DNA from: Vicugna vicugna
Lineage: Eukaryota
Reading direction: 5' to 3'
Assembly (NCBI GenBank): GCA_013265495.1
Contig: MU058059.1
Span: 3,325,502 to 3,389,501 of the forward strand
DNA length: 64,000 bases
A program made the position numbers and the translations under genes. Positions 1 through 64,000 of this stretch are shown here, piece after piece. The first letter of the stretch is position 1; each line of letters begins with the position of its first letter. The notes below the pieces were generated by a model. That model saw only the letters and a list, made by a program, of their open reading frames with translations, made no database searches and was not told where the DNA came from.

Positions 1-189
1 AGTTTCTTTCTTCTCTCTGGAAACTGTTGGTTTCATCTCCTTATCCTTGGTGTGGGTCTTTTTGTACAGGCATTGTGATGGGCACCTTGTGAATCTTTTG
101 GGGCAAAAGGGGGTTTATTTTGAGCTCCAGAATGGAGTATTTCCTTGTATGATTATTTTTATATATAATATCCTCCTCTTTTTTCTGGA

Positions 190-510
190 ACTATAATTAG
201 TAGCCATTCTTATATCATCTTTGGAGAACTGTCTATTCAGAACCAATGCCCATTTTTTAAGTTGGCTTATTTGTCTCTTTATTGTTGGGTTATGAGAGTT
301 CTTTATATATTCTGGATACAAGACCCTTGTCAGGTACATGACACCCAAGTAATTTCTCGCATTTCATCGGTTGTCTTTTCAGTCTACACATATACTTCTT
401 TTCTTAAATTTATTCATAGGTATTTTATTTTTGATGTTGTGATAAATGGAAGTGTTTTCTTAATTTTATTTTCAGACTGTCATTGCTTGTATGTAGTGCT
501 GTAGATCTTA
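190..510 (-). mobile_element. Old L1 ORF2 fragment(s)
   Basis: Antisense ORF2-like text (ggagaactgtctattcag...tatattctggatacaag); minus ORF IKRQISQLKKW...RQFSKDDIRMA. Confidence 0.75.
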
Positions 511-1204
511 AATCTGTTTTCACCTTATTCTGAGAAAGTTCCTTGACTTTACCTTTGAACTCTTTCTACTGAATTTTCAAATTTTAGCAGTAGTTTTTAA
601 GTTTCACCTCTCATTTTCTGCTGGTTAGTTTTTCATATTAACACTTTTACTTGGTTTTAAATCCACTATTTTCTGAGATGTCTCTGAGGATACTTACTGG
701 AAGTTTTATTGATGGAGATGGAGGTGAGTCCCTCCCTCACCTCCTCATTCTGTTACCTGAATTTTTCTTCTGAGATTTTTTTCTTTTAATTTCTATCTCT
801 TGCATGTGGGAGGCTTTCCTCAGATGTCTGGTACTCCTTGTTCGTCCATTATAGTTAAGAATGAGGCAGTAAAGCCGTGTTTGTGAGCGGGGCTGGCGGG
901 ACTGATGCACAGACTGGAGGGTGTCACCTGGGGGGCAGGGAAGCCCTTGATGCTTTGAAATGTTCTCTGTTCTGAGGCTGATCATTTTCCTGAACAGAAG
1001 GGTTTGGCTTGGTCGTTATGAATGGCTGGTTTTCTTGCTGTGGTTAAGGTGGGTGGTGGGTTGGTAGCTACCTCATTCTTGTCTTTGCAGCCTGGCGCTG
1101 GGGGGTCAGGGGGGCGACTGCTCTGTTAGAAACTTGCACTCGGATGCCCTCTTTTATTCCTGTTCTCTATAGGTGGAGAGCAGATTGACTGTTGGGTTTC
1201 ATGT

Positions 1205-1362
1205 GCCAGGAATTGTTAACTGGGGTCCTTGGACCTCTTAAAGGGGATCCCCAGAATTATATTCAAGTTTGCACATGTACAGTTTTGTGGGAGAGAAGTC
1301 CATACCTTTCAGGAGGGTCTCAAAGTGGTCGGTGCCCTTGAAACAGTGAAGAATTGCCAGGC
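1205..1362. mobile_element. hAT-Charlie (MER103-like) DNA transposon remnant
   Basis: Recalled pattern: ttaactggggtcc...gggagagaagtccatacctttcag...tctcaaag...gtgaagaattgccag. Confidence 0.4.
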
Positions 1363-3807
1363 TTTGCTTCCCATCACACATACTGAGTTCTCACAACTCT
1401 GCCTCCACATTCAGCAGAATCTACGGCACGCTGGCATCTTGGATGACAGTGATAGCTCTTCTCCTTAAACTTACAGGAGAGCATGCACAGAGGTGGAGGT
1501 GGGGGACGGGTGCCTGGAGGAGGCAGTGCTGGAAAGGTGTGAAGGGGCTGCCCTCTCAGACGGAGTTTGGGGTTCCTTCCTGCTCGGAACATCCATGGTG
1601 TAGAAACGATGTACTGTGAGGATAAGTTAGAACATGTTTACGTGGAGCCCTCGGCAACTCATGAAATAACTAAATTTAAAACATTTTCCCTGGAAGCTCA
1701 TGGTTGTGTAAATATTTTTTACCAGCGTGGTCGCAAGGCGGCACAGTCATCCCTGCTACTCAGACAAGTTGCTACGTGTGAGGGTGGTCCCTAGGTAAAT
1801 ATTTATTTTGTGCTTCTGACAGGAAAGAAACCTAGTTTTAAACATCAGGAAAGTAAAATTGTCACCCTGGTGTATTCCTTTGCTCATATAACGCGTGGTT
1901 TAGCTGTCCTGTTCCAGGGGAAAATGGGAATGCAGGACTTTGCTTTAAAGAAGACCTTCACTTGTTTTTTTCTTCTGCTTCTGTGAAAAGAACATTTAAA
2001 ATTTGGATCAATATTATGCTTACACCCCAGAAATCTCAAAACCCATTTTAGCTAATATTTATGGTCTTGTTTAGGATGATATAAATGTTATGTTTCATGA
2101 AAATATTCAAACTTAGGGTCAGAGATCATTGGTGCATTCTTCTAGCACTGCACTGGTTATCTGAATATCTAGTGCTTTTATGTACTAAATCAACAGTCTG
2201 CTTTTTTATTCTAAAAATCAATTTAACTAGTAAATAAATCTTAGATTATCTGAAATAAGCTGGGATTTGAAAATAATTTCTCATTAATACTGTTTTTTTT
2301 TAAAATTTATTTTGCTCTAAGTTAAAACTATAAATAGTTCAGATAACTTCAGGACTTTCTTAACCACAGTAAACTAAAAAATTAACTTTTTCCTTAATCA
2401 GTGCTGATTAAATTCCACATTAGTTTCTTGCTGAAGTTATGATTGGTCAATAGCATAGTAATATTGTGGTGTATAATACACAGTGTTCCCTCTTTCCTCT
2501 TACAAACGTTCCCTCATTTTCCGGTAGTGTTTTTCCTCTTCTTTCTACTTCCCTGCTCTTAAAATTGTGGCTCTAACTTACTCTCGTCCTGTTTTGCTTC
2601 AGTTAACACCTTATGAAAATCTTTGAGATTAATGCCCAGAAGTAGTGAGTCAGAGCTGATACAGTTTAAGGGAAGAGTAAGTCATTTCCCTTCAGGTGTC
2701 AGCAGTTGGAATAGCTAGAAGAAGAGAGGGCTAGAATAGAAGTGTGTAAGTGGGGACTGAAATGTGCTTTCACTGGCTATTTCACCTGCTGAATTATTAT
2801 ATTAAAACAAAGATGAGGATTTCATTTGGACACTTGGAAGTTTTCAGATACGTGTTTTAATAGGGAGGATAGTAGAACAGCCCCCCATTTGCCCATCGCT
2901 CCGCGTCAACAGTGATCAGCGTGTGGCCAGTCCAGTCTCACCCATGCCTACCCTCGCTTCACCCCGCGTGGCGTATTGTAAAGAAACGCGCTGGTGCGCT
3001 TTGACAGGAAGCAGAGTTAAAATCTCGTTACTAGGTTTATATGAGGGATGGGCGCCATTTGATGTATTTTAGTAGTTCCTGTGTATACATGAACTTGTAT
3101 GCTGATTTATGTAGCTAAAAGGATAAATTCTGTTTTCCATGATGTCAGTGTGTTTCACTTAAATTTATTTTGTTTTCAAGGCAAAAGTTTGCCAGTTAGT
3201 TAGAATTCATAAAGAATGACATGGTGATGAAATTCAGTTTAGATATTTCTGTCCCGAGTTTGAAAGTCTGTCTTATGTCCTCCTTAAAGAGCATGAATGT
3301 ATCAAAACAGATTCATTGTAACTAACATAATTATAATTTTGTTTATTCTTTTGAATAAAGGCTGATTGAGGATGTGTTGTTTCATATATTTGTTTTTAAA
3401 TAGCCGTTTGACCTAAGTAAGGGTTGTGAAAGCAGTGTCAGCCCAGTAATGCCTTGCTGGTTGTGGATTCTCACACAGTGTTCATTTTCATAGTTACCTG
3501 TATTCTTACATTCCTGGGGTTTTAGGTCAAGATATTATAAATACTTACAGTTTGTTTCATTTAATGTTTAAGGGCCTCAGTTTGTGTTTTTGAGTGTCTT
3601 ATCTTTTTTCTTGTACAAAATTAAAGTGGATCTTAAGAAGTCCTTCTACCTAAATATTTAAATATTTATTTGCCATTAAAAAATTTTTTTTGTATTCAGA
3701 GGGAATCCACAAAATACCTAGAAGTAAAAAAAGGAAAGTACATCATTTATAGTCCTATTTTCCAAACACAGACTGCTCATACTATTTTGACACAGTCCTG
3801 TCTAGAT

Positions 3808-3855
3808 TTTTATTCTATGTTTAGGTGTTAAAAGTCACCTAAACATAGAATAAAA
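3808..3855. repeat. Perfect 20-bp inverted repeat with 8-nt spacer
   Basis: ttttattctatgtttaggtg-ttaaaagt-cacctaaacatagaataaaa. Confidence 0.95.
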
Positions 3856-4149
3856 GTAGTATATTATATATTTTTCACTAGCATTGTTTTATGTTTCTTT
3901 GCTTTAAAAAAAGTATTTTTGTTAATTTAGAGAAGTTTAGTTTTAGCTTGAAAATAGAAAAGAGAAATGTATTTTCAGAATTAGAACTATCTCTGCATTA
4001 CTTTCTTTAATACCAGTTTACATTTATATAAAGCTTTATATTTTTCAATTCAGATTTGTTGAAATAATAGATTTATGGACCACAGTGTACCGTACTGTTC
4101 TTTCAAAGATGAGATAAGGTAGTCCCTGATCTCCCAAAGTGTTTTTGGG

Positions 4150-4670
4150 GTCAGATTTATTGAGGTATAATTCACATACAATACCTTTCACTCTTTTTAG
4201 GTGTACAGTTCGGTGGTTTTTTAACAAACACATGCCCGTGTAACTACCACCACGTCCAAGACAGGGAACATTCTCTTCACCCTGGGAAGCGCCTTCCTGC
4301 CCCAGGGTAGTCAGGGGCAGCCTTCTCCCCAGCCCGCCTCCTCTCCACCACTGCCTGATCTTTGTCTCTATAATTTCACCTTTTCCAGAATGTCTTATAG
4401 CAGAATCGTACAGAGTCTGGCTGGCTTCTTCCAGTGAGCATAAGGCTTCTGAGCCTGACCCGAGTGGCTGCGTGTGTCGGGAGTGGCTGAGCAGCGTTCT
4501 GTTGTGTGGATGTGCCACGTTGCTTCCTCTCTTCACCGGCTGATGGACATGGCTTGTTTCCAGATTTTGATGATTATGAATGAAATGATTTACTTTCGTG
4601 TGTAGGTCTTTGTGTAGGGGGATGTTTTCATTTCGTCTGAGTGAATAACCAGGAGTGGGATTGCTGGGCC
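4150..4670 (-). mobile_element. L1M (L1MB/ME-like) 3' end
   Basis: tttattgaggtataattcacatacaat...gtaactaccacc...aggagtgggattgctggg, typical antisense L1 3' UTR. Confidence 0.8.
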
Positions 4671-5939
4671 ACCAAGCGTCCGAAAAGCTGAGGCCTGGTG
4701 TGACGTGCCGCAGTCCATGGGCTCAGACTTGATTCCACATCCTTTAAATCCAAGTCACCTGCTGACTGCTAGACTGTATATTGTTTTCAGTGATGGTATT
4801 TCCCTGTTTTAACAACAGTGCTGACAAAAATCTCTCAGATTTTGCAGCAGTTAAAGAATGGAAATATTTATCAGTAACTAAAAATCAGAATACAAATACA
4901 GTTTTTCCTCAAGATGTTAGTTTCTGTCTCTGGTCTGGAAATTTGAAAGTTTGTAAAATTTATTTTGACTCTTACAATCTAGGCTTAGTCTTAGATGAAT
5001 AATAGCCCCCCCCCGATTTATTTTGTGTAGAGAAGTAAGATCGCACCAGGACCATAGTCATATAGAGAGTAAGATTTTTGATTAAAGTTGAATGAAAATT
5101 ATATAAAATCTATCTTCTGGTGTAAAAAAATTTGAAAATCTGTTATTTTCAAGATTTTCACTAATACAAATATAGTAAAATACATTTTAAATGATAAGAC
5201 TCTTCCCACAAGTTTTCATCCTGCCAGGTTTTCATTTCCTACAAGCTTTCTAAGCAGATTGTCAAGGTATCCCTGAGCACTCGTGCTGGTCAACGCAGGA
5301 TAGCCCGAATGTACAAGTTTCTGTTTTCCATTTAGTGTAGTTTTAATTTTTCCTGTCATAGATTTGCTGAGCGGTGTGACGACCACGCTGTAAGAACGTC
5401 TAGCGTGGTCTTCGCCCGGGAGTGGGTGTCTCGGTCCGTGTTCCTCTGGCTCTAACCCACAGAAGCGGTGGGGGCAGGAACAGCCTTGAGTCAGAAGACC
5501 TGACGCTGGAGCCCAGTTGAGTGACCGCTGACGAATCGCTGACCTGCTCCTTCCAGCCTGTCCTCTGTACCAGGAGCAACGCTCGCACTATTCCCTGAGA
5601 CTTGCAGACTAGGGAGGCAGATGACATGGTCATTAACTGGCTGAAGCGAAGGAAGAATTAGGATTAAATTCCGACTCACTGGTTTGGCAGCTCGTAGCCC
5701 GTGATACTTACTTTACCTTTGCAAACAGTGGTTAAACTTGGGCCATAGCACTTGTGGTTGTGTTGAGGTGCTGAGAGTGAAAGACATAATGATGCCTGAA
5801 CGAGTAGCTCTGTTTAATTATGGGCTCTGTCTCTCTAAGAAAGTAATAACTATGATTATTGACATGCTAACCTAATAAGAAATAAGCTTTATATTCCTCA
5901 TTTCGGTGTTTAAAAAGCAGGAATGTCTATCCAAAACTG

Positions 5940-6090
5940 GGGTCAAATCTCAGGCACTTACTAATTGAGTGTGTATGAACTTCCTAACCTTATATGAAAA
6001 TGAATATAAACAATGCCTTGATAAAGGCTTTATGAGCTTCAAGATAATGCATATAAAACACTTACCATGGTGCCTGTTAGTATTAAATAA
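5940..6090 (+). mobile_element. MIR SINE remnant
   Basis: gggtcaaatctcag...acttactaattg...aagataatgcatataaaacactta, MIR core-like. Confidence 0.55.
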
Positions 6091-8084
6091 AACCCGCTTA
6101 GGACCTTGCGGGGAGGTGGCGGCAGGGAGTAAGTGGAAGCCCTGGGTTGATCTTTCTTCTGCGCTCTGCGAGCTTTGTGTTTGGCTGTGACCACACGCTC
6201 TTCTGACTGAGCAGTCCTCAAGGTGAGTCGTGGGGAGGCTGGTGCAATGAATAGCCCGTCCACACCAGAATCCCATGTCTCAGCACAACCTTTCCAGATA
6301 AGAAGGGAGACTTTGAAGTAATAGTAAAATGGAAGGTGGTAATGGTGATGAAGAATGGAAACACGGAGAAGGTGTGAAGGAGATGAAGAACTGAAAACCT
6401 GCTTCTGAATTTTGGTGCACAGGACGTTCTGTTACACAGCTGTTAAGTTATGTTGGCAGATGTTCACAACGGGGCAATGCTTGCTTTTTAAGTCAGGAGG
6501 GCATGCGGTCATTCTGTTAGGAATGCACAGGAACATACCAAGCAGGCGGAGTTGGGGTGTTTTCTCCTTTTACTCCAGTCGATGTTCTTCAAAGTCTTTT
6601 ATAATTAAAAAAAAAGCTTTAAAAAATTTAAAGCGTCCCTTTTATCTTGACTGTAGCCTCTTTAGCAAAGCCATTCTAGTTATAGAAGATTCATTTTATC
6701 CTTATAACTATAACAACTAAAGTAAAGGTTTCTTTTTAAGTGTCTTGAAGAAAAGATTCTACTTAATTTAAATGGAGTGATTTTTTTATGTTCTTCTGTG
6801 ATCCTCGATTCTTCACAATTACATTTTTTTCTGTTGCATTTCCTGTACTTGAGTTCAAATCACCTTGAAATGTTTTTTTACATTTAGAAACAATCATCCC
6901 AACCACAGGATGCTTGCTGTCAAAAAAATTAAAGTATACATTTCCAGATGTGTTTATGACCAAACATTATTCAGTAATGTGATTCTGAAAGACATATAAA
7001 GGGAATAGAAAAGAATGGATTGCTTGGTGAGCTACACATGGTTGTTATAATTTATAATTATTTACACATAGAAATTCATTGTTTCCTAGAAACAAAGCAA
7101 ATCCTTTCCACACATTTTTGTTCTCTAGATTTGCAGTGAGCTTTTTGAGATCCTAAATGCCATCTCTTAACTTTGCCTGTGTATTATTTTTCTCCTGAAA
7201 AGTGAGAAGTTTAACGTGTAATGCTGACGGAAAGGTTGGTTTGAGGATCTCATTTGCATTATTTTCCAGTGTCCTGGAAAGAATGCTAGCATGAATTTTG
7301 AAGAATGCAAGTAATTTGATACATTTTGAGACTTAATTACTCAGTAAAATTTCATAGTTTATGAGATCAAATTTGTTTGATTGAGACAAAAATTTTTCCA
7401 TCTATTCTGTAGTAGTAAGATGAAAAGAAAATATTAGGTAGCATATTGTTCGTTGGCATTCAACCAGTTTTAGCAGTAGTTTTTACCAGTAAAGTCTTTG
7501 CCCTGGATTTTTGTCTAATAGTATAGTAATAAAGCCCGTCTTTAAGTCGCTTCTCCCTGTCTCTGCTGGCTGCAGCTGCTCGCTTTGTATTCCATCAGTA
7601 AATTAAAAATCATTAATTTTTGTTACTGAGTGCACTCTTCTGTCACACTGGCATGTAAAAGTGCAGCTCAGGCATCTGTTAAGAGGGTGTGAAATATATT
7701 TAATCTTGAGGGCTGGATGATCCAGGCAACTTCAAGCAACTTTTAATAGCCTTAGTGTTAACCTTCCGTTAGTCAGCAGTAACATGATGTCATCATCCGC
7801 CCTTTCATTCCAGTTTAAAGCACTGCACAAAGACCTGACAGTAAAAGGCATAATGAACACTTTAAAGATGGAAGCCATTAAACTGACATGCATTTATTTA
7901 GCATAATATACAGTAATTTATTTAACAAGCTACCATTTGAAAGGTGTGATAGGAAAAAGGAGAGACATATTCTTTGACTAAATGTGTTACTTTCCTAATT
8001 TGTTTCTCCTGAGCTACGTGGATAATGTAAATACACACAACCAGGATAGCAAAAGGATATTTTCTTTGGGTAATGTAATTAAAA

Positions 8085-8484
8085 TTTGCTTCTGTGGGTC
8101 GGCAGTTTGGGCCTGTATCCTCTGGGTGGGTTTTCTGGGCTCATTCCTGCGTCTGTTGTCAGCTGCTGGTTGGCTGGAGGCTGGCCTGGGATGGCTTCAG
8201 ATGGACCAACTTGTCTCCGTGGCCTTCTCCTAGGCTTCACATGACAGCTGGCCAAAGTTCTAGGAGAAAGAGTGGAAACTAGACCTCTTGAAGCCCAGAC
8301 TCAGAACTGACACAAAATCACTTCCACCAAATTCTGTTAATCAAAGCAGGTTTCAAGATCACTTCTATTCAAGGGGTCTGGAAATAGACCCTACTCTTGA
8401 TCAGAGGAGCTGCAAAGTTACATTGCAAAGAGGGCGACATGTGGAGGGGAGTATTTGCCACCTTCTTTATAAATAGGCTGCCAC
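8085..8484. mobile_element. MaLR (MLT1-type) LTR remnant
   Basis: tgtgggtc...tttggg...cagaactgacacaaaatcacttccaccaaattctgtt...attcaagggg...ctcttgat...gctgccaca. Confidence 0.65.
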
Positions 8485-8964
8485 ACCAAGACACTGTTCT
8501 AATGTACTGTAAATCAATAAGAAGAGTTTTTGAAAGGTGCTTTATTCACACTTTACATATTGAGAAACCACAGCTCCCACACTACAAGTTGGTTGGCTGT
8601 GCATTGAGATTAATTTGGACAGTGAATGTAAAAGCTGGAAAGTAGGTTTTGTTCTTGTGCTGAGTTATTTTTTGAGGTAGTAGAGGGGTCAAGTTATGGG
8701 TTATAAAGTAAATGTTTTTATTTTGTTTCAAAATAAGAGAAAAGTATCCAAAATACATTCCCTGAAAGTGTCCAAAAGAAAATACAAATTTTTTTGACAT
8801 TGTTGATATTTATGTTTCTGCAAATAGTCAGTGATGAATTAAAAATTGTGCCAAGAGTAAATTAGTATGAATGCAAATATTATGGAGGTTTTTACTGCAA
8901 AAATGTAACAATTTTTAATACAGTTATTTGGAATTTTAAGTTTGAACTTCTGTCTCATTTCTAG

Positions 8965-9064
8965 GAGCTCTGCCAGTGCCGACCTGGAGAAGGAAATTGT
9001 TCCTGCTGTAAGGAGTGTATGCTGTGTCTTGGGACCCTTTGGGATGAGTGCTGTGATTGCGTCG
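8965..9064 (+). CDS. TWSG1: TWSG1 (twisted gastrulation BMP modulator) internal coding exon (exon 3); upstream coding exon lies outside the window
   Basis: ttctag|GAG...GTCG|gtaagt; translates [33 protein letters not shown](G), the N-terminal Cys-rich Tsg domain; phase 1 end matches next exon. Confidence 0.97.
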
Positions 9065-9589
9065 GTAAGTTGACGTATGATAAAGTTTTCTAATATTTCT
9101 TATCACGGAACCCTTGACTTTAAAGAGACTGTAAAGAATATAAATGTGTTTATCTGTGTCTAAGATAGAGTAGGTGTATAGATTACATTTGCTTGTACTG
9201 AATACTGTTTACATATGTATATATATTTTTTATTTCTATAGAAAAGTTCTGGGAGGAAATTAAAAGTGCTTATTCTTGGGAAGTAGGAGTGGAGGAACAT
9301 GCAGAGGGCTTTACTCTTTATATTTAATTTTTCTATCCTGCTGATTGTTTTCCTTTTCCAGTTTTATTAAGTAGAATCACTAGTGTGCCTGTGCAGATAC
9401 ATTATATCACATGTAAATACGTGTGTACAATAGGCTGTGCACAGTTTTTTCAGTTTGCATGTGTGTGCTGATCATTGTTTCTAAGAACAGATTAATGCGG
9501 TAATCCAGTCATAAGGGACTCATAAAAAAGTTCCTGTTTTATTCACAGGGTGGTAATCCCAGTACTGTCGTTTATTTTAGTGTTAAAGT

Positions 9590-9880
9590 CATCAGTTTGG
9601 CCAGTGGGAGCCCCTTCGGGTTGCTCCTGTGTCTTTTCAACATGTCCTCTCGCTCACTGATCACTTCCTTCCTTTCTGGTACAGATAAGTGTTCTGGGGT
9701 CATTTTGTGCTTTCCCTGTCCCAGCCCTGGAGTCAGTCTTTTCTCCGAGGAGCTCTGTTCCTCTTAGCCAAGGATAGGCATTTGGAAAACAAAGCCTGGG
9801 CACTCGGTGTGCTTGATGCTGCACAGTGTCACCAACTGCAAGTCCTCTCAGCGAAAAAGCTAGGAAGGTATCTGTGTAAT
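9590..9880 (-). mobile_element. L1MC-type 3' end remnant
   Basis: ttggccagtgggagccccttc...cacttccttcctttctgg...ccagccctggagtcag...ctgggcactcggtgtgct. Confidence 0.6.
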
Positions 9881-9900
9881 GTTAGAAGGCACCTGGTTTT

Positions 9901-9977
9901 ATATGTGTATATATATTTTTTATTGAAGTGTAGTCAGTTTACAATGTTGTGTCGATTTCTGGTGTACATCATGTTTG
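9901..9977 (-). mobile_element. Tiny 5'-truncated young L1 3' end with 17-bp TSD
   Basis: tttttattgaagtgtagtcagtttacaatgttgtgtc flanked by agaaggcacctg(g/a)tttt at 9884-9900 and 9978-9994. Confidence 0.8.
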
Positions 9978-10092
9978 AGAAGGCACCTGATTTTCATGTG
10001 TTGGGGCTTGGGTTGCAGGCCAGCCCCTAACAACATCTCATGACATTTAAGTCGTGAGAAAAACCTTGATTGTCTTTGCCCCTCCCCCGCAG

Positions 10093-10359
10093 GTATGTGT
10101 AATCCTCGAAATTACAGTGACACACCTCCGACTTCAAAGAGCACTGTGGAGGAGCTTCACGAGCCAATCCCTTCTCTCTTCCGGGCGCTCACGGAAGGAG
10201 ACACTCAGCTGAACTGGAACATCGTCTCCTTCCCTGTTGCAGAAGAACTTTCACATCATGAGAATCTGGTTTCCTTTTTAGAAACTGTGAACCAGCCACA
10301 CCATCAAAATGTGTCTGTTCCCAGCAATAATGTCCACGCACCTTATTCTAGTGACAAAG
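10093..10359 (+). CDS. TWSG1: TWSG1 coding exon 4
   Basis: ccgcag|GT ATG TGT...AAA G|gtaact; (G)MCNPRNYSDTPPTSKSTVEELHEPIPSLFRALTEGD...PYSSDK(E); 267 nt, phase 1-1. Confidence 0.97.
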
Positions 10360-11883
10360 GTAACTGCGGCAGCTGACTTTTCCTCTCTTGCCCCCTTGCT
10401 TTCTGCATGGCCTGTGAAGCGTGCATTAGCATTACCTTTTAGAGCAGCTTCTGTGGTCTTAGGTAAGTTCTAGACTTTCATGCACCCAACTCCTGAGTAG
10501 ACGAGGAGTTGTCCCAGTGCCCTCAGACTCTTGGCGACAGAGGCTGTGTTGCAAAATAGACAACCAGGTTCTAATTCTGATATTTATTTGCATTAGGCTT
10601 TAATGATTCTTTTCATGAGGTAGCAGCAGGGCTGCTCACCTAGCGCAGTGTTGCTTGCTGTCAGGTAACATTCAGAGTGTCAGAGGAGGTCAGGTTTCTG
10701 TGACAGCATTGCTACCACCAGTGATGCCAGGCCAGCAGGTACTCCTCAGTGGGCGCGTTGGGGTTACAGACTCCTGATTTCGGGTAGTAGACTCGCCCCA
10801 GCCAGCTCTCTGTAGGTGAGTCCTGTGGTCAGAAGGGAGCCTCCGTGGAGAGTGGCGGGTGCTTCGTGCTTCTCCGAGTCGCAGTAAGGAACACTTACTA
10901 GTGAGGGCAGGTCACACCTTAACTCTGGAATGTGAAAGGCATGTAACTTTTGTAAGGTCTCTGATGTTTCCAAATAAAAGGCCCCGCACAATTTTACTCT
11001 GAAAGGATAAGGCAGCTGTGAAAATTGCAGTTATTTCCTAACATATGAGGTGAATTATGCATAAACTGTATAATTTGTATTCTTTTTGATCTGGCTTTTT
11101 TGTCGTGCTCTCCATTACAGTCCTGTCTATCTAAAATAGTATGAGCTTTGGCCATCAGTAGTAAAAGCAAACAGCTTTTGTTAATAAAGAGTAAGAATTC
11201 TTAATTCCTCTTAGGCTAAAGTACTTTATAAGACAAATTCTAGATCTTGGAAAACATCAGAAATGTATGGAATGTGTCTTGCTACCATTTTCCCATTATT
11301 AACATGTAAATAATCAACATCATATTAAATAATTGATAAATTTTTCTCAAAGATTATTCAAAGTCATGAATTAATAAGCAGGAAGCTAATTCCTGAAAAC
11401 ACCAGCCGGGGCATTTTCTAACAGCTAATGCTGAATTGTGCTAGCATTGTTAACCACATTGTGTCATTTGAATTACTTAAGGTTATTTTATTTTGTTGTA
11501 TTCTCAGGATAGCTTTAGAACAGTATTTTTCAAACTTCTTTTAGCTGGAGAATTCTCTCCTCAGAGGAATCTTATCAGAAATGCCCAGTTTGGAGCTCCA
11601 AGTACAGCAAATGTTGTTAAGCCCAGGGATCTCCTTTCAGATCAGAGTCTGAAATCTGATGAAATGACGAGGGAAGCCCTTTGTTCTGCAGCCGGAGTGG
11701 GGACTTGCTTCCTTCTCAGCGTGACTAACGACTGTGATCTTTTCCCCACGCCGCACTGGTGTCCTGTGCAGACGGGCAGCAAAGAGCTGAGACAAGTACC
11801 TGTTCATAGTATTCAGCGAGGTATTAAAGCACTTCCTGCTTTTCCTGCTTCCTGTGCTGAAGTCTTCATCGTTTATTTTTCAG

Positions 11884-12065
11884 AACACATGTGTACAGTG
11901 GTTTACTTTGACGACTGCATGTCCATACATCAGTGTAAAATATCCTGCGAGTCCATGGGGGCCTCCAAGTACCGCTGGTTCCACAACGCCTGCTGTGAGT
12001 GCGTTGGCCCGGAGTGCATCGACTACGGCAGTAAAACTGTCAAGTGTATGAACTGCATGTTTTAA
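11884..12065 (+). CDS. TWSG1: TWSG1 last coding exon (exon 5) with stop codon
   Basis: ttttcag|AA CAC ATG; (E)[59 protein letters not shown], the C-terminal Tsg domain. Confidence 0.97.
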
Positions 12066-14900
12066 CGAAGGAAAGAAATGAGAACCAAAGCGATGTCATC
12101 AGAGGTATGAAAAGCTGCTCAGTGATGTCTCCTGCTTGCATCCAAATGCCCGCAGGTTGAGAAGATGTAAAGAATCCAGACTGAGTTACTTTTAAAGTAT
12201 GACGGATGCAGGATTGTGCTACATGACGATCGTGACTGCTCTCACTGATATTTCTGCCCGCTGCTGGCGGTCAGCCCTTTCTTCTAAAAGCACGCACAGC
12301 ATTGGTCACGGGACAAGTGAGTGCGCAGAGAGTGCCTTGAGGGTGTGGGGTTTCTAACCCCGAAGCCTGCTGTCCCTTCCTTATTGCACTCCAGAAGCCT
12401 CTGGGTTTGGAGGTTTAGAGCATGTTAACAGAGTTACTGCTTCTGCACGTTGTCCTGCTCCAAGGGCACTGCGTTTTCGGGTGCCGTCTTTTGCCATTCT
12501 TCACTATGCCTGGTATTGTTTCTCTGTAATATAAGTAGGGTAGCTATTCAGATATATCCCCATGAGAACGCACAAAAAGTTACCATGAAAAGCTTGATGT
12601 CAAACCTCTTTATGTTGGTTTTAGAAAGTAAACACTTTCTGTATTTTACAATTTAACTCTTACCTGGTGGAATTCATCCTGTACTACACATACTGACAGC
12701 TTTGGGGAGTTTCTCCTCGTCCTCCACCTCTGTCCAAAGTGCTGATCAAGGTAGTAATGAAGCGTCTTTACCAAGAATTTCAGGGCACACCTGTGAGACA
12801 TGTGAAGTATGCTAGCCAGGGGCAGATAGGTAGGATGACTTAGGTACCAGCTGGAAGAGCGCCAGGAATGGGAAACACTGCCAGACAGGGCTCCACACAC
12901 AGCGCCGGGGAAACAGTGCCCCTGTCATGGAAGTGGTGGAGCTGTGCTCGTGGACAGTGAGGGTGAGTCCACTCAGCCTCAGCGCACGGTGGTCGGAGGG
13001 GCAGAGCAGCGAGCTACGGGTCTGAACAGGGAGGGCTGAAAATGCCGGGGGTCCTAGCGGAAACAAACTTAGAACTATGTACGTTAATTATTTTGTTATT
13101 TTACAGTCTTTATGTTTATAATATCTAGATCAGATATTCTTGTTAAACAAGTATAATCACATAGTAAGAGCTTAAGATTATGAATCCAAAAAAGGTTTCT
13201 GTTCAAGATCATGTTCACTCTAAATACACTACCGGACATCTCGTCAGCTTTTAATACTGTTTCAGTGGAAATAAGATACTGTGTGCCCTTCATAGTAATA
13301 AAATCCTGATCTTCAAGCATGGACCTAAAACGTAAATGTTTATATGCAGAGACTCTTAACTTTACAAAATTACTAATTTCTCAAATAGTGCATATTTGAA
13401 TTACAAGTAACTTTTTAGGAATACCTCTTTGTATATGTAAGTACGTTAGCATATACAGACAGATAATGCTCTTAGACACTTTGTAATCATTGTCTGAACA
13501 GTAGTTACAAGATCGTGTGTAATATTATGATTAACTGTCATAAAGTGTAAAGACTTGATACCTTTTCTCTCTCAGATAACTCTAATGAACACTTAAGGTA
13601 CTTTATTTAGCCTTTTAGAAAGTTGAAATTTAGCTCATGGATATATTTTTTTTATAGGAAAACATTGGGATATCCTTTTCTTACTTTTACCTAGAATGCC
13701 TCTGTTTATGAGTGCCTTGAAAACAAATTAACTCCCTTTCTTCATTATTACCTATAAAGCTAAGGATTTTCTAGAACTTAAGAGAAAGTTTTAAAGGAGT
13801 CTGCAGCCAGCTGCTTCATTTCCACTTTGCTGTTTTCCAGAGTCATTCATACCTATGAATGGAAGAATGCTTTTATGTTTATTGACAACACGCTTAATGT
13901 TTCCATAAATATGTTAACAAACCTTTTTTTAGCTGCATTTATCATCTGTTTTAGGTCTTCATTATTAAATTTGAAAATGTAATATCTCTTATTGGGAGAA
14001 TAATTACGTTTTCACTGATTTTTTTTTTTAACCTCTGTTTCTCCCAATAGAAATTAGCCCTAAATGTACTGGTAAGTTTTGTATTCAAATTTTACTTAAT
14101 TTTTCTGGCTTATGAAGGGGTTAAAAGAAAGAGTTCACCTAAAAGATTCCATTTCCAGTTCTATAATATATTTTAGGTTTTGAATCACAATATTTTTCCA
14201 AATTAAAAGTATAACATTTGGGAAGCTGATAGCCCCGCTACAGTTTAGTCCTTCTGTTACCATTCTAAGCAAAATTCACTTCTATATTAAAGCTGTGCTT
14301 TAAAAAAAAATTACATAAAAAATTAGGTTGTTATCTTTTTTATAACTAGATCAAAAGATACTAAATCTCACATCAGTATGTATTATAATAAGCCGTACAC
14401 AAAGGGTTCTTTCCTCTAGTAGGACATGTTCTTGCTTGGTGGTTTTTCGTCCCTCAACCCCATAACATCTAATTATTACTGAAACTGTACTTGGTGGCAC
14501 CAAATCAAATGATGATTCAGACACAGCAAGTCTTTGTTTACATAGATGCTATAAAACAGATACCTTCATTTAGAAATATGATTTCTAAAGTGTCAGAAAA
14601 CAAAACAGATAAAATATTAGAATATTTTAACAATTATTTATAAATCAAAGTAGCATCAAAACAGAGAAAAGAAACTAAGACTTCTGAAAAATGAGATAAA
14701 TATAAATAAGCCACATATTTAAAGTTTGTTATCATGAAAGCTTCTTGGAAGAGTTTTAGAATCTCTTATGCATTCCCAAGAGTTTTATGTTTGTTGTATT
14801 TTACACGCTCCTACAACATACAAAATTATGTATTTTTTCTTTGGTTGTCCCTATAAACAAAAAATATTTTAATAAAAAATCAAGATGAGAGCGTCATGTT
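12066..14900 (+). other. TWSG1: TWSG1 3' UTR (~2.8 kb, approximate end)
   Basis: Follows the stop; AT-rich, no recognisable repeats; ends after AATAAA at 14871 with a GT/T-rich downstream element. Confidence 0.7.
14871..14876 (+). terminator. Likely distal TWSG1 polyadenylation signal
   Basis: AATAAA followed ~20 nt later by tgttttttgtt. Confidence 0.7.
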
Positions 14901-16609
14901 TTTTGTTAATTTCAAGCATAGGAAAATGAAATAAGCTTGCCATTTCTGTCTGGTGAAGTTATAGTTGAAGGTGTCAGCCAAGTGTGTCCCCTTCTCTCTG
15001 GAAGTCCCTGCACACTCTGTTGAAACAAGGAGTCTTTAACAGTCTGCTTTCTCATGTGCTTTATTCCAATATGGGGAGGCTTTGAGATGAAATACATTCT
15101 CCTTGCCCTGTGTGCCCAACCAGCCTCCCAGGAACCTCCTGATGGTTGGAAGGAGTTACCGACAGATGAAGGTAGGAAGATGACTGCCAGCTCTCCCGCA
15201 GCGACGCTCACAGGCTGCTGTTGGAATTGAGACCCGTAGGCTATACGCTCTTCGTGAAGTCAGTGTTATTTCACAGAATCTGTGTTTTGACTGCTTAGTG
15301 GAGAGGGGGGTGGGGAGGAGTCAAGAGGACAGGTCGCAGCCGGAGGGACTTCGGGGATGGTGGACTTGAGGTGCTGAATTGGTTTCAAGAAAGAGAGTAC
15401 ATTTGGTTAGGCGAGCTGTTCTGTGGCTGACGGCGTCCGATGGCAGGCAGTGGTGTGGAGCTGAGAGGCAGAGAGGGCCGGGGCTGGGAGGGAGTACCTC
15501 TCAGCTCGAGGAATCAGCAGGGACCTGACGGCGGGCAGGCTGGTGCTGGTGTGCCATCCCCTCCGCACGCCGTGCATCTTAGGTTCACGAAGCCCGTGGG
15601 TGTTAGTCGTTTGAGGTGTTTCCTAGCCAGTGAAAAATAAATTCACTTTACATCCTTTTCTTTTGAAGCCTGTGCTGGAAGGATGGAGTCAGCAACAAGT
15701 CCAAGGTCTGACTTCTGAGATGAAGATTCTCAGTGCAGAGCAGAGAGGAAGGCGATCTCTTCCCTCCTCCACGGTCCGCGACTCCCAGAACGAAGCCTGG
15801 AAAGTGCACTTGATGGAGGGCGGCCACTGAAGTTAGACACGGAAGCCACTGTGGTATCTCTACGGCAAAGGGATTCTGTTTCCTGCTCTCCTCACTCCTG
15901 CTTCACGCTGAAGCCAGAGTAAGCCTCCTAAAATTGCTGCCTGACCTCCGGCCCAGTCCCGGGCAAGTAGCAAGGGCTTTGTGCTCCTTTGTCTTTGAGG
16001 GCTGAGTCCCCCAGAAGAAGCAGGAGCCAGGCAGACAGCCTGCTTTGGTTTTCTGGACTTCCTCACCTGCCCCTGGGGGTTCAGCTGGGGGCAGGGGAGA
16101 GAAGAGAAGGCCTCTGGGCCTGCAGTTCCTTCCTTCTAGTGGTTTCCACTCGTGAGCGTTAACAGCCTAGCCCTCACCCAGGGCCCCCCTCCCCCATCTC
16201 TACGGCTCAGTGAGGCCCAGGACGGTGACAGAGCCTCTTGGATAGACGATGAATGAGATGGGGCTCAGAGTCAGGCTTGACTTGACTTATAGAAAGTAAG
16301 GAGACAAGACACCTGGGTTTATGGCATCTTTGCTCCCAGCCTCTCACTGGCAGCCTCGCTACTCACAGCCCCTCTCCTCTCCACTCTGGGTGCCGGCCGC
16401 CCCTCACTCCAGGCCTCCCCGCGTCCCAGGGTGACAGGACTTGTTGTCTCTGCTGCTTCTGTTCTTTGTGACCATTTTGATTCCTGTTCTCACTCAGGTC
16501 TCAGCTCAAATACCACCCCCACCACCCCTTCTGCAGCAGCAGCCCCTAGTGGGCCCCCATCCCCTTATTCTGTGTCATTTTTAATAGCCCCCCCCACCGG
16601 CAAAATGTC

Positions 16610-18380
16610 TGTCTATTACAAAGGATGCTTAGGGATACAAGTAAACTGCCAGGTAGAGATCACAGGGCAAGGGCCAGAGGTCTGGAGCGCAGGGGCTTCT
16701 CCCCAGTAGAGTTTGGGGAGCACCAGGCTCCTGGCACCCAGTTGCCTTCTTGTTCTCAACTTGGAAGCTCTCTGAACCCTGTCCTTTGGGGGTTTAATGG
16801 AGTCTTTACCACATAGGCATGGTTGCTTAAATCATTGACCACTGATTATGGAATCCAATCTCTAGTCCCTCTCCTCTCTCTAGAGGTTGTGGGGTGGGGC
16901 TGAAAGTTTTAGCACAAGGTTGAAAATCTAATCACAATGTTGGTTCCCCTGGCAAATAGGCCCCATCCTTAGGTGCCTTCCAAAAGTCATCCTATTATCA
17001 TAAACTGGTTGAAAGGGGCCTTTTTGTTTGTTTGTTTTCATATTCTTTTTCACCATAAGTTACTACAAGACATCAAATATAGTTCCCTGTGCTCTACAGT
17101 ATGAACTTGTTTATCCGTTTTGTATTTATCAGTTAGTACCTGCAAATCTCTAACTTCCAACTTATCCTCTCCTACCCACTTCCCACCTGGTAACAAGTTT
17201 GTTCTCTATGTCTGAGAGTCTGTTTCTGTTTTGCAAGTAAGTTTGTTTTTCTTTTTCTTTAGATTCCACATATAAGTAATATCATACGGTATTTTTCCTT
17301 CTCTTTCTGGCTTATTTCACTTAGAATGACAATCTCCAGGTCCATCCATGTTGCTGCAAATGGCATTATTTTATTCTTTTTTAGGGATGAGTAGTATTCC
17401 ATTGTGTAAATATACCACAAGTTCTTTATCCAGTCATCTGTCCATGGACGTTTAGGTTGTTTCCATGTCTTGGCTAATGTAAATAGTGCTGCTGTGAATG
17501 TTGGGGTGCATGTATCTTTTTGAATTGAGGTTCCCTCTGGATATATGCCCAGGAATGAGATTGCTGGATCATATGGTAAGTTTATTTTTAGTTTTTTGAA
17601 GCATCTCCATACTGTTTTCCATAATGGCTGTACCAAACTACATTCCCACCAGCAGTTTTGGAGGGTTCCCTTTTCTCCACACCCTCTCCAGCATTTATTG
17701 CTTGTGGACTTTTTAACGATGGACATTCTGACTGGTGTGAGGTGATACATCATTGTAGTTTTGATTTGTATTTCTCTGATAATTAGTGATACAGAGCATT
17801 TTTTCATATGACTATTGGCCATCAGTATGTCTTCACTGGAGAATTGCTTGTTTAGGTCTTCTGGCCATCTTTGGATTGGGTTTTTTGTTTTTTTCTTATT
17901 AAGTTGTATGAGCTGTTTGTATATTCTTGAAATTAAGCCCTTGTCAGTCTCATCTTTTGCAAATATTGTCTCCCATTCCATAGGTTATCTTTTTGTCTTG
18001 CTAATGGTTTCCTTTGCTGTGCAAAAGCTGTTAAGCTTAATCAGGTCCCATTTGTTTATTTTTGCTTTTATTTCCATTGCCTGGGTAGACTGCCCTAGGA
18101 GAACATGGCAGAGAATTATGTCGGAGAATGTTTTGCCTGTGTTTTTGTCTAAGAGGTTTACAGTGTCTTATGCTTAGGGCTTTAGGCCATTTTGAGTTTA
18201 TTTTGTGTGTGGAGTGAGGGAGCGTTCTGCCTTCGCTGATCCACACGCAGCGTTCCGGCTTCCCCAGCACCACTGGCTGAAGAGGAAGGAGGCTTGTTAT
18301 GCGGACACCTTTGTCACTCTGGAAGTTCCGAGGATTTTAAGACCAAATATGTATTTCTTATTATAAATCACAATATCACA
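16610..18380. mobile_element. MER21/MER77-like ERV LTR (16610-17020 and 18293-18380) interrupted by an L1
   Basis: tattacaaaggat...ggaagctctctgaaccctgtcc...gggtggggctgaaagtt; resumes after the L1 and ends atcacaatatcaca. Confidence 0.6.
17025..18290 (-). mobile_element. 5'-truncated lineage-specific L1 (ORF2 C-terminus + 3' UTR)
   Basis: ORF 17259-17981(-) is the L1 ORF2p C-terminus ([10 protein letters not shown]...[10 protein letters not shown]...CWWEC...TMEYYS...). Confidence 0.95.
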
Positions 18381-18639
18381 ACCCTGCTTTGGATGTTGTC
18401 ATGCAAACTACATCTTTATACTTTGCATGCCTATCAACACAGATTTATAATTATTCCTTTATGCAGTTGTCTTTTAAATCAGGATATTAGGAAAACGAAT
18501 TATAAATGAAAAAATACATTTATGCTGTTTTTTATATTTACCTCTTTGGTTCCCTTTACTAATGTCCTTTATTTCTTCATGTGGATTCAAGTAACTGTCT
18601 AGTGTCCTTTCGGTTCAGCCTAAAGGACTCCCTTTATCA

Positions 18640-18860
18640 GATCAAGTTGCAAGTGGAACTCAGTTTAAACTAGCTCAAGCAAAGGGAAAAAAAGGGCCGG
18701 CCTGGGGACTCGCATACCTGAAGAGCTCGGGGTTAGGGCGTCGGGCCTGGGGACCCCTGGTCCCCCCTCAGCAGACTCACTCCTCCTGTTGCTCTTGACT
18801 GCCGGGTGCCCCAGAAAGTCCCAGGTCAGGCTCACACTGGTCCAGGGGAGTCCTCCCAAA
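18640..18860. mobile_element. Ancient ERVL/MaLR LTR-like remnant
   Basis: gttgcaagtg...aaactagctcaagcaaaggg start motif and cagaaagtcccagg. Confidence 0.35.
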
Positions 18861-21800
18861 TCACATGGGCACAGCGGGGGAGTGGTGGGTCTCCAGAGAA
18901 ATAGAGAGGAACCCACAAAGGGGACCTTGGGTGAAGCGCCAGTCCAAACCAAAGGTCTGCCCTGGGCCGGCTTGAGGACAAGTTCCAGCTTCCTTCAGTT
19001 GTTCCCCTGCCAACGTCACTTCTACACAAGGCCAACTCTCAAACTGGAAATCTGCAGGTTAGAACATGCAGATACCTGGAACTTTTCATTCTGTGTCTAG
19101 CAATTTCGTTCCTTGCCTGACAGGCTAAAAATTCTTACTAGTGTAATCTGAGATGTCAGTCAAGAAGTACTCCTCGAGCTAAAGTACGAAAGACCCTCCC
19201 TGAAAGCCCACTTGACTCCCAGCTATGGGATGTATTTTCTGAGGTTTAAAAAATGTGCCTTGAGTTGTAATAAAGGGGATTATGAATACTCATCAGCAGT
19301 GACTTGTTCCTCCGCTGCTGCATGTCCTGACTATTATTTTAGGCTTATTCATGACTCACAAAGGGGGAACACAGCAACGCTTTGTCACGATGTTTAATTT
19401 CCTGTATCCAGATAGATAGTAGATACTAAGTATGAGCGGCCAAAAACTTTAGGAGCTTTGTCAGATCCAGTACTTCAGCTCCGGGAACCCAGGCAAACAG
19501 TTTACTTACTTCTAAGCCCTCAGTGCCGTGCAGGCACCTGGGTTGAATGTTCCTTCCCTCGGGTTAGCCTTGATGTTTTATCCCCTGCCCTCGGACATAG
19601 TCCAGGACCACGTTCTATATGTTTCCTAATGACTTTGAATTCGCCTCTTGTTTAAGTGGCTTTTCCCCCTGGATTGTCACTGAGATCTTCTTCCAGATAC
19701 TGCTAATAAAGTTTAGGGTATAAATTGGGGCGTTGGTAATTAAACTTTTACAACTCAGGCCTGTCGGTGTTTGGGGAATAAAGCATGCATGGATAGCTAA
19801 CCCTCACTGACAGCAGGTGGCGGTGTCTCAGGGGGTTTATTCTGGGGGACCTCTCAGCGTGTGTGTGCACGCGCGCTGGATGGTCCAGGAAGAGGACCGT
19901 GAGCAGGCGGTAGTGACACAAGTGGCCGTAGTAGCTAGAGCATTCCCATGCGTTTAGACGTTTTCATGTCTGGTTTGCTTGCGGTGGCCCATTTCCACAT
20001 GCGTTTTACCCTTTTGGAGGGCAAGCTTGTGGCCATTCCCAGGACACCTCGGTTGCAGACAGAGACTTTCTGGGAAGATTTTTGTTTGCTTCTGGAGCTG
20101 CTCCAGGAGGCTGCCAACCCCAAAACCCTAGAGCTACGTATGGTATTCAACAAGTTGTTTAAAATAGTAAAAATTTATGTTCACCTTGTTTTATACACGT
20201 GAGATCTCTGGACGGGATTCACAAGGAACTGAGAACCTTGGCTGTCTCCAGGGTGGGACCCTCTCCTGCCTTGAATTGTGAGCCACCCACATGCATTACC
20301 TTTTCAAGAAATAAATGACTAAAATTCTTCAATTTTAAAAAGATACGAGCTTTTTAAAGAAAAAGTAAAGAAAGTATTTAGAGACACTTTTCCTTAAAAA
20401 ACTCAGTTTGGTAGCATCTTCCCCCAAACACTGGATCCCTCTGGGTGACTAGCCGCCCAGTCTCTAAAACATGTAACACATGACAGGGGCCGAATTCTGT
20501 GTTACCAAGAGTCTGATCGTAACTGAAAATCCGCAAAGTGTTGATCTAGTCACATTGTTGATGGACAGTGATGTATATTCAGTTCTCACATTCTAATAGG
20601 TCCAAACAGGAGCTAAGATTTGAGCAATTAGATTTTGGGACAGATAGTCCTGTGGTTTGCGCTTCTACCTACCCTGAGATTTACTTCTTTGTCCTTCTAA
20701 AGGAGTTTAATAGCATAAAGTCAGGCCACAGAATTCATTTAAACAGCCACATTTCAACTTCCTTAAACTAATCAGAACCAATAAGAACACCAGCAAGAAA
20801 GTCCCACGTCAGTGATCTTTAAGAAGAACGTATCTGATCAAGTAAACTACAGACTCAGTTTTGTCGCTGGCATCATCGTCCGTGGAACTGCAGCCTTCAT
20901 GGCTTTCGTCCGTCCCCAGTTCCTCCCACCCTGATAGCAAGGCCTGTACTACATTCTTGAGTTGGAACTCCCTTGCTTCTGCCAGTTTTATAAAAGCGCT
21001 CCATGCACTTGGCAGGACCAGGGCCCTGGGAGGGAGGAGAAAGCGCCAGCGTGTAACCATTCTAAGGGAATGTTGATTTGTTAAGGCAAACCTTGTCTCT
21101 CAGAGTGTTTACAGCTTTCCCTTTTGTGAGTTGTTCTGAATCTAATACCAGATTTCCTCCGAGGACCTTCTGACACAAGTATGACCCTCGGAACAAAGAG
21201 CTCATTCCAGGAGGGCCCCGAGCACAGACTCTTCAGTGATTCCTGAGCTGGGGCCGCTGCCAGGCAGGCTCCTGCTCTGGGCCCCAGAAACAAATATGAC
21301 CCCTTGAAAGAACACGTTCTCTTTCTGATAGGAATCTTGAGTGAGTTCAAGAGGGCAGGTGTTCAGCAATTCTGGAGATGAAATTCAAACAGAAGATCCC
21401 CTGCCTCCCGTGTCACTGCCCAGAGGCGTGGGCCACTGGAAGGAGGGCCTGGCACCCATGCATGGATCACCCAACATCTGTGTCTCTGTGTCAGAGACGC
21501 ACCTGTTCCTTTTCTCTCTTTGATCTCTAGAAAAATAGAGAAACAAACATCCACTGAAAGTAGGGGAAAGAAGAAAGCTATTATTCATTTAATGCTTGTT
21601 TTTTTCTGATAATGATGGATTATAATGGATTCACAATAGATGGGGGCATGATTCAATCATTTCTCAAATTCATAGATTTCTCCTGAGAAATGGGGGCTCT
21701 GAGCACAAAGGCCTCAGGCCTAGCAGTCAGGGCTTGGCGGGGGGGGGGTGTCTTCTGGATACTTAAAAGGCAGACTCAAGGCAGAGCAAGGCAGTGGTGT

Positions 21801-22264
21801 AAATGAAACTTACAGTTTAAATGAAAATTACAGTAGTCATACTTGGCCTACATTTAGCCAACTGTAAAACAAAGCAAAACATCTTCCGAACATGAACAAA
21901 ACCTGGTAAGAAAATTTTTAGTGGAGTTGTTGAAAATAGTTTCTAAATGTTAAGTACGTCTAGGGTCTGGCCTGAGATGGTTGAAGTATTTTGAAGATGG
22001 AGATGGTGATTCTAATGGAGATAGTAAGAATCATCTGGATACAGAATTCTATCAGTGAGTCTGTGCTTTGCCTTCTATGTACCTGTCCTTTCTGAGTTAT
22101 CAGAATATGGTTCTTTTAGCTATGCGCCTTTGTTCTACAATTTTTTTAAATTCCAATTTTATTTCCAAGAAAGAAAATACCAACATTTCACAGTACAAAC
22201 TTAAAAAGATTAAATATTCTGACTTTGTCATGTAATAAGATCAGAAATTATACCATATAATTTT

Positions 22265-22826
22265 ATTTTAAAGCACCTTTATGATGGTATGATTTCTGTA
22301 TAGTAAACCATACGTATTTCAGATATACAATTTGATGAATTTTGATAGACGTAGACACCCATGAAACCACCACACAATCAAGATAGCTAACATTTCCTTC
22401 ACTCCCCAAGAGGTACAAATTTCAAATTCCCAATTTATCCTTTCCCATCCCCTTTCCCCCTGGTGACCATAAGTTTGTTTTCTATGTCTGTGAGTCTGTC
22501 TGTTTTGTAAATAAATTCGTTTGTGTCTTTTTTTTAGATTCCACGTATAAGTGATATGTGGTATTTTTCTTTCTTTCTGGCCTCACTTAGAATGATCTCC
22601 AGATCGATCCATGTTGCAGCAAATGACATTCATTTATTATTTTTATGGCTGAGTAGTATTCCATTGTATGTGTGTATATATACATATATTGTATATACAT
22701 TGTATGTATACAAGTTGTATGTATACCGCAACTACTTCTTTATCCAATCATGTGTCAATGATTTAGGTTTTTTCCATGTCCTGGCTATTGGAAATAGTGC
22801 TGCTATGAACATTGGGGTGCATGCAT
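22265..22826 (-). mobile_element. Old L1 3' end (22265-22410) followed by a younger L1 3' fragment (22415-22826) with an internal TA/TG-rich microsatellite
   Basis: Antisense L1 3' UTR motifs: tcccaatttatcc...aagtttgttttctatgtctgtgagtct...gctatgaacattggggtgca. Confidence 0.8.
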
Positions 22827-22842
22827 AGTGATTCAAGTTTTT

Positions 22843-23080
22843 TTTTCATTTATTTATGTATTTATTTTACAATTTTTTTTAAATTGAAGTATAGTTTATG
22901 TACAATATTATGTTACAGGTATACAATATAGTAATTTTTAAAGGTTATACTCCATTTATGGTCATTACAAAATATTGGCTATATCCCCCATGTTGTACAT
23001 ACATCCTTGTAGCTTATTTTATACCTGATAGTTTGTACCTCTTAATCCTCCATCTCATCTTGCCCCTCCCCCTTCCCTCT
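22843..23080 (-). mobile_element. L1 3' end fragment with TSD
   Basis: aattgaagtatagttt...ggttatactccattta...; gtgattcaag(t/a)ttttt at 22828 and 23081. Confidence 0.8.
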
Positions 23081-24134
23081 GTGATTCAAGATTTTTACCC
23101 CGATATATAGCTATTCAGATTTTCTCCTTTTTTCTTGGGTTAGTTTTGGTAATTAGTTCTAAGAATGCCGCCATTTTCATCTACTTTTAAAATTATTAGA
23201 ATTGAGAGAGTATTGGACGAAGGAATCGAAGTGATTGGGAAGGACTGTCCACCCCAATTTTATCATTCTCCTGATGTAAACTGCCAAACTTTATGAAAGA
23301 GCACCTAAAAAAACCCGTGACTTTCAGCCACGCATCAGAACTATTCTTTGAGCCTTTGGGAAGGATTCCTGGAGCAAATGAGGCTATTTCCAGTCTTCCT
23401 CTAGATCTCGCTAACGCGAGGCTGGGCAGCTCTGAGTCAGGAGCTCCTTCGGGGACGCTGAGGCAGAGGGCGGTGGAGGCCGGCGGCCCCGCTGAGCCCC
23501 AAGAATCCAGGGTGGCCCTTGTCAACGCCCGTTTCAGGAATTCTGAGGCTGGCCCCAACACGAAGTTCTACACAAGCTTCTCCTCCGAGGCCCACGGCGC
23601 TTCCCGTGTCCAAACCCCGAGCCAGTCTCCACCCCAGGCCCAAATTTCCCCACCCAGGCCGGCCGGGAGATGCCCCACCCAGCGGCAGGCCGGGCCGGCC
23701 TCCGGGCCGGTTTAACTGGTTAGGACTGAACCCGCCGGCGCAGAAGGTCTGTGCCTCGACAGCTAGAGAAGAGGCTGCGTAGAACGTGGCGAGGAAAGCG
23801 CTCGCCCCCAAGACCGCGACCAGCGCCGCCACAACCTTCTCCGCGACCTCGCCCGGGGTAGAGCCGCATCCCACCCCGTCGCCCACCACCCGGCACTGCG
23901 CAGGCGCCGGCGGAGCCCCAGCGCGGCCCGTCCTCTCGCGCGCTCTCCGACCTCCCGGGCAAGTTCCCGGGCAGGGTAGGCGCGGTGCTTCCTGGGTGTT
24001 GTAGTGCAATTCCCGACGAAGCGCCGCTTGCGGACCGGGCGCTGGGTTACCAGGACTACTTCTTCCAGCGTGCCCCGCGCGGGGTCAGCGCCGAGAGGCG
24101 GATCCGAGAAGCCGGCCGCGGCGAGAGGAGGGAG

Positions 24135-24307
24135 TGCGCATGCGCGCTGGGCCGGCTGATCCAGTTCCGTCCCAATCATTGTAAACAGGCGGAGGTTGGG
24201 GCGGGGTGGGAATGGGGCGCCCGAGGCCGGCCGGGGGTGCAGCGCAGGAGGCGGCTGCGGCGGCGGCGTGAGCGGAGGTGGCGGCGGCTGCGGCTGGGCG
24301 GGCACAG
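24135..24307 (+). other. RALBP1: RALBP1 non-coding exon 1 (5' end approximate)
   Basis: In the CpG island; ends at donor GGCACAG|gtcagt; resembles my recollection of the human RALBP1 5' UTR. Confidence 0.7.
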
Positions 24308-24361
24308 GTCAGTGGCGGGCCGGGGCGGGCGGGGGTGGCAGCGGCGGCGGCTTCCCGGCGC

Positions 24362-24992
24362 NNNNNNNNNNNNNNNNNNNNNNNNNNNNNNNNNNNNNNN
24401 NNNNNNNNNNNNNNNNNNNNNNNNNNNNNNNNNNNNNNNNNNNNNNNNNNNNNNNNNNNNNNNNNNNNNNNNNNNNNNNNNNNNNNNNNNNNNNNNNNNN
24501 NNNNNNNNNNNNNNNNNNNNNNNNNNNNNNNNNNNNNNNNNNNNNNNNNNNNNNNNNNNNNNNNNNNNNNNNNNNNNNNNNNNNNNNNNNNNNNNNNNNN
24601 NNNNNNNNNNNNNNNNNNNNNNNNNNNNNNNNNNNNNNNNNNNNNNNNNNNNNNNNNNNNNNNNNNNNNNNNNNNNNNNNNNNNNNNNNNNNNNNNNNNN
24701 NNNNNNNNNNNNNNNNNNNNNNNNNNNNNNNNNNNNNNNNNNNNNNNNNNNNNNNNNNNNNNNNNNNNNNNNNNNNNNNNNNNNNNNNNNNNNNNNNNNN
24801 NNNNNNNNNNNNNNNNNNNNNNNNNNNNNNNNNNNNNNNNNNNNNNNNNNNNNNNNNNNNNNNNNNNNNNNNNNNNNNNNNNNNNNNNNNNNNNNNNNNN
24901 NNNNNNNNNNNNNNNNNNNNNNNNNNNNNNNNNNNNNNNNNNNNNNNNNNNNNNNNNNNNNNNNNNNNNNNNNNNNNNNNNNNNNNNNNNNN
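24362..24992. other. Assembly gap (631 N)
   Basis: Run of N inside the GC-rich island at the start of RALBP1 intron 1. Confidence 1.
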
Positions 24993-26719
24993 TCCCGGCG
25001 GCCGGGCCTCCCCGCGTGCGGTGGGGCCCCCGGGGGCGGGAGGAGGTCGGGCGCCGGCCCCCAGCGCGGGGCCCCGGGCCTCGGGGCAGCTCGCGGGCGC
25101 CCCGTGGTTCACGTCGCCGCGCCCGGGATGTTGCCTGCTCCCCGTGCGCGCCCGGTGGCCTGGGAGGCTCCGCGGAGCCGCGGGGAGAATTCCTTCCACA
25201 ACTCCTTTTCGAGTACGCTGGTGCCCACATGCTCTAATTGAGGTCAGCTTGGTGGTTTTGTTTGTTTGTTTGTTGATTTATTGTCGTGATAGTGAAACAG
25301 GTTTTACAAAATAGTCCACCTCAGCCTTACCTGAAGTTGTTATGCGGTTTCAAGTTTGGGGGATTCTCGACCTCGGAGCCTCCCTCGTGAGCAAGCAGCC
25401 TGTTTCCTTTAGAGGCCTAGTAGAGTTGTTGAAGATAATTAAAATGTTACCTCGAGATGCTGTGAACGTGCAGGTGAAAGACGTTCAGTCGCTTGAACAC
25501 ACCGGTAGCCTCCCTAGGAGGCTTCCCCGAGCTTTTTTGTCGGGTGGGCATGTGCCACTGCCGGCACTTCGGGTTGCATTCCCTCATACTTGGCAGTTAT
25601 TCACAGAATATTCAAATAGTGACAAGGAGCAGGGCCCCTTCTGGTTTGGTGATCCTGGAAGCAGCACTTCTAAGTGAGTAGATGGGCCTGTGAATGAGAA
25701 AGGTTAACTTCACTTTCTGCCTTTTGAATTGTCTGGGTGATGTGATAATTCCTTTCTGAGTGTCTTCTTGAGAATGAGTAATTCCTATACAAACTGTACT
25801 GGCAAGTGTAGAGGCGGGAAGAAGTTGGTGCAGGGGTTTCCACTTTTCACAGTGACCCATAGATGTCAGGGAGGTGGGCTTGTTTAACGGTCACTGTCAG
25901 GAACTAATTCTTCAAAGTATCTTGGAGCAATGTGACATAATTTACCATCTCTTCAAAACAGTATTTCTCATTTTAGATCTTCCAGGGACCATTTCTCCCC
26001 TAATTTAGAAAAAATAAAAGTGGTATCAGAAAGTGCATATTCACTTGACTTTGTACAATTGTTTTTGCATCGTTGTTTGCTTGGCAAGGAGAGATTGGGC
26101 CTACAACATAACCTAAAAGTTATACTCTTTCAGAAAACGTCTGGGAACTTATGTTCGTATATGGGGAGGGAATAAGGAAAAATGAGATGATTTAGTGTAG
26201 AGGAATTTCCATGTAGCAGGAACTGTGAAGACAACTTACAGATGGATAAGGCACTGCCCCTGTCTTTGGGGTGGTAAGACTTTCTCTCTTTCTTGAGCTG
26301 TCTGCAAGGAAGGGCAGTATGTTTTTCAGTTGGCTTTGACTTGAGAAAGGATGGGGGAGCAATGGCTGTACAAGGGAGGTAGTGGCCAGTTTCTTGAGGG
26401 AGAGACTGAGGAAGGGGGTGGTGGTAAGGATAAGTGTATACAGGAGAGTATGCAAACACAGAAAGGACCCGCGTCTAGATGGGAGAACAGTGCGAGCAGA
26501 AGTTCAGAGGCCGAACTAACAATGAGTTGTGGGATCTGCAGGTGAAGCTGGCAGAGAGTGTAGGGTGGTGGCAGGTCGTGCAACTGGGATGGAGGGCAGA
26601 GGCCGAATTGCGCATAGTCTTGCAGACAGGGGAAGTAGTTTCCGCTTGATCTGGAAAGCGAGCAGGAGTCATTGAGACAGTGAAGAAGAGAGGCCTAAGT
26701 CAGCCTAACCCATTAAAAA

Positions 26720-27105
26720 GTTTTTTTTTAACTGAGGTCTAGTTGATTTACAGTGGTGTGTTAATTTCAGGTGTACAGCAAAGGGATTCAGTTACACATA
26801 TAATACACATATATTCTTTTTCATATTCTTTTTTGTTATTGGTTACTACAAGCTACTGAATATAGTTCCCTGTGCAATACTTGGTTGTAGGACCTTGCTG
26901 TTTATCTGTTCTGTCTATAGTAGTTTGTATCTGCTAATCCCAAACTCCCAATTTATATCTGTCTCCCCTCTGCTTCTCTGGCAACCATAAGTTTGTTTTC
27001 TGTGTCTGTGAGTGTGTTTCTGTTTTGTAAATGAGTACATTTGTGCCATTTTTTAAGATTCCACAGGTAAGTGATACCGTGTGGTGTCTGTCTGTCTCTG
27101 ACTTC
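26720..27105 (-). mobile_element. L1 3' UTR fragment
   Basis: actgaggtctagttgatttacagtgg...aatatagttccctgtgc...ccataagtttgttttc. Confidence 0.8.
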
Positions 27106-27389
27106 CTCAAGCCGTTTTACCTCCTTGTTTCGTGTGAAGCATTGTATTAGGTCCTTTATACTTCATGCCGTTAAACTTAAAGAAGGCTTAGGCTCAGCTG
27201 AGGCAGAAGTCACGGGGAAGGAAATTGAGGCCAAGGGAAAGCCGGGCCTGATGAGAGGGAGCGTGGGAGCCTTGTAAGACTGGAGCCTGTTCCCTGCAGC
27301 TGTCCCATGGGGGTCGTGGTGCTGAGTACCAGAGGCGAGGCTGCACAGATTGATCCTCCGGGATCATGCACCGTTCGAAGGATTCTGGA

Positions 27390-28440
27390 GATTTTTTCCT
27401 ACAGGTAATAGAGATTACGGGTTTTAATCAGGAGAGAGTCATGATAAGGTTTTCATTTTAGAAAGATCATTCTGGTATTGTAGAGTGTAGATTTCAGAAG
27501 GGATGCAGGGAAGATAAGACTGAATGCAGAAGGACTGTGAGGCACTTTTGTAATAATTGAGGTGACAAATAAGGGACTAAACTAAGGTGGGGTCAGTGGA
27601 GATACAGGACTAGGTTAATAGCACGAATATTTAGAAGGTAGAATTAATAGGATTCAGTGACAGTTGGATTTGGGGAGTGAGAGAGAAATAATAGAATAAG
27701 ATGACTAAGATTTTAACTTGGGTGATTGAATAGATAGCAGTGAAGTATGATGAGGCAGGGAATTCAGGAAGAGGAGCACATTTGGGGAGGAGCAGTACTG
27801 TAGCTTTTGAATACACCGGGCTGTCATCATCTAGAGACATGCAGGTGGAGACGTCTGCTGCACGGTTGGGTATGTGGGTTTGGAGTGCAGGGGGGACGTC
27901 TTGATCCGACAGTCTTGGGGCTGTACTGCAGGTGGTGCCTAAAGCCTTGGATTTAGGGATGAGGACATAGGGATAGAGTGATGGAAGGTAGTTCTGGAAA
28001 TAAGCCTGGAGAACAACAGCGTTTGAAGCCAGATGGAGGCAGAAGAACTGAAAAGGGAAATTCTGTGTGTTTAGAGACGTCAAGAAATCATATGAAATGG
28101 TAGGAACCCAAATGGGATCGTTTCAAAAGGAAGCTGTTCTTCAAAACTGACTCTTCAGAAAAAAGAAAAATGAAGGAAGCTATACTCCAAATACTTTGAG
28201 AACTTGAGTAAAACAACTTTTCCTAGGAGACTGTTGAATTTGATAACTCAGTGAGAGCCGTTTTGTAGCATTTAGTTATTGCTGCCATATGAGGAAGGAG
28301 CTCAGTTTGATTGACGTGAGTTAATGGGAGGTCAGTGTGGAGAAAGCACAGGTAGATTATTTCAAGAATGAGCACGTCTCAGCTGTGAAGGAGGAGCAGA
28401 GGAGGTGTTAGCAGAGGGTGACAAGCGTTAAGGGATTTTT
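27390..28440 (-). mobile_element. L2 LINE remnant (similar purine-rich L2-like sequence at ~26130-26700)
   Basis: ttttaatcaggagagagtcatgat...ttttagaaagatcattctgg...aagatgactaagattttaacttggg; minus ORF 27631-28083 weakly resembles the L2 RT C-terminus. Confidence 0.65.
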
Positions 28441-28479
28441 TTTTTTAACCTGGCAAAGACTTGAGCCTGCTTTTTTCTC

Positions 28480-30190
28480 ATAACAGCCTTATTGAGATAT
28501 TCATGTATCATAAGTCGATCCTTTTAGAGTATACAATTCAGTGGTTTTTAGTACATTCAGAGTCATACAACCAGCTCTAGATGAATTTTAGAACATCTTC
28601 ATTACCTCTTATTCATCATCAGCTACTCCCGTTCCCCCCACTCCCACCCGCTAGCAACCTCTCAGCTACTTTCCATCTCTGCCGATTTGCCCGTTCTGGA
28701 CATTTCAGGGACGTGGAGTTGCATATGTGATCACTTGTGAATGACTTCCTGGACTTAGCCTGATGTTTTGGGGGTCTGTCCACATTGTGGCATGTATGGG
28801 GCTCCATTCCTTTTTATTGCTGAGTACTGTCCCCCTGTCTGGCTACACCACATTTTGTTTATCTGCATCGGTTGATGAACATTTAGGTTGTTTCTACTTT
28901 GTGGCTATTGTGAATAATGCTGGTGTGAATATTCATAGGCCAGCCTTTGTGCAGATACGTGTTTTCATTGTTCCTGGGTATTTACCTAGAGTCATATGGT
29001 GACTTTTATGTTGAACAATTTGAGGAGTTGCCCAGCTGTTTCCCAAAGCAGCTGTACTGTTTCACTCTCCAGGGTAAGGATTCTAATTTCTCCAAGTCTT
29101 TACCAACACTTGCTGTTTTCTGGTTTTTAAGATGTTAGCTGTGCTGCTGGGTGTGAGGTGGTGTCTCACTGTGGGTTTGATGTGCGTTTCTCTGGGGGCT
29201 GGTGATGCTGAACGTCTCACCTGGTGCTTGTTGGGCAGTTGTGTGCCTTCTTTGGAGAAATATCTGTTCAAGTCCTTTGCCTACTTTAAAATTGGGTTGT
29301 TGGTCTCTGTTGAGTTGTAAGAGTTCCTTTGTATATCCTGGGTGCTGGACCCTCACCAGTATATGTGATCTGCAAATGTTTTCTTCCGTTCTCTGGGCAG
29401 TCTTCTTATGTTCTTGATATAATGTCCTCTGATGTATAGAAGTTTTCAGTTTTGATGAACCAGTTTAGCCGGTTTTTTTCTTTTGTTACTCATGATTTTG
29501 GTGTCCTGTCTGAAAACCCATTGCCAAATCCGAGGGTGAAGATTTACACTGTGCTTTCTTCTAAGAGTTTTATGGTTTTAGTTCTTATGTTTAGGTGTTG
29601 ATTCATTTTGAGTGAATTTTTGTGTTTGGTCTTAGTGAGATGGGGGTCCGTTTTCGTGTGTGTGGAAACCTAATAGTTCTGTCCTCATCTGTTGGAGAGA
29701 TCATTCTTTCCCCATTGAGTAGTCTTGATGCCATGGTTGAAAATCAGTTGAGCGCGGCTGTTCGGGTGTATTTTCGGACTCTCCCGTCAGTTGCGTAAGT
29801 CTGTGTGCTTATCCTATGCCAGCGCCACATCGTTTCAGTTCCCTTCGTTCTGTAGTAGGTTTTGAAAGCAGGGAGTGTGAGTCTTCCAACTTTGTTCTCT
29901 TTCTTTCTTTCTTTTTTTGTGGCTATTCAGGGCCGGTTGCAATTCCATACTAAACTAAGGGTCAGATTTCCATTTCTGCAAAAAAGGCTGTTAAAATTTT
30001 GATAGAGTTTGCCCTGAATCTGTAGATCACTGTGAATTACGAGAAAACTTAATAATACTGAGTCTTCCAGTCCATTAGGAAGGTGTGTTTTTTTCCCACG
30101 TACTTAGGTTTACTTTAGTTTCTGTCGGCAGTGTTTGTAGTTGTCAGTGTGTAAGTCTTTCACCTCCTTGGTTGCATTTATTCCTGTTTT
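28480..30190 (-). mobile_element. Old L1 (L1MB-like) 3' UTR + ORF2 fragment
   Basis: Continuous degenerate antisense L1; minus ORFs such as MNRYFSKEGTQLPNKH...VRHHLTP. Confidence 0.85.
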
Positions 30191-30193
30191 CTT

Positions 30194-30666
30194 TCTTTTT
30201 AATATATTTTTATTGAAGTAGAGTCAGTTCACAGTGTTGTGTCAATTTCTGGCGTACAGCACAATGCTTCAGCCATATATAGACATACACTTGTTTTCAT
30301 ACTCTTTTTCGCCATAAGTTACTAGAAGATACTGAATATAGTTCTCTGTGCTGTACAGTATGCTGTACAGTTGTTTTAGCTATTTTATATGTATTAGTTA
30401 GTGTATGCAAATCTCTAACTCCCAATTTATCCCTTCCCACCCTCTGCCACCCTGGTAACCGTAGTTTTTCTTCTATGAGTCTGTTTCTGTTTTGTAAATA
30501 AGTTCACTTGTCTTTTTTTTCAAGATTCCACATATAAATGATCTCATATGGTATTCTTCTTTCTCTTTCTGGCTTACTTCACTTAGTATGACAATCTCCA
30601 GGTCCATCCATGTTGCTGCAAATGATATTATCTTACTATTTTATGACTGTATAGTATTCCATTGTG
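30194..30666 (-). mobile_element. Young L1 3' fragment nested in the older L1, perfect 17-bp TSD
   Basis: tttattcctgttttctt at 30177-30193 and 30667-30683. Confidence 0.85.
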
Positions 30667-30919
30667 TTTATTCCTGTTTTCTTCTTTTGGCTGCTAATGT
30701 CGCATCACTAGCTGACCAATAAGCCAACAGAACAGAGTGTTCAGCTAAAGATGGGACAGAGACTTCCTTAAACACGTGGTGCCAAAAGCATCTTCCAGTG
30801 TTTTCAGAGCATGCTGTGCATCTGTGTGTGGGGGGTACCTTCAGCACACACCCACTTTAGGAGTCTGTCTTAGCCTTCATGCCTCGCAGAGGTTAAGGGC
30901 ATCCAGAGGTGAGCGTGGA

Positions 30920-31160
30920 GGGTGTTGTCAGGCAGGAGAAACTCAGTGAGATCCACCTGGGACACATCTTAATCAACTAGGTTAAAGACGAAGAGAGGGT
31001 CTTGAAAGTAGCAGGAGAGAAGTGGCTTGTCAAGTACAAGGGGCCTCAGTATAGTGAGAGTCGATTCTCATCAGAAACCATAGATGCCAGAGGCAGTGGG
31101 GTGACACCAAATACTGGGGGAAAAAAAAACGCCAACCAAGAATTCTTTGTCTGCAAAATT
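30920..31160 (+). mobile_element. Old L1 ORF1 fragment
   Basis: aaagacgaagagagggtcttgaaagtagcaggagagaag...ttctcatcagaaaccatagatgccagaggcagtggg. Confidence 0.65.
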
Positions 31161-33599
31161 CCCGAGCACGTCATAGCCCTGGGCACACGCATTTCTCCTA
31201 GATTTCCAGCAGCTTGTTGACGTTGTTCAGGTCCTTATCCCCCAAACACCTCGCTGATCAGCCTTTGCTCTCAGGATTTTTGGTCCTTGCCTTTGCCCTA
31301 GTGTTGCCTGTGGCTTCAGGCAACATCGGGAAGACATCTGCTTGCCCCTGGAGGCGTTAGCCAGGGTTTCTGAGATCCCAGCTCTCGGGGAGACAAAGGA
31401 GCCTGGAATGATGACTTGAGGTCATCCTGCTGTGAGTGCTGGAACCTGGGCTGTTGTTTTCCAGGTGGCCACTGATGCAGGAAGCCCAGGGTGGGACTAA
31501 AGTGACTTAAATACCACAGAGCTCTATGTTCTTTCGAAGATTCAGCTGTTTTTCTTGAGTAAGCGCTCCCTGGATGGCTGCAAGCCGTTGGTTTGTTTCC
31601 AGTGTTGTGAGAAAGTTGGTTCTGACCGATTTTACTTGCTTCTATGGAGGGTGGGCTTCGGGAGTTCCTTCAGCCATCATTTTACCAACATCACTCCCCG
31701 TTTGCCACTCCTTTATTTTTAGGCTGCCCCTGTCACTCCAGTTCAGGTGAATTTTTTGTAGACAGCGTACAGTTGGGTTAGTATTTTCTCTTTGTTCTTT
31801 GCTTTATCTCGAAAGAATTTTTAGCTGCTTGTAGAGATCAACATAATAAAGAGCTTTTGGCCGGCAGAAGCAGTGCCGCCTTGCTTCTGTGATTTGGGAG
31901 ATAAGGTTTCTAACAGTGGCCTGCTCGGTCAGAATACCAATTACTGATGGGTACTGCTAATTTGCCCTTTTGCTGTATCGTTTTACACTTTCACTAGTGC
32001 TGTATGAAGGTGTCTCTTCAGACCCCCCCCCGCCCCAATGTTGGATTTCATATTTGTTCATCTTTAGGAAATCGGTGGGGGGGAAGAGCGCCTTTTATGT
32101 TCCAGTTGGGGGGCGGGGGAGAGCACCTTTTATGTTCCCTATTCTTTGTGTACTTCAAGTTCATGTCTTCTACCATTTTCCTGTTTTCCTTTTTAAAAAA
32201 TTTTGTAAAATATTTGTCCTGTCCAATGCTAGTATTTTTCCCCAAGTTTCTTCTTGGCCTCTTACATTTGTTTATGGTCTTTTAAAAATGTACCTGTGAC
32301 TTTTTGAAGGTCTGTCTTTAAAAATGGGAGTCAAAGAAAGAAAAAGCAGTAAAACCGGTCCTTTTTCACACTCCAACTTATGGGGCAGTTAATTTATTAA
32401 ATCTCAAGTTTTTTGTCCAGGTATTTTTGTAGTGTTGCTTTTTTGCTCTTGTACAGTTAATAGCCCGATTAAATGTTGACTAATAATTATTCCTGCTGTT
32501 TACTGAGTACCTCCTGAAGGCCAGGAACACCCTGTGGTTTAATCTGGGCAGCAGCTTGCCAGATGGATGTGAGTGTCCGTTTCACAGGGAAGGAAGCTGG
32601 TCTGTGAAGGGTGACGGCACCCAGGCTTCTTCACCTGGCTGCCTCCCCATCGAGGTGGTTCCCAGCTTCTTCACTGGGGGATGGGGCCCCGGGTGACACG
32701 CACGTCGAATGCTTGTGTTTTCCTCAGCCGCTAAAGTTACGCTGAAGAGATAACAGCCAAACATTTTCTTGTATATCTGTCCGGAGATGATTTATACATG
32801 TACCAGCAAAGACTGCATAAACACATGTGCGTTCTGTCCTAAACAGTCACAGTATAAAAGCATGGTGCACTGACGGTGACCCAGACACTCCACCTGTCTC
32901 TGTGTATTTGAGTGAAGTCCTTCCACCCGATCACCTGGAAAGGCTGCACGAATACGCAGATGGGAAGCTTTTGCCCAAAAGGTCATTGAAAAGAAAAATA
33001 CCAGTAGAACTCATTGCGAATGGCTTTCTGGGCTGATACCATGACGTCATGAAGCATGACCGTTATCAATTGCAGGTTAAATTAATCCGAAAGCTCTAGA
33101 GATTGAGAGCCAGGTATTGTGACAGGTTGAGACTAAAACTGCATACTATTGCCATGGTTTAAAAATTGGGTGTGTTTGTCAGTTACAAAAACAGTATTTT
33201 TGTGTGATTGGGACTTCCTCCTTAATCTTTCTGTGAATGGAGCTCTTTCACCAACCTGCCAGTGAGAGGTGCCTTTAGATAAATCCATTCGGTTAAGGTG
33301 GAGAAAAAGGCTCCCCTCCCCCATCCTGGGAGGAAAGCTTCTTGAGGAAAATTCGCAGGTGGAAGACGTTAGCAATTCTCAGCAGCTCCTTCTAACGCAG
33401 AGACAGTGACTCTAGAACGTTGACTTTGTGCTTGGGAGAATTAGGGGGAAAGAAGGTACATACAGACTGAAGAAAAGCTCGCTGAAGTCTGTTTCATCCC
33501 ACAAGTAAAGTAATGGTTACAAAGCAGCAGGCGCCATACTCCGTTTTCAAGTAAGTTTAACAGTTTAAGAAAACAAGCATATTCTGACATTAGATTCCT

Positions 33600-34918
33600 C
33601 AGACTTTGTTTTTTGAGAGCAGTTTTAGGCTCACGACAAAATTGGGAGGAAGGACAGAGGTTTCCATATGCCCCCGGTCCCCCACGTGCACAGCCTCCCC
33701 CGTTACCCTCATCCCCACCCAGATGGGATGGTTGTTACGAGCGGACCTGACAGTGACACACTGTTGTCACCTGAAGTCTGCAGTTTACATTACAGTTCAT
33801 GCTTGGTGCTGTACATTCTGTGGGTTTGGACAGATGACATGTGTCCATCACTGTGGTGTCATACAGTGTTTTCACTGCCCCCAAATCCTCCGTGTTCTGC
33901 CTGTTCATCCCTCCCCCGGCCCCTGAACCACCGATCTTCTTTACTCTCCACAGTTTTGCTTTTCCCAGAATGTCATATAGTTGGAGTCGTACAGTCAGTA
34001 GCCTTTTCAGGTTGGCTTCTTTTGCTTAGTAGCATGCATTTAAGTTTTCTCCATGGCTTTTCGTGGTTTGGTAGCTCATTTCTTTTTAGTGCTGAATAAT
34101 ATTCCATTGTCTGGACTCTAACACAGTTTATTTGTCCATTTACCTACCAGAGGACACCTTGGTTGCTTCTAAGTTTTGGCAACCGTGAATAAATGTAATC
34201 CTAAAGGTAGCTGCTGTAAAGATCCATGTGTAGGTTTTTGTATGTACCTAAGTTCTCAGCTGATTTGGGCAAATACCAAAAGTGCCACAGATATGATTGC
34301 TGGATTGTATGGTAAAAGTATAGTCAGTTTCGTAAGAAGCTGCCAAACTGTCTTCCGAAGCGGCTGCACCACCAGCGCTGGGTGAGAGTTCCTGTGGCCC
34401 CACATCCTTGCCAGCGTTTGGTGGTGTCAGCGTTGTGGATTTTGGCCATTCTAACAGGTGTACAGTGGTATCTCATTTCTTTTTTAAGGTCACTTTTAAA
34501 AAAAATTGAAGTATAATTGACATATAACGTTATATTAGTCAGGTGTGCAGCATAATGATTCGATATTTGCATACGTTACGAAGCAATCACAATACATATA
34601 GTTAACATATGTCAGCATGCATACGGGATTTTAAAAAAATCCAGATTTATCTTAATCATGGTCACCGTTGTTTTAATTTGCAGTTCCCTGGTGACATGAT
34701 ACGGTGCATCTTTTCCGGTGCTTGTTTGTGGTTTGTGTGTCTATTTTGGTGAGGTGTCTGTTCTCGTCTTTTGTCCATTTTAGAATTGGTTTGTTTGTTT
34801 TCTTACTGTTGAGTTTTGAGAGTTGTTTGTGCATTTTGGATAACAGTCCTGTATCTGATGGGTCTTTTACAAATACTTTCTCCTGGTCTGTGGCTTGTCT
34901 TCTCATTCTTGGTCTTAT
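33600..34918 (-). mobile_element. Old L1 3' end/ORF2 fragment with a nested L1MA-like piece (~34490-34630)
   Basis: tttgagagcagttttaggctcac...ccagaatgtcatatagttgg...; minus ORF MRRQATDQEKVF...KWTKD. Confidence 0.8.
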
Positions 34919-34933
34919 GTCTCTTTAATTTTT

Positions 34934-35347
34934 TTAAATATATTTTTAATTGTATTTATTTAATTTTATTTTTTCTTCCACTTTTATTGATATAATTGAC
35001 ATACAGCACTGTATAAGTTTAAGGTGTATGGTGTGATGATTTTTTTCTTTTTTTAAAATTTTTATTTTTTTATTAAGTTATAGTCAATTTACAATGTTGT
35101 GTCAGTTTCCAGTGTAGAGCACAATTTTTCAGTTATACATAAACATACTTATATTCATTGTCGCATTCTTTTTCGCTAGGAGCTGCCACAAGATCTTGTA
35201 TATATTTCCCTGTGCTGTACAGTATAATCTTGTTTGTCTATTCTACACATGCCTGTCATTATCTACAAATTTCGAACAGAGACTCAGACTTAGAATACAA
35301 ACTTGTGGTTGCCGGGGGGGAGAGGGGTCGAAAAGGACAGACTAGAA
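34934..35347 (-). mobile_element. Composite L1 insertion: 5' inversion + L1 3' end + extra 3' segment, perfect 15-bp TSD
   Basis: gtctctttaattttt at 34919-34933 and 35348-35362; see findings. Confidence 0.8.
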
Positions 35348-35949
35348 GTCTCTTTAATTTTTATCTTCACCCTCCCACTCTTCTTCATTCCCCCTTCTTT
35401 TTTTGCAAAGCATTAACTAAAGAAACTAAGTTGTATGTCCTGTAGATTTTAAGGCTTACTCAGCTTAAGATTTGATTTCGTTTGTTGATTTTTGCAAAGC
35501 TGGTGTGATTTTCTCTCCTGTGTGTGTGATGTTAGCAGCCATTGATCATTATTGCCAGCATCTATTTTTAAATTGCCTATTGAGTGATGATAGTCTTTTG
35601 TTTCTTTATTTATTAGCTAGAATATTTTGATAAAAAGAAACTTGGCTCAACACTTTGTATAGGAAATTCAGGGCAAATGCGTTTGCCCTCCTTTATTTAC
35701 CAGTTACTCCAAATAATGAGATGGTTCTCTAGTGCCCTCCAAAATGACCAATGAATTTTACTTTTGAGTATCATTGTGAACTCACGGATTTAAATATACT
35801 TGGTAATTTAGTTCATGGCAGTTAACTAATTTTATTGGCGTTCATATGATCCCATCTTTGGCCAGTGGGACCTTCTTCTATTTGACTTCTGAGTCCTTTT
35901 GACTTGACTCCAAGCATCTTTCATAACTCCTCTTTTTTCTGTCTGTATA

Positions 35950-36120
35950 TTTTTTTTTTATTGAAGTATGGTCAGTTTACAGTGTTTTGTCAATCTCTGG
36001 TGTACAGCACAATGCTTCAGTCATACCTGAACATACATTTATTTATTTTCATTTTCTTATAAGTTAAGACAAGGTATTGAGTATAGTTTCCTGTGCTATA
36101 CAGTATGAACTTGTTTATCT
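35950..36120 (-). mobile_element. Young L1 3' end within an L1MC-type remnant (~35400-36200)
   Basis: ttttattgaagtatggtcagtttacagtg...cctgtgctatacagtatgaacttgtttatct. Confidence 0.75.
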
Positions 36121-36199
36121 AAATAACATCTTTCTTTTGACAGAATATTTTGGCGTCATCTTGTACACATCCTGCTCTTAGACCTGGCGTCAGCCTAAC

Positions 36200-36670
36200 A
36201 GTAATGCCCAGTAGTATGTTGTGTTACATTATTAGGTTCACACAACTTAATACATTTATGTCTTGGCAATTTAGTAGCCATGTGAAAAAATAATACACGT
36301 AGGTTGAAAGAGAAAATAATATTTTATTTCACTCTTAAATAACGAAAGTTAATGTTCTGTGTGCACCTGCTGGACACTGCACAACTTGACAATACTTTGC
36401 AGTCAGATTGGACATCACCACCCTTATTTCTTGTACCATGTTGATTTTTTTTTTAAATCATAGCTTCCCGAGAAAACCCAGTCTCACAAAAGTATGTTGT
36501 TGAAAGGAAATGTGCACCGTCTGCCGTTGAAGCCGATCCTCTTCCAGCTGGTGGTCTGCACGGTGTCTGACAGATGTTGAGGACTGCTCTGTCTCCCCTC
36601 AAATTTCAGCTGCCCTGGGAGCCCCTAGGAGCCTTTTCACCGCGCTTCAGGGGCCTCAGCACACTGGGAC
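36200..36670. mobile_element. hAT-Charlie-like DNA transposon remnant
   Basis: Recalled MER119/Charlie-type text (gttgaaagagaaaataatattttatttc...ggtgtctgacagatgttgag). Confidence 0.35.
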
Positions 36671-37612
36671 CCATGGACCACGTACTTCACCCAGTCTCTG
36701 TTGTGAGCAGTGGTGTGCATTTTTAAAATTATTAAATAACCTTTGTTGGTCTCACCCCCGCCCTAGTTCTGGTTTAAGATCTCCCTGAGAACAGAGTATA
36801 TGAGTATGAAATGCGGCAGGAAAGGCACTGTCCTCCCCTCCAGCCAAAGGATATGCCATTACTTTTAAAATGTGCTGTTGTTCTGTTAAGTACCACATAC
36901 TTACTGTGATTTTTCTGTAAGACCTTTTTTTGGTCCTCCGTGTTAGATTGGCTGCTGCTGATAGTACTTTTGATTTTGTTTATAGGCAGGGTGGGCTCTC
37001 CTCCCGTACTTGCTACATGTACACACGCTTTGGGTGGGGCAGCTGTGTGTTGGGCTGAACCGTGCCCTCCCCGGCCTTTCTCCCCGCGGGCGGGAGGCGG
37101 GCTGGCTTCTGGCTGCTGCATCTGTGTGTTTTGGCTGTTCACTTTCCAGCCCCTGACACGCTGACTCCCGGAGTCTGAACGTTCGCTCTGAATAATGGAC
37201 AGAGCTGCGCTCTTCACACTTGTTTCATCCGGCGTTGACTTCACATACTGCATTATATCCGTTTCCTCAAATAACTTGTGAGCTTTTCTGTTTTCTTGTT
37301 ACTAGTCCTGTAACGGTTGTCGTCAGCATTAAAAAGTCATCCATACACGCATATTCATTATGATGAACTTCCGGATGTCACATCTTTTAAACCGATTTTA
37401 CACACATATCTTGTCTTAGGCATACTGTGTTAATCAGTGACACTGATGCAAAACATTAAATCACTGTCATTCAGTGAGTTCCTGTGAGTGGCATATGGGA
37501 CGCTAATTCAGAGTTTGAATAGGCAGCTTCGGGTAGGGGAGAAACTGAAATAAAGCTTAAGTTTGACTGATGAGATATAAGAAGGAACAGATAACTCAAG
37601 AATAAAATCTCT

Positions 37613-37823
37613 AATGTGCAGATTCGTATTACTGTATATAAAATAGATAAGTTTCTGCTGTACAGCAAGGGAACTGTATTCAATACCTTGCAGAAACCTA
37701 TAAAGAAAAAGAAAATGAAAAGGAATATGTGTATGTGTACGTATGACTGAAACATGATGCTGTGCACCAGAAATGGAAGCAACATTGTCAACTGACTATA
37801 CTTCAACTAAAAAAAAAAAAAAA
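37613..37823 (+). mobile_element. Young L1 3' end with poly(A) and TSD
   Basis: gggaactgtattcaatacc...caactgactatacttcaact then A-run; taaaatctct on both sides. Confidence 0.8.
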
Positions 37824-39644
37824 AGTAAAATCTCTGTTAAAGTCCAGGCCTGAACACCCGTTAGAAGACTTGGAAGGACTGATTATGTAACAGCTGAGCG
37901 GGCTGGCATTTGGTTTGGGGGTGTGCGTGAGAGGTTGTCGTCGGTCCCGTACGTGGGAATACTGGTTTGCGTACAGGGCACAGGCTGTAAGCCTCGCACA
38001 CGTGGTGACGTCCGGGATTTCACTGTGGACGATGTGAAACCCTCTAAACCTTACTGGCCTCGTCTGAAGGCCTATTTCTGTCCTATCTCAGTTTATAAAC
38101 TTAGAAAATTTCTTTCTTGCATAGTGATCGTGTCCTAAGTGAAATCCCTGGACTGGTAAAGTTCCCTGCAGGATGTAAAACTTGCCCTGATTGGGAGGAG
38201 TGGCTCACTGCGCCGGAAGTCTCTGTACACAGTGTGGTTTGCACCCAGCCCCTGCTTCCTGTCCGGGAGCCTGGGGTTCAGGGCCCCACTCCACTGAGTG
38301 TGCCCCAGTGGCCAGGCTCTGCCAGGACCTGGGGCTCCGGGTCTGAGAGGCTGCCTGGCCCACAGTGTCCCTGCGGCTGCACTGCCAGAGGGCCTTGGGG
38401 AGCTTGTGCCTGGTCCCCTCTGGCATTCGCCCCGTGTGCCTTTTGCGTCCTGTGACTGTGATGAGTCTCAGCCGTGAGCATGACTGTGCGCTGATGTAGT
38501 GAGTCCTTCTCAAGACTCTGACCCTGGGGCTGGGCTTGGGGACCCCCGCCCAGGACTAAGAGACTTACAGCGCCAAACGCTGCTCCCTGCCCCGTGCCTG
38601 CACCTGTCTGTCATAGTTTTTTCCTTTTAGTTCTTTGTCTTGGTGTTTCTTTCCTTATTTCTAAGTAATGGACTTGAACTGCTGTTTGTTTAGATGCCAG
38701 TGTTTGTCGGTGTCTGGTAACCAGGTGTTGGGGCGGATGGGGGTTTAGGTCTCCCAGGCCCTCCTGGGCCCCCAGCCCCTGGCGTGTGTGCCCGCACAGC
38801 GTGTAATGGACTCGGGGGCCTGGGTTTCCTTGTGACAGTTAGACAAACAGCGTGGAATGCTGAGCCGGCCGGAGACCACGCTTCATTTACTTATCTACCT
38901 TTCTCTTCTGCTTTGAGTCGACGGTTATCTTGTGTGTTTATCTGCGTTTGTACTCTGCTCCCGTGCCGGATTTACCCCATGGCTCTCCCCTGCATCCTAC
39001 CATTCCCTCCGTGTGGTCAGGCTCCTGCGACTCGCACTGCCCTTGGAGCCCCTCTTCCTGCTGGCTCGCTGGGCATGTCACCGGCTGGTCACAGGCCTGC
39101 TGTCCCTGGGCTTGTCTGCGCCCGTGAGGACACTGGGGAAAACATGTGGAAGTTCCTTCCTGGTCACTGTGCATCTGGAAGCCTTTATTCCCCCCATGCG
39201 CTTGAATGGTCATTGGAACTAGTTTTCAGAGTTTTGAAGATAGTCCTTCAGTGTCTTTGAGTGTCCAGTGTTCCTGCTGGCACGTTGACCGTGCTCCCTT
39301 GTATGTCTGCCCTGGTACCCGCCCAGCGGGGGTCTTTCAGGATCATCTTCCTGTCCCCTCGTGCTCTGAACTCCATGTGCACCTGGGCCTCTGCATCCAT
39401 CGTGCGGGCGCTCAGTGTTCCCCTGTGATCTACATGCTCTTGTCCTTTAAGGCTGAGAAAATTTCTTTCCATACCATTTGGAAAACAAGAATGTATTGTG
39501 CATGCAAATACTGCTTACAAAGTTGGCCATTCCCGAATCCTAGGTTAGTACTGGGTAGTGTTCAGTAGGGAACGGATTCATGAGTCAGTATTTGGATTCC
39601 CTTGTACAGATTTAGGTTAGAGACTTTTAATTTACAGATTTTTT

Positions 39645-39664
39645 AAATTTTAATTTTCTTTCTT

Positions 39665-39697
<33 letters not shown>

Positions 39698-39820
39698 GCG
39701 GAGAGAGGTAATTAGGTTTACTTATGTGTTTATTCTTAGAGGAGGTGCTGGGGATTGCACCCAGGACTTCGTGGATGCTAAACAGAGCATGTGCTCTACC
39801 ACTGAGCTACACCCTCCCCC
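39645..39820 (-). mobile_element. tRNA-Ala-derived SINE (vic-1-like) with 30-nt pure A tail
   Basis: Reverse complement GGGGGAGGGTGTAGCTCAGTGGTAGAGCACATGC...TCCTGGGTGCAATCCCCAGCACCTCC; imperfect TSD atttacag(a/g)tt(t/a)tttt. Confidence 0.85.
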
Positions 39821-40707
39821 CTGATTTACAGGTTATTTTCAGAAAACATAAGAATGAGGGAAAGCTGCTTCTAGTGAATTTTAGCATGGTTCTATTAATA
39901 GAGACCATTTACAAAATACTGAATTTGCTTACATGTAAGTTAGTGAAGCACGCTATTTGTTTTCTGGAAAAGACCTTTTTCTGTGTAGATATGATCAAGT
40001 TTACTAAATCACTGGAGTCATCCTCAAAAGCTCCTTTCAGGAGACTTTGATTTAGTAATCTGTCTGTCTTCCCGGCTTACATTGCTTTGTCCTTTTGCAT
40101 GGGTGAGTGATTCTTCCTATATGCGCTGACTAATAGGGTACATGAGCAGGAAAGACTATTTTAAGAACAGAGTATATCCTACTTCTTTGGAGGGGTGAAT
40201 GTTTTTAAGCCCTTGTTTAGTTAAGTATGAGTCTAGTTTTATGAAGGTTTTTTGTTGTTGCTTTACCTCAGTTTTAGCTGTCATAACTGTTCTTTTTACA
40301 TGAAATATTGTTTCAAATGTATAATTTTGGGGGTTCTAAAGTAAAATTCTAAATGTATGGTTATTGCTTTATACTTTTAATACTCTTTGTTAGATATTCT
40401 GAAAGTAACATTTTTTACCTTCAGTTCTCTCTGGAGAGAAGTTTTGCGCTGGTGCCAGCCGCAGGCTTTCAGTTGGGAGAGACTGGAAGTGGACATTCCC
40501 CTTGTAGTGATTCTGGGTCTGGGCTGGTGGGATGCTGATGGTAGAGGTGGGAGTAGCAGCACTTGAAAAGGCGGGTTTGCATTTTTTTAAAGGCTCACGA
40601 TCATCTCTGTATAGCATCTGTGGCTTTCCGCCCAGTCTGAGGGGATTTACTGAGGTATAATTTATGTTCAGTGATAGGCACGGTTTAGTGGGTTTTTTTT
40701 TTTTTGA

Positions 40708-41091
40708 CAACGTGGGAGGATCTAGAGGGCTTTATGCTAAGTGAAGTAAGTCAGAGAAAGACAGATACTGTATGATCTCAGTTATATGTAGAATCTAAAA
40801 AAAAAAACAAAATGAAGATTAGACTCATAGATACAGAGAACACATGGGTGGCTGCCAGAAGGGAGGTGGGTGAAATAGGTGAAGGGGATTAAGAGGCACA
40901 GAGCTCCTGTTGTGAAAAAAGCCAGCCGCGGGGGTGGAGCTTGCGGTAAGGAATACGTTCAGTGATAGTTAAGTAACTCCGGGGGCAGATGGTCACTAGG
41001 CTTGTCACGGTCATCATTTCACAGTGTATGTGAATGTTCACCTGAAACTAACATAATATTGTATGTTTACTGTATTTCTATTAAAAAAAAA
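40708..41091 (+). mobile_element. L1 ORF2 end + 3' UTR inserted in an older antisense L1 (~40650-42050)
   Basis: ctagagggctttatgctaagtgaagtaagtcagagaaagaca...cctgaaactaacataatattgtatg...A-tail. Confidence 0.8.
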
Positions 41092-44000
41092 GTTTTAACA
41101 AATGTCTGCGTACATGTGGCCCGCATGCCTGTCAAGATACAGAACAGCGCCATCAACCCGGCCGGTTCTGTCTCGGTCCCTGCCGCTTCCCCACCCCGCA
41201 GCCCCAGGTCTGCATTGTTTGGACAGAGATGAGTCTGCCTGTTGGAGAACATCATGTAGACAGCAGCATGTATTCTGTAATCCCCCGTGTCTGCTGTGCT
41301 GTCTTAAGTTCACTGGCTTGGTTGTGTCTGAGTAGTTTGTTCCTTTTACGTGCACATATGTTTATCCAGTCTCGTTGCTGGAAATGTAGGTGTTCCTAGT
41401 TTTTATCTGTTATGAATAAAGTTACTCTAGACATGGCTTTTTGTGAATATATGTTTCCATTTCTTGGGTGAATACTCAGGAGAGGAATTGCTGGGTCAAA
41501 TGTTAAGGGTTTGACTGAAAGAACTGCCACATACTTTTCCAAAGTGGTTAAATGTTAGGAATTGTTGTTCTGGTTAAATTTTAGCCGTTCTAGATGGTGT
41601 CGCATTGATAGCTCATGGTGGTGTTAATTTCCATTTCTTTGATGTTTTTCTTTGATGTGGAGCTTTTTTCTGGGCTTATTAACCAGTCATATATTTTCCT
41701 TTGTAAATTACTCAACTCTTTGGCCCTTTTTCGTTTTGGGCTGTCTGTTGCTGAGTTGCGGGCGTTCTTCATGCATTCTGGGTGTCTTGTGAGATACGCA
41801 CATAGTAAATGTGTTCTCCAAGTCTTTGCCTTCACTGTTTGTTTTCTTCATGATGTCTTTTGATGAGCAGAAGTTTTTACTTTGGATACAAAAGTCCAAT
41901 TTGTCAATTTTTAATTTTATAGTTAATTAGTTAATGTTTTCTGGTTCTGTCTGGGAAAATCTTCGCCCAAGGGCTCAAAAATGTTTTATTTTAGAAGTTT
42001 TACAGGTTTTAGCTGTTTTGTGTCTGATATGTCATGAGTTATGTTTTGTGGGTGACGTGAGGGGCTGCCCCTCCCTGTTTCCTGTGTGGTCATCCGTCTC
42101 CCCTTGTTGAAGACCTTCCTCCCCCGTGAGTCCCTTTGGAGCCTTTGCTGACGTTCAGCTGACTGTCCATGGAAGTCTCTTTGAGTTTTCTGTTTTGTCC
42201 CTCTGGCCTGTCTGTCCCGACTCCAGAGCCGGCCTGCCTGGACTGCTCTCCTGTGTGTCTGGCTGGAGTGGACCATCATCATCCAGAAGCTCTCTGTCCT
42301 GCAGGGCAGCCCCCTGGCCCGCAGGCTGCAGAGAGCAGGCTTTGTCGCCTCCTTGCGCCCGTCGTTGTTCCGGCTTCCTCTGCTCCGAGTGTTGGGTGTA
42401 GAGGCAGACAGAACTCCGGGAACTGTGCTGGCCCTTGGGCCCGAGTCCCTGACCTGTCTGCCTTCAGCCTGTCCATCTGTTGTTGTTGTTTTAATCTGAA
42501 AAATCCAGGACTCTTCTTTGTGCCTCCCGGGAGGAACAGGTTTGAGTGTTCCCTCCTAAGTGCTTGCAGATTTACATCCGTTGTCCTCTTGTCTCAGAAG
42601 CAGGAGCTTCTCGTTGTTGTTGTTTCGTTGTTTTACCTTGGCCCATTTATGCTTAAACTCACCGTGGACTGTTTGAGGCCTCTCTCGTCTGCCCCTTCGT
42701 TCGGTGAAGTTCAGGCTCGCTGTGGCTCCCCAGGGCTGGAAGCTCTGTCCCTGGGCAGCGTGGGGTTTCCGGGTCCTCACCCTCTGCTGGGGCCTCATCC
42801 GTCGCGGGCGCCAGGGCAGTCAGGCCAGCTTTTATAGTAATAAAAGCAATAAAAAGAGGCATGGTAAGGCTCAGACTGCGTGAAGAGGTAAAGTAAGAAA
42901 TAAAAACATCTTCCTCTCCCTCGTCTTTCACAGCTCCCAAGGGTGAGCTGCGGTCGGCTATTTCAGAGATCGCCCGTGTGACTTCATGTTCCAGTACTTG
43001 GATAAGTCATGATTTACCTGATCTTCTTTTGGTAGCCACTTAGGTGGTTTTGGTGTTGCTTTCACAGCACTAAAATCGGTATTTTCAGGTGTGCAACTTT
43101 GAATGCATGTAAAAGTGTATCAGGAGGATAAGGTTCTAAAAAGAGGAATTCCTCGCTCCGAGAGACACACTTGGAACTTCCACAGATGTTGCCGAGATGG
43201 TTTTCAGAAAAGCCTGTGCTGGTCTGTGCTTCTGCTGTTGGCAGGTGTTCTCCAGGCGCCTGTTAGCTCACGTCCTCACGGCACTGGGTGCCGGACGTCT
43301 TCTTTGTTCTTTGCCAGAATGATGTTGGGAAAATGGTGACTGTTTTAATTTCTGTTTTTAAAGTTGTAGGTGTACTTGAACCTTGTTTTCATACGGATAT
43401 TAGTCGTTTTTCTATGAACTGCTTCACATTCTTTGTGTAGGTCTCTTGATTTGTTTCTGTTTTCACTGATGTGTGAGAGTACTTTCTAAAGAAATCAGCT
43501 GTCACAGTTTACCAACTTTTTTCACGTTTGCTTGTCTTTAGACTTTGTTCACGGTCACATTTATCAGTCTTGTCACTCGCGCTCCTGGATTTTTAAAGCT
43601 GCAAACTTAAAAGTGAGTGTAAACGGAAACAAGTGATTCTAACCGTTTTCTAATGAGTATCACAAAGACATGAAAGAGGATGAAGGATAACTCCAGGTGC
43701 CTTTGGACAGAGCTTAGACATACTTAGACCACGTACCATCCGTCTGATGAGGAAAAAAATGCAAACAAGTCTTGACCTCTTCTTGCATTGGTCCTTTGAG
43801 TGTCCAGTCTGTTTTGTGTGTATTGTAGGACTGAGCAAATGAGGGGTCCTCTGTTTCCTCCAGCACAGCTCCAGCGCGAGATGAAGTAGCTGTCCTCAGC
43901 CGCGAGCTGTCTAGCGCAGGGCTCTGCTGCAGCTAGTGGCCTGTCGTTGCGTGAGCCACGACGCTGATCACCTTCATCTGTTGTCGATTTTAGTTATGAT

Positions 44001-44462
44001 GCTGAACTCTCCATGTGTAGTTGTAGAAATAGCCTTCTTAATTTATGATTCACCATTGTTTGGTCATAACTTCAAAAAAAATTAAGATTTTATGTTGGAA
44101 AGCAATCAGAACGAAGCCCCTTTCAATGGTGGGTTCTTGTTAGAGAGGACTCTGTTCTACTTTGAGAACTCTAATTTTCATTTGGTTCGTCTTTTTAATA
44201 CTTGGAGATCCAGCGTTTCCAACTCTCCGAGACCCAAAGCGTGTGATGCCGAACGTAACTGGAGGTGGCGGAATGAAAGAGCCCTTTTATGGGGGGTTGT
44301 GAAGAATGTTTCTGATGCGTAAACGTGGGATGGATTGCGTGTCGTGTGTGTCTGGTGCTCTCGTACGTGGCCCTGTCGGGTGACGTGACACTCTCTGTCC
44401 CCTGTGCAGGTGAGATGGACAGGTAACAGACAAGCCCCCGCACGGTCTGTCCCGGCGGCAGC

Positions 44463-44706
44463 ATGACCGAGTGCTTCCTGCCCCCGACCAGCAGCCCCAG
44501 CGAACACCGCAGGGCAGAGCACAGCGGAGGGCTCCCCCGCACCCCCAGCTCGGAGGAGATCAGCCCCACCAAGTTCCCCGGCCTCTACCGCACGGGCGAG
44601 CCCTCGCCTCCCCACGATGGCCTCCACGAGCCTCCTGACATCGTGTCCGATGACGAGAAGGACCATGGGAAGAAAAAAGGGAAATTTAAGAAAAAGGAAA
44701 AAAGGA
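44463..44706 (+). CDS. RALBP1: RALBP1 exon 2, coding part (exon starts 44410; ATG 44463)
   Basis: MTECFLPPTSSPSEHRRAEHSGGLPRTPSSEEISPTKFPGLYRTGEPSPPHD...KKKEKR; donor A|gtaagt. Confidence 0.97.
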
Positions 44707-45939
44707 GTAAGTGTCGTTTTCTCCTTGCTGTGGCTCTGTTTTAGGTAAACATCTCATCACAGGTGCCTGCTCTGCTATAGAAACAAATCCAGTCAAAGAC
44801 TCCTGTGTTATGTTTTCTTCATTTTTCTGGGTCTCAGTTTTTGCATTTTAGGGTCTTACTCTCATAAATAGAAATAACGAATTTCTGGAAATGGTAAAAA
44901 TTTCTGCTGGAAGTTTCGTAAACAGATCATTTAAAAAAATGTATGAAAAATAGACAGCGAGTTTAGTCCTTGTAGAATCTTGCTGTGTTGGCGAGGCTGT
45001 GTGGGCCAGCTGGGGCACACTTTATTGGAACTGAGAAAAGTATGTGTTCATGTGTCTTAAGCAAATGCCACGATGCGTTCCATTTATGATTCTTGTTCTG
45101 TAGGGAGGGTGAGCCACCTAGACATAGCTTTTCAGTTGTTAAAAGCAAATCAGGTGACTTAATGTTGCCTTATTTTGAGTTTCATGGTATTTTTCAGTTG
45201 GTTTGTCCTTGAAGTGTAGTGTGCGGATAGAAGGCACAGGTGGTGTGCCGCCTGACGAGTCAGCACAGAGCGGACGCGCCGCGGGATTAGCCCGAGGCTG
45301 TGGGTGGAGGGCGTTCGCAGCACCCTGGAATCCCGTTACTGCCCCTTCAGAGGGAGTCCGCCTGATTTTGGGATTTCGTCCATGGAAGTAGATCTCTGTT
45401 TGTGTGTGGTTTCTTTTGCCCACTGTTGTGTTGGCTGGATTCCTCCTGGTTTTCCGTGTGGCAGTGGTTGGTTCGTTTTTCTTGCTGGATTTTGTCTCAT
45501 CGCACTGACAGACTGGAATTCATTGTTCCCCTCTACCGCTGCTTGTCATCTGGGTTGTTTCCAGTGTCGGACTGTCAGGGACAGTGCTTCCGTCACCGTC
45601 ACTGTACGTGGTTCTGCATGTCTGTCGTGTGTTCCTGGGAGTGGAATTGCTGGCTCACAGGCCAGGCTCGCTTCAGCCTCAGTAGATGCTGCAGAACATT
45701 CCCGGAGTGGCTGTTCCAGTGGACACCCCACCAGCAGTGTCTGAGGACCCCAGTTATGCCGTGGTATCAGGCCCTTAGCCCCGCTGCCGTTCTGGTTGGT
45801 GTGGGGCTCATTTTAATTTAGAGGGACGTTGATGCAGAATCTTTCATCTTTGTGGTAAAATAGCCTGTGAGGTGGCTGGCTGAAGAAGAGGATAGGAGAG
45901 TTACAGGTGTGCAGAAGGGGACACCTGTCTAGGGTAACT

Positions 45940-46970
45940 GGCGTGAGCGCCGGGCTGTCCTGGCGCTGCCCTCCCCGCCGGCGGCCGGCTGCGGAAGGGG
46001 CTGCGCGGCCCGAGCCGGGGCCAAGTGGGAGGGCCGGCTCGGGGCGTGGTTGGACACTGCTCCCAGGGACAGGGAGCAAACCGGGAAAAATCTAGGCTAA
46101 GTAAAGTAAGCTAGGGGATGTCACTGGGATGATGAAAGGAGACTGTTCTACAGAATTCTCTCCATTGGCCTCTGTGCAGGTAATAAAGTAACGGCTGGAT
46201 GATTCCTTACGGTGAGTTGGTTCGCGGAAGTTCCAGTTACGCGGTGAGAGAGCCAGTCGCAGGGCCGGCCGTGCGCGTCGCTGCCCTGTGTCAGGGCCCG
46301 TCAGGGGGCCGGGCGGGCCGGCGCGGGGTGAGCAGCCCTGTGGCGGCCCGGCGGTGCCCCGTGCTCTTCTCAGGCACTGAGAGGGGACGCCTGGCGCGCG
46401 CAGACATGTCACTCACTCCCTGCGTCTCTTCGGCAGCCGAAGGCTACGCCGCCTTCCAGGAAGACAGCTCTGGAGATGAGGCCGAGAGTCCCTCCAAAAT
46501 GAAGCGCTCCAAGGGGATCCACGTCTTCAAGAAGCCCAGCTTTTCTAAGAAGAAAGAGAAGGATTTTAAAATCAAAGAGAAACCCAAAGAGGAGAAGCAC
46601 AAGGAGAAGAAGTCCAAGGACCTGACGGCGGCGGACGTGGTGAAGCAGTGGAAGGAGAAGAAGAAGAAGAAGAAGCCGGTCCCCGAGCCCGAGGCGCCGC
46701 CGGCCGACGCGCCGAGCCTGCGGCCGGTGTTCGGGGCGCCGCTGGCGGACGCGGCCGAGCGCACCATGCTGTGCGACGGCGTGCGGCTGCCCGCCGTGTT
46801 CCGCGAGTGCGTGGACCAGGTGGAGCGGCGCGGGATGCGGTGCGAGGGCATCTACCGGGTGTCAGGTGCGCGCCCCGATGGGGGCGGGGCGGGGCGGGGC
46901 GGGGGGCGCAGCCGGCCCGCGCGGCTCTCACCCCTCCGCGGGAGGGCGAGGTCGCGTTGCTCCTGCTCAC
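45940..46970. promoter_or_regulatory. Intragenic CpG-island-like region around RALBP1 exon 3
   Basis: High GC and CpG density before, within and after exon 3. Confidence 0.65.
46437..46865 (+). CDS. RALBP1: RALBP1 exon 3 (Lys-rich region, start of RhoGAP domain with Arg finger GIYRVSG)
   Basis: cggcag|CC GAA GGC TAC...TCA G|gtgcgc; (T)EGYAAFQEDSSGDEAESPSK...CEGIYRVS(G); phases match both neighbours. Confidence 0.96.
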
Positions 46971-47381
46971 ACAGAGCTCTCCAGTCAGACCATACACGTT
47001 CAGAACAGACGGAGACTAGACTGACTTTTTCAGTTTAATTGCACGTTCAGGCACGTTTGTAGAAGGTTCGATATTTACGCTTCTTAAGAAAGGACAGGCG
47101 TGTTTGATGAGATAAAGGGAGACCTGTAAAGCAACTATACTTCCTAAAAAAGGAGGGGAAGTAAGGGAGACCTTTACAGGAGCCCATGGGTAATACGTTC
47201 TCCCTGAAGACATTCTGGCTAAAATGCTACTACTTTATAGAAAAAGTGAACGAACTAGGAACTGAATATGAATTTGTAAGTCCTTAGTAACATAAAAATA
47301 AACACATTTAAATGAATTTGAAATTTCAACTTTTAAGAAGAATTGATGATGACAGGAGTTTTAAAGAGCTAAGCAGTCCCA

Positions 47382-47513
47382 GGGGGAGGGTACAGCTCAG
47401 TGGTAGAGCGTGTGCCTAGCGTGCGCGAGGTCCTGGGCTCAATCCCCAGCACCTCCATTAAATACATCAATAAGTAAGCAAACCTAATTACCCCCCTCCA
47501 AAAAAAGAAAAAC
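47382..47513 (+). mobile_element. tRNA-Ala-derived SINE (vic-1-like) with 17-bp TSD
   Basis: Pol III A/B boxes (AGCTCAGTGG; GGCTCAATCCC), A-rich tail; TSD aaagagctaa(g/a)cagtcc at 47363-47379 and 47514-47530 after TT|AAAG. Confidence 0.9.
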
Positions 47514-48489
47514 AAAGAGCTAAACAGTCCTGAGATAGCTGCTTCTCTCAAGTGCATTTGACAGGCACAGAGAAATTTTAGGTGAAAGTGCCTCCAGAGA
47601 GTTCTTCCAGCTTTGTTCAGAGGGTTCTTTTGTCTGTGACCTGTTTTGATGTTTGCGTTCTTAGGGAGTCAGTGTTGTGTACTGCTTGTGTGTGAGTGTG
47701 TGTGTGTGTTGGGGCACTCAGACTGATGTGGCTCCCCTGGGTGGTGGCCCCTGGGAGGCCCAGCTCCTGCCTTGATTATTTCTGGGGCCCTGGCAGTGTG
47801 CTGCCTTCAGCACTCTGTGGGTCAGAGTTTATGGCTGTGACTTTTCTTTCTGAATGCTAATAATACTGTTTTCTGCTGGAGAATTTTGGTTCTCACTTAC
47901 TCATATATAAGCTCCAGTTTCAAAACTTATTCTGCACATATTATTTCTGTACCTCGGATACTTTATTTGAAGTGTCCAACGTTTAAAAAGAAAACATTTT
48001 GAGAACAATTTCCAAGTAACCAAACAACCAAACATGAATTCTAATTGTTCACATGTGCAGTTTTCTGGGTAGGCTCTGATGAGGGAAAATTAGTTCCCTA
48101 TAAAACATGTATGAGAGAGAGGATGACCTTGTCAAGAGTTTCAGGTAAAGTTATCACTCATCGTATTTTGCTCATGAAAGTAGGAACATAGGGATTATTT
48201 CTTAACTCTTCTGCCTCAAGATAAGGATGGTGCAGAAGTAAGATTCATGTTGTCACTTTCCTATTTGGAGCTGCTGCTTTCATTTTGTCAGTGCAGGACA
48301 AGTTCCTGACTGACTGTGATGCCTCTGACAGGTTTTTACGGAAGATCAGGAACGTCAGACCCCAGGTGTCAGCACTGTTGATTGTAAAATGCTGTTTAGA
48401 TTAGGTGACATTGTTTGCATTTACCATTAAATCTGTCAGCCTTAATTTGTAGCTTGTTTCCAATAATTGGCCTGAAGTTATTTTCTTTC

Positions 48490-48935
48490 TTTATTTTTTG
48501 AGGCACAGTTGATGTACAGTATTATATAAGTTTCAGGTGTACAACACAGTGGTTCACAGTTTTTAGAGGTTATGCTCCATGTACAGTCATTATAAACTGG
48601 CCTCTCTTCCCCGCGTTGCACAGTGCGTCCTTGCAGCTCGTGTGTCTTACACAGGCAGCCTGTGCCTCCAGTTCCCGACTCTTGTCGTGCCCCTCCCCCT
48701 CCCCACAGGCAAGCACACCAGTTTGTTCTCTACATCTGTGGGTCTGTTTTTTTGTTGTATTTACTAGTTTGTTGTATGTTTTAGATTCAGTACATAAGCA
48801 GTAGATACAGTATTCATCTTTGTCTGACTGACTTTGCTTAGCATAATATCCTCCAACCATCCATGTTGTTGCATATGGCAGAATTTCATTATTTTTTATG
48901 GCTGGGTAGTATTCTGCTGTAGATATATATCCCAT
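48490..48935 (-). mobile_element. L1 3' UTR fragment, same type as 22843-23080 but GC-shifted
   Basis: ttgaggcacagttgatgtacagtatt...ggttatgctccatgtacagtcatt...gggtagtattc. Confidence 0.8.
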
Positions 48936-49783
48936 ATCTTGGCCGAAAGTTTTAAGTATTAAAAACCGGAGAAAGCAACTTTCTATTCTCAAGAACAATC
49001 ACTGTCACTGAATTAGTAACTTAAGTCTTTAGTCCAGTCTGCACTTATCATGTCTGAAAAACATGTCTGTGTTCCTGTCCAGTAAGAAAAGCAAAACAAT
49101 TTGATGTCAGTAACCTAGATTTCACTTTTTCTGTTCTAGCCCTCTTTCAGATAAAGAAAACATGTAAAGAATTTAAGGTTAAAAATAGAAATTAGAAGGG
49201 TATTTAATGGGGAATAATTTTCAAAGTTTGTTCAGATAGTGAACTCACCTGTTGCATGTATGATACAGTTTTTACTTATAAAGAAGTAATTATCCATGAC
49301 TTTTTGGAAGGTGCTTATGTGTAATGAGTTGCATTTTATGTTGTCAGTCTTGTGACTGTTAGAAGAAGCTGCTGGCAGCTCGTGCAGAGCAAGTCTTATG
49401 CTTGAGTTGTAGTTTAATTTTTACCTACCTAGCTTTAAACTAAAAACAAGATTTTTTTTTCCGTGAATGGATTGGCTTATTTGCTTGATGTATCTGTGGT
49501 TGCTCTTTTGTTCTGAGTATTGAGTTTTTCCATTATCACTTAGCTTTGGTTAAATTCATCCCCTGAGAGTAGTTTTTTATATTATCTTCTATACGGAGGA
49601 ACTGTGTGAAGCCTGTGCAGGTGAAAGCTTCATGAGCAGAGGTTTGTCACTGTCGGATTGACTCTTCCCAGATCTCCCGCAGGGGCGAGGGCAGTGGGGA
49701 AGCTGTGTGTTTGATTTTTTTTCTCTTTCATACATTTTCATTTTTTTTCATACTTCTTTTCTTCTGAATTGGAATATTGTAAG

Positions 49784-50133
49784 GAATTAAATCCAAGGTG
49801 GATGAGCTGAAGGCGGCCTATGACAGAGAGGAGCCCCCGAACTTGGAGGAGTACGACGCGAACACGGTGGCCAGTTTGCTGAAGCAGTACCTGCGGGACC
49901 TGCCGGAGAACCTGCTCACCAGGGAGCTGCTGCCGCGCTTCGAGGAGGCCTGTGCGAGGAGCACTGAGGGCGAGAAGGTGCAGGAGTTCCAGCGCCTGCT
50001 GAGGGAGCTGCCCGAGTGTAACCAGCTCCTCATCTCCTGGCTCATCGTGCACATGGACCACGTCATCGCCAAGGAGCTGGAAACCAAGATGAACATCCAG
50101 AACATCTCCATAGTGCTCAGCCCGACTGTCCAG
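49784..50133 (+). CDS. RALBP1: RALBP1 exon 4 (RhoGAP domain)
   Basis: tgtaag|GA ATT AAA...CAG|gtacct; IKSKVDELKAAYDREE...ASLLKQYLRDLPENLLT...KMNIQNISIVLSPTVQ. Confidence 0.96.
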
Positions 50134-50421
50134 GTACCTGGCCCTCCCTGTGCACCTGCTCTCTGGTTGGCCCTGGGGGGCCCGGGGACATTGTCGTTGT
50201 CACAGCCAGAGCAGTGAATGGCAGAAAGCAGACGACGGGTCAGTTTGAACGTCGGTCTCTTTCTTTCCTGCTGTGGACAGTGAGTGCCGACTTGCAGGTC
50301 AGAGCACGTTAGCCTCGTAGCTGGAGCCGCAGAGTCTGGGCGCTGTCCAGGCGCTGAGTCACCATTCCTGATGACGTGACCTGCCATTGGTAGAGGAGGG
50401 GCGACAGTTCACCTGTAGATT

Positions 50422-50567
50422 GATTGATTGATTGATTATTTTTAAAATGTTATGTATTTTGTGGGGGGAGGAAATTAGGTTTGTTTACTTCTAGAGGAGG
50501 TACTGGGGGCCGAACCCGGGATCTCGTGGCTGCTAAGCCTGCGCCCTACACTGAGCTCTGCTCTCCT
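50422..50567 (-). mobile_element. vic-1-like SINE; tail includes a (GATT)n microsatellite
   Basis: aattaggtttgtttac...gaggtactgggggccgaacccggg...ctacactgagct. Confidence 0.75.
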
Positions 50568-50579
50568 CTCTAGAATTTT

Positions 50580-50708
50580 TTTTGAATTGAATAATCAGTT
50601 GACAGTGTTGTGTCAGTTTCTGGTGCACAGCATCACGTTTCAGTCATACATACACATACTCGTTTTTATATTCTTCTTCATTATGTTTCTCAGGTTACTG
50701 AGTATCAT
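50580..50708 (-). mobile_element. Young L1 3' end fragment
   Basis: aattgaataatcagttgacagtgttgtgtcagtttctggtgcacagc. Confidence 0.7.
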
Positions 50709-51724
50709 CTGTAGAATTTTAAAGATTTCAGTTATTTCATCAAATAGCATTACTGCTTAATTATATCACACAGACACGTGGGGCGCAGGCAGAAAGGGCC
50801 TCACGGCGCTTGTCTGCGTGTGGGTTAGCCTGAGGGGGGACTTCAGGGATCAGAGGTTACTTCTTGGCCTTCATTGGTGCTGGTGGAGAGCACGTGCTTT
50901 CCTTTAATTAGTTATTCATGTTTCACTCAGGCCAGAAACAAAGGGCGGAAAAGTGAGACAGTGGTTATGTTTTTTACTTTAAGCCCTCTTTTTGGCCCAT
51001 GTAACGATGACCGATAATAACCTGGTCTAACACCGTTACATATATGAGTGTATTTTCTTTTACTGAAGATTCTTTCATGGCTCATCAATTATATTTTGTA
51101 AGCAAAATGTTCCTCAAATTTCATATTAGTTAGGTTTTCAGAATTTGGTAAACATTACATTCTTACTTGGTATCATGGTCACAGGGATGATGGTATCACA
51201 GAGGTTCAGGGGTGTCGTAAAATTAAGTTTTAGGTAGGAAGTCATTTCTTTTACTGGCTTTTCAGCTAGCCCGGCGCCCGGCATCCTGGTCTCTTGGCAC
51301 CTGAGTGTCGTATTTAAACAAGTGTGTGCCTGGAGGGCGATGCTTTCTCATTCAGCCGCTCTGACGCGTCCATGTTCCTCAGTAGATCCTTGTGTGTGTT
51401 AAGCGTCTCACAATAATTGGAAAGCAAAGAACACGAGATTTTTGAACCTTATTTAATGTCACATAGCGTTCTAGGGCTAAAACGGGACAAACCGATGACC
51501 ATCGACCACTGCGTCCTTTTCTTGGCTTTCCCCCCCAGTTCATAGGCTCGAGCTCGTGACTTAACTCACACTTTCTCCTTCTCTTCTGTAAACCGCCCAC
51601 TGATTAGCAGACGTGTCTAGTCACTACCGGGGATTAAAGGATATGCCCTTAGTCAGGAGGCGCAGGTTAAGTGAAGGGAGACGATGATGCTAACAGTCTC
51701 CTCCCAAATCTCTCTTCTCCTTAG

Positions 51725-51886
51725 ATTAGTAACCGTGTACTGTATGTGTTTTTCACACACGTGCAAGAGCTCTTTGGGAACGTGACGCTGAAGCAGGTGA
51801 CGAAGCCTCTCCGCTGGTCCAACATGGCCACGATGCCCACGCTGCCCGAGGCCCAGGAGAGCATCAAGGAGGAGATCCGGAGGCAG
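51725..51886 (+). CDS. RALBP1: RALBP1 exon 5
   Basis: cttag|ATT...CAG|gtgcgc; ISNRVLYVFFTHVQELFGNV...IKEEIRRQ. Confidence 0.96.
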
Positions 51887-52557
51887 GTGCGCGGCCGCCT
51901 GCGCCAGGGGGCCCGTTCCCCGGGCCCTTCCCGTGTGTTGGGGAACGTGCTGGGGCCCCTTACGAAGGCGATGCCGGGTTCCTGGGAGCAGCCCGGAAGT
52001 GTTAGCTTACCTGGACCGGCAGCGTTGTCGGCACTGTGCTACAGATAATACTGAAATCTGGGGGAGCTACGGAGCTCTGCCAGCTGCTTGCTAAGCTGGA
52101 GACCCTGGATTTGACGGTGTCCTGTGCTTCCCACTCTGCCGCTGGAACAGTGCCATGTGGTTGTGTGTGTGTGTGTCTGCCGAGCTGAGTGAGGAATTCA
52201 AGACTAAGAAATTTACTTACATCTGATCATTTTTACACCTTTTGTTTGGGTACCAGTTTCAGATCCCTGCTTGTTTTTCTGTTCTGAGCTCCCGTTTCCT
52301 ATCAGTTGATGATGGGTTGAGGGAAGGGGGTGAATTAACTACTCCTGAACCAGTGTAAACTGATGGATTAGGACCCCCTGCTCAGGCAGAACAAAAATGA
52401 TTTTTCAGTCGTGTCCTTAAGAAACGGTGCTATCACGTCGTTTCTTTAATGATAAATGCGAGGTAGTTGCTTCTCCGTCTTTAGAAACTGCATGTGGTTT
52501 TATTTTAAGATGGTAAGATGTGGAATGCTATTCAGTGTGTGGTGTACGGTTTTCTAG

Positions 52558-52767
<210 letters not shown>

Positions 52768-53729
52768 TGAGTTACTTTTTAGAAAGTACATTATATAAAT
52801 GTCTTTTGAAGGGAAGTTCGCTCAAGTCCCCAGTCCTGGGTTATTGATCAGCTTGCTATCAGGGAGATGCTTCGTTGAATTTAGAAAGCTGTTTGGTTTA
52901 TTAAAGACTGTTTCACTGAGAGATGTTTTGCCATTTCCTGCTTGGCTGTACCTGTGAGCAGCTTCCCAAGCATGAGCAGCAGTCAGGCGATGATCCACTG
53001 CAGAATCTGAGGCCTCTGAGTGTCCTCTGGAAGCACGCGGAGGCACTGATGACCCGGAGGGACGGTCTTTACCTGGTGATAGGCAGGTGGCATGTGACTG
53101 CCGATGTCCTGGGTCCGCGAACTGGACATTGGTGCCCTGGCCACGGCAAGGCTGAGATCCTGAGTCCCTGGAGCGTCTTACAGCCGCGTGCAGGGTCCAC
53201 GGCAGGATCCAGAGGGCGCGTCTAAGGAGCATGAGTCGGCAGGTGTGAGGGCGTGATGGCTGGGGGGCGCACGTGTGCTCCTGCTACAGGACAGGCAGCC
53301 CACAGGTCTGTTGCTTTGAGGGTGACGATTCACACTTGTGTGGAGATGGAGATGCTTTGTGGGAAGGAAATGCTGCTCAGACCGTTAGCACGTGTGCTAC
53401 AGGACTAGCCGGCGGCCTCTGTGTTTTTCTTTCTTCTTTCCTGCCTACCACGCTATCTTCTGCTTCCAATGTCTGTTTTTAACCAATTAATTTTTCCCTT
53501 CATGATCCAGCCTGGGATCAGGTTTAGTGACTAATCAGCTGGGCCTCCTGGTGTGGTTGCCAGCCATGTGGTGTTGCCCACCAGCCTCTAAATGAAGGGT
53601 CTCTGACCCAGGACAGGGTGCAGGCGGGGGAGTTGACACCAAACCAGAGCCAGTGCAGAAAGGGAGGGCTTATCTCGCCTTCACCAGTTCTACTCCTTCA
53701 CTCACAAAGTGCTCAAGAGGGTCTGTCCA

Positions 53730-56700
53730 GGTGATTTCAACTTTGAGGAGTAAATGATTTTTAAAGATAGAAGTAATACAGTTCATTATGTTAACAGACT
53801 AAAAATAAGAAAACCCACAAGATCATTTGGCAGAATTTGACATTTAACTCCTGATAAAAACTTTCAGTCACCGCCTTCTTAGCATGATAAAGGGCATTTA
53901 CCAAAAACAAAACAAAACAAAACAAAACAAAACAAAAAATATATGGTTTACGTTGCACTTAATGGTGGAAGTCTGAAGGCTTTCCTCTAGGATTGGGTGT
54001 ACAAGCGGAGATTTCTGATCTCACCTCTTCTGTTCAGCACGGATGAGGCCGTTCTAGCCTGTGTGATAAAACAAGGGAAAAAAGGCACACGGATTGGAGA
54101 GAAATCGGTCTTTATAAAGGTGATATAACTGTCTCTATATAAAAGCCTAAGGAATTTATAAAAAATGGGATGTGAGTTTAGCAACATTGTAGTTATACAG
54201 GGTCAGATACACATGTCTATTGTATCTCTGTGTATCAGCAATGAACTATTGATACTGAACCTGAAAAGAAAAAAGACCTAAATAATTCGGTAAATATCTC
54301 AATACTGTTAATATGTTAGGTTTTCCCAAACTGATCTGTGGAGTCAGTTCCAGTCAAAATCTAAACAGGCGATTTTGGTAGAAATTAACAAGCTCTTCTA
54401 AAATCTGTATGGAAACACAAATGTCCTAGAATAGCCTGAACAATTTTGAAAAAGGACAGCTGATATGAGACTTAAAGCTGAAGGAATCGAGACAGGAGGT
54501 ACTGGGTGAGGAAAGAAAGTGCAGAAACAGGCCAGCACATACGTGGGCAGTTAATTTTCTTTTTTTATTGAAGTACAGTCAGTTTATAATGCTGAGTCAG
54601 TTTCTGTTGTACAGCACAGTGCTTCACTGACACATACATTACACGTTTTTCAGACTTTCTCACCGTAAGTTACTACAGGATATTGAATACAGTTCCCTGT
54701 GCTCTACAGCATGAACTTGTTGATCTGCTTTTTTGTATTAGTGTCTGCAAATCTCAAACTCCCAACTTCTCCCTTCCCCCCACCCCTCGGTGACCACAGG
54801 TTTGTTTTCTATGTGAGTCTCTTTCTAAGTAAGTTCGTCTGTCTTTTTTTCTTTTTTAGATTCCTCATGTAAGTGATCTCATGTGGTATTTGTTTCTCTT
54901 TCTGGCTTGCTTCTCTTAGAATGACAATCTCCAGGTCCATCTGTGTTGCTGCAAATGGCATTTTATTAATGGTGGAGTAGCATTCCATTGTATCAGTGTA
55001 CCACAACTTCTTTATCCAGTCACCTGTCGATGGACGTTTAGGTTGTTTCCATGTCTTGGCTACTGTAAGTAGTGCTGCTGTGAACGTTGCGGTGCGTGTA
55101 TCGTTTTGAATGAAGGTTCCTTCTGGATATATGCTCAGGAGTGGGATTGCTGGATAAATGGTAAGTCTGTTTTTAGTTTTTTGAGGCATCTCCATACTGT
55201 TTTCCACAACGGCTGCAGCAAGCTGCATTCCCCCCAGCAGTGTAGAAGGGCTCCCTTTTCTCCACACCCTCCCCAGGATTTATCATTCATGGATTTTGAA
55301 TGATGTCTATTCTGACTGGTGTGAGGTGATACCTCACTGTAGTTTTGATTCGCGGTTCTCTGATAATTAGTGATATTGAGCATTTTTTCATGTGCCTTTG
55401 GCCATGCATATATCGTTGGAGAATTGCTTGTTTAGGTCTTCTGGCCATTTTTGGATTGGGTTGTTTGTTTTTTTTCCTATTAAGTTGTATGAGCTGCTTA
55501 TATATTCTGGCAAATAAGCCCCTGTCAGGCTCATCTTTTGCAAATATTTTCTCGCATTCTGTAGGTTGTCTTTGTTTTGGTTGTGGTTTCCTTTGCTGTG
55601 CAGAAGCTTGTAAGTTTAATCAGGTCCCATTTGTTTATTTTTGCTTTTATTTCTGTTGCTTGAGTAGATGCCCTAGGAGAACGCTGCTGAGATTTATGTC
55701 AGAATGTTTTGCCTGTGTTTTCTTCTGAGAGGTTTACTGTGTCTTACGCTGAAGTCTTTAAGCCACTTTGAGTTTGCCTTTGTGTGTGGTGTGGGCAGGT
55801 AATTTTCAACAAAGATGCCAAGACAGTTGAATAGGGAAGGGTCTTCTTTTCGGCAAATGGTGCTGGAACAACTGGATATCTATGTGCAAAAAAAAAAAGA
55901 GCCTGAGTCCAATAACATATACAAAAATTAGCTCAAAATGAATCATACGTGGAGACCTAAAAAAAAACCTCCAGAAGAAAGCGCCAGAGAAGGTTTTACT
56001 GACTTTGGCTTAAGCAGTGACTTCTTAGTAGGACACAAAACCCATGAACTATATATATAAAAGGAGAATTTGGAAAATTACATTTCATCACAACATACTT
56101 TTCAAACGACACTGTTAAATTAAGATAAACATGCAAACCAGAGGCTGTGACAGTATTTGTAAAAACCACACACCTACCTGATACAGGACTTGGACTGACA
56201 TATATTAAAAAACACAACAGGACAAACCAATTTTTTTCTTCCTATATCTTTAGAGCAGTTTTAAGTTCACAGCAGAATTCAGGGAAAGGTAGAGATTTCC
56301 CACCTACCTTTCCCCCCACGTGCACAGCCTCCCTCATTATCAACACCCTCCAGAGGGTCATTTGTTACAGTAACAACTCAGGCAGACATTTGAGCAGGCC
56401 CTTTACCAAAGGTGACACACAGATGGTGAACAAGCACTGAGAAGGCGCTCAGCAGCGTCAGTCACAACGGAGGTGGCACGAGGACAGCCAAAGTCACACA
56501 TAGCGAGTGTTGACAAGAGCGGAGCAGCCGGACCTTTGGTACCGCTCTTGGTACAGACATTTTGGAAAACAGTTTCTTTTCAAGTTAAGCATAAGGTTCC
56601 CATGTGACCCAGCAGTCCCACCCCAGGTGGTTACCTGACAGAAGAAGGCATACACACACCCAACGCAAGCAGAGCTCACGCCAGGTCTGGTCAGAGTGGC

Positions 56701-57060
56701 TCAGGACTGAGGAGGACCAAGTGCCCGTCCGCTCATGAATGGGTGCACCACTCGACACGTGCACGTCGTGGCGTGTTACTCAGCACACTGCTGACACAAG
56801 CAACAAAATTGATGAATTGCAAAGTTAGCAGTGTGCCAGAGAAAAAAGACTACTGACTGGTTAATTCAGTTTATATGGAACAAAAGGCAGAAACCACAGC
56901 GGAAAGCAGGTTCGTGCTCACCTGGGCCAGCAGCTGGCAGACAAGCCCGGGGCACCGTGTGTGATGACGGAAATGTCCTGAATTGGGGTTGGTGGTGGTT
57001 CCTTGACTGCATACTTTTGTCAAAACTAGTTTACCTGTATGCTTAAAATAAAAAAAAAAA
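53730..57060 (+). mobile_element. Old sense-strand L1 ORF2/3' remnant (53730-54545, 55800-57060) with (AAAAC)n at ~53904-53938 and further nested pieces
   Basis: ORF2-like text: atttgacatt...gataaaaact...ttcaacaaagatgccaagac...aaatggtgctggaacaactggatatc. Confidence 0.75.
54560..55790 (-). mobile_element. 5'-truncated lineage-specific L1 nested in the older L1, 17-bp TSD
   Basis: Minus ORFs with ORF2p C-terminus ([15 protein letters not shown]...TMECYS); gtgggcag(t/g)taattttc at 54543-54559 and 55791-55807. Confidence 0.92.
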
Positions 57061-57324
57061 AATCACAGAAGGTGATTTATGTGGAAGCTTCCAGAAATGG
57101 TGAGATTAATGAGAAATGAACATTTTCCTCACAGTGCAGCCGGACTGAGAGTCACGGGCTACTTTCAAAGCCCAGTTAACAGAGGCCCGTCTGTCCAGAC
57201 GGTTCCTCTGCCTGCGCCTTGGTGCACGTCTAGGAAGGGAGGCGGCGGCGTCCGGAGTGGTGAGGGGTGACTGCAGGATGTGAGCTACACGAGGCTGACC
57301 AGCTCGCTCTCTCTTACCCCACAG

Positions 57325-57432
57325 GAGTGCGAGAGCAAGATTGCACAAGAGATAGCCAGTCTTTCTAAAGAGGACGTTTCCAAAGAAGAAATGAATGAGA
57401 ATGAAGAAGTCATAAATATTCTTCTTGCCCAG
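57325..57432 (+). CDS. RALBP1: RALBP1 exon 7 (coiled coil)
   Basis: cacag|GAG...CAG|gtaagc; ECESKIAQEIASLSKEDVSKEEMNENEEVINILLAQ. Confidence 0.96.
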
Positions 57433-57471
57433 GTAAGCTAAGATTCTTTTTTATTTAAAAATTGTGGGGCT

Positions 57472-57535
57472 TGGGGGTAGAGCTCAGTGGTAGAGTGCAT
57501 GCTCGGTGTGCAGGCGTTCCACCCCCCAGTGCCTC
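57472..57535 (+). mobile_element. Degenerate vic-1-like SINE
   Basis: gggggtagagctcagtggtagagtgcatgctcgg...cccccagtgcctc. Confidence 0.65.
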
Positions 57536-57609
57536 TGTCAAGGAGGGGAAAAGTACAAATGAAAAACATGCATATAAAATAAAACAGTTTATACTTGGGG
57601 TGCACGCCC

Positions 57610-57940
57610 TGATGAACCAGTTTTCCTGCACAGCGAGATGACCGCTGCGCTCAGGCCAGTCAGCGTCGCGCTCCACGCGGGCGCTTTCCGTGCCTCGGTG
57701 CTCCGTGCGGTGCTGCTAACCGGTGTGCAGCACAGGTACGTCCCCTGCCCGCCAGGCCCGGTAACTGCCATTCTGTTCTCTGCTTCTGTGACTTGACTTT
57801 TTTAGACTCCACAAGTGCGGGAGAGCGTGTGGGCACTTGCCTTTCCTGTCTGGCTCAGCTCACTTGGCGTGAGGTCCGCCAGGTCCAGCCATGCTGCCCT
57901 GAACGGCAGGACTGCCTTTCTCGTGGCTGAATGATAATGT
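57610..57940 (-). mobile_element. Old L1 3' UTR remnant, strongly GC-shifted
   Basis: ttctgttctctgcttctgtgacttgacttttttagactccaca...gtctggctcagctcacttggcgt...gtggctgaat. Confidence 0.65.
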
Positions 57941-59460
57941 CGCAAGGCTCCTAATGGTCAGCTTACAGTCTGAGCAGCTCAGCTGCAGGGGGTGTGAATC
58001 TTCTAGCCAGCCTTCTCAGACGGCTTGGAGGTTGCAGAGGGACGGCCTTGCACTTGGCGTTCCCTTCTGTGCTGCATGGCCGCTTCTGCCTGGACACGGT
58101 TCTGGACGCCCCCCTTCTCTCCTTTTCCTTCCCCCAGGGCCGAGTTAGAGGTGTTTTCCTTAAGTTACAATTTAGTTGTGCGTGTTCCGTATTAATGAGA
58201 TTGGACTTACATTTGACAACATCCTTCCTGACGGCACTAAGTTTGAGGCCCTTGAAATGTGATGATGGAGATTTTAGCTGGTGGTGGTTGCTGGTAACAC
58301 CTTTCAGGCATTCTGACTTTATTCTTTGCAGATCAGTCAGTTGTTGGAGGTGAGTTGCTTTACCGCCCACTCGCGGACTTGGCGCACAGCTCTCGAGGGC
58401 CTCCTGTGTTCCTGGCCAGGAGCTGAGGAAGAGCTCCTTTCTTTCTGAATCTCAGTCGGCCTTACTCTGTTCTGGAAATTCCCAGAGTTTAGCCCAAAAG
58501 AAATGAAGTTCTAGGCTCTGACAGCATCGTCTGTGCTTCCAGAAACTCATGTACGTGGGTACCTGGAGCCTTACCAGCCTCAGTCCTTTCCTGTCACTCC
58601 TGAGAAATACATGGTTTTGCTGCCGGGGCCCGAGAACTCCTCTCCCTTGAAGAGAGGCTGGAGGCCCAGACAGGCCTGTGTTTCAGAGTTCTCAGTCTCG
58701 GAACGTGCACTTCTGTAGGTGCACTGAGGGCGCAGAACAGGCATCACGTAGGGAGGACGCCTGCCACGTCCAGGAGGCTCCGAGTAGGTCCCTTCAGAAC
58801 GCGATCACAGCGGCTTTTGAGTTTCATCACAGGCTCTCCTCTGCATCCCTGTTGCTTGGAAAGAAACGCTCTGGACCTTTGCTGCTTCCAGCTCGTTCCT
58901 GTAGCGTCCCCAACTCACCTCCTAGGTTCCGTCTGCTTCGAGTCTTTCTCTCAGTTGGGGGGCGGCTGGATCCCGGACAAGTAGGGATTTTTTCCCTTTA
59001 GGTAATTCCAGTTTAGAAATATGCACACAGTATTTACTGTTGAAGTGTTCTCTCTGGGGACAGGAGGTGAGGACAGTGGCTTGTGGCGAGGAGGGTCTGC
59101 TGCTAGGTGATGCTGACGCCAGCTGCACCTCTCCTGGGCCCTCACATGGGCCCTCCCTTTCCTGCGCGGTGGGGAGGTGCTCAGAAGGGTCTGGAGCAGA
59201 GACAGACGACGACACCTGGACCGCATGTCTGGTGTGCTCGCCTCGGAGGGAGCCTCTGCAGGACGAGGATGGGGAGCTCCCAAGGGGCATTTTGCGTCTT
59301 GAGGAAAACCTGGTCACTCCTCCCAGACCGCTGAGCGCACCTTCTGCTGACGTCAAGTCTCCGGGTGTTTTCGGGTGTGCGGCTCCGCGAGCTTTCCCGG
59401 AACTCGGTGTCGGGCGTCCCCAGACTTGGTCTCAGCCGTGCTTACAAGGGTGCTTTTCAG

Positions 59461-59582
59461 GAGAACGAGATCCTGACCGAGCAGGAGGAGCTCCTCGCCA
59501 TGGAGCAGTTTCTGCGCCGACAGATCGCCTCGGAGAAGGAGGAGATCGAGCGGCTCCGAGCCGAGATCGCCGAGATCCAGAG
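59461..59582 (+). CDS. RALBP1: RALBP1 exon 8
   Basis: tttcag|GAG...CAG AG|gtaacg; ENEILTEQEELLAMEQFLRRQIASEKEEIERLRAEIAEIQ(S). Confidence 0.96.
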
Positions 59583-59675
59583 GTAACGCAGGGCGGCAGG
59601 GTCCCTTGTCAAGAAGAGGGGGTGGCGCCAGCGGGCCAGGGCGCCTGCTGACCCTGGGGTCGCGTCTCCCCGCAG

Positions 59676-59796
59676 CCGGCAGCAGGGCCGCAGCGAGACG
59701 GAGGAGTGCTCCTCGGACAGTGAGAGCGAGAGCGAGGACGAGGACGAGCTGCAGGCCATCCTGGAGGAGCTGCAGAGGCAGAACGAGGAGCTGGAG
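59676..59796 (+). CDS. RALBP1: RALBP1 exon 9 (acidic Ser/Glu tract)
   Basis: ccgcag|C CGG...GAG|gtgagg; RQQGRSETEECSSDSESESEDEDELQAILEELQRQNEELE. Confidence 0.94.
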
Positions 59797-60818
59797 GTGA
59801 GGCGGGCCTGGGGACACCACGGAGAAAGGGGCTTTGGGGCGGGGGGTGGAGCAGCGCGCGGGGGCGGGCGGGCGGGGCTTGTCCTGGCCCTGCGCCTGAG
59901 AGCAGGTGGGAGGGGCCCCAGCCCGACAAAGCCGCTTGAGCAGGACGCCCCTTCTACTCCAGAGGAGATTAAGTAGCGCTGGGTGTCAGGGGCTGTGCCC
60001 GCCGCAGAAAGAGGCCCACGCCCTGAGCAGCAGAGGAAGCTTAATTCCACACACAGGACCCCCCCCAACATCCTCCCACAGAACCGAGCAGAGACGTTGG
60101 CAAGGCCAGCCCCCCACCTGGGCTCCCCCCGTCTTCCTTCCCTTAGCGAGGTCTCACGGTCGCCTCGGCCTCTTGTGTGTTTTTCAAGCATGTTTCAGAC
60201 TGAGTAGGAGAGCATCTTCCAGAATCACAGCCCTGGGGATGGAACAAGGTCGTCCAAACAGGAGAGCCCTCCCCCCAGCAGATGCTCGGGCCTGCTGCCC
60301 TGTGCCCCGGGTTGGTTCCCCCTGGGACCCGGTCCCTCTGGGTCTGGCTCGCTCAGTTTACAGGAAGGGGAAGAGGAGGGTCAGGGCTGAGGGCGGGTGC
60401 GCAGGAAGCAGGGCGGCTGGGAGGAGGGAAGCCAGGGCTGGAGGGGTTTTGTGCTGCCTCGACTGCTGGACAGGTGCAGGCGTTACAAAGCTGCTGGTGG
60501 TTTTCTATCGTCCGAGCAGGTGGCACAGGTCAGGTGTAAGCAGGGCCAGTCCCAGAAGAGGAAGGACATCACTTTTGAGACAGAGCTCAGGTTTTACACT
60601 AATAACACCTGATGTCATTAAAGCCTGTTTTCTGTGGGTGCAGTTTTGTCTCCCAGGGGCGTTTGCTCCTCTGTGATTTAAGCAGTTGGTACCTTGATCC
60701 ATTCTGTGCTCGTGTTTTCTCTCACAACCAGCTGGACCAGAACAAAGGCAGGTTCTTGGGTGGGTGGCTGGCCCCTCTCCACCGTCCTTTCGGTGAGCGC
60801 CACCCTCCTTTCCTCCAG

Positions 60819-61028
60819 ATCAAGAACAATCACCTGAACCAGGCGGTTCACGAGGAGCGCGAGGCCATCATTGAGCTGCGGGTGCAGCTCCGCCTGCTCC
60901 AGATGCAGCGGGCCCGGCCCGAGCCCCCCAGCGACCCCGAGCCTGGCGCCGCCAAGGAGCCGCCCCCGGCGGGCAGGGAGCCAGCCCGGCCGTCGCCCAG
61001 CAGGGACAGGAAGGAGACGCCCATCTGA
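60819..61028 (+). CDS. RALBP1: RALBP1 exon 10, coding part with stop; joined CDS 1878 nt = 625 aa
   Basis: ctccag|ATC; IKNNHLNQAVHEEREAIIELRVQLRLLQMQRA...PSPSRDRKETPI*. Confidence 0.96.
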   Translation: MKNNHLNQAVHEEREAIIELRVQLRLLQMQRARPEPPSDPEPGAAKEPPPAGREPARPSPSRDRKETPI

Positions 61029-62455
61029 GCCGCGCGGGCCGCAGGCCTGTGCACCTGACTGCGCCCCGGCCAGAGCCCCGCCGTACCTGCTGTAAAGGCG
61101 TCTCCTCCTCCCTCATGGAGGACGCAGGCGTCGGGCTCGGGGCCCCCGGGGAGGACGGGCAGGCGCGGGCGGCCGGCGTGGCACGGAGGCTTCCAGATGC
61201 TGTCCGCTTCTCTGAAGATTTTCTTTGTTAACTTAAAGTAACTATTTTCACCCTTGAGTGGCTTCTTTTTAAACCAAAAATCGTCTTTCTTTGCTTTTTT
61301 ATTAAGGCAGAATGAGGATTTTTCTCTCGTTCAAGGGGGATCCCGGACACGGCAGACAGCGCCCGCCTCTGCGAGGCCCGTGGTCCCCTCCAGGGTCCCC
61401 GCTCACCTGTCACTCCTGCTTGTGCCTTTCACACCTCTCTGGTGCAGATTCTACGCTGGGAGCTGCCTCCCCTTTCCTGAGGGGCCAGAATGGCTCTCAC
61501 TGGGGTTCCCTCCCTGCCCCCCACCAACACCCTCCTTGGGACAGGCCCCCGTCACAGTCCCTGAGCCCGAGTCACCACCGCGGCCTCGTTGGTCAGAGCC
61601 GCCCCGGGGCAGTGGCCACCTCTCTCCGGCTCCTGCGGCCACTGGTCAGCAGACGCTCTCCACGGGCTCGGTGGGATGTGGCCGCCTGGACCGGAGGCTC
61701 TGGCTCTCAGACCTCCCCTCAGAACAGGACGTCATCGTAGGCTGCTCACCTGGGCTAGAATGTAAGTGTCTCTCTGCCTGAATAAGCCATATCGATAGAC
61801 AAACACGCTCTGACCTGAGTCCACACCGTCTCACCAAGCCGCTGCCGGACTCCCAGCTGACCAGACTGAGCAATAGGAAACGGCTTTGCTCGGGGGGCAG
61901 CCGTGTCCCGACCCCCCCCCACCCTGCTTCCCTGGGGCCCTGGGGCGTCTGGGGGGCCGCTCTGTCTGTGTACACGGCTGTGAAGACAGCCCCTCACCCA
62001 GGGTGATGGAGACCCCCCCCCCGGGGCTCTGTGCTCTCCTCCTGGTTTGTATTTATTTTCAGCACCTCTTCTATGCGGTTTTTACCCTCTACCTATTGCA
62101 CTGTTGTGACTTGTTGGCCATTATTTGATTTTTGTACGAAAAAAGCTTTGTTATAGAAATCAGCATACTATTTTTTTAAATCTGGAGAGAAGATATTATG
62201 GTGACTGAAAATATGGTCAGGTGTCAAATGTAAGTGTATAAAGCCTTCCAGCCATCCTGTCGGTCATGTTACATTCATTTCACATTTGCTGGCAATATTG
62301 AAGGTTTCTTTTTTGTGTAAACTCTAATTTCTATCAAGGTGTCATGAATTTTTTAAATTAGTATTTCATTACAGCTGTCTCAGCGTTGGTTAACTAATTT
62401 TTGCCAGGACCCATTGTTGATCAAGCAAATAAATTCAACAGCCATTTGAGGAAAA
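61029..62455 (+). other. RALBP1: RALBP1 3' UTR (approximate end)
   Basis: Follows the stop; GC-rich blocks alternate with AT-rich blocks (61210-61330, 62045-62450); ends after AATAAA. Confidence 0.75.
62428..62433 (+). terminator. RALBP1 polyadenylation signal
   Basis: AATAAA at the end of the AT-rich UTR block, with ttttttgt downstream at ~62468. Confidence 0.8.
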
Positions 62456-63453
62456 AGGGACTGCTCGCTTTTTTGTACATGTCCTTTGAAATGGTGGCAC
62501 ACCCTGTGCCTGGCAAGGACTTGGTTTCACTGCTAGGCCCAGGAGCGACAGCGCCGAGTCCCTCCCTGGGCCCCCTCCTGCCCTGGCCACCGTGTCCGCT
62601 GCCCTCCCCGCGTGAGCCAGTGGGCCTGCTGTGGCAGAAAGGTTGGTTGTGGTCACTTCCCTAGAGCGGACGGCAGGGGTCTCGGGGGTCACCTACCTGA
62701 TGCTGGTCAGGCCAGTCCCGAGTCCCGGTTTAAGACTGCATTCCTCAGGGAGCCGGTGCCGTCCTCAAGTCTGAGTTTGGTGACGTGGGGGCTTTGCAGA
62801 AGCAACTCCGTGTGGGCTCACTGTCATGGTTTTTAATGAGTCTTCCCTTTTGAGCAGACGCTCAGCCTGAGAGACATGCCCGGGATTTAAGGCATCGGAG
62901 CTGCTCCCACCACCGTCTGGGAGTTGGCCCTGAGTCTGTGCTGCGTTCACGGGTCACTGGGGCCACAGTTTTTACGTCGCTCGTTCTTGGTCCTTCTCTG
63001 AGGCTCCAGCCTCAAAGAGGTCGCTTGATGGCTGGTTAGCAGCTGCAAATGTGCTTTTAAAGCTTCTGGAAGGACACCATGCCCAGCAAGACTACCGCTT
63101 CCTACCAGCAGGGTCACTCCCAGGGTCTGTAGTCCCCAAGACCCAAACCAGAGTCAGACAGGTCAAAGACAGACTCTGATGAAGGAGTCACTTTCTTTAG
63201 CCAGTGGCTTGTTCAGTGACCTCAGGAGCTGAGTTCCCACTTTTCCAGGACGTGGGCCAATCCTAGCAGACCCTGTCTGCTCACCTGCAAGGCAGCCACG
63301 GGCTGTCCTCTGATCAGAACAACTTTGGCCACAGAGCCTGGGCTGGTGGCTGCAGCAGATTCTGCAGTGTCTTCACGAGCTGAGGGGTTCCTGGTCACGG
63401 CCGCGTGACACATCCTCCTGGCCCAGAGAAGAGTTGCTGAGAATTAGACTTCT

Positions 63454-63514
63454 GGTGACTCGTTTTGAGTGTGGCTCAGGTGACTCGTTTTGAGTGTGGC
63501 ATCCTCGTTTTGAG
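63454..63514. repeat. Short tandem duplication (25-bp period, ~2.4 copies)
   Basis: ggtgactcgttttgagtgtggc twice (63454, 63479) plus partial ctcgttttgag (63504). Confidence 0.9.
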
Positions 63515-64000
63515 GATGGCCATGGAGGCCAGTAAAACTGCAGGGTCTGCAGACGGGACGGTGGTTTTGTTCTCGTCACCCGTCTGCGTTCCTTTCTTTG
63601 CACAGAACCTGGATGTGGTCGCCCCTAGGTTTGGGGTTGTTGACCAGAGATGGACCCACAGGGCCCTGGACATCGGGGAGAAGGTGGGATGGACAGGAGC
63701 CACAGGACCATCAGCTTCATGGCAAGTCCAGCAGTCATGGGGGTTAGATGACCCACCTGCGTGATGGCCTGAGACAATGACACTGTCCTTCCAGGCCCGA
63801 GCAAGACAAAAGGTGGACAGGAGAATCCAGAAGGCCTTCACGGGGAACGAGGGAAAGGATGGCCGGAGTGGGAGGGAGTGGAAAGAAACATCCTCGGTCC
63901 TGGTCTGACGTCTTGGGAGGACGCAGTCCTGGTCCCCAGCATCTGCACAGGACCAGGCGTCCGGTGGGGCCTCCAGCTCTGAAATACACATGCGAAGGTC

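Follow-up and report, generated by a model that had tools for sequence, protein, structure and literature searches.

How a burst of amino-acid replacements came to be concentrated in one half of a single exon is the question raised by the RALBP1 locus of Vicugna vicugna. It had been predicted that local GC-biased gene conversion (gBGC) drove G/C-directed substitutions into the start of the RhoGAP domain, mimicking positive selection. The locus was analysed in a window of 64,000 nucleotides (the whole stretch of DNA examined), and the nucleotide positions given below are positions in this window. Changes from A/T to G/C and the reverse are written W-to-S and S-to-W, respectively, and GC3 denotes G/C at third codon positions.

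Camelid RALBP1 was located on the + strand with nine coding exons, GT-AG borders and an open frame of 625 residues. The translation of the spliced coding sequence (CDS) was identical to the annotated Vicugna pacos RALBP1 protein (P0006), and differed from the proteins of Camelus dromedarius and C. ferus at two and three residues, respectively. The stretch under study was 100% identical across the annotated proteins of C. ferus, C. dromedarius and V. pacos, and the translation of 46676-46864 was as originally predicted. The identity in three camelids, together with the GT-AG borders and the open frame, shows that the stretch is not an assembly artefact. Because the alpaca and both camels have the same stretch, its changes were placed on the camelid stem, before the camel-alpaca split. 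The zero replacements between the alpaca and the two camels in this stretch fit saturation before that split. The principal features are listed in Table 1.

Table 1. Positions of features of RALBP1 in the window
Feature	Position	Strand	Details
CpG island, probably the RALBP1 promoter	23650-25300	.	o/e 0.96
Intragenic CpG island around the exon	45900..47000	.	1101 bp, GC 0.66, 108 CpG, o/e 0.92
Upstream intron flank, GC-rich	46200..46436	.	GC 0.70, CpG o/e 0.93
RALBP1 coding exon 2 (human exon 3), whole	46437..46865	+	429 nt, AG/GT borders
GC3-saturated tract, sharp 5' edge inside the exon	46586..46864	+	88/90 codons vs 34/49 before
3' half of coding exon 2 (half-exon), residues 162-224, amino-acid burst	46676..46865	+	Replacement triplets; GC3 60/61
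K187R coded CGG	46721..46723	+	Two further Lys-to-Arg CGG codons at 46826-46828 and 46838-46840
M203L and Y204C, linker/Ral-binding-domain contacts	46769..46774	+	Human NMR structure, PMC3852207
Y219Q, K222R and H223R on helix A	46817..46831	+	Helix 200-212, low-confidence model
Arginine finger codon, R222 = human Arg232, kept	46856..46858	+	Alignment; PMC3852207
Downstream intron flank, GC-rich	46866..47000	.	GC 0.76, o/e 0.92; ~0.4 past 47000

Human residue numbers equal camelid numbers plus 10, owing to the loss of two out of three five-residue repeats earlier in coding exon 2. These Lys/Glu/His repeats lie at 46586-46600, where the GC3-saturated tract has its 5' edge, and each of the three camelids lacks two of them. 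Several rodents have lost the same 10 residues. The exon pattern of the gene was common to the camelid and a bird locus. The C-terminal tail is approximately 20 residues shorter than in the horse, as it is in the whale. TWSG1-like exons upstream of RALBP1 (8965-11993) had moderate GC3 (18/34 and 27/37), so the neighbouring gene is not saturated. The usual donor consensus is GTRAGT; the donor sites at 46866-46873 and 51887-51894 begin GTGCGC and are GC-richer, and splice signals are possibly drifting under the same bias as the exon. HSA18 matches two camel chromosomes, according to the part of PMC6371769 available. Five runs recorded as RNA and one guessed to be RNA contained 0.28-0.33 of the words, which gives no evidence of expression.

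Replacements were counted in triplets. With the whale as comparison and the horse as outgroup, 14 camelid-only replacements were found in the 63 codons of the half-exon vs 1 in the whale (p=0.001). Other triplets gave 15 vs 1 (dolphin/bat), 12 vs 1 (buffalo/horse) and 11 vs 2 (pig/horse), with p between 0.0005 and 0.022 over the four triplets and no S-to-W changes. The count thus ran from 11 to 15, and reached 16 when I181A and H223R were included. None of the other segments of the RALBP1 protein was significant in the same triplet test, and the 5' half of coding exon 2 had zero camelid-only replacements. Human exons 6-8 (aa 396-515) had been described as nearly invariant and indeed carried a single camelid-only change; they are, however, near-invariant in all mammals compared and are therefore a weak control.

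A 65-taxon tree was used with a fixed topology; the goat protein P0098, which is apparently error-rich, was left out. The camelid stem was the longest branch for this region, with 20.9 expected changes vs 9.0 for the next. It was also fast over the other 527 columns (29.8 expected changes), and 16 changes were assigned to it elsewhere in the protein, 9 of them W-to-S and 2 S-to-W. By branch length, changes on the stem were clustered in the region (21 vs 30 elsewhere, compared with 144 vs 589-684 on other branches). This gave p=1e-3, or p=1e-4 with the tarsier rows kept; 95 tarsier changes derive from a misaligned isoform, and the test is given with and without them. Triplet-based clustering was marginal (p=0.06).

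The half-exon differs from that of the chimpanzee at 19 residues. The prediction that nearly every difference from the human protein moves to GC-richer codons held for the camelid-only changes, all of which are W-to-S, but three of the 19 (A198, V207 and V217) are not camelid-derived. A198 is common to horse, bats, pig and mole, V207 is present in all 10 other cetartiodactyls, and V217 in 42 of 60 mammals. Most of the altered residues are not ancestral in Laurasiatheria. The site of R223 is His in 10 of 10 other cetartiodactyls, and S185 and R187 also occur in ruminants. Among 226 non-camelid proteins, Q219 was absent and R223 occurred once, and both are essentially private states.

All 14 camelid-only replacements in the whale/horse triplet were directed from A/T to G/C, with none in reverse and none GC-neutral. 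In matched triplets, W-to-S replacements numbered 14 in camelids, 0 in the whale, 2 in the buffalo and 3 in the pig. The same 63 codons in other mammals (46 triplets) gave 65 W-to-S, 16 S-to-W and 7 neutral changes, and the camelid ratio of 14:0 does not depart significantly from the background of 65:16 (p=0.12). Because the changes of other mammals also run W-to-S, an all-G/C direction is weaker evidence than it appears. The variable sites of the half-exon hold AT-coded residues, and the background may itself be a trace of repeated conversion.

Codon choice was skewed beyond what selection on the protein accounts for. The codon CGG, present at three Lys-to-Arg sites, is reached from any Lys codon by two steps from A to G/C, the second of them A-to-C; in the next exon, by contrast, Lys-to-Arg took a single step, to AGG. 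Arg codons in the half-exon were CGN in 8 of 8 cases, vs 24 of 39 elsewhere in the CDS. NCG codons made up 11/19 in the half-exon vs 29/108 elsewhere (p=0.014), and Y|G codon junctions formed CpG in 16/16 vs 51/72.

Third positions were G/C in 60 of the 61 non-Met/Trp codons of the half-exon and in 41 of the 42 fourfold codons, and 35 CpGs gave an observed/expected ratio (o/e) of 1.2, in agreement with the predicted G/C and CpG richness. The predicted extent was too short, since saturation begins approximately 90 bases earlier than the half-exon. GC3 of the half-exon exceeded that of the rest of the CDS (446/549; Fisher p=1e-4) but did not differ significantly from that of coding exons 3, 7, 8 and 9 combined (240/262; p=0.09); coding exons 5 and 6 had GC3 of 0.58 and 0.40. 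As four other exons are also GC3-rich, the half-exon is the peak of a patchy intragenic GC rise and not a lone one. Coding exons 7-9 (59400-61250) have GC3 of 0.92-0.98, CpG o/e near 0.8 and few replacements. The intragenic island lies approximately 21 kb from the probable promoter island, which is broken by a 631-base assembly gap at 24362-24992. Richness in GC and CpG reaches into both introns and then falls sharply; the remainder of the following intron has GC 0.40 and CpG o/e 0.30.

The genome scan yielded outgroup DNA for the exon in 0 of 214 cases. From the metagenome scan came two loci among 577 stretches, L001 (bird-like) and L002 (fish-like), and these were the sole RALBP1 DNA comparators. 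They have 7 and 6 CpGs, respectively, in the corresponding stretch, vs 35 in the camelid. Silent third-position differences from the bird-like locus, which are unpolarised, were G/C in the camelid by 20:0 in the half-exon. Elsewhere in the gene the same unpolarised comparison also ran towards G/C: exon 3 gave 34:2, exon 7 gave 19:0, the 5' half of coding exon 2 gave 18:5 and exon 5 gave 11:7. Bias in several exons means that the GC rise extends beyond one exon. The silent sites of the half-exon probably changed on the same branch as the replacements, and the retained CpGs hint at conversion that has gone on since, or at hypomethylation in the germline.

Repeats in the window were used as neutral markers. 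Most copies of one repeat family decay AT-ward, with GC* of 0.23-0.49 when compared with the majority of sister copies. An intronic copy at 54555-55104 (wider span 54555-55793) was W-to-S biased, at 30:7 and 35:3 against two references; compared with a long partner at 17035-18216, the copy from 54555 gave 90:40 (p=1e-5). The copy at 54555-55793 is a candidate second gBGC tract of the gene. As it lies in presumably neutral intronic DNA, patchy bias exists in the RALBP1 gene. Closer to the exon, W-to-S:S-to-W was 8:5 in a SINE 0.5 kb downstream, and repeat pieces at distances of 1.9 kb (6:6) and 3.7 kb (7:5) were without bias. Since the nearest repeats are uninformative or unbiased, any bias around the exon would be local, on a scale of about 1 kb, as expected of a hotspot rather than of a regional mutation bias.

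The camelid protein is a RALBP1 orthologue that retains the RhoGAP and Ral-binding domains. The Pfam RhoGAP domain (PF00620) scored 147 bits, vs 151-152 in whale and primates, and PF20924 scored 88 bits. None of the positions that are invariant in a 49-sequence vertebrate alignment was altered. The catalytic Arg was kept, as had been predicted, and so was the supporting lysine (K258, human Lys268). In these domains and residues the protein resembles the human RALBP1/RLIP76 RhoGAP-RBD didomain (PDB 2MBG; Rajasekar et al. 2013, as described in the accessible part of PMC3852207). It differs from it by 16 GC-directed replacements at human 173-226, which include 203 and 204, and by the two repeats missing from the exon's 5' half. 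The burst had been placed at the start of the RhoGAP domain; ten of the 16 changes are inside the solved domain (184-368), but six (human 173-183) precede it. Judged from alignment, the changes look mostly tolerated. An AlphaFold model was poor (mean pLDDT 54.7; below 50 over 160-207 and 214-227) and was used for helix positions only.

In the human structure, Met203 touches the linker, and Phe407 and Leu408 enclose Tyr204 from either side (PMC3852207, same part). Cys at 204 is also found in squirrels, gundi, gerbils and elephant. Leu-Cys at 203-204 recurs in camelids, Sciurus and Acomys, with Val-Cys in the elephant. Of five mammalian changes at 203, four adjoin Cys204 (camelids, Sciurus, Acomys and elephant), the exception being one Lemmus record. 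Strict epistasis of 203 on C204 was rejected, as squamates, woodpeckers, a caecilian and fish combine L203 with Y204. Any conversion tract would also take in both neighbouring codons. The pairing remains a lead. Compensation of Y204C at the 'hasp' residue 377 was also rejected; this residue is Thr in 60 of 61 aligned sequences and Met only in Pan.

The observations in the camelid gene, namely its composition, the CpG island, the surplus of replacements on the stem, the direction they take and the unaltered invariant residues, are most likely explained by gBGC at the intragenic island, a reading that we hold with good but not complete confidence. A local meiotic recombination hotspot would have been active at the half-exon on the camelid stem lineage. 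There, gBGC would have carried G/C alleles to fixation in place of A/T at almost all silent sites, and also at those amino-acid sites where the protein tolerates change, while purifying selection would have held the invariant residues. Recombination would thus be the cause, and the changes would be neutral or mildly deleterious. For the predicted local gBGC, the stem excess and the branch length stand in support, but the direction does not significantly exceed background and the GC richness of four other exons makes the pattern less local than had been proposed.

The burst likely works like the exon-scale episodes of gBGC described in humans (PMC2631073) and rodents (PMC12290510), a known process. 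In rodents, exon-by-branch episodes are common and equilibrium GC3 is near 94% (PMC12290510). As in those episodes, the camelid exon was accelerated on one branch with W-to-S replacements, its GC3 is near saturation, its flanks are GC-rich and other exons are partly affected. Unlike them, the camelid burst is larger (11-16 replacements in 63 codons) and falls on a long, old branch; the published studies polarised silent sites by DNA outgroups, whereas the camelid silent sites are unpolarised. A second, possible likeness is to the PRDM9-independent ('default') hotspots at hypomethylated CpG islands, as presented in the available portion of Joseph et al. 2024 (PMC11161765). The o/e is promoter-like, and the W-to-S runs in the same half-exon of several distant lineages are what a long-lived site would give, but the camelid island is intragenic. 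Camelids were not found in the text or four supplements of that paper, insofar as these were accessible. A search on PRDM9 and alpaca returned nothing relevant. No publication joining RALBP1 and biased gene conversion was found in a search outside which most subscription papers lay. Matches for RALBP1 with camel or 'positively selected', and for GC3 and biased gene conversion in vicugna, were unrelated to the locus, judging from titles and the beginnings of abstracts.

The rival that survives best, although improbable, is relaxed constraint combined with lost germline methylation, in which an unmethylated island stops CpG decay without any fixation bias. Within the domain this segment tolerates change best, with 32 of the 63 sites variable in other mammals, and the six changes ahead of the solved domain, the protein-wide speed of the camelid stem and the GAP activity of human RALBP1, more than 100-fold weaker than that of p50 RhoGAP (accessible text of PMC3852207), agree with this. 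Halted CpG decay, however, lowers S-to-W rates and, on established reasoning, should not lift W-to-S replacement rates. The transversions (Q>P twice, M>L, and A-to-C in three CGG codons) are not CpG effects, and relaxed constraint sits poorly with 0 of 14 replacements being S-to-W or GC-neutral.

A parallel case was found in colobine monkeys. The colobine protein P0127 (the records of Semnopithecus entellus and Trachypithecus francoisi are the same) has 9 changes in the region and 1-2 elsewhere. The changes are at residues 173-204, are all W-to-S directed, and are missing from macaques and chimpanzee; their clustering gave p=8e-5 before correction for 46 triplets. All nine sites are within the 16 camelid-changed sites, and seven reach the identical residue. 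The overlap of sites had p=4e-4 over 32 variable sites and 1e-3 when weighted, but approximately 0.04 by a hand estimate in which about 21 W-to-S-accessible sites were counted. Much of the overlap arises because few sites are tolerant. The colobine changes are apparently independent of the camelid ones, and gBGC may have acted in colobines also, as one colobine protein sequence suggests. At the protein level, squirrels, Acomys and elephant have smaller runs at overlapping residues, and whales, apes and macaques have none.

RALBP1 also has a published selection call. It is row 411 in Supplementary Data 4 of PMC12905343 (2026), among 538 convergent positively selected desert genes. That list concerns Camelus and Hippotraginae, and RALBP1 has P(foreground)=0 and P(background)=0.5. 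The 22 genomes include alpaca and llama, and non-arid species were background, so the camelid stem was possibly background too. The burst predates Camelus and its main changes are common to the alpaca. It may then have been on the background side and not registered as selection, with the foreground signal coming from another source. The claim that the burst mimics positive selection is not borne out: the gene is on the list, but the burst is perhaps on the side with P=0.5. EPC1 is also among the 538 genes, and RYR2, TBCE, LYST and TWSG1 are absent. The words 'gene conversion' had zero matches in the main text of PMC12905343; the preprint of its test method, in the part available, names gBGC as a possible confounder (10.64898/2026.01.29.702612).

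Camelids and colobine monkeys are both foregut fermenters. Convergence of foregut fermenters was rejected, as ruminants lack the changes. More broadly, positive selection on the GAP-domain start or its RBD contact, perhaps convergent with colobines or linked to deserts, is considered very unlikely. In its favour, the changes include the interface residues M203 and Y204 and the nearly unique states Q219 and R223, the colobine protein shares seven identical changes, and the gene is on the desert list. Selection gives no reason, however, for W-to-S changes only or for saturation at silent sites. Ruminants share S185 and R187 alone, both common states, and many of the camelid residues recur in squirrels and other rodents. 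As for deserts, the alpaca has every change, so none is Camelus-specific. Equally hard to credit is selection on DNA or RNA, with the island a camelid regulatory element (an alternative promoter or enhancer) or GC codons favoured: its o/e compares with that of the promoter-side island and it covers both intron flanks, but the biased repeat copy lies in another intron.

An extension of gBGC beyond the camelid stem is tentative and, in our estimate, on the unlikely side. The half-exon would be a repeatedly reused recombination site, with independent gBGC in camelids, colobines and squirrels at one intragenic island; camelids would rely heavily on PRDM9-independent hotspots, and the desert lists would consist in part of gBGC scars. 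If this were true, a convergence scan would misread as adaptive the seven substitutions that two unrelated groups of foregut fermenters have in common.

Taken as a single case, the camelid burst clearly illustrates a known process; its wider interest lies in the parallel among colobines and in the selection call already in print. The changes at 203 and 204 provide a natural variant for probing how much rigidity is needed in GAP-RBD coupling. Camelid and colobine RALBP1 together would offer a worked case of non-adaptive molecular convergence, and the gene is a concrete test of whether selection scans in camelids are inflated by gBGC.
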